A DNA stretch of 63,821 nucleotides, counting the filler, from Basidioascus undulatus (taxonomy: Eukaryota), in the NCBI GenBank assembly GCA_000826855.1. It is 4 parts of 4 records of this genome, joined end to end, with 100 filler letters (N's around TTAATTAATTAA, not from the genome) between each part and the next. Parts side by side here need not be neighbours in the genome. Positions count along the whole stretch, not along the records: positions 15,107 to 30,112 come from JTLS01000672.1; 3 more parts are not named here. One strand, given 5' to 3'. The number at the start of each line of letters is the position of its first letter. Within the stretch, counting starts at the first letter, position 1. This document shows positions 1 through 63,821 of this stretch, in pieces. The notes under the pieces are model-generated. The model ran no database searches and was not told the origin of the DNA. It was given only the letters and a program-made list of their open reading frames with translations. The position numbers and the translations under genes are program-made.

Positions 1-290
1 CCCCCCCCCCCCCGCCCCCCGTCATCCCGACTGTTGCCGGGGCCCCTTGGACGAATATCCAATAGTGTCCTCCACTCCGAATTAAGATCCTGTCAAATAA
101 CATACCTAAAGCTGAACCCGTCCAATCCAAGCGGCGAGATAGCCGAACATAGTGCGTGCCATTCCTCCCTCATCATATTCCGGTTCCGCGCACGCCTCTT
201 CCACCGTCGCCTCTTTCCCTCTCTCCACTTAGCCACCTCGTTCTAATCCCATGCTCCTTTTTTAATCCTTCCTCTTCGCTGAGATACGGG

Positions 291-625
291 GTGCCTCTGC
301 GCACTCCATCCTTCTTGTGAAGTCACGGTGCCTCTGCGCACTCGTTTGGTTTCTGCGCCGAGTGCCTCTGCGCACGTCCTTAAATTTTGCCATTGATTCT
401 TAGCACTCTATTTTTTTTCCTTTGGGGTGCCTCTGCGCATTCCATTTTTCTCCTTCCGAGTGCCTCCGTGCACTCGTTGCTCGATTCGTTTCCTATTCAA
501 GCTGCCTCAGCGCACAGCGTTAACCTTCTCACTATTGTGCTGCCCTCGTGCACCACCGTTCACACTTCGCGAGCCTCTCGGGGCTCTTGACCCCCATCAC
601 TTTAACGAACCTTGCCCTCGGTGCA
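291..625. repeat. Array of short degenerate direct repeats (GTGCCTCTGCGCA) separated by unique spacers
   Basis: Exact 13-mer at 291, 328, 362, 427; degenerate copies at 460, 502, 540, 612 (possibly 393). Start-to-start spacing 33-42 nt or about double that. Confidence 0.75.
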
Positions 626-904
626 TATGGCTCTGCGAGCTTTCGTTAAGTCGTCGAGTCTCTCGACCTTCCGCCACTTAGCCATGTCGCTTAAAAGACA
701 CGGTTCTCCTACCTTTGGGTGTCACTGGACATCTTCCTGATTCTCATATCCTCAGGTCCCTTAGCGCCGCCATCGCTCCTCATCACGTCTGCTGCTCGAG
801 TGTGCCCTGACCGTTCCGAGCGGCTGGCGCTGCCTGCCTGAACAGCGCCCAGCGTAATGTTTTCCACCCTCAGATGCCCTCCAAGAGCGACACACATCTG
901 TCCA

Positions 905-2527
905 TTACCGACGTCCCTTCTTCCCCTTTCCCGTTTTTCCTCCTCGCCTTCCGTCATCGTCATCTCCCCTTGCATCCGCCCCTGAGCGGGCGCCGCCTCC
1001 GATCTGCGACACCCACTGTCCGGATCCCTCAAACCCGTTCCTCGCATTTCTGACTGGATTCGCGGGTAGAAGTCAGCGCACTGGCCAGCAACTCACGCGT
1101 AACAGTACCCACAGTCTTCAAAAGCCTTCCGAACGCCCTCCTTCGTATTCAACACGAATGGACCCTCCACGACAACCTCCTGCTTGAGCGGCTCGCCAGC
1201 GAGCAGGAGTACACGCACGGCAGAGTTTGGGGGGGCGGAGATCTGGATCCCCGTTTCGGTGGCCTGCGCCGAGAGCAGAAGGGTGCATAGAGGTTCGTAC
1301 GGCTTGGGCGAAGACGCAACGAGGAGCGACCCGGAGAGGGTGAACAGGAATGTGTTGTAGCTTGGAGCTGCTTTAACTGTAAGCTAAGTCGATCGGGGAA
1401 AGGGGAAGACTGAACACACGGATGGACTGGAAGTACGAGGCGCCCGCATCGATGTGGATGTCGAGGTACCAGCACCCTAGATTGCTGTGTCAGTGCGGCT
1501 CTACGAACAGTACCAGGATGGCCTGAGCGTACGTACCTCCTACGGGCTTGACCGGAACATCTACACCGCCGGCCTGCCCACATATCACCTTGACCTTTAC
1601 GCCGCCTTCCTCGCCGCTCGGGTACGCGACAGGGATGGTCTCGCTCTTGATCTCATGATATGTTGCTGTTGAGTAGAAGGAGACTCTCATTTAGTTTATG
1701 TCGGCTCGCGAGACTACAGGTGGATTACACGCACGTTTGCACATCTTGTGCTGACGCGGCAGATCAGTCCAGATCTGAAGCCCTCGCGGATTAGGCACGC
1801 CTTTGCCAACGATCGGCATCCTGCGTTCAGTAGGTATGAAATCAAGCCATACCAGTTCGGATGGAAGAAGAAGAAGAAAGGTTGCGTACTCAGCGTGAAG
1901 GATTCCACGTCCAGCAACCATCCACTGGAGCGACCCGCTCGAGATCGTGCCGCGGTGACCTTTGCTGTCCTGAACACCCTCCCAGTCAGCTGCTTTGAAG
2001 GGGGTCAAGTATAGGTATGCGGTTAATCAGCTGACTTCATGCTGAAACGAGCCTTCAAGCCTGTCCCCCAGTAAATTGGTCAAGTTTCGCGACAGCTCTG
2101 CGACCCTCAGCCACATACATGTACGTGATCGTTGCCTGTCCACCTTTTATGCACGGCCATATAAGTACCGTGTCGGGATGAAGGTCACATAAGGGATGCA
2201 CGATGAGGATGATCAGGAAATCCGGCGCCTTTAGTGACGGTGAAGTAGTCGCACACCAGGAAGGGCGAAAAGTGCGGTATGGCCTCGCCGCCTAAGGAGC
2301 GTCGCACGCGCGCGTTGCGCCCCTCTGCTTGTTCCTGCCCCAATTCGATAGGCTCAGTGAGCTATAAAGAACTGATTGATGTGATACCGGTCGTCAGGAG
2401 GACGATAACGAACAGCGGGATCGAGGACCCGGGCAACTGTGCGCGAGCGAGATTCGAGAGGAGGCTGCTGTTGCGGCTCGGGAGCGGGCGGATTTGCCGA
2501 GGCAGGATATGGCCCTTCAATAGACAT
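905..2527 (-). CDS. Pirin family cupin (quercetinase-like), multi-exon
   Basis: Spliced exons read SRTVARVL, EQAEGRNARVRRSLG, PFLVCDYF, GFPDHPHR, GSLQWMVAGRGILHAE, GLQIWTDLP, LAGEPLKQEVVVEGPFVLNT and RNGFEGSGQWVSQIG. ATG at 2527, TAA at 905-907. Confidence 0.93.
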
Positions 2528-3136
2528 GACAACGCCAAGACGTCAACCTAAGTAAGGGGAAGAAGATGAAGGGCACGGCAGGATGAGCAGGTCGTGGTAC
2601 GGAGAAAAAAGGCTACAGTCAGACGCAAGTCCAGGCGCACGCCTTTGTCGGATGAGGCACTGTGAGGCCCCCAGTTCGATTCGCGAATGGGTTGACCGGA
2701 ATATTACGTGCGATGTTCTGCTTGAACACATATACCCCAACAGAGCGCATTGACGGTTACGGCTGTGCCTGTATCATAGCATTTGTCTCAAGCGCCGCTT
2801 TTCCGAGATCGCCAACTACGAGTGTCGCTCGGCGTGCCCGGCAGTCTTATGTGCACGGACATAGCGTCGTTTTACCGCGCCGCGCAAGCCCTCTCCTTCA
2901 CAGCCTCCTTTGGATTCTGAGCCTAGAGCGTACCCATGTTGCACCAGCTACCTCCGTACTCTCTGCTCTTTCCACAAGATTTCTGTGCGTACACTGCCTC
3001 ACCGAGGCATTTTGAGGATATAAGGATATATTAATTCCTCCAGAAGGGCTTTTTCTTGGAAAACTGAGCTCATAGTAATAATTGGATCTTCACATAATCT
3101 CAAAGGAACAGCTTTCAACAGCTACTCAAGAACGCA

Positions 3137-4146
3137 ATGTCCAGGCAGCAGAAGTACACCGTCGTCGCTACTCAGCCGGTTCGTCCTCTCCAAACTTCTC
3201 TTGACCCAGACGATCTCATGTCTTATTGAGCCTGATCTGACTTTATCATACCACTATTTCAGGGTCGCATGCCGATGATGAGCCGCAACCCGCTCAATGC
3301 GAAGGGGTTGCCTGTCGACAAGCACGGCAAGAGGGAATGGAGATCGGTCTCCGCACTCTTCGTCCGCCAATATTTGGAAAGCTGCTCTAATTACTTGGAC
3401 TGGAACATAATGTCAACACAGCAACGGACTCTGCGGGTGCTTCAGCGCGTGCGGGACGTGCTGTACCGCAATTTTCTGTCCTTGCATCGCAAGTCGATTC
3501 CTCTCGTTATCCCGAAGCGGTGGAACTGACGCGGTCATTCCATCATTCACCAGGTGTACGGCCGCAACAAGGTACTCCCAAGTTATCCCTTCCTCACGAT
3601 ACCAGCATCTGGCTGATCTAACTCTTCCGCACAGAGTCGGTTTGAGCACCTCGAGGACACGAACCAGCCCCATCCATCAGGCGTGGACAGCTGCAACTCT
3701 TCCTGTCGGTCTTTCATTACTAACCCATTATTTCTTTCTGTCATAGCCGGACTGACCACCCCTGCTGACTGACTAACTCTGCTACATCTTAACTCAGGCT
3801 GGCTCCACTGCCTCTGCACCTCATTCGGCTGCTTCGGCTGGTGCCTCCAGAAGCGCTCCCGCCGCAAGGTGCGGGAGCGGTACAATGTTCGTTCATCTCA
3901 CCTGATCCCACTTTCCCTTGTAACTGTCAGGTATTGAAAGTCAGTTGGTCTAGATCGAGGGCGGCGCGTGCTGTGACCACTTTGCGGCCCTGTGCTGCGC
4001 AACGTGTGAGCTTGTTCAAGAGAGGAGAGCGGTCCGCCTCCATTAAAGAAGCAACGGAATTACCTCTATACTCACTTTTGCCTCCCGGGTCGAACAGCCG
4101 GGATATCGAACTGGAGGAGAACGCGCGGCGGGGGAAGTGGAGTTGA
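3137..4146 (+). CDS. PLAC8 family cysteine-rich protein, multi-exon
   Basis: Exons encode REW-NGLCGCFSACGTCCTAIFCPC, VYGRNK, LQKRSRRKVRERYN, IEGGACCDHFAALCC and SRDIELEE, the PLAC8 pattern. Confidence 0.88.
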
Positions 4147-4693
4147 TCGCTGCAGCTGGCGTCTAACAGCCCCTACTTTCCTTCCTCTGTCACTTTTCGC
4201 CCTTCTTAGTTCTTGTAAATTCCTTTGAACATGAAGTCCGCTCTTCTTGGTAGCTATGAGAGATGACCGATGGCGTGCAGGCTACCTAAGACATGTGTGC
4301 CCATAACCTACGAGTCTCCGAATTCGGCATTACAACCTACTTAAACTTTATAAAACTGAGGCGTATAAGTGCGCTGAAAATACCAAATCAGAATGCCCCA
4401 GCAATGCTCTTGCTTCTTTCGTCGCTGTTAAAGAAGTGAACGGTGGCGAACCATGCGAGAACCTCGGCAAACAAATTGGACGTGTCCAGAAACTCGAAAT
4501 GGTATAAGTTTTGAAAAGGTAACGTTTACCCCCAGCATAAACAGAAATGGTTGTCAAAGTGAAACGATGGATAGCAAATTACCGACGCGGCAAGGTCGTG
4601 CCATCGCCGTGACAGACATTTTCTGAAATGCTCTTATCGACCAAGCCCACCAAGGTCGCCACTCTCACGCAACTCCCCAAAACCCCTTCAAAG

Positions 4694-5920
4694 ATGAGCT
4701 ACCCCACATGCGACGACGTCGGCACAATGTCCTCTCGTGCTACCCCATTTCGACCACCGTTCTCGTCCAGGATCAAGCGTCCAAGTTCGTCTGGAACATC
4801 AACTATCCCAGCTTATGTGTATCCTTACTGTCCTACATGAGGCGTCTGCGCCAGCTCAAATTCTTTACTCCTGAAAGAGTCGACTTTCACCTGTTCTCCC
4901 CCGACATACAGCAGTGGACGGGGCTCGCGAACGCGCTGGGGTCGCAACATCACGCCGGGCTTGGTTGGCTTAGCGGGAGAAAAACTCCTGGGGAAGATTG
5001 GAGAGACGTCCCGGTGGATGAGTGGGACGGTGTCGCGTTGCGCTGGGCGTACTACATGGTGATCGTCGCGGGCGGGACGTCGCCGGATCTTACTGGGTAT
5101 GAAGTACACCAGGCGACGTTCACTGCAGAGCGTGAGTCTTACAGAGCCTCTCACTTGATCTCAGACGAAGTGGCAAAGCAGGAAACTAACGCTGATTTAC
5201 AGAAACTGCGCCCCTCGCAACGCTCATTGCCGCATCGACTGCGAGCGCCGGGGGCGAGACGGCTCGCAGCAGTGCTTCTGCGACCTCATCACCAGACGGC
5301 TCCACCAGCGATGTGAGCGGGCTGAACGCAGGCGCTATAGCCGGCATCGTGGTAGCCATCGTCGTCTTACTCGCATTCCTGCTTGCAGCCACATGGATTC
5401 TGCGACGACGCCGGCGGAACGGTCTCCATTGACGCGGAAACGAGAGGGTTGCTTACGAGCTTGAGCTGAAAGAAACAGGTCAGAATCCGGATACCGAGAC
5501 GGTGAGTGCCTTTCTACGAGGTTAAGTTTTCCGTGGACTGTGTTGAACGTGGGTGGCAAAGACGCCGAGTCGACTGCCGCGCCTACAGTCGCGCCTTTCA
5601 GCGACTTCCCGACCTCAGCCAGCTCCTCGACGCCGCAGACGCGCCAGCTCAAGCGCCCCGCCGCTCCAGCTTCCGCCGATATCTCGGCTACTCCTGCTAC
5701 CCCTCCTGACACCAAGGCAACCGAAGCGGCCACCAGCTCGTCGATGCCCGCCGTCCTGTCTCCGACCGGGCCCGGGACCACCACGTCCGCGATAGCCTCA
5801 GAGCGTGCGGAACACGCCGAGGACGCGGGCATTTCGCTTGGAGGGGGCATGGAGTCGGACCGGGAGCAGCTTCCGCCGATGTATGGTGCTTGGGAGGCTG
5901 GTGGTGGAGGCGGACGGTGA
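4694..5920 (+). pseudogene. Single-pass membrane protein (Ser/Thr/Ala linker, AIAGIVVAIV TM helix, LPPMY tail), apparently frameshifted
   Basis: TM segment GLNAGAIAGIVVAIVVLLAFLLAATWILRRRRR is followed four codons later by TGA, yet a PPxY-type tail (EQLPPMY) lies downstream. A second frame change near 4725 separates MSYPTCDDVG from NVLSCYP...FVWN. Confidence 0.55.
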
Positions 5921-5984
5921 TGCATATGCTGCAAGCTTGGGAGGCTGGTGGTGGAGGCGGGCGGTGATACATATGCTGCAAGCT
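5888..5984. repeat. 47-bp tandem duplication spanning a stop codon
   Basis: GCTTGGGAGGCTGGTGGTGGAGGCGGRCGGTGATRCATATGCTGCAA starts at 5888 and at 5935, with 2 mismatches. Confidence 0.9.
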
Positions 5985-6168
5985 GTGGGCGCTGTGCAGA
6001 AGATGCTGGACCGTCCCGTTCAAACGTCTCTCTGGACCGTAAGATCAATGGAGACTGCTGCCGGTAGTAAACCGAGGATCAAAGCACGATGGAATGTGAT
6101 CAGTATCACTTAGGAGAACGCGATCCACATCCCGCAGCCGGCAACTGCAGCCTCGAAATGAATCCTCA

Positions 6169-6696
6169 TCATCCAGATCCATCTCCCCTCCTCTCCCCCC
6201 GCTCCTCCGCCTCCTTCTCCTGCTCAAAAGCCCTAATCCCCATCCCCCCTCTCCCCGCGCGCCTCCCCCAGTCCTCTTTAACCCCCCAAAAGTGCGCCTC
6301 CGCCAATCTGGGCGCGTCCTCCTTGCGCCTTACCCCCTCTCTCCCCCTCTCTCTCCCCTCCGCCGTCCTCCTCCCCACGCGCACGTACGCCGCTTCCTCC
6401 GCGAAGTCCGCGCCCCCCTCCGTATGGTCCGACGGCGGGGGGCCCTGTGGAGTGGAAGGTGGGGGAGGAGCGGAAGCGAGGGAAGTGGGCTCCCAGGGGC
6501 GGTGGGAAGCGTGGACAGGCGCCCACCTCGCCGGGTGGTCCGCTGTCCATGTCCGACCGGACATCTCCACGAGCCGGCTCACTGCGCGGCGGTAGGCAAA
6601 GCGCTCTTCTTCGCCGGTGAATATCGCGAGGTCCGCGAAGCCCGGTCCTCCAGATCCTGGTTCCTCATCCGCTTGCTTTCTCGGGCCCGCGCGTAA
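6169..6696 (-). CDS. Hypothetical protein, probable last exon
   Basis: Open frame LRAGPRKQADEE...FAYRRAVSRLVEMSG...GDGSG* next to a G-homopolymer at 6702-6716. No family recognised; upstream exons unresolved. Confidence 0.3.
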   Translation of the reverse strand, partial: LRAGPRKQADEEPGSGGPGFADLAIFTGEEERFAYRRAVSRLVEMSGRTWTADHPARWAPVHASHRPWEPTSLASAPPPPSTPQGPPPSDHTEGGADFAEEAAYVRVGRRTAEGRERGREGVRRKEDAPRLAEAHFWGVKEDWGRRAGRGGMGIRAFEQEKEAEERGERRGDGSG

Positions 6697-8184
6697 GAGC
6701 CGGGGGGGGGGGGGGGCGCGGGAGGGACATTGGGTGAATGCGAGAGGAGTGGGGAGGCGAGGAGTGCGACAGGGTGCGAGGGACTAAGCCCGCTCAAGAT
6801 ATAAGCTGTGCGGAAGCCCCAGCGAATTTGACAAGGTACGATTGGGGAAGATTGGTACAAGTGGCCAGCTGATGGATGCGAGCGAGCGATAAGTAGCTGC
6901 GTTCGTAGACACGAGGGGGAGCGGGCGGGCGTGGATTCGCGAAGAATGAGCTGAGGAGCGACGGCAAACACGATGGAAAGGTGGAGAGTGTGGATGGAGA
7001 TTGTGGTTTGCTATGCCATAAGACGGCACGCTGCGCTGTCGCCAGGCCGCTCGAACGTGATTGCGCGACGCGGCGATGTCGTTCCGGCATGAGGATCGGG
7101 CCGCGACGTCAGGTCCCACGTGTCGGGGACTGGTGCGGGACCCGATGAGGGCGGAGAATAGTTCCAAGCTAGAAGCCAAGATATTCAAGTTGCAACTATG
7201 GTCAGCGTCGATTAGTGGACGAAGATTGAAGGCGGTGCGGGTGAGGACAAAGGCGGTAAGGCGGGCGGTGAGGCAAGAGGACAGTTGAACTTGGTTGAAC
7301 TCGGTGGAACAATGCCCGCCAGCCCCGAATCACAACTTTTACTACAAGTCGCTTCGCTCGCCTCGTCCAACGCCTGCGGAACATTTGCATGACATATGAA
7401 GCAAGCTGATAACTGGACAAAACCCAAGCTGGACGTGCAATTCGGACAGGCAGAGGACGTTCAAAGATGTGGAGACGCAATAAAATTCGACGACGATGCG
7501 CACATAGCGGCCCTCGCCCTCCCACCTGCCCAAAAGCTTCACCCTCCAAAGTACAACCGACGCCGCCTAAATGAAAAGCGGAAAAAGCAAAGGGGGGGAT
7601 GTGGCCCTTAGATGGACCGCCGGCGCCCACCGAATCGGGCGCCGAGGTGAGTAGCAGGCTCCATGAACTTCGTCGACTCTTGCCTCGCACAAATAGGGTC
7701 ACGCGTAGGAGTACCGAACGCGACCCAGAGTGAAAGGAGGCTGGTGCTGTCTCGCGAGAGGGAGGAAACAAAAGAGAGAGGAGAGGGTGCAGACCGGATG
7801 GGGGAGGGCAACGGCGGGATGCATGGGTCGGTATGTACACGGCTGGAAGGGGAAGAAGACAATATTAGGGGATTGTTGTGATGGTATTGTGAGAGAGAAT
7901 GAGAGAGAATGAGAGAGAAGAGTGTGATGGGAGAGAGGAAGAGAGGGCAAGGGGAAGAGAGAAGACGCGAGTTCCCCCCTGGACCGAGACCGGCCCTGAA
8001 GGTCTCAGGCCCCAGGCGCGAACGCCGTCGTGCTTTTCTCGTCACCACCCACACTACCTTCTCACTACCACCTCTTATAACTCCCATCTCTACCCATCTG
8101 GTACACCCTCCCATATCCCCAGCAGCGCATTCCGCGGATTCCGGCCTTTTACCGACACTCTCCTCACCCCGTTCCCCAGCCAGA

Positions 8185-8519
8185 ATGGACCAAGCGAAGC
8201 TCGCCCGCCTCCAGGCCGCGTCCCGCACCGGTCCGTCTCCGCCTGGCGCCCCCGACGACGAGCTTCGAGGACCGGAGCGCTGATGTGGGACTGGGACTGG
8301 TGCTTGGGGTGTGGTGTGGTGTTGGGTGTGGGGAATGGGAAACAGGTGGGAAGGGCACGCCCCGGCGTAAGGTCGTCAAGAAGCCCAAGTCGTCGGGCGT
8401 GGACGACCAGAAGCTCCAGGGCGCGCTCAAGAAGCTCAACGTCCAGCCCATCCAGGGCGTTGAGGAGGTCAACATGTTCAAGGAGGACGGTAACGTCCTC
8501 CACTTCACCGCCCCCAAGG
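8185..8519 (+). CDS. EGD1: NAC beta subunit (BTF3), first two exons only
   Basis: Exon 8185-8230 [16 protein letters not shown]; intron 8231-8345; exon 8346-8519 [12 protein letters not shown]...[39 protein letters not shown]; donor GTGAGT at 8520. C-terminal half not seen in the window. Confidence 0.93.
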
Positions 8520-8685
8520 GTGAGTCAATCGCAGGAGGTGGGGGGTGGGGAGAAGGTGGAGGCCGGCAGGCGGGCGATGAAGGATCGGGCTTTTGGATGG
8601 GTGAAGGATGGGCGGGCTTGGGTGGGGAGATTGCCGTGCGGTGCAGGCATCGGCGTCATCATCCAGGCGTCTTCATTCCCCCGCC

Positions 8686-11600
8686 ATGTCCGCCGTCGTC
8701 CGCACCAAGTCCATCAAGGAGCTGTCCGCGCACCCGGGCGCGGCAGCCCGCACAGTCAAGAGCCTCTCCCTCGCCGACGCGGCCGCCGCGGCGGAGTTCG
8801 CGGAGAAAAAGCGCGTGTGGGTCCCCGATGAGGCGGAGGGCTACGTTAGCGGGTGGGTCGTCAGGGAGGACTGCGAGGATGGGAAGTGGGAGGTTCGGAC
8901 GGGGGAGCAGGTGAGTCGGTGTTCTCCTCTCTTTCTGCATTCTGTCTGGAGGGTTCTGGGTCGCATGGGATGGGGAGCTGTGTATTGAATGGATGTGATG
9001 CTGCACGCTCCAGCCTTCCGAGCAGCCACTGACTATGGACCACCGCCTCCGCACGCACAGACCCGCTTCGTCAACCCCGACGACCTCTCCAAGCAGAACC
9101 CGCCGCGCTTCGACAGCGTGCAAGACATCGCCGAGCTCACGTTCCTCAACGAGGCCTCGGTCGTGCACAACCTCCGCACTCGCTACGGCGCGAATCTCAT
9201 CTACGTGCGGCCGCTCCCTCCCTCCATTTCCGCATCCTCCTCGCGTTCCTTCGAGTCTTCCTGGTCGTTGCGGAGAGGCTAATGATGTGTGTTTGGGGGG
9301 TCCAGACCTACTCGGGTCTCTTCCTCGTCGCCGTCAACCCGTACCGCGACCTCCCCATCTACACCGACGCCATGGTCGCCGCGTACCGGAACCGGCGGCG
9401 GGAAGACAATGCGCCGCACATCTTTGCGGTTGCGGACCGCGCGTGGAACGACATGATTGCCGAGCGCGAGAACCAGAGCGTGCTCATCACGTCCGTCTCC
9501 CTACTTCCCCCCTCCCTCCTCCCCTCACCCCGCGTTTGACTTGGTGACTGGTGGGGTAGCGGCGAGTCCGGCGCAGGCAAGACGGAGAACACGAAGAAGG
9601 TGATCCAGTACCTCGCGGCGATCGCGTCCGAGTCGCACTCGCCGTCATATGACCCGACATCCATCGCGCACACGCGCTCGCCGTCCCGCCCGACCTCCTC
9701 CTTCCGGCGCCAGCCCTCGTCCTTCGCCCCTCCCTTGCCCTTCCCCGCATCCGCCTCCTCCACCGGCGCGCTCGGCTCCCTCGAGGCGCAGATCCTCCAG
9801 GCGAACCCAATCCTCGAGGCGTTCGGAAACGCCCAGACCGTAAGGAACAACAACTCGTCCCGCTTCGGCAAGTTCGTGCGCATCGAGTTCGCCAGCGGGG
9901 GCGCGATCGCGGGCGCGCATATCGACTGGTACTTGCTTGAGAAGAGCAGGGTCACGAACCGCGCGAAGGACGAGAGGAGCTTTCATGTGTTTTATCAGAT
10001 GCTCGCGGCGGCGCCGGAGGACATGCGGGGTGAGTTTGAGGCGGAGTTGAGGGAACTGGGAGAAGGGAGAGAGACTGATTTGGGGTTGGGCTTGGTGGGC
10101 GGGAAGGCGCGCTCTTACTCGAGGGCGGGATTGATGACTACGAGTACCTCAAGCACACGCGGCGCGAGGTGGACGGGATCAACGACCGGGACGAGTGGGC
10201 GCACCTCAAGGTCCGTCTTCCCTGTCTTCCCCTGCTCTCCCTTCTCCTTCCCTCCCACCTTTCCCATCCCCCACCCCGCACATCCGGCTTACCCTGCCCC
10301 CCACTCAATAGACCGCACTCGACGTAGTCGGCTTCACGCCCGATGAGCAGCTCGACCTCTTCCGGATCGTCGCCTCGATCCTGCACATCGGGAATATCAC
10401 GCTCCACTCCTCTCGCTCGACGGACCAAGCGTCCCTCTCCTCCCCGCACGCGCTCCAGCGCGTCGCGCAGGTCCTCGGCCTCCCCCCAAAGGACTTCACG
10501 ACCGCCCTCCTCTCCCCACGCGTGAAGGCGGGGCGCGAGTGGGTCTCCCAGGCGCGTACTGCGCGGCAGGTCGCGGACGAGATGGCCGCGCTCGCGCGCA
10601 CACTGTACGAGAAGAGCTTTGGCGCGCTCGTCGAGCGCATCAATCGCGCGCTGGGGGAGATGGAGGGCCGCAGGGCGGGAGCGACGTTCATTGGGGTCTT
10701 GGATATTGCGGGATTCGAGATCTTCCAGAGGAATAGCTTTGAGCAGCTTTGTATCAACTATACGAACGAGAGGCTGCAGCAGTTCTTTGTGAGTTTTGGG
10801 AGTTTTTTTTGCTTTTGGGGTGGGCGCGTAGCTGACGTGAAGGGGCACAGAACCACCACATGTTCGGTTCGTCTGATCTCGCGCTCGAGGAGGAGGTGGT
10901 GGTATAGGGGTTGGAGGCTGATGTAGGTGGTCGGTCGGTGAACAGTCCTCGAGCAGGAGGAGTATGCGCGAGAGGGCATCCAGTGGGACTTTGTCAACTT
11001 CGGTCTCGAGTGCGTTCAGTCTGCCCTTTCTCGCTGTTGAAAGAGAGCTAACAGCGCGCGGTGTTTGCGCTACAGCCTCCAGCCGACGATCAACCTCATC
11101 GAGAGCACGGACCCGATCGGCATCCTCTCGTGCCTCGACGAGGAGTGCATCATGCCCAAGGCGACAGACGTCACCTTCACCGAGAAGCTGCACGGGCTCT
11201 GGGCGGGCGGGGCGACGAAGGACATGAAGGCGTCGCGGATGGCGCACGACCAGCCGCCGAGCGAGGACGCGCTGGCGGCCGCGGGCAAGTACGCCCCCGC
11301 CAAGTACGCGCCCGACGGGTTCGTCATCCAGCACTACGCGGGCAAGGTCGAGTACCGCACGGAGGGCTGGCTCGAGAAGAACAAGGACCCTCTCAACGAC
11401 CACCTTACGCGCACGCTCGCCGCGTCGTCGGACAAGTACGTCGCGAGCCTGTTCTCGGACTATGCGGACGAGGACGCGGGCGCGGGCGCGAAGCGGCGCG
11501 CGGTGAAGAAGGGCGCGTTTAGGACCGTCGGTCAGCGGCACAAGGAGCAGCTGACGAGCCTGATGGCGCAGCTCGGGTCGACGCAGCCGCACTTTGTGCG

Positions 11601-14600
11601 CTGCATCGTCCCCAACAGTCTCAAGAAGCCGGGCAAGATCGACACGCCGCTCGTGCTCGACCAGCTACGCTGCAACGGCGTGCTCGAGGGCATCCGCATC
11701 GCGCGCCTCGGCTACCCGAACCGCCTCCCCTTCGCCGAGTTCCGGAACAGATACGAGGTCCTCACGCCCGGCGTCATCCCGCGCGGGTACATGGACGCCC
11801 GCAAGGCGTGCCAGCGCATGCTCGACGCGCTCGCGCTCGATGGTGCCAGCTTCAAGATCGGCACGAGCAAGATCTTCTTCAAGGCGGGCGTGCTCGCAGA
11901 GATGGAGGAGCGAAGGGACCAGCACCTCTTCGACATCTTCTCCCAGGTCCAGGCCGCCGCAAGGCGCTACGTCGCGCGCAGGCAGATCAAGAAGATCCTT
12001 AACCGCGCGACTGCGGCGCGCACGATCCAGCGCAATGCTCGCATCTATATCGAGCTCCGCGAGTGGCCATGGTGGAACCTCTACACCCGCGTTCGGCCCC
12101 TCCTCGCGGCGACGCGCTCGGACCAGGAGCTCAAGCAGAAGCAGGTGCGTGGTGGAGTTCGAGCTGCTGCTGGAAAGGGAAGAGCTGATCGTGGTCGTGG
12201 GGTGCGTATGGGTAGGCCCACATCAAGTCACTCGAGGACGAGCTGTCGACGGTCGCGCAGGACCTGGACGCGGCGTCGAGCGAGAACAACAAGCTGCTCC
12301 GGCAGATCGAGGCCGTGGAGAAGGACCTCGAGTCGGAGCGGCACCTGAGCCTGAGCAACCAGGAGCTGCTCGCGCGCTCGAAGGCGCAGGAGGCCGAGCT
12401 CCTCGAGGAGCGCGCCGCGCTCCAGGCCGAGATCGACACGCTCGAGTCGCAGCTCGAGCGCTCGCTCGCGAGCATGAAGAGCACCGAGGCAAAGTACGCC
12501 GAGCTCAAGGACGCGTTCGACGTCGCTTCCGAGCACCTCGTCAGGCTTGAGGCGGCGGAGAAGGAGTGGAAGGAGCGCGAGATCGTCCTCGCTGATACCG
12601 CCGGCGTCAAGCAGGACGAGTGGGACGCGATTGTCCACGAGAAGGAGGCGCTCGGCGCGAACGTCGAGGAGCTCAAGGCTGCCGTGAGGAGCAAGGAGGA
12701 GGACCTCGAGCGTTCGACTAAGCGCTTGCAGGCGACGACGGCGGAGCTCGAGGCGAGGCTGGACGCTGCTGTCAAGGAGGGGTGAGTGCGGCGCTTTCAA
12801 GATGGTGGGGTTTTGGTCGTACTTGAGATGCTGACGCGCGCCACTGGTTTTCGCCTTGCAGCGAGACGCACAAGGCCAAGGTCGAGTCCGCCACCCGCGA
12901 GGCGCGCCAGCACAAGGACCGCGTCTCGGAGCTAGCGCGCACTGCGGCCGACTTCCAGGCGCTCATCGCGAAGCGCGAGGACGACGTCGCGAGCGTGGCG
13001 GGCCAGCTCAAGTCGGCCAAGTCGGAGCGGGACAAGCTCGCGCGCGAGGGCGCGGACCTGCACGCGCGGATCTCGACGCTCTCGAGCCAGCTCGAGGCGC
13101 AGAAGCTCGACCGCGACCAGATCGCGGAGGTCAAGGCGAAGCGGGAGGCGGAGCTCGACGAGCTCCGCCAGCTCCTCGACGAGAAGGTCTCGGAGGAGAC
13201 GCGCCAGAAGGAGGTCGAGCAGAGCAAGGCCGCCGAGCTCGCCGACTTGCGTGCACAGCTCGATCAGCTCCGCGCGCAGCACATCGACGACGCCCGCGTC
13301 GCCAGCGAGCACGCCGCTAAGCTCCAGGCAGACCTCGAGGAGGAGCGCCGCAAGCACGGATCCCTCTCGCGCTCGCACGCGTCGCTGTCGACTCGCGCGG
13401 AGACCGAGTCGGCCAGGCTCAAGGAGGCAGAGTCGAAGGCTGACAAAATCGCGCAGGAGAAGCGCGCTGTCAACGCCGAGCTCCAGAACATCCGCGCCAG
13501 GCACCTCGAGTCCGACGCTGCGCTGACGGAAGCTCGGGCGAGCAAGGATGTGCGTTGGCGCCGTGACCATTCCGTATCTTGACTGCCGATGCTGATCATT
13601 GGTTCTGTACGGCACACAGGCACTCAGCAACCAGCTTGCCGAGGCGACACGCAAGCACCACGACTTGGAGGATGCGATCCTGCAGCTCGAGCGCGAGCGC
13701 GACTCGTACATGCGCCAGCGCGACCAGCTGCGCGCGCAGGCGGACAGCATCGTCGCCGAGCTCAAGGCGGACGAGCAGAAGCGCGCGGCGCGCCACGCCG
13801 CGGACGAGCAGGCCCGCCTCGGCGAGATCAACCAGCTCAAGGAGCACGTCGCCGCGCAGGACAAGGCGCTCGCCAAGATGCGCGCGGACCTTGCGGGCAA
13901 GGACGACGAGATTCGCTTCATCAAGGCGCGCGGGTCCAAGACGGTCGTTGAGCACATCCACGTGCGTTGGCATCACCTTTCTCGTGGTACAGGAATCTGA
14001 CAGCTCTCGGGATGTTCCTTAGGTCCTCGAGGAGGCGAAGCGCGTTACGGACCGCCAGCTCGCCGAGGCGCGCTCCGAAGTCTCGCGGATGGCGACGTAC
14101 ATCAAGTCGCTCGAGAAGGGCAGGTCGCGCCTGACCGGCGAGCAGGAGGACCTCATGCGCGAGATGGAGCGTCGCCGGATCGCCGCGGAGAAGGACGCGA
14201 AGGCGCACGCGCAGAAGACGTCTACAGTCGTCGCTGAGGCGCGCAAGGAGCGTCTTGCCCGCGAGACTGCCGAGGCGACAGCACGCCGTCTCGAGAAGGA
14301 GGTCACCGACACGCGCGACCGCCTCGCGGACGCGACGAAGCAGATCTCCAACATCCAGCGGTCAAAGAGCAACCTCGAAGCGGAGCTCGCGTCGTTCGCG
14401 AACGAGAGCAAGTCGCAGGCGTCGCTCAAGCAGATCCACCAGGACTCGGACAGCCGCTTGAAGCAGATGGAGGCTCGCCTACAGGAGTCCGAAGCCGCAC
14501 GGGCCTCGCTCGAGCGCGCGGCGCGCAACTACCAAAAGCAGACGTCGGACGTGCAGCGTCTCCTCGCCGATAAGGCGCCTATCGACGACACGCTCCGCGC

Positions 14601-15006
14601 CCAAATCCTCCGCGACCTCGCCGACACGTCCGCGGCGATACAGCGCGAAATGACTGCGCGCGAAGACGCGCTTCGCTCGCACAAGCCCGAGAAGCCGCTC
14701 CACGTCTTCGGCAACATGGCGCCCTCGAAGCGCAACCGCACCATCTCCGCGCCCAACGGCAACGACGTTCACGGCGCCGGGCTAAGGGCGCGCGACGATC
14801 GCTCGGATAACCAGTCGCAGCTCCTTCGCGGCCAGCTCGACATCCTCGAGCTCCAGGTCGCCGCGTCTGACCGCGTCCGCCAGCACCTCGAGGACCAGGT
14901 GCGCGAGATGACGCACGACCTCGAGGCGAGCGACGGGACGGCGCAGTCGCTCGAGGCGACGCGCGCGAGGCTCGCCAAGCAGAACGCCCGCCTCGCCGAG
15001 CTCCTC
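8686..15006 (+). CDS. myo2: Class II myosin heavy chain (S. pombe myo2 / S. cerevisiae MYO1 type), cut at the contig end
   Basis: N-terminal KKRVWVPD, P-loop [62 protein letters not shown] region, [14 protein letters not shown] and a long coiled-coil tail. Includes a 16-nt micro-exon at 10851-10866 (NHHMFV). Confidence 0.96.
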
Positions 15007-15106
15007 NNNNNNNNNNNNNNNNNNNNNNNNNNNNNNNNNNNNNNNNNNNNTTAATTAATTAANNNNNNNNNNNNNNNNNNNNNNNNNNNNNNNNNNNNNN
15101 NNNNNN
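15007..15106. other. Artificial contig linker
   Basis: N44-TTAATTAATTAA-N44, with stops in all six frames. Confidence 0.98.
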
Positions 15107-16343
15107 GGGCGGGCGCGGCCGCGGCCGGGACTGCTGGGTCGACCAGCTCGGGACCGGCAACGGCGACGCAGGCCAGCTCGAACGCGAGTCTTAGCCCATT
15201 CCCACCGGCTGATGCTGGGCCGTACGCCCCGCCTATGCGCTCCACGAGCGAGGAGCGCGTGTGTGCTGCGGCGCCGGCATCGAACGCGAAGGGGAAGGAG
15301 CCGGAAAAGCGGTTGGGGCTGAGGACACCGAGCGCGATCTACAGCGAGGTGACGGAGCGACATCGTACGTTGGACGTGCAGTTTCGCATGAAATGCCCCT
15401 GTTATCCTCACTCCGTCTGTCCCTGCGCAGGTTACGAGGAGGGCTACCACTTCCTCATAAAATACTTGACGAATCTGTGCGTCCGCTTTCTCTTGGTTTC
15501 TGTTAACCCAGCCCTGATTCATCCGCCATGCCGCGCCTCCAGCTCCTCTCGCTTCGATAAGCCTTCCGTACTCCGGATCGTCCGCGCGCTCGCCGTCTTC
15601 CGCCCCTCCCTCATCGCGCTCCAGATGCCATTAACGGAGGAAGACGAGGTCTTCGTCGAAAAGTGCTTCCAGCGCTCGCTCATCGAGTTCGAGCGCCTCA
15701 TCAGCTTCAGCGGGACGCCGACTGCGTGAGTTCTGGCTCTGTTCGGGCTGAATGCTGAGAGGCGAGCGCGTGCTGACTGACGGATGGGGTGAATGCGTTT
15801 TCTTGGGAGGACGGACAGTGTGTGGCGACGGACGGGCGAAATCGTGCTGGTTGGCGTAGAGTTCGCCTTGCTGTCGGAGTACACCAAGGAGGACTTGCTG
15901 GGCAAGAAGACGTTCATCTACGAGGTTCGTACGGCTCTCATGCCATCTGGTTGACCGATGCTTACCTGCCTTCTACCCAACGCAGCTGTTCGAGACGACA
16001 TCCGCCGTGGAATAGTGCGTTCTTCTGCCAACGGTCATGGCCGAGCTGTGCGAGGCGATGGCTGACCCAACGACCTGCAACGCAGCTGGGAAAAGTTCGC
16101 CACGCACGCGTTTGAGTCGACCGCGCAGTCGGTGCACACCACGTGTGTGCTCCTTACCGCCTCGGGCCGACCAGTACCGTGCACATTCTGCTTCACGATC
16201 AAACGAGAGTGCGTACCTCTCCCCCGTCCCGCTTGCGCTTTCCTCGCTTCTCGCCCGTGCTGACAGTTCATCTCTGTGCGCCTGGCAGCGTGTTTGACCT
16301 GCCCAGTCACGTAATCGGGAGCTGGCTGCCGATTCTCACCTGA
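15107..16343 (+). CDS. ERT1: Ert1/AcuK gluconeogenesis transcription factor, C-terminal PAS region (5' part missing)
   Basis: YEEGYHFLIKYL, FRPSLIALQMPLTEEDEVFVEKCFQRSL, SGTPTA-VWRRTGEI, WEKFATHAF, CTFCFTIKR and DLPSHVIGSWLPILT*. Confidence 0.88.
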
Positions 16344-16804
16344 GATGGTGCGCGAGTTGGGGTTGGGAGTGGGGTGATGGGTAGCGTAGGGTGTGGGATG
16401 AGTAGGGATACCGAGCGGGACGCTGGTTGGCCCCCATGACTTTCTGAGTACTGAGGAGGACGTTGTTGTACGATGCGCTCGATCGCGGACTATTCTTGTT
16501 GTGACACACATTGCTTGCTCCCGGGAGATTGGCGTTTGCGTGTGGCCGCGCTTCCATGGTCCGGGGGAGTGCAGAATGTTTCTTAGTTTTCCGCGAGTGA
16601 TACTTCTGGGCGGCGGACACTACTATAAGGCTAAGCACCTCCACAGTGCACAAATTCTCGTGTTACAGTCATGGCCCTTTGGGAAATCAGAGATGGGTCC
16701 CCACCGTGGACTGCGTTACGGTAACTGTGTAAAGTAATGAATGGTCTTCTTTGAGCTTGCAGACACTTACTTTAGGACTGAGTGTAATAAAATGCTCAAG
16801 CAAC

Positions 16805-16810
16805 AAAAAA
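16805..16810 (-). terminator. RNA polymerase III terminator (T6)
   Basis: TTTTTT begins 1 nt after tRNA position 37; the same arrangement occurs in copy 2. Confidence 0.8.
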
Positions 16811-16811
16811 G

Positions 16812-16884
16812 TCGTAGTCAGATACTCTACCATTGAGCCAGCCGGCCGTGACCGACGCAGGGATCGAACCTGCAACCCCCTGAT
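16812..16884 (-). tRNA. Circularly permuted tRNA-Arg(ACG), copy 1 (3' half 16884-16849, 1-nt spacer, 5' half 16847-16812)
   Basis: Minus strand reads ATCAGG GGGTT GCAGG TTCGATC CCTGC GTCGGTC A / C / GGCCGGC TG GCTC AATGGTA GAGT A TCTGA CT ACG A. Swapping the halves gives a complete 72-nt cloverleaf. Confidence 0.93.
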
Positions 16885-16892
16885 CTCGACTT

Positions 16893-16903
16893 CCACTACC
16901 TTA
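16893..16903 (-). promoter_or_regulatory. A-box-like element in the leader of permuted tRNA copy 1
   Basis: TAAGGTAGTGG resembles the A-box consensus TRGCNNARYGG; same position as TAAGCAAGCGG in copy 2. Confidence 0.55.
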
Positions 16904-18042
16904 GGCGAAGCGGTGTCTCTTATTTTGCCTTATGCACTCATGTTCGTTGAATATCTAGCAGCCCAGAAGATGGCAGGATTCAGATATACTGGTCTTCAGG
17001 CAGAAAATATTGACAGTCAAGAGATTTCAGCACTGTGATCAGGGCCAGGGCTCGTTATAGAATGCAGCCAGCGCCAGACTGCAGTGTCACCACACGCAAG
17101 AGGCCATATGCTGTCTGGTCAGCGCTGATCAACGCTTGCAGGAGTTACCTCCACCCTTTTATTGGGAAATAAAAGTTAACTTCCATCCTCCACGTTGGTT
17201 TATTTCTGTGGAAACAGGGCCCTCGTGCACCTTGCAATGAATATCCGTTAGCATCAAGCTTCCTGCTGAGGCTTAAGACCAGAGCTATGTGACACCCTCA
17301 CCGACTCCCAAATCCTGAGCATGACTTCCAGAAAACTCGCAGTGGAGGGCGTGCGGTCACACAGACATGAACGGCGCGATAGCGGGTCGGAGGGGCAAGG
17401 TAAAGGCGGAGGCCGTAGCCCTCGTGGACGCACGGAGGGTTTTGAAGACAGGGAAGGTCGAGGTGCTCGGGACGAATTGGAGAGCGGATTTGGCTCAGAA
17501 GATTAGGAGGAAAGGGAATTTTCCATCAGGTTGCTTTCGGCGAGGCGAAAGTCCAAGGAGGGCTGGGCGCGGTCTTCCACTCGAACAAACCATACGGTAG
17601 CATGTAAGGCTTCCGCTGCATGAGATTCACCTGCTCTAGAGAATGTGAGAGTTATTTTTAAAGTGGAAGTGGAAGACCAGATTTCTCTCTACTCTCCAAC
17701 TGCGTTTCTAAGTCTCTAAAGGCAAGGTCGGAACCGCAGGCGCCGCGGCGTGCTGTTTTCGCTCGAAATTGTGCTACAGCCCGGATATTCCTCCAGTCAG
17801 TTTAAAATTGAAGTTTGGAGAGAGGTCTTCTACCAGTGTCCTCCCTCTGATACGAGCTTGCAAGCGCTCAGTATGAGCACTTGCTGTAGAGCAAGGCTAG
17901 TGGCCTTCTCCATTCCACTACACGGCTAGTAGCGGTAGAGGGACTTCTGTTCAATGACTCAGGCGAGTCGAGCCCAAGTACATCTTGGGATCACTTTTGT
18001 GCTGCGAGTCGAGAAAAATAACAAACGTGTGAATTCAATATT

Positions 18043-19096
18043 TTAATCGGTGGCATTATACAGCTTCATGACAAAGGGTGACCAACCCAAACAAGACGCC
18101 CAACTGTAGAGCTCATTCTCCATCAAGCCTTGTCCATCCCCAATGTCTCCTCCAACGTCATGCCGCGCATGTCCCACAACGTGCCCTCCAGTAACCCATC
18201 CCGCACCGCTGCACCCACCGCCGCCAAAGCCCCAGAAGACCTGCCCGGGAGCCCTGCAATTCGACGCACTGAGACCCGGACTTTTGCCTTTGCAGGCCTC
18301 GTAAATAGAGCTCAAAAGGTGGCAAATATCGAGATCGTCTGGGTGTATGATGAGAACGTGCTCGAGAACGGGCATGGCAAGAAGAAAGACCGGAACAGAA
18401 TGGCCGTGTTGGACGAAGCCCGGTCTGTCGCAAAACTAGCTGAGTCAAAGAGGTGAAGTTGGGGAGGCGAAGTGTCCCGCCCCAGAAGAAATTACCAACC
18501 ACGACGCAAAGCCGACAAAGGGTCCCTGCGCCTGGCTGCAAGAGGATTTCGATGAGCATTTTCAAGGCTATCCAGTGCCTGTTCAGTGACACTCGGTCTC
18601 AGTCTGATGACTGCCAGTTCCTGAAGATTGAGGCGTCATATGGTCCAACTCAGCGGACTACGGCGCTTGTACCATTTCGACATCTTGCTCAAACAGGTCG
18701 ACAAAGTCAAGAGAGATGACAAGCCGGTACAGATGTGGCTGCATGACTTTGAAAGCGCTTTTGGCCTTCTCTATGGCCCCGGCGGGGGCCTCTCTTGTGA
18801 GTGACAGCATCAGGTCGTCTGGGTCGCATAGAGCAAGTGATTCGATGAGGTGCAGGGACCATTCCGAAGATGGGTCCGTGCTGGTAAGCGACAGGACTGA
18901 CGGCCTGCAGAGAGAGCGGTGGAGGTGCGGAAGAGCGACGTCCCTCACCCCGCGCGAGACGCCCCGTGCGAGACAAGCGTGAGTGTGAGAAGTGTGTCCA
19001 TGACATCTCAGGGTTCACCCGTAGGCCAGTGGGTGCGAGAGCGGCGAGCTGCTCAGTGACGTGCGCGACGATGTCGAGCGGGATCGAGATGGGCAT
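18043..19096 (-). pseudogene. F-box/LRR-like protein pseudogene between the two tRNA copies
   Basis: MPISIPLDIVAHVTEQL, TLLTLTLVS / RGVRDVALPHLHRSL, LNLQELAV, FTSLTQLVL and MPVLEHV lie in different frames. A 14-bp duplication at 18948-18974 shifts the frame, and there is an in-frame TAG at 18658. Confidence 0.6.
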
Positions 19097-19351
19097 GATG
19101 TGCAAAAGTGTGCTGGCGATGGTTAGAGTACGAAGTGAGAGTTGAGCGCAAGGAGCGGATTTGCAGGAACTTGATATCGTGAACAGGATGATTTTGGATG
19201 ATGGTGGTTGAAGGGCAAGCTGCACCCGATGACCTGGCAGCTGTCTGTATCATGCTGGATGTGCGTTCACTTCCCTAGACACTCCGCTATAGAACGCAAA
19301 ACAAACTTGTGCCCGTGATAGTCTTGTAAAGATGGAAAAATCATGAAATGC

Positions 19352-19357
19352 AAAAAA
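19352..19357 (-). terminator. RNA polymerase III terminator (T6)
   Basis: TTTTTT begins 1 nt after tRNA position 37. Confidence 0.8.
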
Positions 19358-19358
19358 G

Positions 19359-19431
19359 TCGTAGTCAGATACTCTACCATTGAGCCAGCCGGCCATGACC
19401 GACGCAGGGATCGAACCTGCAACCCCCTGAT
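19359..19431 (-). tRNA. Circularly permuted tRNA-Arg(ACG), copy 2 (3' half 19431-19396, 1-nt spacer, 5' half 19394-19359)
   Basis: All 72 mature positions are identical to copy 1; it differs only at the spacer base and in the leader. Confidence 0.93.
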
Positions 19432-19439
19432 TTCGACTA

Positions 19440-19450
19440 CCGCTTGCTTA
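19440..19450 (-). promoter_or_regulatory. A-box-like element in the leader of permuted tRNA copy 2
   Basis: TAAGCAAGCGG, same spacing to the B-box as in copy 1. Confidence 0.55.
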
Positions 19451-19819
19451 AGCAGGGCTGTGACAACCTGTGTCTTTTCATTCTTATGTCCATTCTCTCA
19501 CTGTCACTTGCTTTAATCATGCCAATCGTCGAGCCATTTGGCCTTCTACTGCAAAATTTCAATAGGTGGAATTATCATCATATTTGCTGAAATTCCATCC
19601 AGGGTTCGGCAAAGCAAACAAGGCGCGTTTTGAGACTCTGCGAGCGGCCAAACATGGACGGAAGCGGCGGGTCCCAATGTTCACTTTTGCTTAGTGTAGT
19701 TTTCCCACGCTGATCTGCTTCGCTGCGGCCCCTTTCCCTCTTGTTTCCTCGCTCTCGTTTCTGGTCTCATCGCCGCTGCTAAGACAGCAGTCTCTTAAAC
19801 CCAACCCCTTCTCCTGATT

Positions 19820-20960
19820 ACGTAAGGAAGTGGCCAAATCTGGGGGGTCAGGGAACCCAAAGTCCATTTACAGCGCTGCAGGGGACCTCAGACGAGTGGA
19901 ATGGGGTTGTCAATGCTTGCAGAAGTGTCAAATCCGTTGGTGAAGTGGCAAATGCTCTAAATCGGCGAATCCCGGAACGGTTAGCCCTGTTCATGCCCAC
20001 ATGACCTGCAAAGAAAGCCTGGCTGGAAGACCCCCTTCCCCGCTGAAGTTCCACTTTTATAACTCATGAACGCAGGAAGCAATCCACATTCTGCTGGCTA
20101 CCATTTCTTTGTGATCTTCATAGAAGAGGTCTCAGCCGTTATTTGCCTGTTCACAAGGACAAGGTGTAGCAATGAAAGTTGGGCAGGAGCGGGGGTCGGG
20201 TCTAATAGACCGCTGTTAGTTTGCGTTACGACACCAGTAGTCGTGACTTGCCCCTCCTCACCTCCCCCATCGTCGTTCTCGATAACAGTCAACTCGCTGA
20301 CAATTGCTGCTCATCGCTTCTTGCTCACGATTGACGTGTTGCCTAACACCGATGCCGACTTCAGGCCGTGGTTCAAAGCTCAGCGTTTCGCAGCGGGGCT
20401 CTTGCCGGGCGATATCACCCAAACTCGTTCCAGCTGCCGGTGGAATTCGATCAAGCCGTACCGGCAACGCTCGTCACCACTTCATCCTCCTCGAAATACG
20501 CGGATCAGTCGCCTCAACACCAAAATCTTGCTGTCGTCCTGCGCATCGGTGCCGCTTCGCTCGAGGTCTGGCCCATCTTCTCCTTCCACGACTCGAGCGA
20601 CGCCATTGCCCAGACGGATACGGTCCTCAGCAATCGCCTCATTCCTCTCCTATACATTGCGGATACGCCCAACCAGCCTCTTCAGCTCTCCTGCACCTTG
20701 CCACGCGGGTTCGGTGAGGAGCCGCTCCAAATGGGAGGATCTTGGCGGAGAACTGACTGTATGGTATGAGGCGCAGTTCCGTCTCTTCAAACAATCCTTC
20801 CATCTCGCGCGAGTACGACCGCATCGCCGCCTACCGTGACCGCTTGTCTGCCTTGATCGCCGCCGGCGGGACGGAAGCCACTGCTTCCGAGGACAAGGCC
20901 AACGTGAGTCCGGAGAACGCTGCCAGGGAGAACGGTTCTGATCGACAATCCGACGAGTCA
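19820..20960 (+). CDS. Hypothetical multi-exon gene, possibly degraded
   Basis: Protein-like segments in several frames with plausible splice signals; no family recognised and boundaries approximate. Confidence 0.25.
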
Positions 20961-21432
20961 AGCGTGGACCTTCATATCTCCATTTTGAGACGGGGGCGAG
21001 GTGGACGGGGACCTATGATCCGCTGTGGACGCAGGTGGCAGACAATGAGGCGGCGGCGAAGAGAGCACAGAAGGAGGCGGAAGTCGGACACTGGTTCGCG
21101 TCTCCTGCCTGCCCGGATGCCGTCAAAGGACGGCCGATCGAGCCTGCGAGCCCCTGAATCTCGAATATTACTTGCTCAAGCAGCGCATTGGTTTACCTTC
21201 TGCAGTGGACGAACAAGATGCCCAGACGAAGCAAGGATCCGACTGCCTTACAATCTATTGCTTGCTCTCACTGTCGGGGAGAGTGCCACGCTCAGCGCGA
21301 ATCAACATGCGGCAAAGTGCTTCAACATGTCTTCAAACGAGGATCCATTTTTCTATGCAATGCACAACACCCAGTATCAAAAGAAAGAAGTGATAAAACA
21401 GCCAAGAAAAGAAAGTGGAAGGGTCCCGCCGC

Positions 21433-24400
21433 TCATGCGACCCACTTGCGAGCGGAGACGAAGAGCGACTGCCACGGGCCGGCGCCCTTCCAGGCCTTAA
21501 CCTGCGCGGGGTCGACCCAGGCGTTGGACTCGGCGAGGGTGCTGCGCTCGGGGCTGCCAGAAAGACAGGTCAACAGTGCACGACTAGGACGTTAAACGGG
21601 AAGCAGGGACGCACTGAGGCATGACCATGAGGAAGCGGCCGTTCGCGGAGGAGACACCGGCTGTTCGGATGAAGAGGGCGTGTCAGATCGGCTATAGGCT
21701 ACGGAGGCGGGAGACGACAAACCAATGGCGTCGGGAGAGCCGTTGATGTTGGCGGGGTACTTGACGGCCGGCGCGCCCTTCGAGTCGATATACCGCAGCG
21801 CAACCAGGCCCTGCTTCTTCAGCGCCTCGCGGTCCACGTCCGAGCGGAACGTCGCGCGGCCCTCGCCGTGGGCCTGAGCAGAAAGAAAGGACGTAGTCAG
21901 CAGCCCGCCCAACTCAGACGGGAAGGACAGACACAAAGCAACATACGATCGCAACGGGGAGCCTCGAACCCGCCATGTCCTTGAAGAAGACCGAGTTGGT
22001 GTCCTTAGGAATCTCGACCTGCGCCGTGCGGCCCTCGAAGCGCGAGCTCCGGTTCGGCTTCCACACGGGCCAGTGCTCCGCGCCGGGGATGATCTCGCGG
22101 AGGTTGCCGAACAGCTGGCAGCCGTTGCAAACGCCGAGGGCGAACGTGTCCTCACGCTCGCCGAAGAAGCGCTCGAACTCTGCGCGCGCGGTCGGGTTGA
22201 GAAGGATCGACTTGGCCCAGCCGTTGCCTGCGCCGAGGACGTCGCCGTACGAGAAGCCGCCGCACGCGGCGAGGCCGCGGAAGGCGTCGAGCGAGACCGC
22301 GCCGGAGAGGATGTCGGACATGTGGACGTCGACGGCCTCGAAGCCGGCGGCGTGGAAGGACCACGCCATCTCGACGTGCCCGTTCACGCCCTGCTCGCGG
22401 AGGATGGCGACCTTGGGGCGGGCGGTGAGGGCCTGCGGGAGGCGCTCGACCGCCTGCGCAGGGTCGAACGTGAGTTCGTACGACAGCCCCCCGTCCGCGT
22501 CGTCCGCGATCGCGTCGTATTCCTCCTGCGCGCACAACGGGTCGTCGCGCAGGCTCTGCATCCGGTACGAGGTCTCCGCCCACGCTTGCTGCAGCGCCGC
22601 GCGCGTCGCAGTAAAGATGGGGCGCGAGCTCTGCGCGACGGTGATCGTCTGGTCCGTGCGATCCGTGCTGACCGTGCCGATCGCGTGGATGGCGGTTGTG
22701 GGAAACCCGGCCTTGGCGAACACCGCGGCAAGGGTGGGGAGGTCGGAGCGGCGGACCTGGACGACGGCGCCGAGCTCCTCGTTGAAGAGCGCCGCGATGG
22801 GGTCCGCACCGAGCGAGTCAACCATGAGCTCCACGCCCGCGCGCCCAGCGAACGCCATCTCGGTCACAGTCGTGAAGAGACCACCGTCGGAGCGGTCGTG
22901 GTACGCGAGCACGAGGTCGGGGTGCTCGGCCCGCACGAGCTGCGTGGCGGCGAAGAAGGCCTTGAGCACCGCAGCATCCTCGACGTCAGGCGCCTCGCTG
23001 CCGATTTGCTTGAAGACCTGGGCGAGCGCAGAGCCGCCAAGGCGCTGCTTGCCATTGGCGAGGTCGAGGAAGACGAGTGCAGTGTCGCCGACGTCGGTCC
23101 TGGGAATCAACGGCAACACGTGTAAGCTCAAGAATCCAGATATTAACGCATTGCAACATTGCGAATGACTCACCGAAGCTGGGGCGTCCAGGACTGGGAG
23201 ACGTCGAGCACAGGCGCAAAGGCAGTGACGATGAGGGACAGCGGCGCAGTGACCTGCTTGTCCTCGCCCGCGTCCTTCCAGCGCATGCTCATGGACATCG
23301 AGTCCTTGCCGACGGGGATGCCGACGCCGAGCTTGGGGCAGAGATCGATGCCGATGGCCTGCACGGCCTCGTACAGGCGCGCGCCCTCACCCTCGTGCGA
23401 CGCGGCCGACATCCAGTTCGCGCTCAGCTTCGTTCGCGAGAGGTCCTCGATCCGCGCCGCGGCGAGGTTAGTCAGCGACTCGGCGACGGCCATCCGCGCG
23501 GAGGCGGGCGCGGAGAGCAGCGCCAGCGGAGTCCGCTCGCCCATCGCCATCGCTTCGCCCGCGACGGCATCGAAGCCGTAGGAGGTGCGGGTGACGGCGA
23601 CCTACGAGAAAGCCGGGGTCAGTTGAAGGAAGAAAATGGGGAGAAGAAGGGGAAGAACGCACGTCAGCGACAGGCACTTGCCACGGGCCGACCATCTGCT
23701 CGCGCGAGACGAGACCGGTGATGCTGCGGTCGCCGATGGTGATGAGGAAGGACTTGGAGCCGACGCTGGGGAGGTGCATGACGCGGTCGACCGCGGTGGC
23801 GAAGGTGTCCTCGAGACAAGGTGAGTTGGGGAGGTACGAGGCAAGGGACGAGTCGAAGGGGACGCGGGGCGGGTTGGCGGTCAGCGCGTCGCGGTGCATC
23901 TTGGGCGGCTTGCCGAACAGCGTGGACATGGGAAGGTCGATGGGCGTGTTGCCGAGCAGGCGGTCCGTCACAACAAGGCGCTCCTCGGCGGTCGCGACGC
24001 CGACGATGGCATACGGACAGCGCTCGCGCTTAGCGAGGGCCTCGAAGGCCGCGAGGTTCTCTGGGCCGACGGCGAGGACGTAGCGCTCCTGGGACTCGTT
24101 GCACCAGATCTCCATGGGGCTCATGGATTTGTCGTCGACGAGAACGTCGCGGATCTCGAAGCGCGCGCCGAGGTCCGAGTCGTGCACGAGCTCGGGGAGC
24201 GCGTTCGAGAGCCCGCCCGCGCCGACGTCGTGCACGCTCTGGATCGGGTTGCGCTCGCTGAGGGACACGCACGCGTCCAGCACCTGCTGGCACCGTCGCT
24301 GCATCTCGGGGTTCTCGCGCTGGACCGACGCAAAGTCGAGCTCGGCCGAGGACGCGCCCGAGGCCATGGACGAAGCGGCACCGCCGCCGAGACCGATGAG

Positions 24401-25783
24401 CATGCCGGGACCACCGAGGACGATGAGGTGCGCCTCGGGCGTGATCTTGGACTTGTGCGCGAACGCGGGGCGCACGTTCCCCATCCCGCCCGCGATCATG
24501 ATCGGCTTGTGGTACCCGCGCACCTCGGTCTTGCCGTCCTTCGAGAGCGGCACGGTCTCGGCGAAGGTGCGGAAGTAGCCCGCGAGCGCGGGGCGGCCGA
24601 ACTCGTTGTTGAACGCGCTTGCGCCGAGCGGGCCCTCGAGCATGATGTCGAGCGCGGAGGCGATGTGGCTCGGGCGCCCGAAGTCGGTCTCCCACGGCTG
24701 GACATGCCCGGGGATGAGCAGGTTCGAGACGGTGAAGCCCGCAAGGCCGGCCTTCGGCTTCGACCCGCGCCCGACGGCGCCCTCGTCGCGGATCTCGCCG
24801 CCGGAGCCCGTGGCCGCGCCGGGGTAGGGCGAGACGGCCGTGGGGTGGTTGTGCGTCTCGACCTTGACAAGGAGCGGCATGTCCTCCTCCGTCGCCGCGT
24901 ACGCCGGCGCCTTGCCCGGCTCCTGCACGACCGCGGCGAAGCGCGGGGCGCGCGAGCCCTCGAGCACGGCGGCGTTGTCCGAGTACGCCGAGATGGTGTG
25001 CTTGGAGCCGATCGTCTTCTCCGTGTTGCGGATCATCTGGAACAGGCTGAGGTCGCGCGGCTGCCCGTCGACCGTCCACGACGCGTTGAAGATCTTGTGC
25101 CGGCAGTGCTCCGAGTTGACCTGCGCGAACATGAAGAGCTCGACGTCCGTCGGGTCGCGCTTGAGCGCGGACGTCGGGTGCGCGACGAACGCCTGCACGA
25201 GGTACTCGATCTCGTCCGGCGCGAGCGCGAGCCCGAGGCGCGTGTTGGCTTCCACGAGGGCCGCACGCGCCTCGGCGGCCTCGCCGGGGAGCGCGACGGT
25301 GCGGAGGGGCGCAGGCGCGGCGGTGTGGAAGAGGTCGGCCTCGGCAGGCGGCGCGGGGAGGACGAGTTGCGTCATCCGGTCGTGGAGGAGGTTGATGAAC
25401 CCGCTAAGGTCGTTGAGGGTGAGCGTGCGCTGGTCGGACGTCCCGAGGACGAGCGCGATGCCGCGCTCGATGCGGTTGACCTTGCCGTCGAGGCGGCACA
25501 TGCGCGCGATATCAGTCGCCTTGCTCGACCAGGGCGAGATCGTGCCCGCGCGGGGGACGACGTAGAAGGTGTTGGAGGAGAGGACGAGCTCGGACGGCGA
25601 GTCGTAGACGAGGAGCGAGTCCAGGATCGCTTTGTCCTCGGCAGAGAGATCGGCGAGCGTCGAGACGAAGTGCACGAAGCGGGCGTCGAGCGAGGTGAGC
25701 GTGGGGATGAACGCCTGCGCCGAGCGGAGGAGGGACGCCCGCTTGGCGGGGGGGAGCGCGGCGGGACCAGCGAGGAGCAGCAT
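21433..25783 (-). CDS. ADE6: Phosphoribosylformylglycinamidine synthase (PurL)
   Basis: [110 protein letters not shown] at 21433-21435. Confidence 0.98.
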
Positions 25784-26532
25784 GGTGGTAGGGTGAAAGG
25801 CGGGAAAGGAAGAGTTGTGTTGGGAGATCTGGGAGATGGGCGGGAGGTGAGGTCGGGTGCAACTCGGTGGGAAGGACGGCTACGCACCTGGCTCAAGCTC
25901 TGGTACGATGCTTTTAAGATAGCTCTCTACACAGCGCCTGCGCAGAACGACTACTTCCCCAGCCGATCCCTCAGCAACCCGCCCTTTACCCAGACGTCGC
26001 CGCAAAGAGAAGACGCACCGAGAAGGAGCTCGGAAGGAAGACGACCAGCAGCGGGGGAGCAGCTAGGTCTGTGGCGAGGAAACTGTCAGTATACCGTCTG
26101 TGCGACTTTTACCTAAAACCCGAAGAATACACACCGATCAAACTGCCAGAGCTGTGGGCAGCAGCGAGGGCGCAGGGAAGGGATGGACGTGGTCAAGAGA
26201 AGACCGCCTTGCCGCTCGCTCCAGTTTGACTCCGTGACATCCGAAATTTTCGACTTGGCAGTTCGCATCGCAGGCTCGCCCCGTGTCCCATCTTCATTGG
26301 AAATATTTGCTCAATTGAAATCAACAATTTCCAAAATTATATTATGCTATTATCATCACGGGAGGGACTCAGAGCCACGGAAAGAGCAAGGAGCAAGAAA
26401 GCTGCCCCTGGATTCCCACACTTTCTCAACTCAGCGCGCTGCTGACACAGCAGCCTCCGACCAAAAGTGCTCGTCCTTGCCGCTCTCCATGCCTCCTTCC
26501 TCCATTCTCTCTCCGCCGACCCTCGACTCGCC

Positions 26533-28093
26533 ATGGCAGCCGTAGCGCCCCCATCAGTCCCCACGTCCTCCTTGGACACCCCGCTCGTCGCGCAGGCCCC
26601 GACGACCGCGCCGGCCGAGTATCGCTTCACCTGCCAATGCTGCGGCGTCGCGTTCGCCACCGCCGACGAGCAGCGGCTGCACTACAAGACTGACTTGCAT
26701 CGGTACAACATGAAGCGGTGCGTCCACCTCCTCCTTCTCTCTTACCTCCTCCATGTCCCCAACCAGATGGTTCTCCTCAGCCTTCTTTCGAAGCACCGCT
26801 GACATGATGTCGGGGACGCTCCTCCAGCCGCATCGCCAATCTTCCCCCCGTTACGGCGGAAGTCTTCAACGCCAAGGTCCTCGAGCGGCGCGTCGAGAAC
26901 GTCGCCTCCGCGCAGCCGCAGCGCCTGAGCAAGTCGCGCGACTACGAGTCCGAGGGCGTACCCATCCCGTCCCACCTCTCGAGCAAGAAGCACAAGGCCA
27001 AGCAACTTCAGCGCGCGCTCCGCCTCTCCAAGCAGACTCCCTCCGCCTCCCACACCCCTGACGTCGACACTGCCATTCCTGATGCCGACGCCGCCGCCTC
27101 TTCCTCCTCCGTCCCCGCCAACGAGAAGACGGAGGAGGAGCTGATCGCGGAGCGTCTCGCGGCCGCCCCTCGCCTCTCCTCGCTCGACTGTCTCTTCTCC
27201 CCGCACCGCTCGGCCACGGTGGAGGAGAACCTCTCCTACATGCAGCGCGCGCACAGCTTCTTCGTGCCCGACGCGGAGTACTGTGTCGACCTCCCCGGGC
27301 TGCTGCAGTACTTGGCGGACAAGATCTCCGTCGGGTACACGTGTATCGCGTGCGGGAGGGCGTTCCACTCGCTCGAGGCCGTGCGCAAGCACATGCGCGA
27401 CAAGGCGCACTGCCGCGTCGCGTACGACTCCGAGGCGGAGCGCCTCGAGGTCTCCGACTTCTACGACTTCTCGGCGACGTGGGAGGGCGTGAGGACCAAG
27501 AAGACCAAGGGCAAGGGCAAGAAGGCGGAGAAAATGGCGGTTGATGGGGAGGAGGGCGCGGAGGACGAGGAGTGGGAGGACGACGACGCGGTCGTATCCG
27601 GCGAGGAGGACGAGGTCGTCTACCTCTCTCGCTCGGACGACAACGAGTCCGACGCGGATTCGGACCTCTCCGACGCCGATGCGCTCGCCTACGGGGACAC
27701 GCCGTTCGAGCTCGTCCTCCCCTCGGGCCGTCGGCTCACCCACCGCGCAATGGCGCACTACTCGAAGCAGCGTCCTCTCCCGGCGTCCCTGACCGCCAAG
27801 GCCGAGCGGCGCACCATCGCGGACCGCCTCGCCCAATCCAACGGCGCGCTCGTGCTCGCCAGGAACGGCGGGTTCGAGGTCATGAAGGCGCGGAATGCCG
27901 GCGAGGCCAAGTGGGCTGCTAAGCAGCACCGCGAGTTCAGGGACATCCAGAGGAGGGAGCAGTTCAAGACTAAGGTCGCGTTTATCCACAACAGCCAGAA
28001 GCACTTCCGGGATCCCTTGCTGCAGGTGCGTCGTTCGCCGCTCTCGCGATCTTCGAGCGATGGGTGGACTGACGCCCGTCGTCTTCACAGTGA
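26533..28093 (+). CDS. REI1: Pre-60S maturation factor Rei1/Reh1 (ZNF622)
   Basis: FTCQCCGVAF...HYKTDLHRYNMKRRIANLPPV, HSFFVPDAEYCVDLPGLLQYL, SLEAVRKHMRDKAHC, LVLPSGRRLTHR and HNSQKHFRDPLLQ. The stop codon is separated by intron 28026-28090. Confidence 0.95.
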
Positions 28094-29479
28094 TCGCCTC
28101 CCCTTCCTTTTCCTTCTCGCCATCTTGCTTTCACCCCCCCCTCCTATGTCATCTCGCTTATTTTCTGCACCTCGGCACATTCTCTTGCTTCAACGAGATC
28201 GCCGTGTGTGTTGCCTACCGACCGCCACGTCGCAAGACCCACCTTGTTGCTGCCTCCTGCGTGTGGTTTGTGACTCGCGCTGTCTGTCGAGGCGTTCGGT
28301 ATGACTCCCGCCCTTCGATACCGTGCTGGACACTATGATGTAGTCACTCCACGATTCGTGGTCGATCTGTGTTTAATCTCAGAAGACAACGAGATCCTGC
28401 GTCGCAGAGCTTACTGCCCAGCTTATCCGCAACTCGATCATGTGTCGACTCATTCTATCCTAATGTAAATTGTGGTCCGCTGATGAAGAGTACGACGGCC
28501 ACCAATCTCAGGCCTGGCTTGAAAAATGTGCATCTAGATCGCCTTCAGCAGCGATTTGTCCCATTTCACATGAACCTCCGATATTGCCCTGCTCATAGCT
28601 TCAAGGCACAGAAAGCAGGTGGCGTCAGACCCTCCTCGTGCCCATGCCACCTCCACGCTGCCGTACAGGACGACGTCCGCCTCGAATCGCGTCCCTATCC
28701 GAAGTGCAGATCAAGATCTGAAATAAACTGCTTGACGGCGGTCTTCCACCATACTTCATAATCGCCCTTGGATGGCAGTGAGTCGCCTTGATCGTTTCAT
28801 CGTCGCCGACTTCGTATTCCTCGAGAATCTCGATTGCCCTGCGGTACCGGCTCCCGATGCAAGCGGACGAGGCCATGAAGGTAGATCGACGGCATCCCTG
28901 AGCTTGCTCGTCAGTGAGCGTGTCGATTCAATCAGGCAAAGTACGCGTTGAGATGTGCACAGCGGTATCCTCCCAACCGCAGCGCGCAGCGAGTGGTTAG
29001 GCATCGAAGGGGGCTGTGTGGGCCATCAGGAGAGCGGTGTGCGGAGGAGGAGCAGCACAACGAGGCGTCGTACTTGTCGGCCAGACGCGCGACTCCTTCG
29101 ATCGATTCCAAGCTCTTGAGCTTCGGTGGGGGTGAGAGGTGACAGAGTAATGCGATAAATGGCTCGAGCGCGATTGATTCATCATCGACATCGACGACGA
29201 CGACGTGGTCCGCCGAAGCGGACGTGGCTCAGGGTAATGCGTGGGAGGACTAGCTTGGGAGGTTTGAGAGGTACTCGACATGGTTTTTTGTGAGAAGACG
29301 ACAGGAGAGAGTGCGAGAGGTCTGCATCGCATTGATTCACTTTCCATCGCCGAACTCTACAGAAATATGCTCCCGCTTTCGAATCAGACCGTCTCGATAT
29401 TCTGGGGAAGCTGGAGGATGTCCTTGAACCGGCGCGGCTAAAGACGCGCCGCCGTATCACTTCATTCGCCTTTTATTTT

Positions 29480-29860
29480 TATTTTTTCTGGGCGATCACG
29501 AGCAGGCTAGGCGTGTTTGCTGGCTGCCCAGGCTCATAGGAGGCCTGGGTCTCGAAGAATTGGGCATCTTCAACGTCAAAGCAGCCACAGACCCCTCCAA
29601 GTTTTCTCCTTCGGTGTGGCTTTCCGCAATGGTTACTCCACCAACCGTTGCTGCGCTGTGCCCGGTCTGCGTCCCCAGTAACCGTGTGTTCTGGAGCAAC
29701 TCGCCATTCCCTTTTCAGAGCTTCACCTCCTTGACTCACCTCGTCTTCCAATATGAGAGGTCCTTCAACGTGGAAGTTTTCCCAGCGTTCCTGGCAATGC
29801 CGGTTCTCGAGCATGCCTCATTCACCCAGACGATCTCGACGTTCGCCATCTTTTGAACTC
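29480..29860 (+). pseudogene. Degraded paralog of the F-box/LRR-like gene at 18043-19096
   Basis: 29720-29860 matches the reverse complement of about 18308-18460 (FTSLTHLV, MPVLEH, CACCCAGACGATCTCGA). 5' extent uncertain. Confidence 0.55.
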
Positions 29861-30112
29861 ACTTCGTGATGCAAGCAAGAGAAGGATCCTTCAAGTGTCG
29901 GTGCATCAAAGGTGCCCCTGGTGATGCTCCGACAATCGGCACCCTCAGTAGGTGCGGTGGTGCGTGATGCGCTACTGGAGGGTACGCTGTGGGATATGAA
30001 CAGATGACGTTGAAGGAAGCCCTGGGGATGGACGGAGCGTGATGGAGATTAAGCTTTTCTCGTCGCTTCTCATTGGGGGCGCGGGGGGGGGGGGGGGGGG
30101 GGGGTTCCCCCC

Positions 30113-30212
30113 NNNNNNNNNNNNNNNNNNNNNNNNNNNNNNNNNNNNNNNNNNNNTTAATTAATTAANNNNNNNNNNNNNNNNNNNNNNNNNNNNNNNN
30201 NNNNNNNNNNNN
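30113..30212. other. Artificial contig linker
   Basis: N44-TTAATTAATTAA-N44. Confidence 0.98.
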
Positions 30213-33200
30213 CCCACCGCCCCCGCCGCCGCCCTCTTGTCCTTCTTCTTCTGGAGCTTGATCTTCTTCTCGAACGCGACATGCGTGCGATCGAGCGTTT
30301 TGGGTGCCTCGACCTTGTTGTGGCGGAACTTCTTCCCCCCCGCGCCTTGGGCGCCAGGCCCAGAAAGCGCCCTGCGGCCCGTCCCGCGCCCCGAGTCCTC
30401 CGCCTCGCCGACGCGCGGGAGCGCGACGCGCTGCTTGGCCTTCCACTCGTCGAACTTGCCCGAGCGGAACGTCGCGGGGAGGCGCGCGCCCGACTCGGTC
30501 CGGATGAGCTTCTGGTTGTCCGACCCCGTCCCGTCACCGCGCACGAAGTTCTTCTTCTTGCTGTCCCACCGGATCTGCGACGCTTTTTGGACACGGTCGA
30601 CGATCCCCTCGTCCCCGACGAGGTCGAACGTCACGTTGCGCGCTTGCTCGGCAAAGGAGGCGCCGTCGGTGAGGGAGTAGCTGTGGGAAGGTGGCCGTGA
30701 GCGATTGCCCACGTTGGGCAGCAGCACGAACAGAAAGGAAGAAACGCACCCCTTCTCCGTATGCGCGTCCTTCTGCTCGTAGCCCATGTAGAAGTTGGGA
30801 TCGCGGAAGTCGGACGTTACCCTCTTCTTCTTGCCCTTGTTCCCGGACGTCTCGAACACGGCCTACACCGACAATCATCCCCGCGTCAGCGCTGCTCCCT
30901 CTCCCTATCACATCCCCGCTCAGGACCACTCACCTCGATCTCCTCCTCATCCGCCATCTCGAGCTCCTCGCCCTCACCCTCGTCTCCACCCCTCTCCGCC
31001 TCCGCCTCCGCCTCCACCGCCTCCATCTCCTCCCTCGCCAGTCGCTCGTCCTCCGCCCTCTCCTTCTCCTTCAACTCAATCCGCGCTGCCGCCTTCCCCA
31101 GCGCCTTCCTCCGCTCCTTCATCAGCTGCGCGCCTGCTGTCTTCCCGCGACTCCCAATCTCAAAAACCGTCTCCGTGGGCCTGAACCCGTTAACCTTCTC
31201 CAGCAGCGCTGCGCGTGCCTGCGCAGTCTGGTCGTCGAGGGACGACTCAGTCTTGAACCGCGGGTGCACGGCGGCCTCCTCGCCCGTCGACCCCGCTAAC
31301 CCCCACCGCGCGTCCTTCATCATCTCCTTCGCGCGCCGGTACGACTCCGCGGACGCCTTGCCCTGCGAGCGCTCGTACAGCCCCTGGCCCTTGCGCACAA
31401 CCTCCTTCAGGATGGGGAGGTTCGGCGCTGCCGCGTGCAGCGCCGTGGAGATGTGCTCGATGTTCGTGTCGAGCGTGTCGCGCGGGAGGGTGCCCATGAG
31501 GAGGACGCAGGAAGCGGTGGGGGAGGCGGAGGAGGAAGGCACAGTGGAGGAGGAGCCGATGGAGGCGGACGTGGGGATGGAGGTGGAGGTGGGCGTGACG
31601 AGCGGGCGCGCGAGGAACAGCTGCAGGTCGAGGAGGTAGGGTAGCTCCGAGTGCGTCACGAACGAGTACGCCGTTCCCTTCCGGCCTGCACGCGCCGTAC
31701 GACCCACGCGGTGCACGAACACACGCGCGCCGGTAGGGAAGTCGTAGTTGCTGTGTGCGATTTCCATCCTTCGTCAGGAGACAGCACAAAAGCGAAGAAA
31801 GGACAGAGTAAGCTTGTACTCACACCACGTTCTCGACGCCGGGCAAGTCGATACCGCGCGCCGCGACGTCCGTGACGACGAGGAGGCTCGCCTTTCCGCG
31901 CCGGAAGTGGTCCATCTGCTGGGCGCGCGCGGCCTGGTCGAGGGAACCGTAGACGTGGCTGACGGCGTATCCCTCAGCGGCAAGGAGCGTCGAGAGGTAC
32001 TCGACGTGGTGTTTCGTCGCGGCGAATACGAGCGTCTGGTGCGGCGCGAGGTGCGCGGGCAGGGTCGCGCGCTTCTTGCGCTTCTTGAATATCATCTTGT
32101 CCTTGCCCTTCCACTTCTTCCTCCCGCCCTCCTCGTCGTCATCCTCCGAAGAAGACGTCGACTCGTCCCCGGATTCGTCGGGCCCGCCTTGCGGACCGAG
32201 AGGCACGCCGATGACGTCCCGCAAGAGCGCGAGGAGCGCGGCCTCCTTCTCCGCAGGCTTGACGCTGAAGAACGCCGTCTCGAGGTCCTGGCTGATCTTG
32301 CTCTCTGCGTCGAGGCGCACGAGCTTCGGGTCGACGAGGCCGGCTTTGGCGAACTCAACGAGCGACTTGGGGAGCGTCGCGGAGAAGAGGAGCGTCTGGC
32401 GCGTCGGAGGGAGGCGCGAGAGGAGCTCGTGCAGCTGCACGGAGAAACCGAGCTCGAAGAGACTGGGGGAAGGAGAGCGGGTGAGTGGTGCAAGCGGTGT
32501 GGAAGAAGGAGGAGGGAAACGTACCGGTCAGCTTCGTCAAAGACAACGTATTCCACTGAGTGGAGGTCGAGGGACATCTCGACAACGAGGTGGAGAAGAC
32601 GACCGGGCGTAGCGATGATGCTGTCCCAACACAGCTCAAGTCAGCCGACCATCCCCCTCTCTATACCTCTCCCTTGCGACTCACACATCCGGGTTGCTCG
32701 CGATCATCTGGAACTGCTCGTCCATGCTCTCACCACCGACGACCAAGCCCCAGCGCATGTCCTCGCCCTCGCCCCTCTCCTTTTTGTACCCCTTCAGCAG
32801 CTCCTTCCCGACGCGCAGAATCTGAAGCGCGAGTTCGCGCCCGGGGACGAGGACGAGCGCGCGCGCGCCGAAGCGGGTCGAGTGGCGGCCGGTAAGGCGC
32901 TGCACGAGGGGTACGAGGTACGCGAGCGTCTTGCCCGATCCGGTGCGGGCCATGCCGACGAGGTCGCGCGGCGGGGTGGCGAGGATGGGGGGGATCGCGA
33001 GGCGCTGGATCGGCGTGGGGGTCGTGAAGCCGCGGAGGAGGAGAGAGCGGAGGAGGGCGGGGTGCAGGCCTGGGCGGAAGGGAACATGGTACTTTGAGCT
33101 TTCATGCCTCGGATACTTAGGATTGGAAGAGATGAACGCACCCATGGACTGGAAGCTGCCTCCGCCGATCTGCTTCTTTGCGTCCTTCTGGTTCCCCTTT

Positions 33201-33505
33201 CCCTTGTTGACCTCCTTGACGATCTCCTTTCCCTTGGCGATGTTAGCCTGCTCCATCGTCTGCCTGATAAAGTCCTCATCGTCGTCGTCGTCCGCCGCGG
33301 CCTTTGCAGCGCCCTTGACGCGCTTCTTGGTGACCGCGCTGGGCTTTGAGGGCGCGAGGAGGGCGGCGGAGATGTCGGGGACGTCGTCGTCGCTGTCCGA
33401 GTCTGCCGGGCGCGCCCGCTTCGACTTGGACGAAGACGGGCCCGCCGCGGGCTCGGAGAGGAAATCGATAGGCTCGGATGTTGATGTCGGGCGTTTGGGC
33501 GCCAT
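30213..33505 (-). CDS. DBP10: DEAD-box RNA helicase Dbp10 (DDX54), 3' end cut by the contig end
   Basis: [69 protein letters not shown] and the DBP10CT region WDSKKKNFV...[18 protein letters not shown]. Confidence 0.97.
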
Positions 33506-35609
33506 CGTGGATGAGGAAACGACGATAAGACGAGCGTGGAAGGCTTCAAGCAGCGCGGCGGCACAGGGTTGAAAGGGGGCTCAAGAATTGCCTGGGAATA
33601 TAGAGCTAAGTAACCCAAACTAAAAATTAGGAGGCATTCACGTGCGAGGGAGGTGGGCAGCGAGGAGGAGTGGGCTCTTGCCAATTGTCTTCATTTTCTC
33701 CTTTACAAGGGATAATCACAGTCTACACTTTGAATATCTATTCTACAGAAAGAGCCATGGCATCGACAGCGAGGCCAACGTTGCTGTGGTGTACAGTACC
33801 ACCCTCTGCACAATCCTCTCGCCCCGAATGCGTCAAGGGTACGATAAAGGAAGTAATCGTGCTTATTCTATATTTCAAGTCACCAGAAGACCATCTACAG
33901 AAATCTTTCTCTTTTGACCTGTCATATCGAGGCATCGATGTAGAACGATCTGCTTGATGAACAATTTGGGCGGAGACTCCCTCCTCGCTGCTCAGCGAGC
34001 TCAGCGGTAGAGAAGACGGAGTCCCAAAGGCTTGAGTGCATGGATTTAGTTCCATATTAATCCCGGGCTGACGGCCTGAGTGCCGTCTTCGGATGAGGCA
34101 GTGCAGGCGAGTGCAGGCGTGTCACTGTTTCGCCTTCTTGATTCTGCATATTCGCAATCAATGAGCATCGTGCTGAGGTAATGAACTTCATTAAGTTCCT
34201 TCAACATTGGTCATGAGCAGTTTTGTACATAATCAATGAGAACTATGTGGTATTTCTCTCCCTATTTCATCACTTCGCTCCGCTTTCCTTCGCCGTACTG
34301 AATCTTCCCCCTTCCTCCTTCTTTTCTACTCCACTAGTTACAAGAGTCCAAAGGTGCATAGATGTCTTTGTGATTCGATTTTCTATTGAAAACTTATACA
34401 TTGAAGTAAAGCAGCTTCTACGTCTATCTTCGCGTGTAGCGATGGGTAACGACCGATGACAGGACACTCAGCTGAAAAGGCTGCAGAATCTGTTGCTGCG
34501 ATTGAATATTTCTACTTTTGCAATTGAGAGCTTGATAATACAAATTTTGTCATTGCTCCTCACAGTTTACCATCGGAAAGTTGGATAGAGCCGATGTGCA
34601 GTCGAAGGGACACTCACAACTGAGATGGTGGTTGGCAATGTTGCTCCAACCGTGGATGGAATGCATCAACATTGCTTCCGTTAGAATGGCACGCAAGACG
34701 TCCATGCACGGATGCACCTTCAACCTCCGTCTGTCCGACAAGGATGCCGTGTGGGCCAAAAGCGGTGGACTTTGCCGGGCTACGCGGTGAGGGATGGTTA
34801 TGCATGCGCGTTCGTCGTTCTTCGCATCTTATTTGCACTCGTAATCAGACTGCTGGACTGTTTGATTATGACCTTGTTTTTACAAATCTATTACAGGCTG
34901 TTCATTCTATCCCTGCTGCTCGTGCCCGTTGATCGAGGGTGTCGTCACGCGAACAGGCAAAGTGCAGCCGCATACACGACAGCAGCCCCAGTCCTCGGCA
35001 CTGTCCCGTGAAAAACTCCCGGCGTCGACAAAAGAGTGTACTACATGTAGCGTAGCTCTCGTAGATCCCGTAGCTCCTCACCTTCATTGACCGGGTACCG
35101 CCCCGGCTCAAGCTACTAGTTTCATTTTAGCCTGATCTAAGATGCTCGTGCGCGCTGTTAGTCGGCCTTCCCAAGCGTGAACAATGCCTTCGCCAAAAGC
35201 TCGTCTCAAAATAAGCGGAAGGTAATTATTAATAAGGCTCCTAAGAATGGTTCTCTCCACATGCTACCGTCCGTTTCCAAACGTCCGAGCTCAAAGGGAT
35301 CCACCATCGTGTTCGCTTCGGCGACGCTGCGACTGCTCAAGATTGCTCGGAGCTTTGCGGAGCCCGAGCACGGGCTGGATTGCTGCGTGGGCTGCACCTG
35401 AGCTACGCAACACTACATGCAACCCATCTCTAGCTAGTCTGCTGCTACATGTGCATAAGCAGGTCCTAAGATGTTCACCGAATCTCAGGCTTCTCTGCCA
35501 GGCATCTTCTGTGCTCCTTCCCCCCCGAGTGCCATTCTCCACTCACAACGCTCCTCCAACTCCACGATCTCGTATTATCCAACTCGTTCGCCACGGAGAC
35601 CAGACGGCC

Positions 35610-37525
35610 ATGTCACCGGAAGAGGCGGCGCTCGCACAGCGGCTGCATCTCCCGCCCGTGCCATCCCTCGGGCAGCTCATCACGTTCTTTACCTTGCATC
35701 TTTTGACGATCCCCCTCCTCGGCACCCTCTTCGTGACGACGCTCGCCTCGAAGCGGATCACCCGCCATGCGACCAGCCCCTCCTTCTACCTCGCCATGAT
35801 CGTCGCTTCCATCTTCGACTCCCTCCTCCTCCTCGGCGGGAAACCGACTGCCCTTATCCCCCCTGAGCCACTCCGGATCGTGAGCGCGGCCGGGGCAATT
35901 GGAGCGCCTCTGCTACAAGGAGGTGTTTGTCTCGGTTTGATCCTGAAGGTGCGCTGTCCTGCCCGTTAATCGAGCGCAGTCGCACATTGACTTTCGACAT
36001 CGGTACACAGATCTGGGGCGTGGTCGTCGCACTTTGTGCCCCTGGACGACCCAGTTACATCGCCACTCGTTTGACCTCTACTCCATTCGTACGTCTTTGC
36101 CGGTGACCTGAATGGAATAAGCGGTTTTCGGTCTGAGCCAAAATGCGACACAGCTTCTTGCCTTTCCCTGGCTGTCAGCCGCCGCTTTCAGCGCCTACAC
36201 TTTATGGGTGTGTCTTATTTTTCTCGAAATGGAGTGGTGCAATTTTTGATACTCTGCGTCGATGCTACTAGTTCGGTATCAAGCACCCTAGGGACGTTAT
36301 CCGTGCAGGATTTTACTGCACCAGTGAGCGAGGTTTCCCTCTCCCTAGCACAGACTTCGCTGAACTGCCAACAACAGTCAATCCGCGTGTCGATCGTGTG
36401 TATGAGCCCCTTTTCTTGCATATCCAACAGGCGTATCCATTCCTCACCTTTCGAACACTTCCAGGCACAAGGTCGCGGTCATCATCACCATCACATACCT
36501 CGCAGCGTCCATACTGTTTGCCGTCTGGGCGTTCTGGCTCGTCCGGCGAAACTGGTCGAATGTGATCAGGTGTAAGACCGAGGTCAATATTGACACCAGT
36601 GCGTTCCTTTCAGATATCAGACTTTCTTCAGAAGCAGGACTAACATCATTCCCGACACGTATTATCTGCCCTACAGTCCTTCGTGTGCTCAGTTTCTCAC
36701 TGTGCGTTCAATGAGTTCTGTTGACTGCCTTTCCATGCTCATTGCTAAACTTTTCGGCCGTCTCAGCTGGGTCATCATGGCACTGGGGTAGGTACTTTCA
36801 GTAGTTTAAAAACGCCGAGCAACGTAGCTCACGACGTGATCTTCCTGTTTTGCAGCGTCTTATGCTACGAGTACCACACTGGCAAGATCCACCCGCCGGC
36901 GCTCATAATCATTGCCACAGTCGTATGTGCAAACATCGTCCTATCGAGGCCTACAAACCCACCCTTGACGATGTTTCTACCAGGGACCTGTCGCCTTTCT
37001 CCAGTTCGGCAGCCAACGCGTGAGTGTCTCCACCAATCCATCCATCCGCTCGCTTTCTTCATATTTATACCTCACTCAACATCTTCCCTGTCCTAGGATG
37101 TTCTCCGCGTCTGGGGCATGCCGAAGCGGTTTCTCAGCTCCTCCGACCTCGGCTCGGCCAGCGACCCTGTGCACACGGGCGGTAGTTGGCGCTCGAGTGT
37201 CCGGCCGATCAGCCACGGCAAGTTCGAGCCCTCAAGTCTCGAGCTCAACAGGTACTCGACACGCGGTACGGGACCCGAAGACCGGGACGAGGACGAGAAC
37301 GAGGACGAAGAGGAGCATGGACGCAAGATCAGCACTGCGGGCGGCGGCCCGGAGGCGGCGCTCTTCACAGCCGGGGGCGAAGTATTCAAAATCGTTCTCA
37401 CCCCGTCGAGAGACGACGACAAAGACGCCGGCCCTACCCTCACGGTCGCGGGCGAGCTGGCCTGCCGATCGGGGAAGATCGACTCTCCTTGGGCGAACTT
37501 ACCGCCGCACAAGGAGGACTCGTAG
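35610..37525 (+). CDS. Multi-pass (7TM-like) membrane protein of a basidiomycete family
   Basis: Hydrophobic exons (FFTLHLLTIPLLGTLFVTTL...ITRHAT...LLLGGKP...IWGVVV, LLAFPW) and an acidic C-terminal tail. Internal exon structure not fully resolved. Confidence 0.6.
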
Positions 37526-38251
37526 AGGCAGAAGCGCATAATTATGTAGAATATAATAATAGTATACTTGTCATGTTTATATGTACTTCGGGACCTTCAT
37601 GTAAAGCGTGTCTGAGAACAGCGACATTCAAGCACCCTGGGCGCAATGTCGTGCTGTGGTTGAAGCGTAGCACGCAGCCTCGATACGAAAAAAATACAGC
37701 TGCGATACAAAGCAGACGCAGCATCTGGGAAAGTTTATAACAATCTGATAAGCCATTGTTCACACGTGCGCACACACAACGCGATCTTGACGACGCAAAA
37801 GGCACGTGGATTTTGCACGATTCCCCGCGACCCTATGCAGCCCTCCATGTCGGCTCAATAGCGCAGCATCCTTATGCGCACCCTTAAGGATGTTGGATCG
37901 CGCTGGATCTCCCATGACTCCACTTGAAGAAAGACCTAGCGGAGTGAAGGGACATGCTCGGCCAGTCCTTCGACCAACATCTGAGTCGACATGTCGTCTC
38001 CGGGGCTCAGCACTTCGAAGTTGACAAGCTCGAGAGTCTGAAGTCAAGAAAACTTCGAAAAAAGGTGAGGATCTGACCTTGCCGGAAAGCGCGCCATGGC
38101 GGGCTAAGGACATAAAGACAAACACAGAGGGTGTGCGAATCATTGAGCATGAGGGCAAGAGCGTAGCACGGCAGCAGGAAAGCATAGACATACACGTGAG
38201 ATGTCAAAATAGTCACCGCACATCTGCAGATCCTGCACGTGCGCGAGCGCA

Positions 38252-39870
38252 TCACCCAGCTCGTTGAGGATTGGCCTGCGTCGGGAGAAGACCCAAACCA
38301 GCATTGAGACTGAGCGGAGATTCTTCGCTCGCTTGAGCGTCGTGCAGAAAGGCCGGCGTCCGAAGCGCGTCATCGAACTTCCTCGCCTTGACGGGGCTGT
38401 CGCGCAGGCTACGGTCCAGGAAGGTCCAGTCGGCCTGGAGGTTAAAAGACTCTCGAGATGCCGAGTGCTGGTCGATGAACGATGCGAGTCCGTTAATGCT
38501 TGAGCTGATTACACCGGGGGTGGAAAAGGCATGCTCGTCGAAGTGGAATTCGAGCTTGGAGAGGAAGGGGAACAAGCGCGATCTGGTCAGCGCTGACGAA
38601 AGGGCATCGAACAGTGCAACCGAGTGAAGAGTCAGATGCGTGAGAGAGCACGAGGGAGTAGTAAAGAGGTGTGGGAGATCGCGCAGCGAGAGTGAAAGGT
38701 ATGCTAGCTCGAGAGATTGCACGGAGAAAAGGTCGATCTCGAGAAGAAGACTGTCAGACGGTGATGCACGAGCGACAGCGTGAAGTGAGAGAGTGTTTGC
38801 AGCGAAGAAGGAACGCGAAGACACGCGGTGGAGGACGGAAAGGGATGCAACCCGTCGATGAAGAGCAGTTCCAGTCGAGCGAGCTTCGCAAGCCGCTGAA
38901 GTCGAGCCCCCGTCGAACGAGGCGGCTTGATCCGATCCAGAAGGTGGTCAACGAGCTCGGTAAGGAGTCAAGTGAGAGAGTGCCGGGCAAATAGGCGCCC
39001 AAGATTAACTGAAACCAGCCCTGTGAGGGAGATATCCACAAGGGACGAAACGTCGATGCCCGCGAGAATGTCGGACGACGAGCGACAGACGACCTTCACG
39101 AGCACGAGGGAGTCGAGGGAGGAAGGCAACGCAAGCCCCGAGTCGGAAGATGTCGGCGGAATAGTGACGTCGGCGAGTTCCAGGCGTTTGAGTCGCTCGA
39201 ATCCAGTGAGGTTGACGCCCGTTGTATGGGATGAGGGGATGGCGAGGTGACTGGACTCGTGCTTTCGACGCTTTGTAAGCATGTGTTCTTGATTGTACCC
39301 AAACTTTTGATATGAACTGAATGGAGAGCTCCGTCAAGGTCGCGCCCGACGCGAAAAGCACTGTTCCGACGACGTCGTACGACAACAGGATGCGGTCCAT
39401 GAAGGACGGCGCCGTCCAGGTAAGGACTGTAGCCTCTTGAAGTGCGGCAAAGCCTCGTTCAAACCTGTCTCATCGTCCCACAGTACCCGCCCAAGTCAAC
39501 TTTGTCCCAAGTGACGTGCGAAAGGAGCGTAGGGTATCTCGCACCTCTGCTCAGCTGCTTCTCCATCTCCCCTTCCGCCCGCCTGACGCTCTCTTGTTGC
39601 TCCGTGTTTCTCGCCTCGCGTCATACATCCAGAATCTCTTGACATACGTCCCTGATCTTCATAGCTTCAGCCCACACGTATCGCTTAGGATGGAACCGTC
39701 GGACGATAGAGAGCGTGCGGAAAAAGAGCGGCGAACGCGGCGTCGTGCATAGCGCGTGCGCACGAGAAAGGCGCTACCGATAGCCAGGAGATGAGGTGCT
39801 CATCATTGTCTATGTGTGATGTGATATTCGACCAGGTTTTGAGAGGAAGGGTGTCGGGGAGAGGCAGCAT
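38252..39870 (-). pseudogene. F-box/LRR-like protein, frameshifted
   Basis: LPLKTWSNITSHI start, then leucine-rich units (TLTELSI, RLKRLELADV, SLTHLTLHSV, FLSKLEF) spread over overlapping ORFs in different frames. Confidence 0.6.
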
Positions 39871-40246
39871 GGCAGATGATGGTGGTGGAAGGCCAAGAGA
39901 GCGCGAAATGTCCACCAGTGCAAGGACGGACGGATGAACGCTACCACCAACCTCCGTGTCGTTTCGGCATTTGGCAAGTTGGTCGTCCAAGCGGCAGTGC
40001 TGTGAGTGTGCTCGGTTTTCAGATCGTATTGAGAACAGTGAATTATCGATGAGAATGCTGATGACCACGACCTAGGACCACAGTTGCGGTCAGCCAGCCT
40101 GAAAAGCCATATACAACAGCACAGCAGGCTTACAGACTACATCAAACCGAAGATGGCAGGGTGTTTGTTGTGGTATGTGATGAGGTGGAAAGCAGGTGGG
40201 ACTGGCCACGTAGCGAGCCCTAACAGACCAGGCGAAAGCAGATCAA

Positions 40247-41043
40247 TCAAAAGATTCTTGACGGCCCTCCATTCGACGTACAGTGGACAATGAACCCCAA
40301 TCCTCCCAGAGCCTCCGCCGGGTTCCTGTATGATGTTCCTGAGCGCTCACGCGACTGCCAGCAGCGCCAAAGGAGCGCGACGCCAGACACGCCGATGCTG
40401 AAGTCGGAGATGAAGGCCCCGAATGCGACCGTGTAAAGCGCTTCCTTCGAGTAGAGCCGAAGCCGAAGGATATGGTCACTGCGGAGGCACAGCTCCACAA
40501 TATGGCGATTATCACGCCCTGGTACTGGTCGATGATGTGGCGGCGCAGGAACACCCGAAGCTGTTGGACTCGCAACGGAGCATTCAGCGACGTACTCACG
40601 GACGGTCAAGATGCTGAACCCACCGTAATCAAGAACTCGGTGATCTCATGGAGCCAGAGGAACATTATCTCGTAGATCCCGTACGAAGCCACTGCTCCCA
40701 ACACTCCCTCAGCAAGGAAAGCGAAGACCTTTGCAAACCTGGGTACACACCGAGTGCGAATATCACTGGGGCTAGTGCAAACGTGAAGGTGAAAAGTATT
40801 GTTACATATGACAAGGAGTGGACGCGGCACATGTGAAACTGGCGTAGACCCAACACAATGACGACCGCAAGAGTCTGCATAAAAGCCGCCTGGCCGATGG
40901 AGAGAGCCCGCGGGACGAAAGTGAGAGGGGGTTGGCGTAGACGATTGGGTTGACATCGTTCGGGTCGACATAAAGGGCTGTGAGAGCGGCAGCTTCTGAG
41001 GCTGCTGCGGCCTGGTCGGAGCGATGTTCGAAGCACTCATGAC
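40247..41043 (-). pseudogene. Multi-pass membrane protein, frameshifted
   Basis: Hydrophobic helices continue across four overlapping ORFs with no introns at the junctions. Confidence 0.45.
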
Positions 41044-41752
41044 GGTTGAGATGAAGAGCAAGAACGGCGGCAGCAGGACGGCGGCCACAAAGGGCCTGAA
41101 TCGGACCTTGCCTGGACGGCCACGGAGATGTTTGGCACACTAATTTAGGATGGTACGTAAGCATCAATCTCCATCGCTTCGGGGGTGGGGGCGCATGGGG
41201 CCCGACAGTTGCAAGTTGAACATGAGACACCGCCACTGGCGTGCGCAATGCTGTCTGTGCTCACACAGCCTGGGATGACCCCGATACCATCACTCAGATG
41301 TATGGTATTTGGAAAAAGCTACACATATAGAGAGGTGCTGGTTTCAGAGAGGCTGAAGCTGCTACGAGTATGGTGCCGCAGTTTGAGAGGCGCTGTAGGC
41401 CTCGGGGTTTGGAGGAGGACTGCCCAAGCGTTGAGGGGAACCACATGCGAAAGCCGCCCTCTGCTCACTCCGACAGTTATGACGCATAATAGCGCCACTG
41501 TTTGAGACCGGTACTGATTGGACAGTCTTGATTGATCTGTTGTGTACCACGTGTTTGTTGCGGGATTGAGGCGATGAGAGGACGCCGAGCGTGAAGTTCG
41601 CAATCTGCGTGCCTACACCTCGGCGCAATAATTTTGATGTCCATCTCCTGTCATGTCTGACAGTAATTTGGCCTCACATGCTGTCGTTCCAGGAATAATT
41701 ATGATCGCACCAGGGGTAACCAGTTTGCTGCCATGTGTACGATGCCAGCCCG

Positions 41753-42957
41753 ATGGCCGACTATGTCCGTCTTTGCACCATAAAGGCTATCAACTCTCCC
41801 AAGGCACCGTCGGAACGGAACCTCCATCCCTCATCATTCTCTCCACACACACCGTATACCCCCTTCCATCTCCCGAGCCCACACAGCGGGCTAACCGATG
41901 TTCACGTCATCGACCCATTCGCCCACTTGCGCCTGCCCGCCATCCGCCCCGCCGAGCGGCCTGATCTCGCGCCGATATTGGCACAGCAGCACCTACAATG
42001 GCTATCACATGCCTTCCCGACCGACCCCCGAACTTATGCCCACCGCGCCAAAACTGAGGTCGCCGCGTGCATGACGACGCTGCCGGACCCGGCGCTCTTC
42101 GCCAACGCACTCCTCGCTTTCACCCGTTCTTTCACGTCTTGTGCTGGGTCGATGATGCGGTAGAGGCCTTCCGGGGGAAGAGCTAGAGCTCAGGGATACG
42201 GTAAGGAGAGCGGAAGGGGTGTTTTCTGGAAAAGGTAAGTAGGCAAATGGTGTTAGTTCTTGCAGTCCACGAACTGAGGCTCACCGTCTTCCCCATTTGG
42301 ACATAACAGGCTCGTCACGTAACGATAAGGGGTCGTGCGTAGTGATCGACACTTTGTCGCATCTTCGACTAGGAGTTCAGTAAGCTGGCCGGAACGACAT
42401 GCACACTGTCTTCGGCGACGACATGTGCAAGCTTCTTCGATGGTACCTTGTTGAGGAGACGATTGTATGTCGCGGCGCTAAAGACCTGAACCTAACGTAA
42501 GCTATTAAGGATCTTCTCTCATTCAACTGAGCTCGGTGCTTTTGCTGACTTGCTTCGTTTGGGTAAGCTACCTCTCTCTTCGCGCAGGCACGATCGGTGT
42601 CCAGCCGATCCTGTCTATCCTCTGCCTCACCCACCCGAGGCTTTCCTTCCCTCCTTCCATGGTGGACGACCTCTCCCTGGCGATCGCACTCCAGAACGAC
42701 CTCGCTGGCGCACGCAAGGGCATCGTGGAGGACGAGCCGCTGAACGCAGTGGGCATCCTCGTGCGCGAGAAGCGCGCGAGCTTCGCTGAGGCGGTCGGCA
42801 GCATCGCGGCGATGCACAACCGTTTGGTGGACAGCATCGAGTACGATGTTGCGGCTGAGCAGGAGCCCGCTGCGGCGGGGCGCGCTCGGTGGTGCGCCAT
42901 TTCGCGGCGGGCCATGCAAAGTGGGCGGCAATGGCGAAGCGTTACCAGGTGCGATGA
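41753..42957 (+). pseudogene. Class I terpene synthase/cyclase, frameshifted
   Basis: WVDDAVE (DDxxE, 42151-42165), GTIGVQP, LQNDLAGARKG (NSE-like, 42695) and WAAMAKRY (WxxxxxRY, 42922-42945) are in the correct order but in different frames, with stops. Confidence 0.75.
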
Positions 42958-43678
42958 TCTCTTTGGGGTAAACGTGATTCCCAGACTGACCTATTGTGCT
43001 TCATAAGAAATGAAATCTGTCACAAGAAGTCCTGCTCGAGTGGAATCTTCGTTGCTAGGATATTCTGGCTCCCTCTACATTTAATTGGGCAATGCTCTGC
43101 AACGACTTTACGATGCTGAAAATATTGGACGGCTTTCCTATTCAGAAATATTGTCTGACAATGTTATGCATTGAGTCGCTCTGCGCCTTCGTTTCTGGTA
43201 TGTTGAGCAGTTCGATAAGTTGGGAACGGAGCGTTGCTCTCAGCTTTCTCTCTGGATCTATCAGCGCAGGCTCTGAGGCAGACGATCTCCGATTGACATA
43301 CACATTGAGAAACTATGGATTCCAAAGTCAGTCATCATAGGAAGAGCTTCGGATGGACGGAACGCCTGACAGCGAGTTCACGAAAACGACTGCTCAGGTG
43401 AAGGAACGCTGCGCCGAGCTTCTGACACAGAGACCGACAACATGTTCAGTGGTAAGTCGAACATCCATAAGCTGCACATGAAAAACACGGGATATAGTAC
43501 AAGCCCGTCAAGTCATTCAATTCAACGATTGTTCCCAGGACCAGACGAGGAGGAAAGAGAATGGCTTGGATGTGATCGCTGGTCTTCTAAGGCAAGATAA
43601 TAGCCAGAGAGTTTGGGAAGGCAGAAATGAGTTCCAGCTCAATTTATCCTCACCCCCCGGCAGTCCATCTGAATCCAA

Positions 43679-43882
43679 CTAAGACTCACAAAACGTCCAC
43701 GTACGTTCAGCACCTGCGAGTGACGGAGCATTTGTGCTGCTTGAGGGTGCCGCGGCGGCCGGCCGCATACGTATACTGGTGTCGCAGCTGATAACTGGGG
43801 CCGGAGTAGACGTGGGCTCAGCTAAGGAGACGACCGGGAGGGAGGCGAGGAAGGCCAAGGCGGCGAAGAGGGAGAGACGCAT
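43679..43882 (-). CDS. Possible small secreted protein (first exon)
   Basis: MRLSLFAALAFLASLPVVSLA resembles a signal peptide; the remainder is unresolved. Confidence 0.35.
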   Translation of the reverse strand: MRLSLFAALAFLASLPVVSLAEPTSTPAPVISCDTSIRMRPAAAAPSSSTNAPSLAGAERTWTFCES

Positions 43883-44527
43883 TGTGTGTCGGGGTATCGC
43901 GGAAGGTCTGGATGGGATGTGGGTTTGGAGAGTCGTAGGTGGGTTTAATAGGAAGAAGGAAATCGGGGGTAGGCTTTTATATGGCCTGACTGGCAGGATT
44001 AAATGGATAGATGACTGAAAGGGCCGCGTTGGCTGGGAGAGCGGCTTCACGGTCTCTGGAGCGAAAAGAATAACTCGGCGTGTCTGGAGCCAATTCGCTG
44101 TGAATAGAAGAAGGTGTGCAGTCTTTCTGGAAAATCAACATCAGCCATTGTATAGAATCCATTTAGTCTGCGGATCCGCCCGCCCGCTTCAAAGGTTCAC
44201 ACATGCACAGTTCAGTTGCGAAGGAAGTCACTTCAAGCCCAATACGGCGGCTGACCCACTTGCTGCCTTCTGCTCTCTTTCCAGTGCAACATTCCGTGTG
44301 TATTTGAAACTATTTAATGCTCAATCATGATATGACTGTATAACTTTTTCTCGATGTTTCTCATTTTATCGACGCTTACAAGGCAACAAGCCAAACGCAA
44401 GCAAGAAATCCCTTTCGGTCGTACTGCGCCCATTAGGCCCGCCCGGACGCGTCCTCGAAACGCGTCTGACTTCCACACCCACCCCCGCCTAACTTACTTT
44501 CTTTCTCTCTCTCCTATCCTCTCATTC

Positions 44528-45593
44528 ATGGCCGACGACTCCTCCCTCCCCGGAGCGATCCACAGCCTTTCCGACCCGCCCCTGCTGGACACGTCCTTCT
44601 CCCTCGCCTCGTCGTCCACGTCCAACGCCAACCACGCACGCGAGAAGTCCGGCGAGCTCTCCCTCGAGGACCTCACCCTCTCTGAGCGTGCGCGGCGGCG
44701 GGACACGGGGGAGGGCGAGAGGAGGGATGAGGGTGACCGGGAGGATGAGAAGAAGGGGGAGGATGAGGAGGACGACCACGAGTCGAGGTTGCGCGCTGAG
44801 CTTACTGCACTCAGGCGGTTCACTGAGCCGCTCAGGGCCAGCGTGCAGGCGCTCGAATTGACGCAGAAACACAATGTTGTGCGTCAGATTCTCCTCGTTG
44901 ATCATACCAGAACACAGTTTGGCTGAACACCTTCTATCCAAACTCAGAACCTCGCGCGACGGGTCTCGCAGACTTCCGCGCTGCTGGACACGTACATCCA
45001 GATCCTGGGGCAGCAGGAGCACACGCGGCGGCTAGTGATGGATGAGAACTGGCTGGGATCCGGAGACGTGCGTTTGGTCCCCTATTCCCGTTCCCTCCCC
45101 CCATCCCCCTAACCTAATCCCCACCCCGTGCACACGCGCAGGATGCCGAAATTATCTTGGAGCGAGAACGAGCCGCCGAGCGCGCGCGCATCGCGGCGGA
45201 GGCGGAGGCTGCCCGCGTGCGCGCGGTCGAGGAGGAGGAGGAGGCGCGCAAGCGCGCGGCTGCTGCTGTGGCTACTGGGCCGTCGGCGCCTTCTGGGCGG
45301 GAGAGGGGTATCGCGGCAGTGAGGACTAGAGGGTCCAGAGGAGGTGCGTTCACATTCTTACTCGCTTGGGACACTTTGAGCTGGGAAAGCACGCGGAGAA
45401 ACTGACTGTTGCGGGTTGGTCTGGGACGACAGTACCAGCCCCCACTGTCAGACCGCAGTCCAGGATCCCGCCGCCGCCATCAGTACGAGGGAGGGGCAGT
45501 ACGACGACGACGGGGACGGGAACGAGTGGGATTACGCGTGGGCGGGGGAGGGGTGTCCGAGGCACGGGCATTGGGAGAGGAGGGGCTGCATAG
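44528..45593 (+). CDS. DUO1: DASH/Dam1 kinetochore complex subunit Duo1
   Basis: LRAELTALRRF...QTSALLDTYIQILGQQEHTRRLVMDENWLG, followed by a coiled coil and an RG-rich tail. Confidence 0.85.
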
Positions 45594-46696
45594 TTGCTTC
45601 GCTCACGCACGCTGGGATGGACGCTCTTTGCGCCTGGGACGCGGCAACACATTGAGCTCACCAGCCTCGCGTGCCGTCGCGCCTTCGCGCCTCTTCATAT
45701 CCCAGTGCAACCGCAGACGGAGGGCGGAGCGACTGCGGCCGGTACCCGTCGTCGCGCGCTCTTACAATGAACGAAGAAGCAGGTCGTGTTGGCGGTCTGG
45801 ATAGCGACGGACCTGTAAGGCTCCCTCATGGTGATCTAACACATAATGGCAGACAGTTCGGAAAGGCGATGCGGGTAGCCTGCATTTGTTTTGCTGCATT
45901 GTTCAGTGTGGGCGGCCCACCACTATCGCTGCCACTGCTGTCTCGTCGACACTTCAAAGGAGCACTTTGGGCAGATGTCTGATTGGCATGACCTCCATAC
46001 CATTTTCGCGCCATTGCTAATGGCCTGATACTGTTTAATAAAGCGTCAACATCCAGCAGGAAACCGTTGAGGCAGTCTGGGCCCTCCCTGGGCGTCACAC
46101 ATGTGCAGACGCGCAACAGATTCTAGGAGGTTTTATGGAATTTGGTTTGATTACTTTGTTTTCCCCATTGTGATTCACAGGCGCATGGGTCGCCCGGCTG
46201 TGTTATTAGGCCACGAGCAGGCAGCGGCGTGAAACTGCCAATGGGAGCCAGGGCTGCCGGGTTGGGGCTGTGACAGTTCACCCAGGAGTGTCTTTTTCTA
46301 CCATATAAATTTAGGTATGTAACAATGAGCGGGAAAACAGGACGCTAAAAACAACCCTGATGCAGAGACGTTGTTGAGCGAGGAACAGATTCCGCATGTT
46401 GCGCAAATTGCGACGAGCAGTAGTTAACTATTGGGGACGTTCGCTGTTTTGCCTTCGGGTCAAGTGCGTTCCATTGTCGGGACATATGCCTTAGATACTA
46501 TAAATGGTTCTGTCAGGCAAGACCGTCTAACGCTGAGAGGGGGACGTAAAATGCAACGCACTTCCGCAACGTCCAACCTCAGAAGGCACATTGCTCTCTC
46601 AGAGCCCCGCCAGCGCCGGTTTCATCGAATGAACAGTTGATGTGTGTGCGATCCGTTCTTGTCAAAAAAAAACAGAAAAGGAAAGAAAGCGAACCA

Positions 46697-48308
46697 TCAA
46701 AGGCCCGCAAGTCCGGGGCACTTTCCCGTGAGGCCAGCGCCAGCGACCGGGCAGCCACCCTTCCCTTCCTTCGACACGGACCACGCCCACTCGCCCTCGA
46801 TCGGCGCTCCGTGAAGAGTCTACGCCTCCCTGAGAACTAGATCCTGGCCAGCGTTCTCGAACGCCGTCGGCCCCTTCACATGCACCGTCAGTAACTCGCA
46901 CAAGCCAAGTGGACGGATCACAGTAACGGGCGTACAACGTGCTCCAGCCTGAGCCCTCCAGATGCGAAACGAGACGACGGCCGACGCTTGGGGTCCGTCA
47001 GGCCGAGAGCACAGTGGAGGGAGAAGAGCGCGGACGAAGGACCGCCGAGCTCGGGGTAGTACCAAGGCCTGGAGGCGAAGTCAGCGGCTGCCATTGGGAG
47101 AAAGATGGCCGGCTTGACGCACTCGCTCCTGTACCACAGTGTCCCCAGCCTGCGAAGCTCGTCCGGTCCTACGGCCAGCTTGGAACGCTGGTCGATCTCG
47201 CTCTGCCCAACAGGGAGCAGGGTGCTCGGGCGCCATCGCGGAAGAATGGCATGCCGAGAACGAAAGCGGATGTTTTGAGAAGGCACGTTGTGAACTAGGC
47301 GATGGACGGACGGGGAGCGGGGATCCTGAGGGAATGACATATTGTGAGCTGCGTTCGAAGGGTGGAAGAATGGCTGCGTACATCATTGAACGGCGGAGTC
47401 GAGGCGTCATGAGGGCCGCCACGATCTTTGCTCCGAGCGGGTGCAGGAACTTTGGCACGTCCGAGAGCAGGACATCGGCCGTGGCCTTGGCGAGCTCGTG
47501 GTTCGATTCGGCGGGGACCATGTAGCTCTGCTCGTACTCCGGTCCTCTCGTTCGCCGTTGATTATCCCGGTGCATAGAAACAGCTAAATTGACCTACCTC
47601 AGCCCAGTCCTTCAGCTCCTGCAGAGTATCGGGAAGGTCTTGAATGCCCATCCGCCGGCCGATCTCCAACCAGAAGATCAACATCGCTTCGCATTCGAGA
47701 TCCGAGAGCGGGCGCCACCTGTAGGTACTCAACCAAGTCTGTCAATAAGAAAACTTTAGCAACATCAGGGAAAGTAGTGAGTGAGAAACGAACGATTGGC
47801 TCGAGCACAAAGACGCTGAGAGTCAGCTTGTAATCATCGTTGCTCTATGAACACCACAGCCGTCAGACAGGCTCATATCAAGGTGAATTGAGGGAAATAT
47901 TACGGTCGACGGGTATCGACCGTGAAGGAAGTTCATCCGCGAGAGCGCGATAGCGCCCCGAGGGTCGCCGCTGGCCTGCTGCTGACCGGCAACGGCCACG
48001 TTGGCAGTCCAGGTACGATCGTCGAAGGCCGGCTCGCCAGTGCCAGAGCCGGGTCCGGTCAGAGAATACACAGCGAAAGCGTTCATCACTGCGGGTACTC
48101 AGCAAACGGAACATAAAGAGGGAGATAAAGGAGGACAAGAGGTAACGCACACACTGTGGTGTCGGCGTAGCGACGAGGTGCCAGCTCGGGCGAGCTGAAC
48201 TGTCGGGTCGCGAGAAGGAGCTTGGAATGGTTGGGTGCCATATGTTTTGAAAAGAGCAAATCTGTTGGCAGTCCAAGGGTCAGGTTGAGGAAGAGAGGGC
48301 GTCGTCAT
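46697..48308 (-). pseudogene. ER-bound oxygenase MpaB-like protein, disrupted
   Basis: ALFKTYG / PTI / KLLLATRQFS...RRYADT needs two 1-nt insertions to stay in frame. Also AIALSRMNFLHGRY and YEQSYMVPAESN; premature TAG at 46820-46822. Confidence 0.75.
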
Positions 48309-48757
48309 ACGTCAGGATGGGTGGTGGTTTGAAGTGTGCCTGCCGTTGATTCAGACCGTGACGTGCCCCCGCACTTCTTGGGCTGTCGCAGGGGGCGAGG
48401 AGTTGATTTTGGACGCCCCATACTGTGCCCTCTTACAGAAGTACGGCATGCAGCCATTCTCCGAGTTGATTTTTTGAGCGAGCCAGTGAAAACGCTGCAT
48501 CTGTGTGCACTATAACGCATTATGTTGAGTAGCGCACGTCCCTTAGCGATCTCAAGAGACCGCAGCGCTGGCCGCAAAATTCGGATTGGAATAGGGGGGC
48601 GAAATGACGAAAAGATACAACGAGTCCAAGTTAAAATGTGCAAAAGACGTGCAAGTGCGCGCCAAGGTCCAAGACGACGTTACGAGAAGTGCTATGCGAG
48701 AGTCCTCAACTGCAAGAAGTCCGTCCCCTCAAAAAAAAAAAAAAAAAAGGCAAACAA

Positions 48758-48857
48758 NNNNNNNNNNNNNNNNNNNNNNNNNNNNNNNNNNNNNNNNNNN
48801 NTTAATTAATTAANNNNNNNNNNNNNNNNNNNNNNNNNNNNNNNNNNNNNNNNNNNN
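48758..48857. other. Artificial contig linker
   Basis: N44-TTAATTAATTAA-N44. Confidence 0.98.
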
Positions 48858-50020
48858 GGTTGGGGGACGGGTCGGGCTTGGGGGACGGGAGGAGGAGGCG
48901 CAGGAGCGCTTCGGACCCGCGGGGGGTCTCGCGGATCTGGAGGGTGAGGTGCGTGAGGGCGGGGAAGACGGTGGGGGCGTCTGGAAGGGGGGAGGAGGAT
49001 GGGGGAAGACGCGAGGATTCGCCGTGGAGGGAGAAGGAAGCGGAGATCCGGAGTTCCTTGAGTGCGCTCATGTGCTCCCCCAAGCGCACAAGGAATTCCA
49101 CCGGCAGCGCATTCAGATCCAACTCGAGGCTCTCCAGCTTCCCCCCAAAGCTCCGCAACCCCTCCAGCACCCCACGAGCGCTGGTGGACGCATGCCGGAG
49201 CGTCTCGCGCACGCAGAGGCCTTTGAGAGCGGGGCAGCGCGCGCGCAGCGAGAGGAGGAACACGTCCCCCTCGGGCGGAGGGAGGAGGCGGAGGAGGAGC
49301 GAGAGGTGCGTCAGGTTCGGGGTGAGGAGATGTGGGAGCGAGGTGGGGTGGAAGGAGGGGGAGGCGCGGAGCTCGATGAATGTGCGTGTGAGGCGAGGGA
49401 AGAGCGGGGAGGAAGGGATGTAGGGCAGGCGGGAGATGAACGCGTTCTGAGGGCGGGCGTCATTCATGCAATATACGCAGGACGGAAGGTGTAGCGCACC
49501 AGTACAATGTAATCTGCGAGAGGGCTGTCAGACGCAGTGCATAAGCGCGGATAGGAGTACCAAACGCACCCAAGCCGCGCGACGACTCCCGCCACGGCAC
49601 GTCGTCGAGCTCGTCAAAATGCGAGAGCTCACAGATGAACGACGTATACAACCTAATCCTCGCGAGCTCCCGGTCCTTAAGTGGCCGCTCAAGGCGAAAG
49701 AAGTCGCGCTGCAGGGCGAGAACCTCCCTGGACCAGTCGCTCGGCTGGCGGCTCTTCAACTGCGCGTCCTCCGCGTTCTCAGTTCTCCCTCTCGTAGAAT
49801 GTAATTTAGGGAGCATGGGAGAAAGGTACGGGTATCAGCACCGCATCTTCCGGCAAGTCGGCGAGCAGCCCGCTGAGGACGCCGAGGGAGACGCGCTGCC
49901 AGAGGAGGGGCGCGGCGAGGGAGAACCAGAGGGCGTTTACGCAGAGGGCAGGCGCGAGGGAGACGGGCGGGAGGAAGGAGAGGATGAGTGAGAGGAGCTC
50001 GGGGAGGGCAAAGAGCGGAC
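48858..50020 (-). CDS. F-box/LRR-like protein, 3' truncated, start unresolved
   Basis: PLFALPELLSLILSFLPPVSLAPALCVNALWFSLAAPLLW (F-box), then RIRLYTSFICEL, LFPRL, PNLTHLSL, CPALKGL and FPALTHLTL. Confidence 0.75.
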
Positions 50021-50658
50021 TACATAGGGAACGGCTGAGTGGAATGGGGGTGAGGGCGGGGAGGAGGAGGAAGCTAGGACTGACTGAGGATCAGGAGCGG
50101 AGATGGTCAGGTCCTCGAATGCGCGATGCCTCCAGCGCCATGGCGCATCGGTAGAATCTAGAATCCGTGACGTTCTTCATTCGAATTGTACATTCATTTC
50201 TCAGCACAGAATTACGGAAGGCGTGCATGGTCCAGAGCCGCAAACGCACCCAGAAGATGGTCGTGTCCCAACAGCCGAGTCAAGCTCTCCGGCCCGATCG
50301 CCCGAACCACCTGAGCTACCTGAACTTCCCGGATTGTCCGTGGACCTCCCAAATGAGTGAAAAGCTGAGTCAGGAAGAGCACTTTAGCCGGAGACGACCA
50401 GAAAGGCAAGCCGGGAGCTGTCTTCTCTTTTTGCCTGGACCGTCGATGTTACTCCTCATGCGCAATAAACAGCCATTCAGCCGCGGCCGTAATCCCCAAA
50501 GCCCGCGCTGTATTTATTCTGCCGGGACTGGACGGGCAGTGGCTGCGCTCTGTCCTTCCCCTTCCCCTCCTCCCTCTCTCACTAACCCCAACGTCGCGCT
50601 CACTTTGCGCTTCGCATTACTCACTAGCCTGACTGTTTAATTGTTTATGGGATACAAG

Positions 50659-53160
50659 ATGATGGACTTCCTCTCGCCCGTGCACCACCCTGAGCGGTAC
50701 TCGCCCCTCCTCGAGCACACCTTCACCGGCGTCCGCCAGGCCGACAACCTCTTCCTCGGGCTCGACCTCTCGACGCAGTCTCTCAAGGTCCAGTTCGTTC
50801 ATCATCTTGTTTCCAGAGTAATAGCTCACGCGCTTTGCGGTGCTTTGGAAAACAGGTCTCGGTCATCTCTGACAGCCTCGAGACGCTCTGGGAGGAGAGC
50901 GTCAACTTTGACCGGGACTTGCCTGAGTTCGGGTGCGTCGCGCTTCCTCTACATCTTCCCTGTCTTTGATCATCAGCTTAATCACGTGGTGGTGAGGACC
51001 GCAGCACCAAGTCCGGCGTGCACACCTCCCCCTCCGGTCGTTCCGTCCGGCAGCCCATCCCCCTCCTCCTCCACGCGCTCGACCTCATCTTCACGCGCCT
51101 CCAATCCCTCTCCTTCCCCTTCTCGCGCGTCAAGTCAATCTCCGGCGCCGCACAACAACACGCAGTAGTCTTCCAGACGCCTGCGCTCTGCTCGGCGCTG
51201 GCGGCGCTGGACCCTTCGCGGCCACTCGCGGAGCAGCTGGGCGAGGAGTGCTTTGCGATGGGGAGCTGCCATAATTGGCAGGACTCGAGCACAACGCTGG
51301 AGTGTCGGGAGCTGGAGGACGCTGTGGGGGGGACGGAGGAGATGGCGCGCCGGACGGGCAGCAGGGTGCATGAGCGGTTCTCGGCGAGTCAAATTATGAA
51401 AGTGAGGAAGGAGCAGTGAGTCATTCTGCCTTCCTCTTTCTTTCTTCCTGTTAAATCTTCCTCACGGTATGCGCTCCGATTGACAGGCCCGAAGTCTACG
51501 CCGCCACCTCCCGGTCCGCCCTCCCATCCCTGCTTCCCGTCCCCCCCACCGCTGACTCCCTCCCTCCCGCAGTATCTCCCTCCTCTCCACCTTCCTCCTA
51601 ATCCTCTTCCTCTGCGCGCCCGCCCCGGCGGACGAGTCCGACACCTCCGGCATGAACCTCTGGTCCCTCTCGCCCGACTCGCCCCCCGGGTGGGACGAGG
51701 AGATTCTCGACGTTGTCTCGGGCGGGGACGCCGTGGGGCTTGCCGCGAAGCTTGGGGAGGTCGAGCGGGACGCGGGGAAGGTCGTTGGGACTGTCGGGGA
51801 GTGGTGGAGGGTGCGGTGGGGGTTCGACCCGGTGCATTTGATCTGGGAAAGAGCGAAGGTGGATGTCGCTGATTGTGGGTGTGTTGCAGTCTTGCATCCT
51901 GTGCCCGTTTACGGGAGACAACCCGGCGACTTTCCTGTGAGTTCATCCTCAATTTCGCTCTCGTTGTAAGAAAGCACGCGCTGACCCATCCTTCATGACG
52001 CGATAGGGCCTTCTCGCTCGCCCAATCCGAGGCGATCGTCTCCCTCGGCACGTCCGACACCATCGTGCGTCTCTCCCGTCTTCCTTTCATGTTCCTTAAC
52101 CCACACTGATCAACTCAGCCTAAAACAGCTCGTCTCGACCTCCGCCTACGCCCCGCGCGCCGAGGGGCACGTCTTCGCGCACCCGGCGCACATCCCGGCG
52201 TCCCCAGACGCGCCGACGCAAGAGTGGATGGGCATGATGTGCCACAAGAAGTTAGCGGGAAACATTTTATTTTATTTTATTGGAAGCTCAGAGGCTGATA
52301 CGGGTTCGGCAGCGGCGGGCTCTCGCGCGAGTTCGTGAGGGACACGTACGCGTCCTCCTCCTGGCCGACGTTCAACGAGCTGGCACTGGAACACACACCC
52401 GCGCTTTCCTCTCCCTCTTCTTTCTCGTGCGTCGTCTCCCTCCTTCCTCTTCCCTGCCCCCTAATCCCCCTCCTCTGCAGGTTCCACTTCCTCAAGCCCG
52501 AAATCGTCCCCTTCGGCGCCACAGGCGTGCACACCTTCGTCTCTTCCCTCCCGACACCCACCCTCCCGTCGCCGGAGCTCTACCCCTCCTCGATCCTCGA
52601 GTCCCAGTTCCTCTCTTTCCGCGCGCGCTGCGCCGCGCTCCTCCCCGGCGACAACGTCAAGAACATCTACGCTGTGGGCGGGGCAGCCAAGAACGACGCA
52701 CTCGTGAAGAGGCTTGCGAGCGTCATGGACGCGCCCGTATGGACGCCCAGCGGCGCGGCGAGCCACTCGGCGTGCAGCGTTGGGGCGGCACTGAAGGTGC
52801 GCTGCGCCAAGTCCCCTTCCGGTGCCCTCTGCTCACTCTGTATTTTGTTTGTTCAGGCCCGCTGGGCTTACCTCCGCCACGTCTCGACCTGGACGTCGGG
52901 TGGGACGGCCGCGCCCCTCACATTCGAGGAGTCCGTCGCGCAGGCGCCGTCCGCGAAGCGCGCTACCCTCGTGCGTTCCCTTCTTCCCCTCCCCACCCAC
53001 TCAGGCATCCCTTACAATCGCGCCGGCTGACTCACACTCCCCCCGCACGCAGGTCGCTTCCCCCGACCCCAAGGCAGCCTCAGCGTACGGGCACGTTCTG
53101 CCGGAGTATCTGCGCCTCGAAGACGAGGTCCTCGCTGCGTCTTCGATCGTTCCTGCTTAA
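50659..53160 (+). CDS. XKS1: Xylulokinase (FGGY family)
   Basis: LFLGLDLSTQSLK, ISGAAQQHAVVF, NWQDSSTTLEC, TGSRVHERFSASQI, PFTGDNPAT, VSLGTSDT, ESQFLS and YAVGGAAKN. The start could instead be 50647. Confidence 0.94.
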
Positions 53161-54198
53161 TTTGCTATCCCTCCAACCTCCGACTCTGTTGTTTACTTGG
53201 GCTTTGGACGCTTTCTACTGGCGCGTTGGACGTTTTCACTGGACACTGTCAGGGTGCTTGCCTTCGTCACTCTACCTAGGGCTCCGATGCGCCAACGCTC
53301 ATTTTCCTTGATTGGTGCTCATCCATTACGCTCGTTGCTTCTGAATTGTTTTGAATCCTATGGCAGAATGCGGTATTGATGCTCAAGTCCCATCCACCGC
53401 GTTATAATATCCTCTCGTACTGCAATTTCTATCAAGCTTGAAGTTGATCAAGGGCATCTCGTTGTCGCTCTGTCCCCTGCGGATTCCGGACAGCAAGGCG
53501 GACGAAGGACATCGTTGTTGGCCTCCGTGTGTAGGCCGCTGGGCACCAGTTTCCCAGTTTCCAATGACGCAGCACATCATTGCGATGTCTTCGCAAAAGA
53601 CGCTGCCACCTGGATCGCAGAGAAGAGCCGGGGCAGCCCAGACAACCACCGCCAAAGACTCGCTGAGTTTCGTGTGCGCTACCTTGCCAGTTGACCCCGC
53701 TTGCGGAGAATTGTTGCGCGAAGACAGAAGCTGCCGCGCTTGGACGGCTGTTCCTGCTTGCGCCTGTTGCGGACGTGCATCCGGTATCGATCTTGCGGGA
53801 GCGCCGCACAATACTTGCGGCGCGAGTGGGCAAGTGAGCTGGTGCCGACGGTGAACAACATGATGTCGATGAGACCGTTTCTTGTCTCAAGTGCTCCGCA
53901 CGGCTTCAGTCAGTGGTACATGGAAGCTGAGAAGCTTAAAGCTGCGGCGCTTGGACAGCGTTCCTGCCTATTAGGCTGACTGTAACGGTACGGTATAGGC
54001 ACAGCCGTCCAGGTCCTTGCTTGTACCCATAATGAAATTGGACAGCCCACGCATACGTTCACCATATCTCTTCCCTGCTTCATATCCGAAGAGCTCCAAG
54101 CTCATCTTACCTTCTTATTTTTCCTGGCACTCTCGAACAGCCTCCATCCCTCGGGACTCCGAGCGTCCTCACCTTGTTCTCACCTTTCTCGGCGTGCC

Positions 54199-56383
54199 AT
54201 GCTTTTGGACAGCCTGGCCCGGACCGCTATTCCCTCTATTGCTGCGCTCCCCACATGCACAACCACACCCCCGGCCTTCACGCATCCTGGCATCGTCTTC
54301 AGCTGCGATGATCTCGACCTCATGCAGACGAACGTTGCAAAAAGGTCCGTGCGCCATGGACAGCCTGTCCTCTGTATCCCTATCAGCTAATATGAGCGTC
54401 AAACCTTTCCAGGCGTCGAGCCGTGGGCGTCAAGCTGGGCTAATTTTGAGAAGAATCGCGTCCTCGCTGATGTCTGGTCGGCGAGGGGCCCGGAGACGCA
54501 CATACCGTGGAACAGCTACGAGGCCTACGCATTGACCGACGACGGTGTGTCCATCCCTTTCGGTGGTGCTTACTGATGCTAACTATCACCGGCTAAGTTT
54601 TGCTTACTTGATTACCGCAGGAAAATCCGCTCTGTATAACGCCATCGCCTGGTACATCACGGGCAAGGACCTTTGGCTCAAGCGCACGATCGACATCGTC
54701 TACAACTGGACAACGACGAACGTGCAGATGGACGACTATATCCGGTAAGTAATAGGAAATCTGCATTTTCTGTCCCTCCTCCGTTGAATCTGATGATATT
54801 CCTCGTCTGCCGTGGCGGCGGGCAGCGGCGGTCCGGGCACAGGCAACCTCGTGCTTGCCGCCGAGATTCTGAGCCCCTCTGTTACACAATAGCATGTCTA
54901 TAGCGTGCACCCACCGTGCAAGGTCAATGCTCATCCGGGCAACGGGTTCCGACTGTTCATGCAGCGCTCGACGACGCGCTCCAGGAGGGTCGAGTTCTCC
55001 GAAAAGGTGGCGGAAGCGTGAGCATCGAATGAACCATAAGCGCCTGCATCGCAATGGAATGTGAGTTTAGTCGGTCAGAACAGTGCGAGGTACGTTGAGT
55101 GAGCTCTGATAGACCATGCACTTGCCTTGATTCTGGAAAAGACTGTCCTGATCCACTGCAGCGTTGGCCTGGACAGAACCACGCCGTTGATCCAATTGTT
55201 CACGGTGTCCGTGTATTTTTGGCTCCAGCCCGACGACGCTGATGCCCAATCGTAAACAATTTTTCTTGTGCAGTACCGTCAGCAATGTGACCGATCAGCT
55301 CAACGAGATGGGCAGGGACCAAGTGCGCCCTCAATGCTTAGCTTTTACCATCTTGGCAGTCACTGAGCTCGTCTCTACGCTTCTTTACAGGCACACCCCA
55401 AAGGTATCCGGGCGGGCACGGCTTTTTTCATCCAAAAATGCGAGGCGGACATGTGTAACACTTCAGCAACGGTCCGCAACACAGGTGCGATCGCCCGCTC
55501 GCTTGCCATTCAGGGTAAGCTGCGGACGTTCGTACCTGCTGTTGGAATATGGGTGTGGGATCAAACCCAGGAACGGGACACCCCACCGACTTGTGGGCGT
55601 TCGACAACGAGGCTATCCGTCGTGGGCGGAGCACTATGCAAAGTACAACACCAGCTACAACATCGACTACGACTTCGTCGTTGTCACGAACGACTCCTTC
55701 TACGTACGTGGGTGTCTGGTGCTCGTGGATGACAATTTCTGAAAAATCAGCCTGTTCCACAGAGATACACCTACTGGAACCCGCTGAATACAAACAACCG
55801 CGGCATCCTGGACGGTTCGTGGCTCAACGGGTTCTCCATGGCGCACCTCTGCTGGTACTACAAGGACGGCGGGAAAGTGACGCACCTCAAGACGCTCGTC
55901 GAAGTTGGCGGGCGTCACAGACAAGATCCTCTTCTTCGCAAAGGACGACAGCCTTAACTGGGGCTGGGGCGAGCTACGTCGGCGTGAGTACTGTCACCTT
56001 GCCCCGTCTTGCCTTTCCTTTTCCCGTTTTTCTCTTCCAAAACACTCTAACTACTTATCTTCCCTCCATCGCCAAGGTATACTCTGGCACCGCCTCCCGC
56101 TCACCAGCCGGCTCATACAACGGTAGCGCGACACTCGCGCCCAACACGACGGTTGCGTACCGCGACTTGGGCATCGGCACGCGCACGACGGGCATGGCCT
56201 TTACGGGCTACGCACCGTCGGGGGCAGCAGCAAGCCATGGCCTACGCCGAGGTGAACGCGACCGCTTTCCTCAACATCACGCTCCCGGCATCGACAGCGT
56301 CCAACACGATTCGGTTCCCGATCGACACGAAGGATAACTCCCCACCTAGTCTTTTTCCATCCAGACGGCGAACTCGTTGCTGA
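54199..56383 (+). pseudogene. Alginate-lyase-like (chondroitin AC/alginate lyase fold) protein, frameshifted
   Basis: AFTHPGI, GVEPW, ALYNAIAWYITG, LVLAAEIL, QLNEMGRDQ; DLWAFDNEAIRRG and EHYAKYN are split by a 1-nt deletion near 55626. Confidence 0.7.
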
Positions 56384-58530
56384 TAAGATCTTTGCTTATT
56401 AAATGCTTCCAGCGCAAATTGTATTCCTTTTCTCGCTCCTATCTCTCCCTCGTACTCGCTCCTGAATCCTCTACTCGTTATGGCTCGCTTCGTAACCTAT
56501 AGCTTTTACAAATTTTTGCATCCGTCTCTCGATGTTTACGCTTGTCTCTCATTACTCACAATGTATCCTGTCTCTCGTTGTTGATGTTGCCTCTCGGATA
56601 CTCTCCAGTTCAAGCGTTGGGAGCTATGGATGGGACACCGCTGCTGCAACCGCAACGGAAGGAGGCGGACTCAATTTTTTCGGCACAGCGGGCTGGGTAC
56701 ACGATGCGCGGCGTGATGAGCTCTCAGTTAGCTCCTCTCCCGCCAATCCAGTTTCTCTTGACCAAAGACAACTTTACCACCTCCATTAGGGCATTCGACG
56801 AGCAGTGTGGATGTCTGTATTCCTTTGGTCGTCCTCAACAGGTCCAATTATCCACAGCCTCTCGTCACCATTTCATTGCTCCCTTCTTTTACAAGGGCTC
56901 ATATGCTATCAATCAAATTCAATGGGGATTAGTGTTTTCCTCCCAGCTCCTTCTCCCAAGTTCAACGTGTCTGTATCCAGTGAAGATTGCATCCGCTGCC
57001 TCCGAAAATTTACCAAACGTCGGTTTAATGGGAAACTTTGCATGCAGGGTAAAAAGTCCCGTATGCTATACAGTTGGCTGTGAACAAAGAGAGGGGAGGT
57101 ACCAGATCATGTTGCGCCAGGACATGGTAACGATAGGTAGCAGAGAAAAACACGTCTTCGAACATGGACGTAAGCTAGCACTGGAGGTTTACCGGGCCTA
57201 CTCGAGTATCTTGAAGATGCGTTCAGTCTGAAAAACCTGATATCTCGTATTTTTGCAAGGGGCATGTCGGTGCAAGATCTATTTACCCGAGACAAAGATG
57301 TTCGTGCAATTGCAGCGCGCAGCCTCTCCTCCATGAGCTTCAATTTGCCATTGAGGCTTGTTGTCTCCTTCACTCCTCCAACTCTTCTGCCCTTGAGACG
57401 TCCCTTGGGGGTCTCCTATTCATCTCCTCCAGCGCCTGCCGCCGTGAAACACGGTGACTCATTCTCGAACTCCCCGCAGTCTTGTTCGTCCGCCGCCTGA
57501 CCTTCCGTCACGAGTGCAGCGATCGTGGCGAAGTATTCGAACAGGCTCTGAGAGATCTGGGCTGTCCAAAGCTGGCCTGTGCGTTGCCTCTTCTTTCACT
57601 CTCCTGTCGGCCTTCGGTAGACGCCGGTGGGCGGGCGCGGCTGACCAAGGCCGAGCTACCTGAAACCCCCCCTGCCACCCAGCTATCCCCGCAGCCGAGG
57701 ACCCTCCCCCCCTCTCTTCAGGAGAACGCTAACGAGCACCTGCAGAAAACGCACCCGGTGTGCGGGGGAGGAGACGTCCGCGTCGGATTGACTACCCTGA
57801 CAAACACTTCAAGCTCATCGAGCACTGCGTGTTCTTCGCCGCTTCTTTTTTTGCGCTTCTATCGCGTGTCTTGCTTCGAGCTCCTTTATATCATTCACTC
57901 AATATTACACTTCGAGTATATTCAACATATGTTCATATGAACGTCCGTTAGGTCAAATGAGCACGCTGGAGCCACTCCACTCGCAATCGGTACTTTCATC
58001 AGAATATTCACCCCATCTTCATCTGAACCTGTCAAGGGGAAATTAATAATTATGAATATCATTGATTAAGGAGAGCAGTTATTGCTAGGAAGTTGTGAGG
58101 CGTCCGGCTCAAATTGTGTGAGAGTTCCAGCCGACGGGCCGTCACATCTCGAGATGTTCGCTGCGCACACTGCGAATCGTTTGGCCGGAAGAGCGGCAAA
58201 CGACAACCAAGCATTGAAGTGTAGGGATACACACGTTATACTCATTATAGTGTTAATTACTCGAAAACTAGAGCTGGCTGAAGAGCAGCTCAGCGTGACT
58301 GTTCACACCTTCATATCGCGATTGCTTCGCCTTGCACAAGCGCCAAATATCACACGCCCACAGACTAGTAGCTTCCCGTGAAGCAACACCTAGGTCAGTA
58401 GACGTGAGAAAACTCAAGATGACACGGTTTTGTCGTTCTCGGACACACTGCAGTACACGTTCCGAGTCCAGAAACCAACCGTGCCCACCATCACACACTT
58501 AATCCTCGCAACGGGTATGTATCGCCAACA

Positions 58531-60158
58531 TCAAGTAAAGAACCCTCTCGTCAACATAAAAACGATCTGTCTAAAGAACCCTCTCGTCAACATAAAAACA
58601 ATCTGTCCCCGTCCCAGTCCACCCACATATTACATCAGCGTTCTACGCCTTTCTTCGCCCCTGCCCTCTCGCGTGGACTCACGTTCGCCCCAAACCCAAT
58701 CATGATAGCCATGCTCATGCGCATGCTGAACACGACGGACGGGACGCTCGTCGCTTCCGCCTCGCCGCGCCCGCTATCAGATACGATCCGTCGTGCTTCA
58801 CGGAGGAAGAAGAGGGGGATGACTTTGGGAGAGGACGTTAGTGAGCTGGTGTAGAGAGGAGGGAAGGGGAACGCGGAAGGAGAGGAGCGAGAGGGGGGAA
58901 GAAAGACAGACTGGGAAAGAAGAACCCAATTGTAAGGCCTTGCAGGAGTGTGAGGTGAGCGTCGGCCGGAGCTGTAGGTTGGGTTCGGCGAAGTCAACAC
59001 GCAGGAAGAAAGGATGCAAGGTGAGAGACGAGTAACAGACCAGCGTCAGTAGCGAGCGCGTTGTCCTGCCCAATATCGTCTATCCAAGCCTCCTCCAGCG
59101 CCCTCGCATGTTCGTCTTCTACTCTCCCGAACCACAGTGCACGTTGTTCAGCATCTTCCATCCCTACCCTCCTCCTCATTGCAGCACGCCAGCACGCCAA
59201 AACGCACCATCCAAATCCTCAATCACCCCACCGCCGCCCGGCGGTCTCCCCCCATCCTCATCCGCGGCCCCCGCACGCGCATGGAACTGCGCTCGGAGGG
59301 ACTCCACTTCGGAGGGGGACAGCCCGGCCGCGAGGAGGCGGTCGAAGCCTCTAGCCGGCGTGATCTGAGCTGTCTGTTCCAGCACCACGTCTCCCGTCAA
59401 CTCTCCCCTCACCCTTGCACATCTCGCGCCGGGTAAACAAAAGCTCATGGGAACGCACCTGTTCCGCCCCCTCCTCGCCGCCCTCATCCAGCACCTCCTC
59501 CCCCACGGCACAATGCAGCCACACCGTCTCCTCCTTCCGCTGCTCCTCCGCCTCCCCCACCGCCTCACCCCCCAGGCCCACAAAGTTCGCCGCGGCGCGC
59601 TTCGAGCGCGCCTCGAGGTTCGCGAGCCAGGGAAGGAGGAGCGTCCCGTCTGAGATGAGCCTGCCGAGGTGGATGAGGCGAAGACGGCGGTTGGACAGGG
59701 TGGGGCGTTTGGAGCGGATCTGTGGGGGTGCGCATCCCACATTCAGAGGGGGTTATGAGGTGAGGGAAGGAAGAACGCACAATGTCCTTGACTACCCGCA
59801 CGCTATCCCGCTCCCCAACAAGGATGGTCAAGTCCTCCGCGGCGTCCCCAAAGCGCACGACGACCTCGCGCGCTCCGCCCATGTCAATCCTGACCTCCCC
59901 TCCTCCGCTCCCGTCCCGATTTGGCGTGCGCTCCAGCTCAGGACCGAGCTCGGGTACGGCGCGCTGCTTCCCTTTGGCCTTCTCGCTGCGCTTGTTCACA
60001 AAGCGCTCGAGCGCGGTCGGCTGGCCGGAGGGCGACGTGGAGAGGAGCGCATCGCGCTCGCTGGGTGGCGATTCGGGAGACAGGGACTGGGAGGGATTGC
60101 TTGATGGCTCGCTGAGGTATGATGGACCTGCTTCGGAGGTGAATGAGGAGTCGTCCAT
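58531..60158 (-). CDS. DSC3: DSC E3 ubiquitin ligase complex subunit 3 (ubiquitin-like domain plus TM)
   Basis: VVRFGD, RRLRLIHLGRLI, WLHCAVGE, RGFDRLLAAGLSPSEVESLRAQFH, RALEEAWID, LLQGLTIGFFFP-VIPLFF and FSMRMSMAIMIGFGAN. Confidence 0.9.
58536..58607. repeat. 36-bp tandem duplication
   Basis: TAAAGAACCCTCTCGTCAACATAAAAACRATCTGTC starts at 58536 and at 58572. Confidence 0.92.
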
Positions 60159-60628
60159 GGGCGGTGAGATGTCGTTGTTCGGAAGACGCGCTGGCTGGAA
60201 GCAAGGGGGAACGTCCTTCGGCCCGACGCGGCGGCCACGCGTGATTCCCGCGGGGAATAGCCGCTATCCGCAACATCATCTTCAACAGGAATGCAATGAT
60301 ACATCCCCAGCAATTCCACAACGAACTCCCACAAGCAGCTTTCAGGACGTAGATGAGTTTCAGAGCTGCAGCTGGCCCAACATCCTTCCCTACCCGGCCA
60401 TCTGTCCACTCCCCTTTACTTGCACGCTTACTAGAGCGCTTCGCCTCACACAAACACGTGCCTGCCAACCGAGGGAGCCCCACCTCACCCGAGCGTGTAT
60501 AGAGAAGTAAACGTGAAAGTACATGGCGAGTGTGTATCACAAATGAAATGCAGTCGTCGCCGCCCCGGCGCAGTCCCACCCCGCAATCCGTCCCACACCA
60601 CACATCCGCAAGAGACATCAAGACCAGC

Positions 60629-61757
60629 CTAGATCTTGACCTCGCGGAGGCCGTCACGCCAGAAGGCTGTAGATTGTTAGGAGAGGCGTTAGAGGGGCGT
60701 GTGGGAAGCAGGCGGATGGGGGAGGACGCACTGATGAAGGGGGTGACACCGTCCTCGCGGTAGTTGAGGAGGGCGATCATCCCGTCGGGGTCCATGGACT
60801 CGCCCTGTTTGGGTGCGAGAGCGAGTGTAAGTGGCACAGCGCGGAGTGTGGATTTAGGAAAAGGAACGCACGGTGAAGAACCTGCGTGGGCGAAGGGACA
60901 CAATAGGCGGCGCATGGTTCGAGTGGAGTCGCGGAGAGGCAAGAGAAGGGAGAGCGAAGAATTAGCGGTGTTGGAAAGGACGAGCGGAAGCAGGACGAGT
61001 GAGATGGGACGGGTGAAGTGGGAGGCACGCTAAGTCAGCGCTCTGGCAGCCCGAACCTGCTCAAAACCGACGCACTCGTAGTCCTTGAAGTTGGCGATGA
61101 TCTTCTTGGCGAAGTCCTGTGCCTCCTTCTCGAATTCGGGGACACGGTCCGGGTTCGTCTCCTTCAGCTTCTCCTTGACGGCCTTCATGTAACCCTGTGA
61201 ATCGCAATACCGGCCGCAAGATGAGTTGTCGCATACGGAGACGGCAGGGGATGAGAGTGTGACGCACCTTGAGGTAGACGAGGTAGGACTTCTTGTCGAA
61301 GGAGGTCGACTGGAGGCGGAAAGAGTGGACGACGTTGTTGACGGTCTGGACAGACTCGTCGAGGTCCTCAGCGGCCTCCTCGGCAGAGGCGTTGGCGCCA
61401 ATGTCGACGTCGCCCTCCTTGATGGTGACCTGTTGAATGATGTGTCCACCGCTGCGTGAGCCTGCGCGCTCGGAGGAGGAAGCGGGGTATAAGGAGGCCG
61501 CACCATGGAGCAGTCAACCTCGTAGGCGACCTTGCCGACCTCCTTGACGGGGAAGGCGTCCGAGAACACTGTCCAGTAGAACACCCCATTGTAAGCCCGC
61601 GCGCCGGCCAGAGAAGGAGAAGCAAACACGCACTCTCGTTGCCAGCTGCCAGCGTGGAATCGAGCCCACGTCTCCCAATCAGCCCGCTGTTCCCCGCCCT
61701 GCCGCGGTCCACATGTGCACAACACTACGCACTCAGAACGTCCTCGAAGACCTTCAT
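60629..61757 (-). CDS. TMA19: Translationally controlled tumour protein (TCTP)
   Basis: [75 protein letters not shown] and FWRDGLREVKI*. Micro-exons at 61634-61645 and 60872-60881. Confidence 0.96.
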
Positions 61758-62125
61758 TTTGATATAAAGAAATGCGGGGAGTGAGGGGAGAACGTGGAGA
61801 GTGGCGGCGAGGAGGAAGGGAGGGCAGAGGCGAGTGGTCTGTAACAGGCAAAGAAGACAGTGCAGACTGACAAGCGCGAGTTTTCCTTGCTCGCTTCCGC
61901 GGTCTAGGCGCATTACGTAACAATCTGACGCGGTGTAAGATCACGTGCGCGTCAGTCTCGAATTTCTCGCAAGGGAGAAGGCTGTCGTCGAACGTGCTCA
62001 CCGTCCATCTCGTCGCGCTCGCCGCCGGGAACGGCATCCTCGCTACCGTCCTTGTCGTCCTGCTCACAGCATTGACAGCGCCCCTGCATACCCACCCCGC
62101 CGCAGTTTCCCTCTACTCGTCGCCC

Positions 62126-63821
62126 ATGGAGTATCGCCCCGCCCCGCGCCTCGCCCCGGCGCTGCAGCCGCCCACGCCGCCCTCGGCAGACACGAAATAC
62201 TTCAAGCAGTTCAAGTCCATCTTCGTCAAAGAGTTCGCCCCCATCACCTCCATCCACTTCAGCCCCGCCGCACCACACCGCTTCGCCGTCACCTCCGCGA
62301 CGCGTGTGCAGGTCTACAATCCGAAGACGCAGACCGTCGCAAAGACCATCTCCCGCTTCAAAGATGTCGCGAGGAGCGGGCAGATTAGAGCAGACGGGAA
62401 GCTGGTCGTTGCAGGAGATGATTCGGGGTTGATACAGGTGAGTGGGTGGGCGTTAAGGTGTTGGTCGTGGAAGGCAGCCGGAGCTTAGTCCATTGATCTT
62501 TGTTCATCCCCAGGTCTTTGACATCAACTCTCGAGCGATCCTCCGAACAATGCGGACGCATCAACAGTCAGTCTCATCCCTCTTTTTTATGTTGTACTCC
62601 CTACATTGACCTGTGCACTCCTCATAGACCCGTCCACGTAACAAAGTTCCACACGCTCGACTCGACGCGCCTCCTCTCCTGTTCCGACGACGCGACCGTC
62701 GTCCTGCACGACATCCCCTCTCAAACCGCCCTCCACACCTTCACCTCCCACACCGACTACGTGCGCTCCGGCGCGCCCTCCCCCTCTTCCCCGCACCTCC
62801 TCCTCTCCGGCTCGTACGACAGCACCTTGCGCCTGTGGGACGTGCGGCAGCCGGATACGTCCGGCGCGGCGATCACGATGGTGCACGGCGGGGCGCCCGT
62901 GGAGGACGTCATCTTCCTTCCCGGCGGGGAGGGCGTCGTCTCTGCCGGTGGGCCCATCATCCGCGTGTGGGACCTGTTGGCTGGCGGGCGCTGCAGACGC
63001 GCGTTGAGCAACCACCAGAAGACCGTGACGAGCCTGGCGGTGGACGGTGACGAGCGGAGGCTCCTCACCGGAGGGCTGGACCAGATGGTCAAGGTGTACG
63101 ACCTGGAGTCGTTCCGCGTCACGCACACCATGCGCTTCCCCGCCCCCGTCCTCTCCCTCGCCATTTCCGTGCGTCTTCCTGCGTCCATCCCTCTCCAATG
63201 CATTTTATCTTACCCTTCACTTCTTACAGCCCGACAACCTACACCTCGCTGCCGGTCTCTCGGACGGGACGCTCGCGCTCCGCCGGCGCACAGCGAAGGC
63301 GAACGAAGCCTCGACCAAAGCGGCGCGCAAGGCGGCTCTGCACTCGGGCGCGTATGAGTTCTTGCAGGAGGCCGGCGGCGGCGCGGGCCCGACAGTGAGC
63401 GCCACAGGCGCGCTCGGCGTGGACGAGTTCAAGGTCGAGGCTGTGCGCCGGCGCCGGCTCAAGGACTACGACCGCCTGCTCAAGAGCTTTAAGTACTCTG
63501 CTGCGCTCGATGCGGTCTTGCGAAAGGTTTGTCCTATCTTCGCTTCCCTCCATCTCCAAGCTCTCCTTTCCTGCTCAGCTGGACTGACGCATTTGGGTTC
63601 CGTCGTCCGCCCAGCAAACCCCCCCCGCAACGACCTTCTCCCTCCTGCACGAGCTCCTCCACCGCGACGGGCTGAAAACCGCGCTCTCAGGGCGGGACGA
63701 TGTCTCGCTCGAGCCTGTCCTGGCGCTGCTCGTGAAGCACATTACCGACCCGCGCTTCGCCGACCTGGCATGCACCGTCGCGGGCGTTGTGCTCGGTGGG
63801 TCTGACCCTCTCTCCCCCCCC
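62126..63821 (+). CDS. UTP15: U3 snoRNA-associated WD40 protein Utp15, cut at the window end
   Basis: PHRFAVTSATRVQVY, TISRFKDVARSG, DGKLVVAGD, HTDYVRSG, NHQKTVT, LLKSFKYSAALD and ALSGRDDVSLEPVL. Confidence 0.95.

Follow-up and report, generated by a model that had tools for sequence, protein, structure and literature searches.

Two circularly permuted tRNA-Arg(ACG) gene copies in a Basidioascus undulatus contig, probable members of a multi-copy basidiomycete family

Permuted tRNA genes are known from a red alga, from prasinophyte green algae, from a chlorarachniophyte nucleomorph and from one crenarchaeon, and have been treated as an algal or archaeal oddity (PMC3978253; PMC13578239). Table 1 of a 2014 review gives 34 such genes, distributed over Cyanidioschyzon merolae, four prasinophytes, the B. 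natans nucleomorph and Thermofilum pendens, in agreement with the occurrences given in an earlier note on the DNA analysed here; none of the 34 is an Arg(ACG) gene, and none is fungal or from a diatom (PMC3978253). The accessible text of a 2026 review of photosynthetic lineages, of the PlantRNA 2.0 preprint and of the tRNAscan-SE 2.0 paper likewise mentions permuted tRNAs only for algae and archaea. The earlier note knew of no fungal example, and in literature searches of papers outside subscription none of those listed describes a nuclear permuted tRNA from a fungus or a diatom, the listed papers on basidiomycetes all dealing with mitogenomes.

The closest described systems are the type II genes of C. 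merolae, Ostreococcus and Micromonas (Soma 2007; Maruyama 2010, via PMC3978253), in which, as in the fungal gene described here, both halves are on the same strand, the 3' half upstream, and the junction is at 37/38. Further shared features are a leader/trailer motif of the bulge-helix-bulge (BHB) type, a downstream T-stretch and an inferred circle followed by RNase P, tRNase Z and CCA addition (PMC3978253). By contrast with the algal type II genes, the fungal gene is found in an opisthokont host that lacks a plastid, has the identity Arg(ACG), apparently belongs to a large multi-copy family rather than being a single gene, has no evident TATA box, and has a T-run which is itself predicted to form the outer helix of the splice motif. 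Its spacer is a single nucleotide, compared with 5-74 nt in the known eukaryotic cases (PMC3978253). A 1-nt intervening sequence is shared with T. pendens tRNA-Tyr(GTA) (Chan 2011, via PMC3978253 Table 1), which differs in being archaeal, in having a 59/60 junction in the T-loop and an encoded CCA, and in carrying an extra intron at 37/38. The kind of system is known; new are its host lineage and isoacceptor, the size of the family and, for a eukaryote, a spacer of 1 nt.

The window, i.e. the whole stretch of B. undulatus DNA that was analysed (63,821 nt, including filler), holds two copies of the gene, both on the minus strand, the features of which are as follows.

16885-16903, minus strand: copy 1 leader block (-1 to -19), 14 of 19 positions the same as in copy 2, ungapped
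16849-16884, minus strand: copy 1 3' half, 36 nt, with A38, the anticodon stem 3' strand, the variable loop, the T-arm (B box), the acceptor 3' strand and the discriminator A73
16848, minus strand: copy 1 intervening sequence (spacer), 1 nt, C
16812-16847, minus strand: copy 1 5' half, 36 nt, with the acceptor 5' strand G1-C7, U8, the D-arm (A box), the anticodon stem 5' strand and C32 U33 A34 C35 G36 A37
16805-16811, minus strand: copy 1 trailer, T6 at 16810-16805 after C(+1) at 16811, presumed Pol III terminator and outer-helix 3' strand of the splice motif
19432-19450, minus strand: copy 2 leader block (-1 to -19), in which positions -6 to -1 read GTCGAA
19396-19431, minus strand: copy 2 3' half, 36 nt, exact match to copy 1
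19395, minus strand: copy 2 spacer, 1 nt, T
19359-19394, minus strand: copy 2 5' half, 36 nt, exact match to copy 1
19352-19358, minus strand: copy 2 trailer, C(+1) at 19358 and T6 at 19357-19352

The permuted order claimed in the earlier note, the span of which (16805-16894) takes in the T-run and the gene along with some of the leader, is borne out by direct reading of the minus strand, with coordinates set by script: the 3' half stands ahead of the 5' half and the break falls at 37/38, A38 opening the 3' half and A37 closing the 5' half. With its halves exchanged, copy 1 is called by ARAGORN as a 72-nt tRNA-Arg(acg), as predicted, with all four stems of the cloverleaf paired (acceptor 7 bp, of which two are G-U; D 4 bp; anticodon 5 bp; T 5 bp); in the same call the D and anticodon stems, like the acceptor stem, contain G-U pairs. 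The anticodon loop so formed, C-U-ACG-A-A, has 7 nt with U33, and U8, A14, G18G19, U33, A37/A38 and A15/U48 can all be read directly in the sequence. The claimed T-run is likewise present, a C and then T6 following immediately on the 5' half in both copies. In the leader of copy 1, GTCGAG at -6 to -1 is complementary to the anticodon loop, GG is found at -10/-9, and an A-box-like motif starts at -19. The permuted gene is thus real, but the view of it as one gene does not hold; it belongs to a multi-copy family that includes the second copy in the window (19431-19359), which has the same permuted order of 36 + 1 + 36 nt.

As the earlier note had anticipated, standard scanners miss the gene. On the native window ARAGORN in normal mode reported no tRNA; with introns allowed it reported no genuine tRNA, its two calls being artefacts with 'introns' of 1.6 and 2.5 kb. 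Rfam, run at gathering thresholds, gave no tRNA and no match at all. A permutation scan was built on the principle that a permuted gene, when doubled, reads as an intron-containing tRNA: ~15,900 overlapping segments of 110 nt were each doubled and submitted to ARAGORN with introns. The whole window gave 30 matches, all in two loci with 15 each, and five shuffled windows gave 0 matches each; a chance origin is excluded. Other segment lengths returned the same two loci and one false call near 33.3 kb, a 'tRNA-Leu(gag)' (L=130) that is GC-rich and without the T-loop consensus, and which was rejected.

The comparison of the two copies is informative with respect to function. The halves are identical at 72/72 positions, the spacer (C versus T) being the sole difference within the 73-nt unit, and the trailer C-T6-G is identical at 8/8. 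Upstream, identity falls from 14/19 (-19 to -1) to 9/21 and then to 4/20 farther away; past the T-run it is only 12/52. That the mature-tRNA parts are invariant, while the spacer and flanks vary, points to selection or conversion acting on exactly the parts that would form the mature tRNA, a contrast that would not be expected of a neutral relic or a retro-copy. Together, the second copy, the conserved leader with its splice motif, the multi-copy family and the codon demand described below favour a working gene over a relic.

Evidence for further copies comes from the contigs of three sequencing runs, placed on 16770-16930 (161 nt) at 80% likeness. Runs X1 and X2 are from two separately filed studies, either of which may be the source of the assembly, so they are not fully independent; run X3, the kind of which was guessed as DNA and which shares its sample with X1, yielded 4 placed contigs, covering the repeated unit only, without the flanks of copy 1. 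From X1, 69 contigs were placed (36 at an identity of at least 99%, 22 at 95-99%, 10 at 90-95% and 1 below 90%) and from X2, 70 (38, 23, 8 and 1 in the same classes). Loose ends with many different sequences occur immediately beyond the T-run (16800-16805) and in 16879-16892, no more than 8 nt upstream of A38, and the summed contig depth drops sharply after the T-run and gradually through the leader. In X2, contigs that bridge the permuted junction (16826-16878 with 0 differences, and 16823-16878 with 1 difference) have depths of 298 and 175, against a word depth of 17-22 in the single-copy flanks; in X1 a junction-bridging contig has a depth of 473, against 49-54 in the flanks. The short contigs over the permuted junction are thus at ~8-17 times the single-copy depth, and, contig depth being a rough proxy for copy number, there appear to be dozens of loci with different flanks, about 20-30 by a rough estimate. 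A go-back joint, the mark of a conventional gene with the 5' half before the 3' half, is not listed among the 69 + 70 contigs at least 80% alike, which is weak evidence, such contigs showing presence rather than absence; and ARAGORN, with and without introns, finds no conventional tRNA-Arg(ACG) gene in the 64-kb window. Conventional tRNA-Arg(ACG) genes may be absent from the fungus, although any that have an intron or are less than 80% similar could have escaped the contig placement.

One contig of X3, 93 nt in length (window 16827-16889), has an arrangement in which the acceptor end, the spacer and positions 1-22 of the 5' half are joined directly to TCGAG and a complete 3' half. The contig suggests a truncated unit with a perfect A box immediately upstream of a complete one in at least one locus. 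It also hinted that the leader might derive from a decayed 5' half after tandem duplication, an origin without statistical support, the 45-nt upstream regions of the two window copies aligning with the 5' half no better than shuffles do (P = 0.55 and 0.89).

We consider it probable that the two copies are members of a multi-copy family (~20-30 loci) of functional, circularly permuted tRNA-Arg(ACG) genes of type II (37/38) in the nuclear genome of a basidiomycete; such a family would probably supply the ICG decoder for CGC, CGU and CGA, with maturation inferred to proceed through a circle and to I34. The main rival explanation, which we regard as unlikely, is that the copies are a non-functional, dispersed, tRNA-derived repeat, either SINE-like or arising as retro-copies of a circularised or tandem tRNA-Arg transcript, the real tRNA being made by conventional genes. 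The dozens of loci, more than in many fungal tRNA families, and the presence of diverged copies (22-23 contigs per run at 95-99% and 8-10 at 90-95%) are in keeping with such a repeat, and reverse transcription of a permuted or circular tRNA has been discussed as an origin (PMC3978253). By contrast, the repeated unit is only ~90-100 nt, ends exactly at the T-run and has no tail or body beyond the tRNA part, and target-site duplications are not evident, copy 1 having none of 6 nt or more and copy 2 a single 7-mer at -90/+13. In a neutral retro-copy the leader and body should diverge equally, yet the body is 72/72 whereas the leader is 14/19 and then 9/21; the spacer base is the only internal difference, the conserved tRNA nucleotides are all intact, and the contigs list no conventional arrangement.

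It is very improbable that the element is a tRNA-like non-coding RNA other than a tRNA, e.g. a Y-RNA-like molecule with a mimic module in the order T-arm, acceptor, D-arm. The sole Rfam match in the window, obtained only below threshold, is indeed to YrlA (RF02553), at 36.0 bits for copy 1 (E 2.8e-6) and 40.5 bits for copy 2 (E 1.1e-7), but these scores are far below the gathering score of 69. Because the tRNA-like module of YrlA shares the order T-arm, acceptor stem, D-arm with the fungal element, the match is read as an independent confirmation of the permuted arm order and not as family membership. YrlA is a bacterial family, whereas the host here is eukaryotic, and the fungal element closes into a full anticodon arm, with a perfect 7-nt loop (U33, ACG, A37) and a 5-bp stem, for which a Y RNA has no need; the copy number and the Arg codon demand also fit a tRNA. 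An assembly artefact, or the remains of a conventional tandem array with one unit's 5' half spliced to the 3' half of the next, is less credible still. Such a splice can be drawn, as ARAGORN with introns joins the 5' half of copy 2 to the 3' half of copy 1 across 2474 nt, and the metagenomic locus L079, with two units separated by 98 nt, admits a second reading as a conventional gene whose intron has 19 nt. However, a T6 terminator lies directly after each 5' half, making a 2.5-kb Pol III intron implausible, and an artefact is difficult to reconcile with a permuted junction that occurs twice in the window and in the contigs of two separately filed DNA studies (either of them possibly the assembly source).

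The neighbourhood of the copies points to a fungal host. The N-runs in the window (15007-15106, 30113-30212 and 48758-48857) leave both copies in one uninterrupted block with a gene for FGAM synthase, and a myosin heavy chain gene lies on the other side of the tRNA copies.

21914-25783, minus strand: FGAM synthase gene
11041-15000, plus strand: myosin heavy chain gene (motor domain and long coiled-coil tail)

The N-terminal 771 residues of the FGAM synthase carry the expected domains, and their best matches have 65-67% identity over 95% of the query, the named ones being all from Basidiomycota, including Microbotryomycetes and Agaricomycetes. The contig is thus fungal, and the possibility of a non-fungal contig, which had been set against the earlier claim, falls away; it appears, on the basis of these identities, to come from a lineage without a close relative in the protein database searched. 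The Arg codons of 7 neighbouring ORFs number 151 CGC, 33 CGT, 15 CGA, 35 CGG, 26 AGG and 5 AGA, so that the abundance of CGC in neighbouring genes, asserted earlier, is real (151 of 265), and 199 of the 265 (75%) are CGC, CGT or CGA codons, needing the ICG decoder, which fits a high gene copy number. The 6-kb stretch between the myosin and FGAM synthase genes, which holds both copies, has a lower GC content (~53%) and no long ORF. The N blocks are alike in shape, each having 44 N, 12 bases and 44 N, and the first of them interrupts the ORF of the myosin tail.

The B box of a permuted gene comes ahead of its A box, an order regarded as unsuitable for TFIIIC (PMC3978253). No clear TATA box is present upstream of either copy, which, like the order of the boxes, counts against the functional reading; T6 starts at +2 in both. 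The A-box-like motif that starts at -19 has 2 mismatches (copy 1) or 3 mismatches (copy 2) to the A-box consensus. When reverse-complemented by hand, two loose-end sequences from the upstream side finish with AGTGGTT and then (A)AGTCGAG, and one of the two has TAGCCTAGTGG in it, which agrees in full with the same consensus, so that at least one other locus carries a perfect motif. We hypothesise that the A-box-like motif of the leader restores the order A then B, with a spacing ~10 nt shorter than in a normal tRNA gene.

The BHB motif has a 4-bp helix between two 3-nt bulges that bear the splice sites, with the first two anticodon bases paired with the intron within the helix (PMC4090602), and the permuted-tRNA review gives a BHB requirement for permuted genes (PMC3978253). 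In models of the fungal transcripts, the leader and trailer can form a BHB-type splice-site motif around the junction, as for type II permuted tRNA genes. Both copies fit the canonical register, with one bulge formed by -2, -1 and A38 and the other by G36, A37 and C+1. The central helix has 3 of 4 pairs in both (C32:G-3, A34:U-5 and C35:G-6, with a U33xC-4 mismatch); the outer helix has 4 pairs in copy 1 (U+2 to U+5 with A-7, A-8, G-9 and G-10) and 3 in copy 2, where U-8 is unpaired. The C32:G-3 pair is at what we take to be the position of the anticodon-intron pair of eukaryotic pre-tRNAs. Such a pair appears in a figure legend of PMC4090602. The T-run would then act both as terminator and as one strand of the outer helix. 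In unconstrained minimum free energy (MFE) folds, too, the leader pairs with the anticodon loop and the trailer, although the folds differ in detail from the canonical register, copy 1 having a longer helix with 1-nt bulges and the anticodon stem of copy 2 being partly unzipped; these folds and the U-C mismatch count against the functional reading. For the eukaryotic endonuclease, which works by a ruler mechanism, single-stranded splice sites beside helices are enough (PMC4090602), so the predicted geometry would be adequate.

A route to mature tRNA can be proposed by analogy with the algal one, in which endonuclease cleavage and ligation give a circle whose acceptor loop is then opened by RNase P and tRNase Z, with CCA addition to follow (PMC3978253). 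Pol III would transcribe the leader, 3' half, 1-nt spacer, 5' half and C, stopping in T6; the tRNA body would then fold, with the anticodon stem extended by pairing of the leader with C32-C35 and with the U-run, so that the -1/A38 and A37/+1 bonds would each lie after the second base of a 3-nt bulge. The tRNA splicing endonuclease would take off the leader and trailer, and the fungal tRNA ligase would join A37 to A38, giving a 73-nt circle that RNase P would open 5' of G1. The enzymes for these steps would presumably be the fungal Sen complex, Trl1, Tpt1 and Tad2/Tad3. After one cut by RNase P the end would be A73-C or A73-U, of which the C may be kept as C74 and the U would need to be trimmed; with the spacer base thus trimmed or used, CCA would be completed and A34 deaminated to inosine. 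With a spacer of 1 nt the acceptor stem ends in a loop of only 2 nt, a sterically awkward closure that counts against the functional reading; the permuted-tRNA review, to which so short an intervening sequence is known only from T. pendens, notes its removal as unexplained (PMC3978253).

In budding yeast the splicing endonuclease is cytoplasmic, on mitochondria, and splicing comes after end-processing (PMC4090602). By contrast, on the route proposed for the permuted fungal gene, splicing must precede RNase P, which would raise the question of where in the cell it occurs. The organism, possibly culturable, may lend itself to the study of circular tRNA intermediates and of the removal of a 1-nt spacer. 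The fungal case extends permuted tRNA genes to non-photosynthetic opisthokonts, and standard annotation of such genomes would list an essential tRNA as missing. The chances seem to us about even for a more far-reaching joint reading, according to which there is no conventional tRNA-Arg(ACG) gene in the fungus, its main Arg decoder comes only from the ~20-30 permuted genes, the A-box-like element of the leader drives their transcription, and the circle is opened at a spacer base that can become C74. If this were so, circular tRNA intermediates would be an essential, high-flux step of translation in a fungus, and the system would be the first of its kind in opisthokonts; taken with the diatom-like loci described below, it would imply that permutation of tRNA-Arg(ACG) has arisen repeatedly outside the red and green algal lineages.

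Those loci were found by scanning metagenomes for a pattern with the T-loop, 18-28 nt, the D-arm and CTACG in permuted order, which gave at least 121 matches in at least 120 loci. Among the matches listed, the acceptor strands pair across the junction at 7/7 positions in 13 and at 6/7 in another 13, and 25 yield a tRNA after swapping, these being 13 tight conventional arrays, locus L067 and 11 permuted matches. The 11 permuted matches listed are in 10 loci (L085 duplicates L051), are without a conventional tRNA and have spacers of 5-10 nt, and in most of them a TATATA-type box lies upstream and the leader has a GTAG that is complementary to C32-C35.

L034, 1487-1564: permuted locus
L041, 1500-1577, minus strand: permuted locus
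L051, 1500-1577, minus strand: permuted locus (the same as L085)
L057, 1487-1563: permuted locus
L075, 1487-1564: permuted locus
L079, 678-852, minus strand: permuted locus
L108, 300-380, minus strand: permuted locus
L113, 287-368: permuted locus
L117, 162-239: permuted locus

The L057 contig encodes ArgJ, with 65-73% identity to named relatives that are all diatoms, adjoining a DUF3007 gene. The diatom-like loci share with the fungal gene the Arg(ACG) identity, the 37/38 junction and, mostly, a leader complementary to the anticodon loop, and L075 also has a T-run starting at +2. They differ from it in their 5-10 nt spacers, in having, mostly, a TATATA-type box, in lying on AT-rich contigs (34-47% GC) and in the sequence of the tRNA body. 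No close relative of the fungal gene is present among the metagenome matches listed, and the fungal junction pattern has 0 matches in the prokaryotic genome contigs scanned. The metagenome loci belong to another eukaryotic supergroup, so that they are likely to have arisen independently.

An alignment of 12 permuted Arg(ACG) sequences, from the metagenomes and the two fungal copies, is 96.0% paired in the cloverleaf register, compared with 30.8-56.7% when the partners are slid, a percentage that is partly built in by the prior selection of the rows by ARAGORN acceptance. Both sides have changed in 8 of the 21 pairs; in the acceptor helix pairing is 100% and 3 of the pairs have changes on both sides, and acceptor sequences that differ among the 12 rows and are complementary nonetheless are still informative. 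L067 (979-1040), on a GC-rich contig, has 7/7 acceptor pairing across a junction in permuted order, but its anticodon stem has only 4 bp on one side, and ARAGORN makes no clean call of it. In L079 (678-852, minus strand) two tandem permuted units lie 98 nt apart, and the first unit's 5' half with the 3' half of the second reads as a conventional tRNA-Arg(ACG) with a 19-nt intron; it is possible that this locus is a living intermediate of a tandem-duplication route to permuted genes.

Follow-up and report, generated by a model that had tools for sequence, protein, structure and literature searches.

Two circularly permuted tRNA-Arg(ACG) genes are found in a contig of the basidiomycete Basidioascus undulatus. 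Judging from the sequence, they most probably belong to a working, multi-copy type II gene, permuted at the 37/38 junction; we give this reading, including the transcription and processing steps proposed below, a probability of about 0.8. The permuted Arg(ACG) genes are apparently the only source in this cell of a tRNA reading CGC and CGU. The genes are placed at 16805–16914 and 19352–19461, both on the minus strand, of the window, that is, the whole stretch of 63,821 nucleotides which we have analyzed.

Structure of the permuted genes

On the minus strand, each gene is formed by a leader, tRNA positions 38–73, one base, positions 1–37, and a trailer of C and six Ts. The leader of copy 1 has a predicted hairpin (16893–16914, leader positions −30 to −9). 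It holds an A-box-like motif (16893–16903), which agrees with seven of nine consensus positions and is found 23 bases upstream of G53. Transcription would probably start near the upstream edge of this hairpin. The leader ends with A-G-T-C-G-A-G (16885–16891, G(−3) at 16887), the 3′ piece of a split intron. Next come the 3′ exon (16849–16884, positions 38–73, A38 at 16884 and A73 at 16849), with its B box at 16870–16860, the single-base spacer C (16848) between A73 and G1, and the 5′ exon (16812–16847, positions 1–37, G1 at 16847 and A37 at 16812), which includes the native A box (16840–16830) and the anticodon ACG (16815–16813). The trailer (16805–16811) is the 5′ piece of the split intron: C(+1) at 16811 and the T6 Pol III terminator at 16810–16805.

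Copy 2 is found 2547 bases from copy 1, and its exons are identical. Its leader, with a hairpin and an A-box-like motif (19450–19440), is at 19440–19461, the leader end at 19432–19438 (G(−3) at 19434), the 3′ exon (38–73) at 19396–19431, the spacer at 19395, the 5′ exon (1–37) at 19359–19394, and the trailer, with C(+1) and the T6 terminator, at 19352–19358, all on the minus strand. The leader ends in G in copy 1 and in A in copy 2, and the spacer is C in copy 1 and T in copy 2.

The arrangement is that of a type II gene. The 3′ half is upstream of the 5′ half on the same strand, with the acceptor ends joined. A Pol III T-run follows the 5′ half and none is found in the intervening sequence. 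The 37/38 junction agrees with the structure, a seven-base loop with U33 and an intact 27–31/39–43 stem. Neither ARAGORN nor Rfam detected the permuted copies when run on the window.

Two protein genes share the contig with the permuted tRNAs: an ADE6-type phosphoribosylformylglycinamidine synthase gene (21900–25813, minus strand) and the gene for the pre-60S factor REI1 (26829–28028, plus strand). Two inverted stretches, 18110–18350 and 29818–30055, are 77–79% similar and probably correspond to a small, degraded repeat family; the former is placed between the two tRNA copies.

Copy number and families

The genome assembly we have searched is fragmented, with 32 Mb in 2992 contigs. A DNA search detects at least 40 Arg(ACG) matches (40 of 45 candidates scored), with E values from 4e-39 to 5e-28. 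We have parsed 43 contig placements, 30 of them with a distinct full leader, which corresponds to at least 30 loci; this is a lower bound, as placements at contig ends may represent the two ends of one locus. The exons are nearly invariant, with identical sequences in 36 of the 38 3′ halves that are complete and in 28 of the 31 such 5′ halves, while the flanks vary. When a TTTT run is present, it starts no more than four bases after A37 in 28 of 29 Arg(ACG) copies. One decayed copy (L056, C24:4330–4830) has an altered anticodon loop and has lost the 3′ arm of the anticodon stem and the leader; it is excluded from all counts.

A pattern with a B box followed by an A box gave 81 matches, compared with 15 in the control, and revealed two more permuted families. 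The Thr(CGT) family has 12 copies (L041–L043, L045, L047–L054), with spacers of 8–13 bases which extend the acceptor helix. Their acceptor stems differ but remain paired, with seven of seven pairs in 10 of the 12 copies. The three Arg(TCG) copies (L044, L046, L055) differ in sequence and have spacers of 4, 20 and 0 bases. When the halves are placed in mature order, ARAGORN calls a tRNA in all 41 complete genes (26 Arg-ACG, 12 Thr-CGT and 3 Arg-TCG); in genomic order it calls none of the 41. Three more searches, which allowed for other letters in the A box or for longer spacers, revealed no additional permuted family; their 5, 18 and 18 matches are at background level.

Genes with an ordinary layout were sought for the same tRNAs. 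No tRNA-like Arg(ACG) is found among 35 matches of a pattern which allows introns of up to 29 bases (54 matches in the reversed-pattern control), nor is an ordinary Arg(ACG) present among 15 matches of another pattern. No other tRNA-like 5′ half with ACG was seen by eye among the 100 matches listed out of 130. For Thr(CGT) and Arg(TCG), no ordinary nuclear gene appears in 43 matches of a pattern which did recover ordinary Pro, Arg(CCG), Arg(CCT) and Arg(TCT) genes; one Arg(TCG) is found in contig C2990, amid organelle-like tRNAs. In the two exons of the window which we have counted, CGC and CGT account for 57 of 73 Arg codons (78%), and ACG for 26 of 54 Thr codons. Since ordinary Arg(ACG) genes were not found and CGC and CGT are heavily used, the permuted genes very probably supply the tRNA. 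The same grade is given to Thr(CGT) and Arg(TCG); in all three cases the census is based on patterns in a fragmented assembly, from which an ordinary gene could escape.

Some other features of the tRNA set may be mentioned. Pattern searches detect no nuclear tRNA-Thr(TGT) in either layout, the only one being in C2990; the nuclear gene may be disrupted in some other way or absent from the assembly. Ordinary genes for Asn-GTT, Ala-AGC, Arg-CCG, Arg-CCT, Gly-CCC and Ser-GCT are found both with and without a 37/38 intron; this suggests that introns are still being lost or gained. Several loci (L060–L065, in C2990, C2992, C1206 and C952) contain organelle-like tRNAs, an AT-rich tRNA cluster which includes a UCA anticodon, and a bacterial-type Ile/Ala tRNA pair with encoded CCA. 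The assembly includes organelle DNA and, probably, foreign DNA.

Transcription signals in the leader

Inverted A and B boxes are considered unfit for TFIIIC in the review PMC3978253. We have scored A-box-like motifs of 11–12 bases at nine consensus positions, with a threshold of seven. Of the 45 leaders, 37 contain such a motif upstream of the B box; its start is between −18 and −23, and each of the three families has examples. It is found in only 14 of 85 regions upstream of ordinary genes, in 5 of 45 regions further upstream, and in 22% of 9000 shuffles. Fisher tests give p values of 3e-13 and 6e-12, to be read with the caution that the copies are not independent. The genome encodes Tau95 and B-block (TFIIIC) domains. 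These data suggest that the leader motif is a probable substitute promoter.

Some details call for caution. Position 10 of the motif is mostly A, and its distance to G53 is 22–24 bases, compared with at least 33 in ordinary genes. In favour of the motif, an AT-rich zone (0.63) is found 32–51 bases upstream of it, at the distance which separates this zone from the true A box in ordinary genes (28–47 bases upstream of T8). TATA is present in 8 of 45 upstream regions of permuted genes and in 9 of 63 of ordinary genes, and TATAWA in none of the 45 permuted regions (−70 to −51). The arrangement is not that of Cyanidioschyzon merolae, with an upstream TATA-like box and without TFC1 and TFC3.

The arms of the leader hairpin covary: matched arms give −6.33 and swapped arms −5.21 (p 0.0004, n = 30), while in Thr leaders the values are −7.43 and −4.21 (0 of 20000). 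The GG of the motif could be kept for the hairpin rather than for the promoter. The hairpin may be what selection acts on, or a device which holds a D-loop mimic out of the tRNA fold.

The split intron

An earlier note on this DNA had described leader and trailer as a split intron with a BHB-like motif. Its reading of the leader end, GTCG followed by A and a purine before A38, agrees with the sequence of both copies in the window. The third-last base, G(−3), was said to be able to pair with C32; it is invariant (33 of 33) and the pair is possible in 21 of 21 copies. This invariance and the covariation of leader and trailer in the Thr family, described below, speak for a split intron.

Two registers are possible, three bases apart. 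In the first one, GTCG faces C32-U33-A34-C35 and forms three of four pairs, as had been stated; three pairs are found in 17 of 20 Arg(ACG) copies. In the slipped register, AGTCG is perfectly complementary to C35-G36-A37-C(+1)-U(+2). This pairing had been noted as a mere alternative, but both energy and sequence variants favour it. When energies are evaluated for the two copies in the window, the BHB register gives +0.6 and +4.4 kcal/mol, compared with −12.2 and −8.4 in the slipped register, a disadvantage of about 13 kcal/mol. The probability of the slipped register is 0.99 and 0.70 in the window copies and 0.46 on average over 14 Arg(ACG) folds, while that of C32·G(−3) is 0 in 29 of 29 folds. 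As a whole, the precursors are no more stable than shuffled sequences (z −0.69 and −0.12).

The leader end of Arg(ACG) is highly conserved: T(−5) in 32 of 32 copies, a pyrimidine at −4 in 33 of 33, and a purine at −1 in 37 of 37. The base at −4 can pair with U33 in none of 21 copies and with G36 in all 21. The other slipped pairs are equally constant (−3:35 in 21/21, −5:37 in 20/20). In three copies, where pairs −6 and −7 are lost, the leader end is instead fully complementary to U33–A37, and the −5:37 pair, U-A in Arg(ACG), is C-G in all three Arg(TCG) genes. The predicted pairing of the terminator Us with GGAA in the leader is possible in copy 1, but it is weakly kept: copy 2 has one U·U, and −8:+3 pairs in only 8 of 20 copies. 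Another register, with the leader on G30–C35, was rejected: it is in conflict with the anticodon stem, and its pairs are less well kept (−8:34 in 9 of 20).

In the Thr family, the leader–trailer duplex is stronger with the proper trailer (−4.7) than with swapped ones (−2.55), a difference reached in 1 of 100000 permutations, or in 2 of 720 when six distinct trailers are considered; in 3 of 12 copies, the proper trailer pairs no better than others. Permuted copies are related, so these counts and p values overstate their independence.

The BHB-like motif is only partly upheld. The C32 pair and a three-base bulge are possible, but the strict form (hBHBh′, a central 4-bp helix between three-base bulges) is absent: a complete helix is found in 0 of 35 copies, and its register is disfavoured. 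A relaxed splice junction can be formed, with the anticodon stem, the C32·G(−3) potential, the possible bulge and leader–trailer pairing; the review PMC3978253 accepts relaxed motifs such as hBH, HBh′ and “no H”.

As a control, we have considered 65 ordinary intron-bearing genes of the same genome, taken from the 100 matches listed out of 140. They have a purine at −3 in 58 cases and a 32:−3 pair in 44, and not one of them forms the whole 4-bp helix. Several ordinary intron families, such as Ser(CGA) and Ser(AGA), also have an intron end complementary to the anticodon in a slipped register; the shift of the Ser(CGA) introns is the one seen in the leaders of permuted Thr(CGT) genes. G is kept at −3 whether the anticodon C is at 34 (10 of 12 Thr copies) or at 35 (Arg), which fits a position set by C32 on the enzyme. 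The use of C32·G(−3) by the enzyme is suggested by this conservation; pairing with the anticodon C would explain G(−3) as well. We picture the substrate as a eukaryotic ruler-type one, with an anticodon–intron pair, rather than a pre-formed BHB.

The acceptor join

The earlier note pointed to a single nucleotide between A73 and G1, and to a nearly closed acceptor loop. Both observations hold: a one-base spacer is found in all 43 Arg(ACG) placements (C in 20, A in 12, T in 11, G in none), and the loop is unusually tight. CCA is not encoded, so the loop is only A73-N, below the minimum of three bases for a hairpin. In 14 of 14 folds the probability of G1-C72 is 0.0, and a four-base loop closes on G2·U71 instead. 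One Arg(TCG) gene (L055) has perfect stems and no spacer at all, G1 coming directly after G73. RNase P leaves a 3′ hydroxyl at its cut, which here would be on N or on base 73. Published algal intervening sequences have 5–74 (PMC3978253) or 5–85 bases (PMC3218864); a join of zero or one base without CCA is tighter than any case in the reviews which we have consulted.

The consequences would depend on the spacer. C74 is described in the literature as inhibiting tRNase Z most strongly; a spacer of C may therefore just remain as the first C of CCA. We propose that an A or U spacer needs trimming by Trz1 or Rex1. With a C spacer or a zero-base spacer, tRNase Z may be unnecessary.

Processing enzymes and proposed mechanism

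The enzymes invoked by the earlier note are all encoded in the genome. There are two catalytic subunits of the tRNA splicing endonuclease (SEN), presumably Sen2 and Sen34 by their motifs. The ligase domain of Trl1 and the RNase P RNA are present. A tRNase Z gene was found with TIGR02651, though not with PF13691 or PF12706; the match is below the family cut-off and covers one exon, and the gene has the PxKxRN and metal-binding motifs. The catalytic motifs of SEN and tRNase Z, as read in single exons, look unremarkable.

The mechanism which we suggest builds on the gene anatomy, the copy number, the conserved leader and trailer signals and these enzyme genes, all of them read from the sequence; the steps themselves are inferred. 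TFIIIC would bind the A-box-like motif of the leader together with the 3′-exon B box; in this way the normal order, A followed by B, would be restored. The Pol III transcript would be a single RNA, some 110 nt long, with CUUU(U) at its end. This precursor would adopt a cloverleaf fold, its anticodon bases 35–37 covered by the leader end in the slipped register. The splicing endonuclease, with a ruler based on the tRNA body, as is usual for the eukaryotic enzymes, and with C32·G(−3) formed when bound, would cut after 37 and before 38, and Trl1 would ligate 37 to 38. G1-C72 would be unable to close over two bases, leaving a frayed C72-A73-N-G1 loop on G2·U71, to be opened by RNase P with just one cut before G1. 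A C at N would be kept as C74, and A or U would be trimmed by tRNase Z or a 3′ exonuclease. In the gene with no spacer, one RNase P cut would create both ends.

The tight acceptor loop must be opened whatever the order of these steps. If RNase P acted first, the acceptor would be opened in the nucleus, and SEN would later splice a two-piece RNA held together by its stems, with no obligatory circle; we give this order roughly an even chance. An order with the circle first, as in algae, is a real but lesser possibility, and a mixture of both orders takes what remains. In budding and fission yeast, published work places the maturation of ends in the nucleus and splicing on mitochondria after export. 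Since end maturation precedes splicing in yeast, a circle should not be assumed to come first, and the order with RNase P first is slightly favoured. The complete picture, a fungal permuted system which supplies all of the main Arg tRNA and two others, with a rebuilt A box in the leader, a join of zero or one base opened by a single RNase P cut, and two-piece maturation free of circles, is tentative, and we place it a little below even odds.

Alternative explanations

The mechanism of the earlier note differs from ours in having the BHB-like junction as the folded substrate: SEN would cut both termini, Trl1 would make a circle, and RNase P and tRNase Z would open it. Circular intermediates have been shown by RT-PCR in red and green algae (PMC3978253), the invariant G(−3) and the frequent three of four helix pairs agree with such a junction, and the tight acceptor loop could delay RNase P so that splicing comes first. 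On the other hand, of 10 distinct metagenome loci with a permuted tRNA-Cys, 6 have the complete BHB helix which our 35 copies lack, and neither the folding energies nor the order of events in yeasts suit this proposal, which we consider possible but clearly less than an even chance. Transcription could also be driven by an upstream AT-rich or TATA-type element together with the B box, as has been proposed for permuted genes in algae (PMC3978253). The leader motif would then be a remnant of the D loop of a lost first copy, kept for the hairpin. Its GG-TAG resembles the D loop of the gene itself, as the tandem duplication model for the origin of these genes predicts (PMC3978253), the hairpin arms covary, and the gap between A and B boxes is short. 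Nevertheless, TATA boxes are scarce upstream and TFIIIC subunit genes are present. T8, A14 and purine 15 of the motif are mostly in the hairpin loop or vary in their pairing, and nonetheless they are shared by three unrelated tRNA families, with a constant distance to the B box. We find this explanation rather unlikely.

The remaining explanations deny that these are genes of the fungus which supply a tRNA, and both are difficult to maintain. The high copy number and the decayed copy might indicate a tRNA-derived repeat, similar to a SINE or TRIM, or a set of pseudogenes. But ordinary tRNA families are likewise abundant in this genome, and the flanks differ beyond a leader of about 30 bases and the T-run, with no shared body or terminal repeats as in SINEs or TRIMs. 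Complete cloverleafs, near-invariant exons and three isotypes are found, and no other gene was detected for codons which amount to 78% of those for Arg in the two exons considered, so such a repeat is very improbable. An assembly artefact or foreign (algal) DNA seems even less credible. Many copies do lie at contig ends, and some contigs have organelle-like and bacterial tRNAs, but both window copies are inside one 15-kb contig with unique flanks, alongside ADE6 and REI1. The named relatives of REI1 among the 120 or more matches are all basidiomycete, as the host must then be, but at 42–47% identity the top matches include no close relative of it. The spacer base also varies between copies, and there are 30 distinct leaders. 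A working permuted gene is the reading which we maintain.

Comparison with known systems

Type II permuted tRNA genes are known from Cyanidioschyzon merolae, Ostreococcus, Micromonas and the nucleomorph of Bigelowiella natans (Soma 2014, PMC3978253); Auxenochlorella also has permuted tRNA genes (PMC12633428). Most eukaryotes are described as lacking them in PMC3978253, which explains their presence in algae by upstream promoters and relaxed splicing, and leaves open both transcription from inverted A and B boxes and the removal of a one-base acceptor loop. In the open-access literature which we have searched there is no report of a fungal case; supplementary tables of permuted genes could hold shorter spacers. 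As far as these searches reach, permuted tRNA genes are apparently found here in a new kingdom.

Related genes were also sought in other data. A metagenome scan for permuted relatives of Arg(ACG) gave none. A wider pattern gave 22 metagenome loci, none of them from the three fungal families. Fifteen are permuted tRNA-Cys(GCA) genes, probably algal (L093–L095, L097, L098, L101, L102, L104, L105, L107–L109, L112–L114), with spacers of 6–12 bases and a BHB helix which is mostly complete. Five others (L096, L100, L103, L106, L110) have, in permuted order, a T arm, an acceptor-like hairpin with a short loop and a D arm, with no clear anticodon loop at the end; they are possibly bacterial or phage tRNA-like RNA. 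A viral scan detected only two ordinary tandem tRNA stretches.

If tRNA inventories of fungi are made with programs such as ARAGORN and Rfam, blind to permuted copies, genes will be missed. In a published survey of Trichosporonales, many genomes are reported to lack tRNA-His or tRNA-Asp; similar permuted genes may be concealed there. For the questions of transcription and of the acceptor loop, the genome provides natural series: spacer lengths are 0, 1, 4, 8–13 and 20 bases, and the promoter-like motif can be followed, at shifting positions, across 45 leaders. No set of these enzymes has been studied better than the fungal SEN, Trl1, RNase P and Trz1, so the genes may be directly tested in yeast.

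The fungal genes share several features with algal type II genes: the 3′ half, intervening sequence, 5′ half and T-run on one strand, the 37/38 junction, the absence of an encoded CCA, and a leader and trailer which act as a split intron. They differ in the basidiomycete host, in copy number, with one gene present at least 30 times instead of once or twice, and in the length of the intervening sequence, a single base (none in one Arg(TCG) gene) compared with the algal ranges given above. They also lack a complete BHB helix, and Arg(ACG) does not figure in Table 1 of PMC3978253. The C. merolae genes are TATA-driven in a genome without TFC1 and TFC3 (PMC3978253), whereas in the fungus TFIIIC subunits are encoded and the leader has an A-box-like motif.

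A one-base intervening sequence is also found in the permuted tRNA-Tyr(GUA) of Thermofilum pendens (Chan 2011, PMC3218864). That gene is archaeal, has a 59/60 junction and encodes CCA, which gives an acceptor loop of five bases; here there are only two, A73 and N. The ordinary fungal precursors with a 37/38 intron, which are cut by the SEN ruler mechanism with an anticodon–intron pair (PMC10275265, PMC3978253), resemble the permuted ones in the purine at −3, the potential C32·G(−3) pair and the slipped intron end complementary to the anticodon. In the permuted genes, unlike ordinary introns, the intron loop is open, with the leader as its 3′ part and some five bases of trailer as its 5′ part. 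In summary, the fungal genes depart from known type II genes in the closure of the acceptor by zero or one base, in the lack of a pre-formed BHB and, probably, in an A box placed in the leader.

Follow-up and report, generated by a model that had tools for sequence, protein, structure and literature searches.

How can a stretch of DNA hold all the parts of a tRNA with the rear half in front? This question is raised by two 88-nt blocks in the window, i.e., the whole stretch of 63,821 nucleotides (filler included) that was analysed. In the alignment, copy 1 covers positions 16804-16891 and copy 2 positions 19351-19438 of the plus strand, and both are read from the minus strand. In minus-strand order, each block consists of a 7-nt leader, the 3' half of a tRNA (A38-A73), one base, the 5' half (G1-A37), a C, a run of six T residues (T6) and a G. 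In both copies the two halves thus share one strand, with the 3' half placed first, which is the layout of a permuted tRNA gene. The parts are as follows, all on the minus strand:

19439..19500, minus: upstream flank of copy 2, a possible promoter region, sharing short collinear motifs (borderline) with the copy 1 flank 16892-16950
19432..19438, minus: leader of copy 2, 7 nt, AGTCGAA, the first five bases complementary to C35-G36-A37 and the first two trailer bases; position 19432 variable
19396..19431, minus: tRNA 3' half of copy 2, A38 to discriminator A73, 36 nt, holding the T arm and the B box
19395..19395, minus: intervening base of copy 2, T on the minus strand, between A73 and G1; variable site
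19359..19394, minus: tRNA 5' half of copy 2, G1-A37, 36 nt, holding the D arm, the A box and the anticodon ACG
19352..19358, minus: trailer of copy 2, C at 19358 and T6 at 19352-19357, a Pol III terminator-like signal
16885..16891, minus: leader of copy 1, 7 nt, AGTCGAG; last base 16885 variable
16849..16884, minus: tRNA 3' half of copy 1, A38-A73, same sequence as in copy 2
16848..16848, minus: intervening base of copy 1, C on the minus strand, between A73 and G1
16812..16847, minus: tRNA 5' half of copy 1, G1-A37, same sequence as in copy 2
16805..16811, minus: trailer of copy 1, C at 16811 and T6 at 16805-16810, matching that of copy 2

An earlier note on this DNA had claimed that the two copies, 2547 bp apart on the same strand, differ at two sites only, and reading and aligning both loci bears this out. 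Exactly two bases mismatch over the 88 nt of the minus-strand alignment: the single base between A73 and G1 (plus-strand 19395 vs. 16848; on the minus strand T in copy 2 vs. C in copy 1) and the base directly 5' of A38 (19432 vs. 16885; A in copy 2 vs. G in copy 1). The terminator, which had likewise been said to be kept, follows A37 as C, T6 and G at both loci. One 22-nt stretch from the core is present at two places in the window, vs. 0 expected occurrences in 100 shuffles.

On the window as it stands, no tRNA is reported by ARAGORN, and a search of the whole window against Rfam at gathering thresholds returned nothing; an ordinary tRNA-Arg gene was likewise not found by ARAGORN within the window. 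The picture changes when the halves are reordered in silico with the 5' half before the 3' half. Both copies then give one identical 72-nt sequence, which ARAGORN assigns to tRNA-Arg(acg) with a canonical cloverleaf: the acceptor stem has 7 bp, the D, anticodon and T arms are all present, and the anticodon loop measures 7 nt. When doubled 220-nt chunks were tiled over the whole window and introns were allowed, ARAGORN called tRNAs only at copies 1 and 2. Neither copy encodes CCA. As read from the sequence, the junction of the termini falls within the anticodon loop at 37/38, and in copy 2 a join at 36/37 would lead to the same product. The permuted layout of both loci is solid. Judged from sequence, the two copies and the family to which they belong are probably functional tRNA-Arg(ACG) genes in circularly permuted form, joined at 37/38, and their function as a source of tRNA is likely. 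As ARAGORN and Rfam gave no tRNA here, standard tRNA finders would miss such permuted genes.

With introns allowed, ARAGORN does make one call on the plain window, c[16848,19394], in which the 5' half of copy 2 is joined to the 3' half of copy 1, located 2474 nt downstream on the minus strand, across a 2474-nt intron. A single split gene with such a giant intron is very improbable. Copy 2 has its T6 run directly behind the 5' half, the flanks of the other genomic copies differ, so that these offer no such pairing, and the remaining two halves would be left unexplained.

The junction was examined by predicted folds of the two copies. Unconstrained MFE folds and folds with constrained cloverleaf arms were compared, and a leader-trailer helix appears in both. 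In this favoured fold, a 5-bp helix extends the anticodon stem, with AGUCG of the leader on one side and, opposite to it, C35-G36-A37 together with the first two bases of the trailer. The gain amounts to about 6.4 kcal/mol (-27.8 and -27.6 vs. -21.3, cloverleaf-constrained). The last two leader bases and A38 face C32-U33-A34 in a 3x3 internal loop, so that the 3' cut site falls among 3 unpaired nucleotides adjoining the anticodon stem, with the variable leader base in the same loop. A strict archaeal-type bulge-helix-bulge would pair 32, 34 and 35 and include one U-C mismatch; it comes out as energetically unfavourable (-17.2 and -13.4 vs. -21.3 without it). The eukaryotic tRNA splicing endonuclease sets its 5' cut by the distance from the tRNA body and requires a bulged 3' site. 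The favoured fold would be compatible with these rules. Besides the unfavourable strict register, the location of the 5' cut site inside the helix and the one-base spacer, which is too short to close the full 7-bp acceptor stem, count against the reading as permuted genes.

Paired termini and a closed acceptor end are also features of RNAs which stay permuted, and the blocks could accordingly encode a tRNA-like non-coding RNA, a tRNA mimic of the YrlA type. YrlA has been described as resembling circularly permuted tRNAs (10.1101/312249), and YrlA (RF02553) provides the sole Rfam matches of the two copies, at 40.5 and 36 bits (E 8e-7 and 1.7e-5). It shares with them the order of T arm, closed acceptor-like stem and D arm as well as the pairing of the two ends, and this likeness in arm order and paired ends explains why it is the only Rfam family to match. 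Nevertheless, such an RNA is improbable here. Both scores are far below the gathering score of 69, so that the threshold of the family is not reached even by the better match (40.5 of 69 bits). YrlA is bacterial and associated with Ro60, whereas the host in the present case is eukaryotic. Moreover, YrlA has no anticodon arm that could be rebuilt, while joining the ends at 37/38 restores a complete anticodon stem and a 7-nt loop with ACG in the present sequences, and the acceptor loop measures only 2 nt here.

For the reading as permuted genes, a maturation pathway can be proposed which is modelled on the one shown for algal permuted genes, as described in PMC3978253. By analogy with the algal genes, Pol III would start upstream and read through the unit as far as the T6 run. 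The leader would then pair with C35-G36-A37 and the first trailer bases, leaving the 3' cut site single-stranded. The tRNA splicing endonuclease would cut after A37 and before A38, and tRNA ligase would join A37 to A38, resulting in a circle with a one-base spacer. Subsequently, RNase P would cut 5' of G1, the extra base after A73 would be trimmed or, in the case of C, might be kept as C74, and CCA would be added; if this holds true, the C variant of the spacer may double as C74. Deamination of A34 to inosine would finally allow the tRNA to read CGU, CGC and CGA. Since this pathway discards leader and spacer bases, both variable sites would be thrown away. The claim that the two differences fall in positions removed during maturation thus agrees with the model.

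As regards signals for transcription, TTTT is absent within the unit, and C and T6 come right after A37 at both copies, as expected for a Pol III terminator. The B box in the T arm lies 5' of the A box in the D arm, which is the reverse of a normal tRNA gene and the wrong order for TFIIIC. With the boxes in this order, the Pol III start is probably fixed by an upstream element. Upstream of the 7-nt leader, the flanks of the two copies share two short collinear motif blocks at borderline significance (p about 0.05), and downstream of the T run they are unrelated (p 0.29-0.72). This is in line with the claim that the flanks are unrelated apart from short motifs, and the unrelated flanks exclude a fresh segmental duplication, as had also been argued. 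A clear TATA-like element shared between the two upstream flanks was not found. An A-rich stretch is located about 33-42 nt before A38 in copy 1 and is weaker in copy 2. A scan for sigma-70 promoters and terminators yielded nothing above shuffles, the bacterial model being irrelevant to a eukaryotic host. It was also considered whether the upstream flank could derive from a former 5' half, a tandem duplication having left an A-box-like promoter behind; this was rejected, as either flank, when aligned to the 5' half, performed no better than shuffles (p about 0.75). Likewise, the alignment of the downstream flank to the 3' half was not significant. The flanks of some other copies look A-box-like, as judged by eye only.

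The number of these other copies was assessed from contigs of two DNA sequencing runs of different studies, X1 and X2, which hold 0.98 and 0.97, respectively, of the sampled words of positions 16000-20000. In X1, two short contigs carry the acceptor junction, one at a depth of 298.3 (16826-16878, no other letter) and one at 175.4 (16823-16878, one other letter), while the flanking contigs have depths of 13.5-22.1. This contig depth suggests about 26 junction-bearing copies in the genome, and the roughly 16:10 split of the X1 depth is taken to reflect the C and T spacer variants. In X2, the one-letter variant occurs at 472.7 vs. about 50, a ratio as in X1. Contigs fitting both loci make up 43 of 66 in X1 and 42 of 62 in X2. 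Many different loose ends occur at the block borders (16802, 16892, 19348-19354 and 19450), and the copies must therefore have many different flanks. The multi-copy status is solid, and the genome-wide count far exceeds the two copies for which a multi-copy gene had been claimed. On the basis of sequence, we consider it likely that nuclear tRNA-Arg(ACG) genes in circularly permuted form make up a dispersed family, with two copies in the window and roughly 26 in the genome.

At the core, the contigs of X1 and X2 alike are broken, and none of them spans a whole copy together with both flanks. An assembly artefact, i.e., a collapsed or chimeric repeat, could leave such a pattern; so does a repeat of 26 copies, which produces breaks of this kind. 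From both sides of both copies, contigs of X1 and X2 enter the core from its own flanks with 0 other letters, both runs being possible sources of the assembly. Hence, an artefact hardly comes into consideration, and the view of the earlier note that the loci are not mis-assembled is supported by two runs reaching both loci from their own flanks, with the reservation that these runs may have served for the assembly. The back-joined A37-A38 form was not seen among the run contigs, which cannot show its absence.

Purifying selection or gene conversion had been proposed to explain the pattern of differences. The part of this claim that stands is that both differences fall in discarded positions, for which the chance is 0.031, given 16 non-mature positions out of 88; this gives modest support to constraint or conversion acting on the two copies. 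Recent dispersal of a short unit cannot be separated from it on two copies. Beyond the window, the mapping of variable sites is mixed. Both window differences lie in discarded positions, but an X2 contig covering 16837-16879 carries two other letters at a depth of 47.3, which is the single-copy level. Probably at least one genomic copy therefore has a change in a mature position, so that not every copy would be clean there.

Recent dispersal might equally concern units without function. The family could be a young dispersed repeat derived from a tRNA, made up of retroposed or copied permuted units, pseudogenes or SINE-like elements which are near-identical through recent spread. The copy number of about 26 and the unrelated flanks would suit such a repeat, the borders of the unit match a plausible transcript from the leader to the T run, and, with just two differences between the window copies, the selection test (p 0.031) is a weak one. 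Still, this explanation is unlikely, for the unit has none of the marks of a tRNA-derived SINE (an A followed by a B box, a body, a tail and target-site duplications). No target-site duplications were found around the copies, the longest word common to the flanks being 5 nt, which is below the shuffle mean; tail and body are missing beyond the 88 nt, which end in T6; and the boxes come in the order B then A. Moreover, the reordered cloverleaf is perfect, the spacer varies, yet the junction region is otherwise represented by just two high-depth contigs, and the copy number matches the dominant arginine codons.

As to the host, the window carries genes of eukaryotic type which are interrupted by introns; they encode head and tail parts of a myosin, an FGAR amidotransferase, TCTP and a zinc-finger protein of the C2H2 class. 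An exon of the FGAR amidotransferase (771 aa) shows 62-69% identity to proteins of Basidiomycota, with Wallemia being best at 67-69% and many relatives from Agaricomycetes and Microbotryomycetes at 62-67%; among the 240 matches listed, all named rows are fungi. The window thus looks like that of a basidiomycete-like fungus without a close sequenced relative in the searched database, and it is this apparently fungal host that makes the case unusual. In four Pfam-supported exons (1841 codons), CGT, CGC and CGA account for 124 of 166 arginine codons. These are the codons served by tRNA-Arg(ICG), for which a high gene copy number is consequently to be expected. Tentatively, it may even be supposed that every gene for this major arginine tRNA, which covers about three quarters of the arginine codons, is permuted in this lineage and that no canonical copy is left; translation would then depend on a pathway of cutting, circularising and reopening. 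On this reading, permuted genes would for the first time be known from outside algae and archaea and as a family of many copies, and their spacer would be the shortest possible.

According to the 2014 review PMC3978253, most eukaryotes have no permuted tRNA genes, although the 37/38 layout ought to be workable in principle. Table 1 of this review comprises 34 such genes, which belong to C. merolae, Ostreococcus, Micromonas, the B. natans nucleomorph and Thermofilum pendens, and Arg(ACG) is absent from these 34 entries. The type II genes of algae tabulated there go back to Soma 2007 and Maruyama 2010. As described in this source, the type II genes of Cyanidioschyzon merolae, Ostreococcus, Micromonas and the Bigelowiella natans nucleomorph resemble the present copies in many respects. 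In both, the two halves occupy one strand, with the 3' half upstream; the termini meet within the anticodon loop, where a canonical intron would sit; the gene does not encode CCA; the 5' half is followed by a stretch of T; and leader and trailer are complementary around the junction. In contrast to these algal genes, the present ones occur in a basidiomycete-like fungus and their strict bulge-helix-bulge fold is not favoured. They further differ from the tabulated cases in the isoacceptor, Arg(ACG), in the number of copies (about 26 as opposed to single genes or a pair) and in the spacer, which measures 1 base vs. 5-74 bp for the eukaryotic intervening sequences of Table 1. There, an intervening sequence of 1 bp is given only for the tRNA-Tyr(GTA) of T. 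pendens (Chan et al. 2011, via PMC3978253), which shares this single base with the present copies but is archaeal, has its junction at 59/60 in the T loop, encodes CCA and contains an intron. A 2025 preprint on the green alga Auxenochlorella (PMC12633428) reports permuted tRNA genes and thus extends the layout beyond prasinophytes and red algae, the host still being a green alga. In a search of openly accessible full-text literature, no title or abstract reporting permuted tRNA genes in fungi was found. Similarly, metagenome contigs and contigs of prokaryote genomes, collections which hold few fungi, gave 0 exact-pattern matches.

Up to now, permuted tRNA genes have passed for an oddity of one archaeon and a handful of small algal genomes. 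If the reading as working permuted genes is correct, the present family would extend a mechanism already described to another kingdom and to a new isoacceptor, its spacer being minimal and its copy number without precedent. It would further imply that the Sen endonuclease, the Trl1-type ligase, RNase P and the CCA enzyme of an opisthokont can take a major tRNA through a circular intermediate, and that permuted genes can multiply and yet stay uniform. Since standard finders miss permuted genes, the tRNA sets of fungal genomes may be under-annotated. Besides, a possibly culturable, non-photosynthetic system would become available for the Pol III start with misordered boxes and for the opening of a one-base acceptor loop.

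A weak hint of expression comes from a third, cDNA-like run, X3, which is not recorded as RNA. An 80-nt GT..AG interval (16209-16288), kept by both DNA runs, is skipped in one X3 contig, and the depth of X3 is zero between copy 1 and copy 2. Core contigs of X3 have depths of 33-61, and one of them crosses the 5' half, the spacer and the acceptor strand of the 3' half. The permuted core may accordingly be expressed, the contigs being devoid of starts, ends or strand. The interval 16209-16288 itself has the appearance of an intron removed by splicing from a gene on the plus strand, immediately to the left of copy 1, in a region where the surrounding ORFs have no Pfam match.

As regards the surroundings of the copies, the 4-kb bin 16000-20000 has the lowest G+C of the window (0.533 vs. 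0.55-0.66 elsewhere), and its ORFs are without Pfam match; it is probably a gene-poor intergenic stretch. A Pfam search of 19 ORFs around the copies returned nothing except GATase_5 in the last ORF (21592-22383) and one sub-threshold DUF match. This ORF is part of the neighbouring gene for FGAR amidotransferase, an enzyme of purine synthesis, which extends over 21592-25783 (minus strand). This gene is divided among at least three ORFs (23468-25783, 21914-22858 and 21592-22383) and must therefore be interrupted by introns or frame changes. Farther away, two adjacent minus-strand ORFs at 59938-62037 each contain a different part of the TCTP domain (profile positions 89-131 and 133-156) and probably represent one TCTP gene with an intron, within unusually long ORFs. 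On the plus strand at 7899-15054, ORFs for a myosin head and for a myosin tail or coiled coil (11152-12348 and 14089-15054) suggest a gene for a class II-like myosin heavy chain, which fits an opisthokont rather than an alga. Near the start of the window (291-440, minus strand), the 14-nt word GTGCGCAGAGGCAC occurs four times within 150 nt, three times exactly and once with 1 mismatch, vs. 0.04 expected occurrences. The repeats are spaced about 35-65 nt apart in a purine-rich stretch and possibly form a short tandem-like regulatory or satellite repeat.
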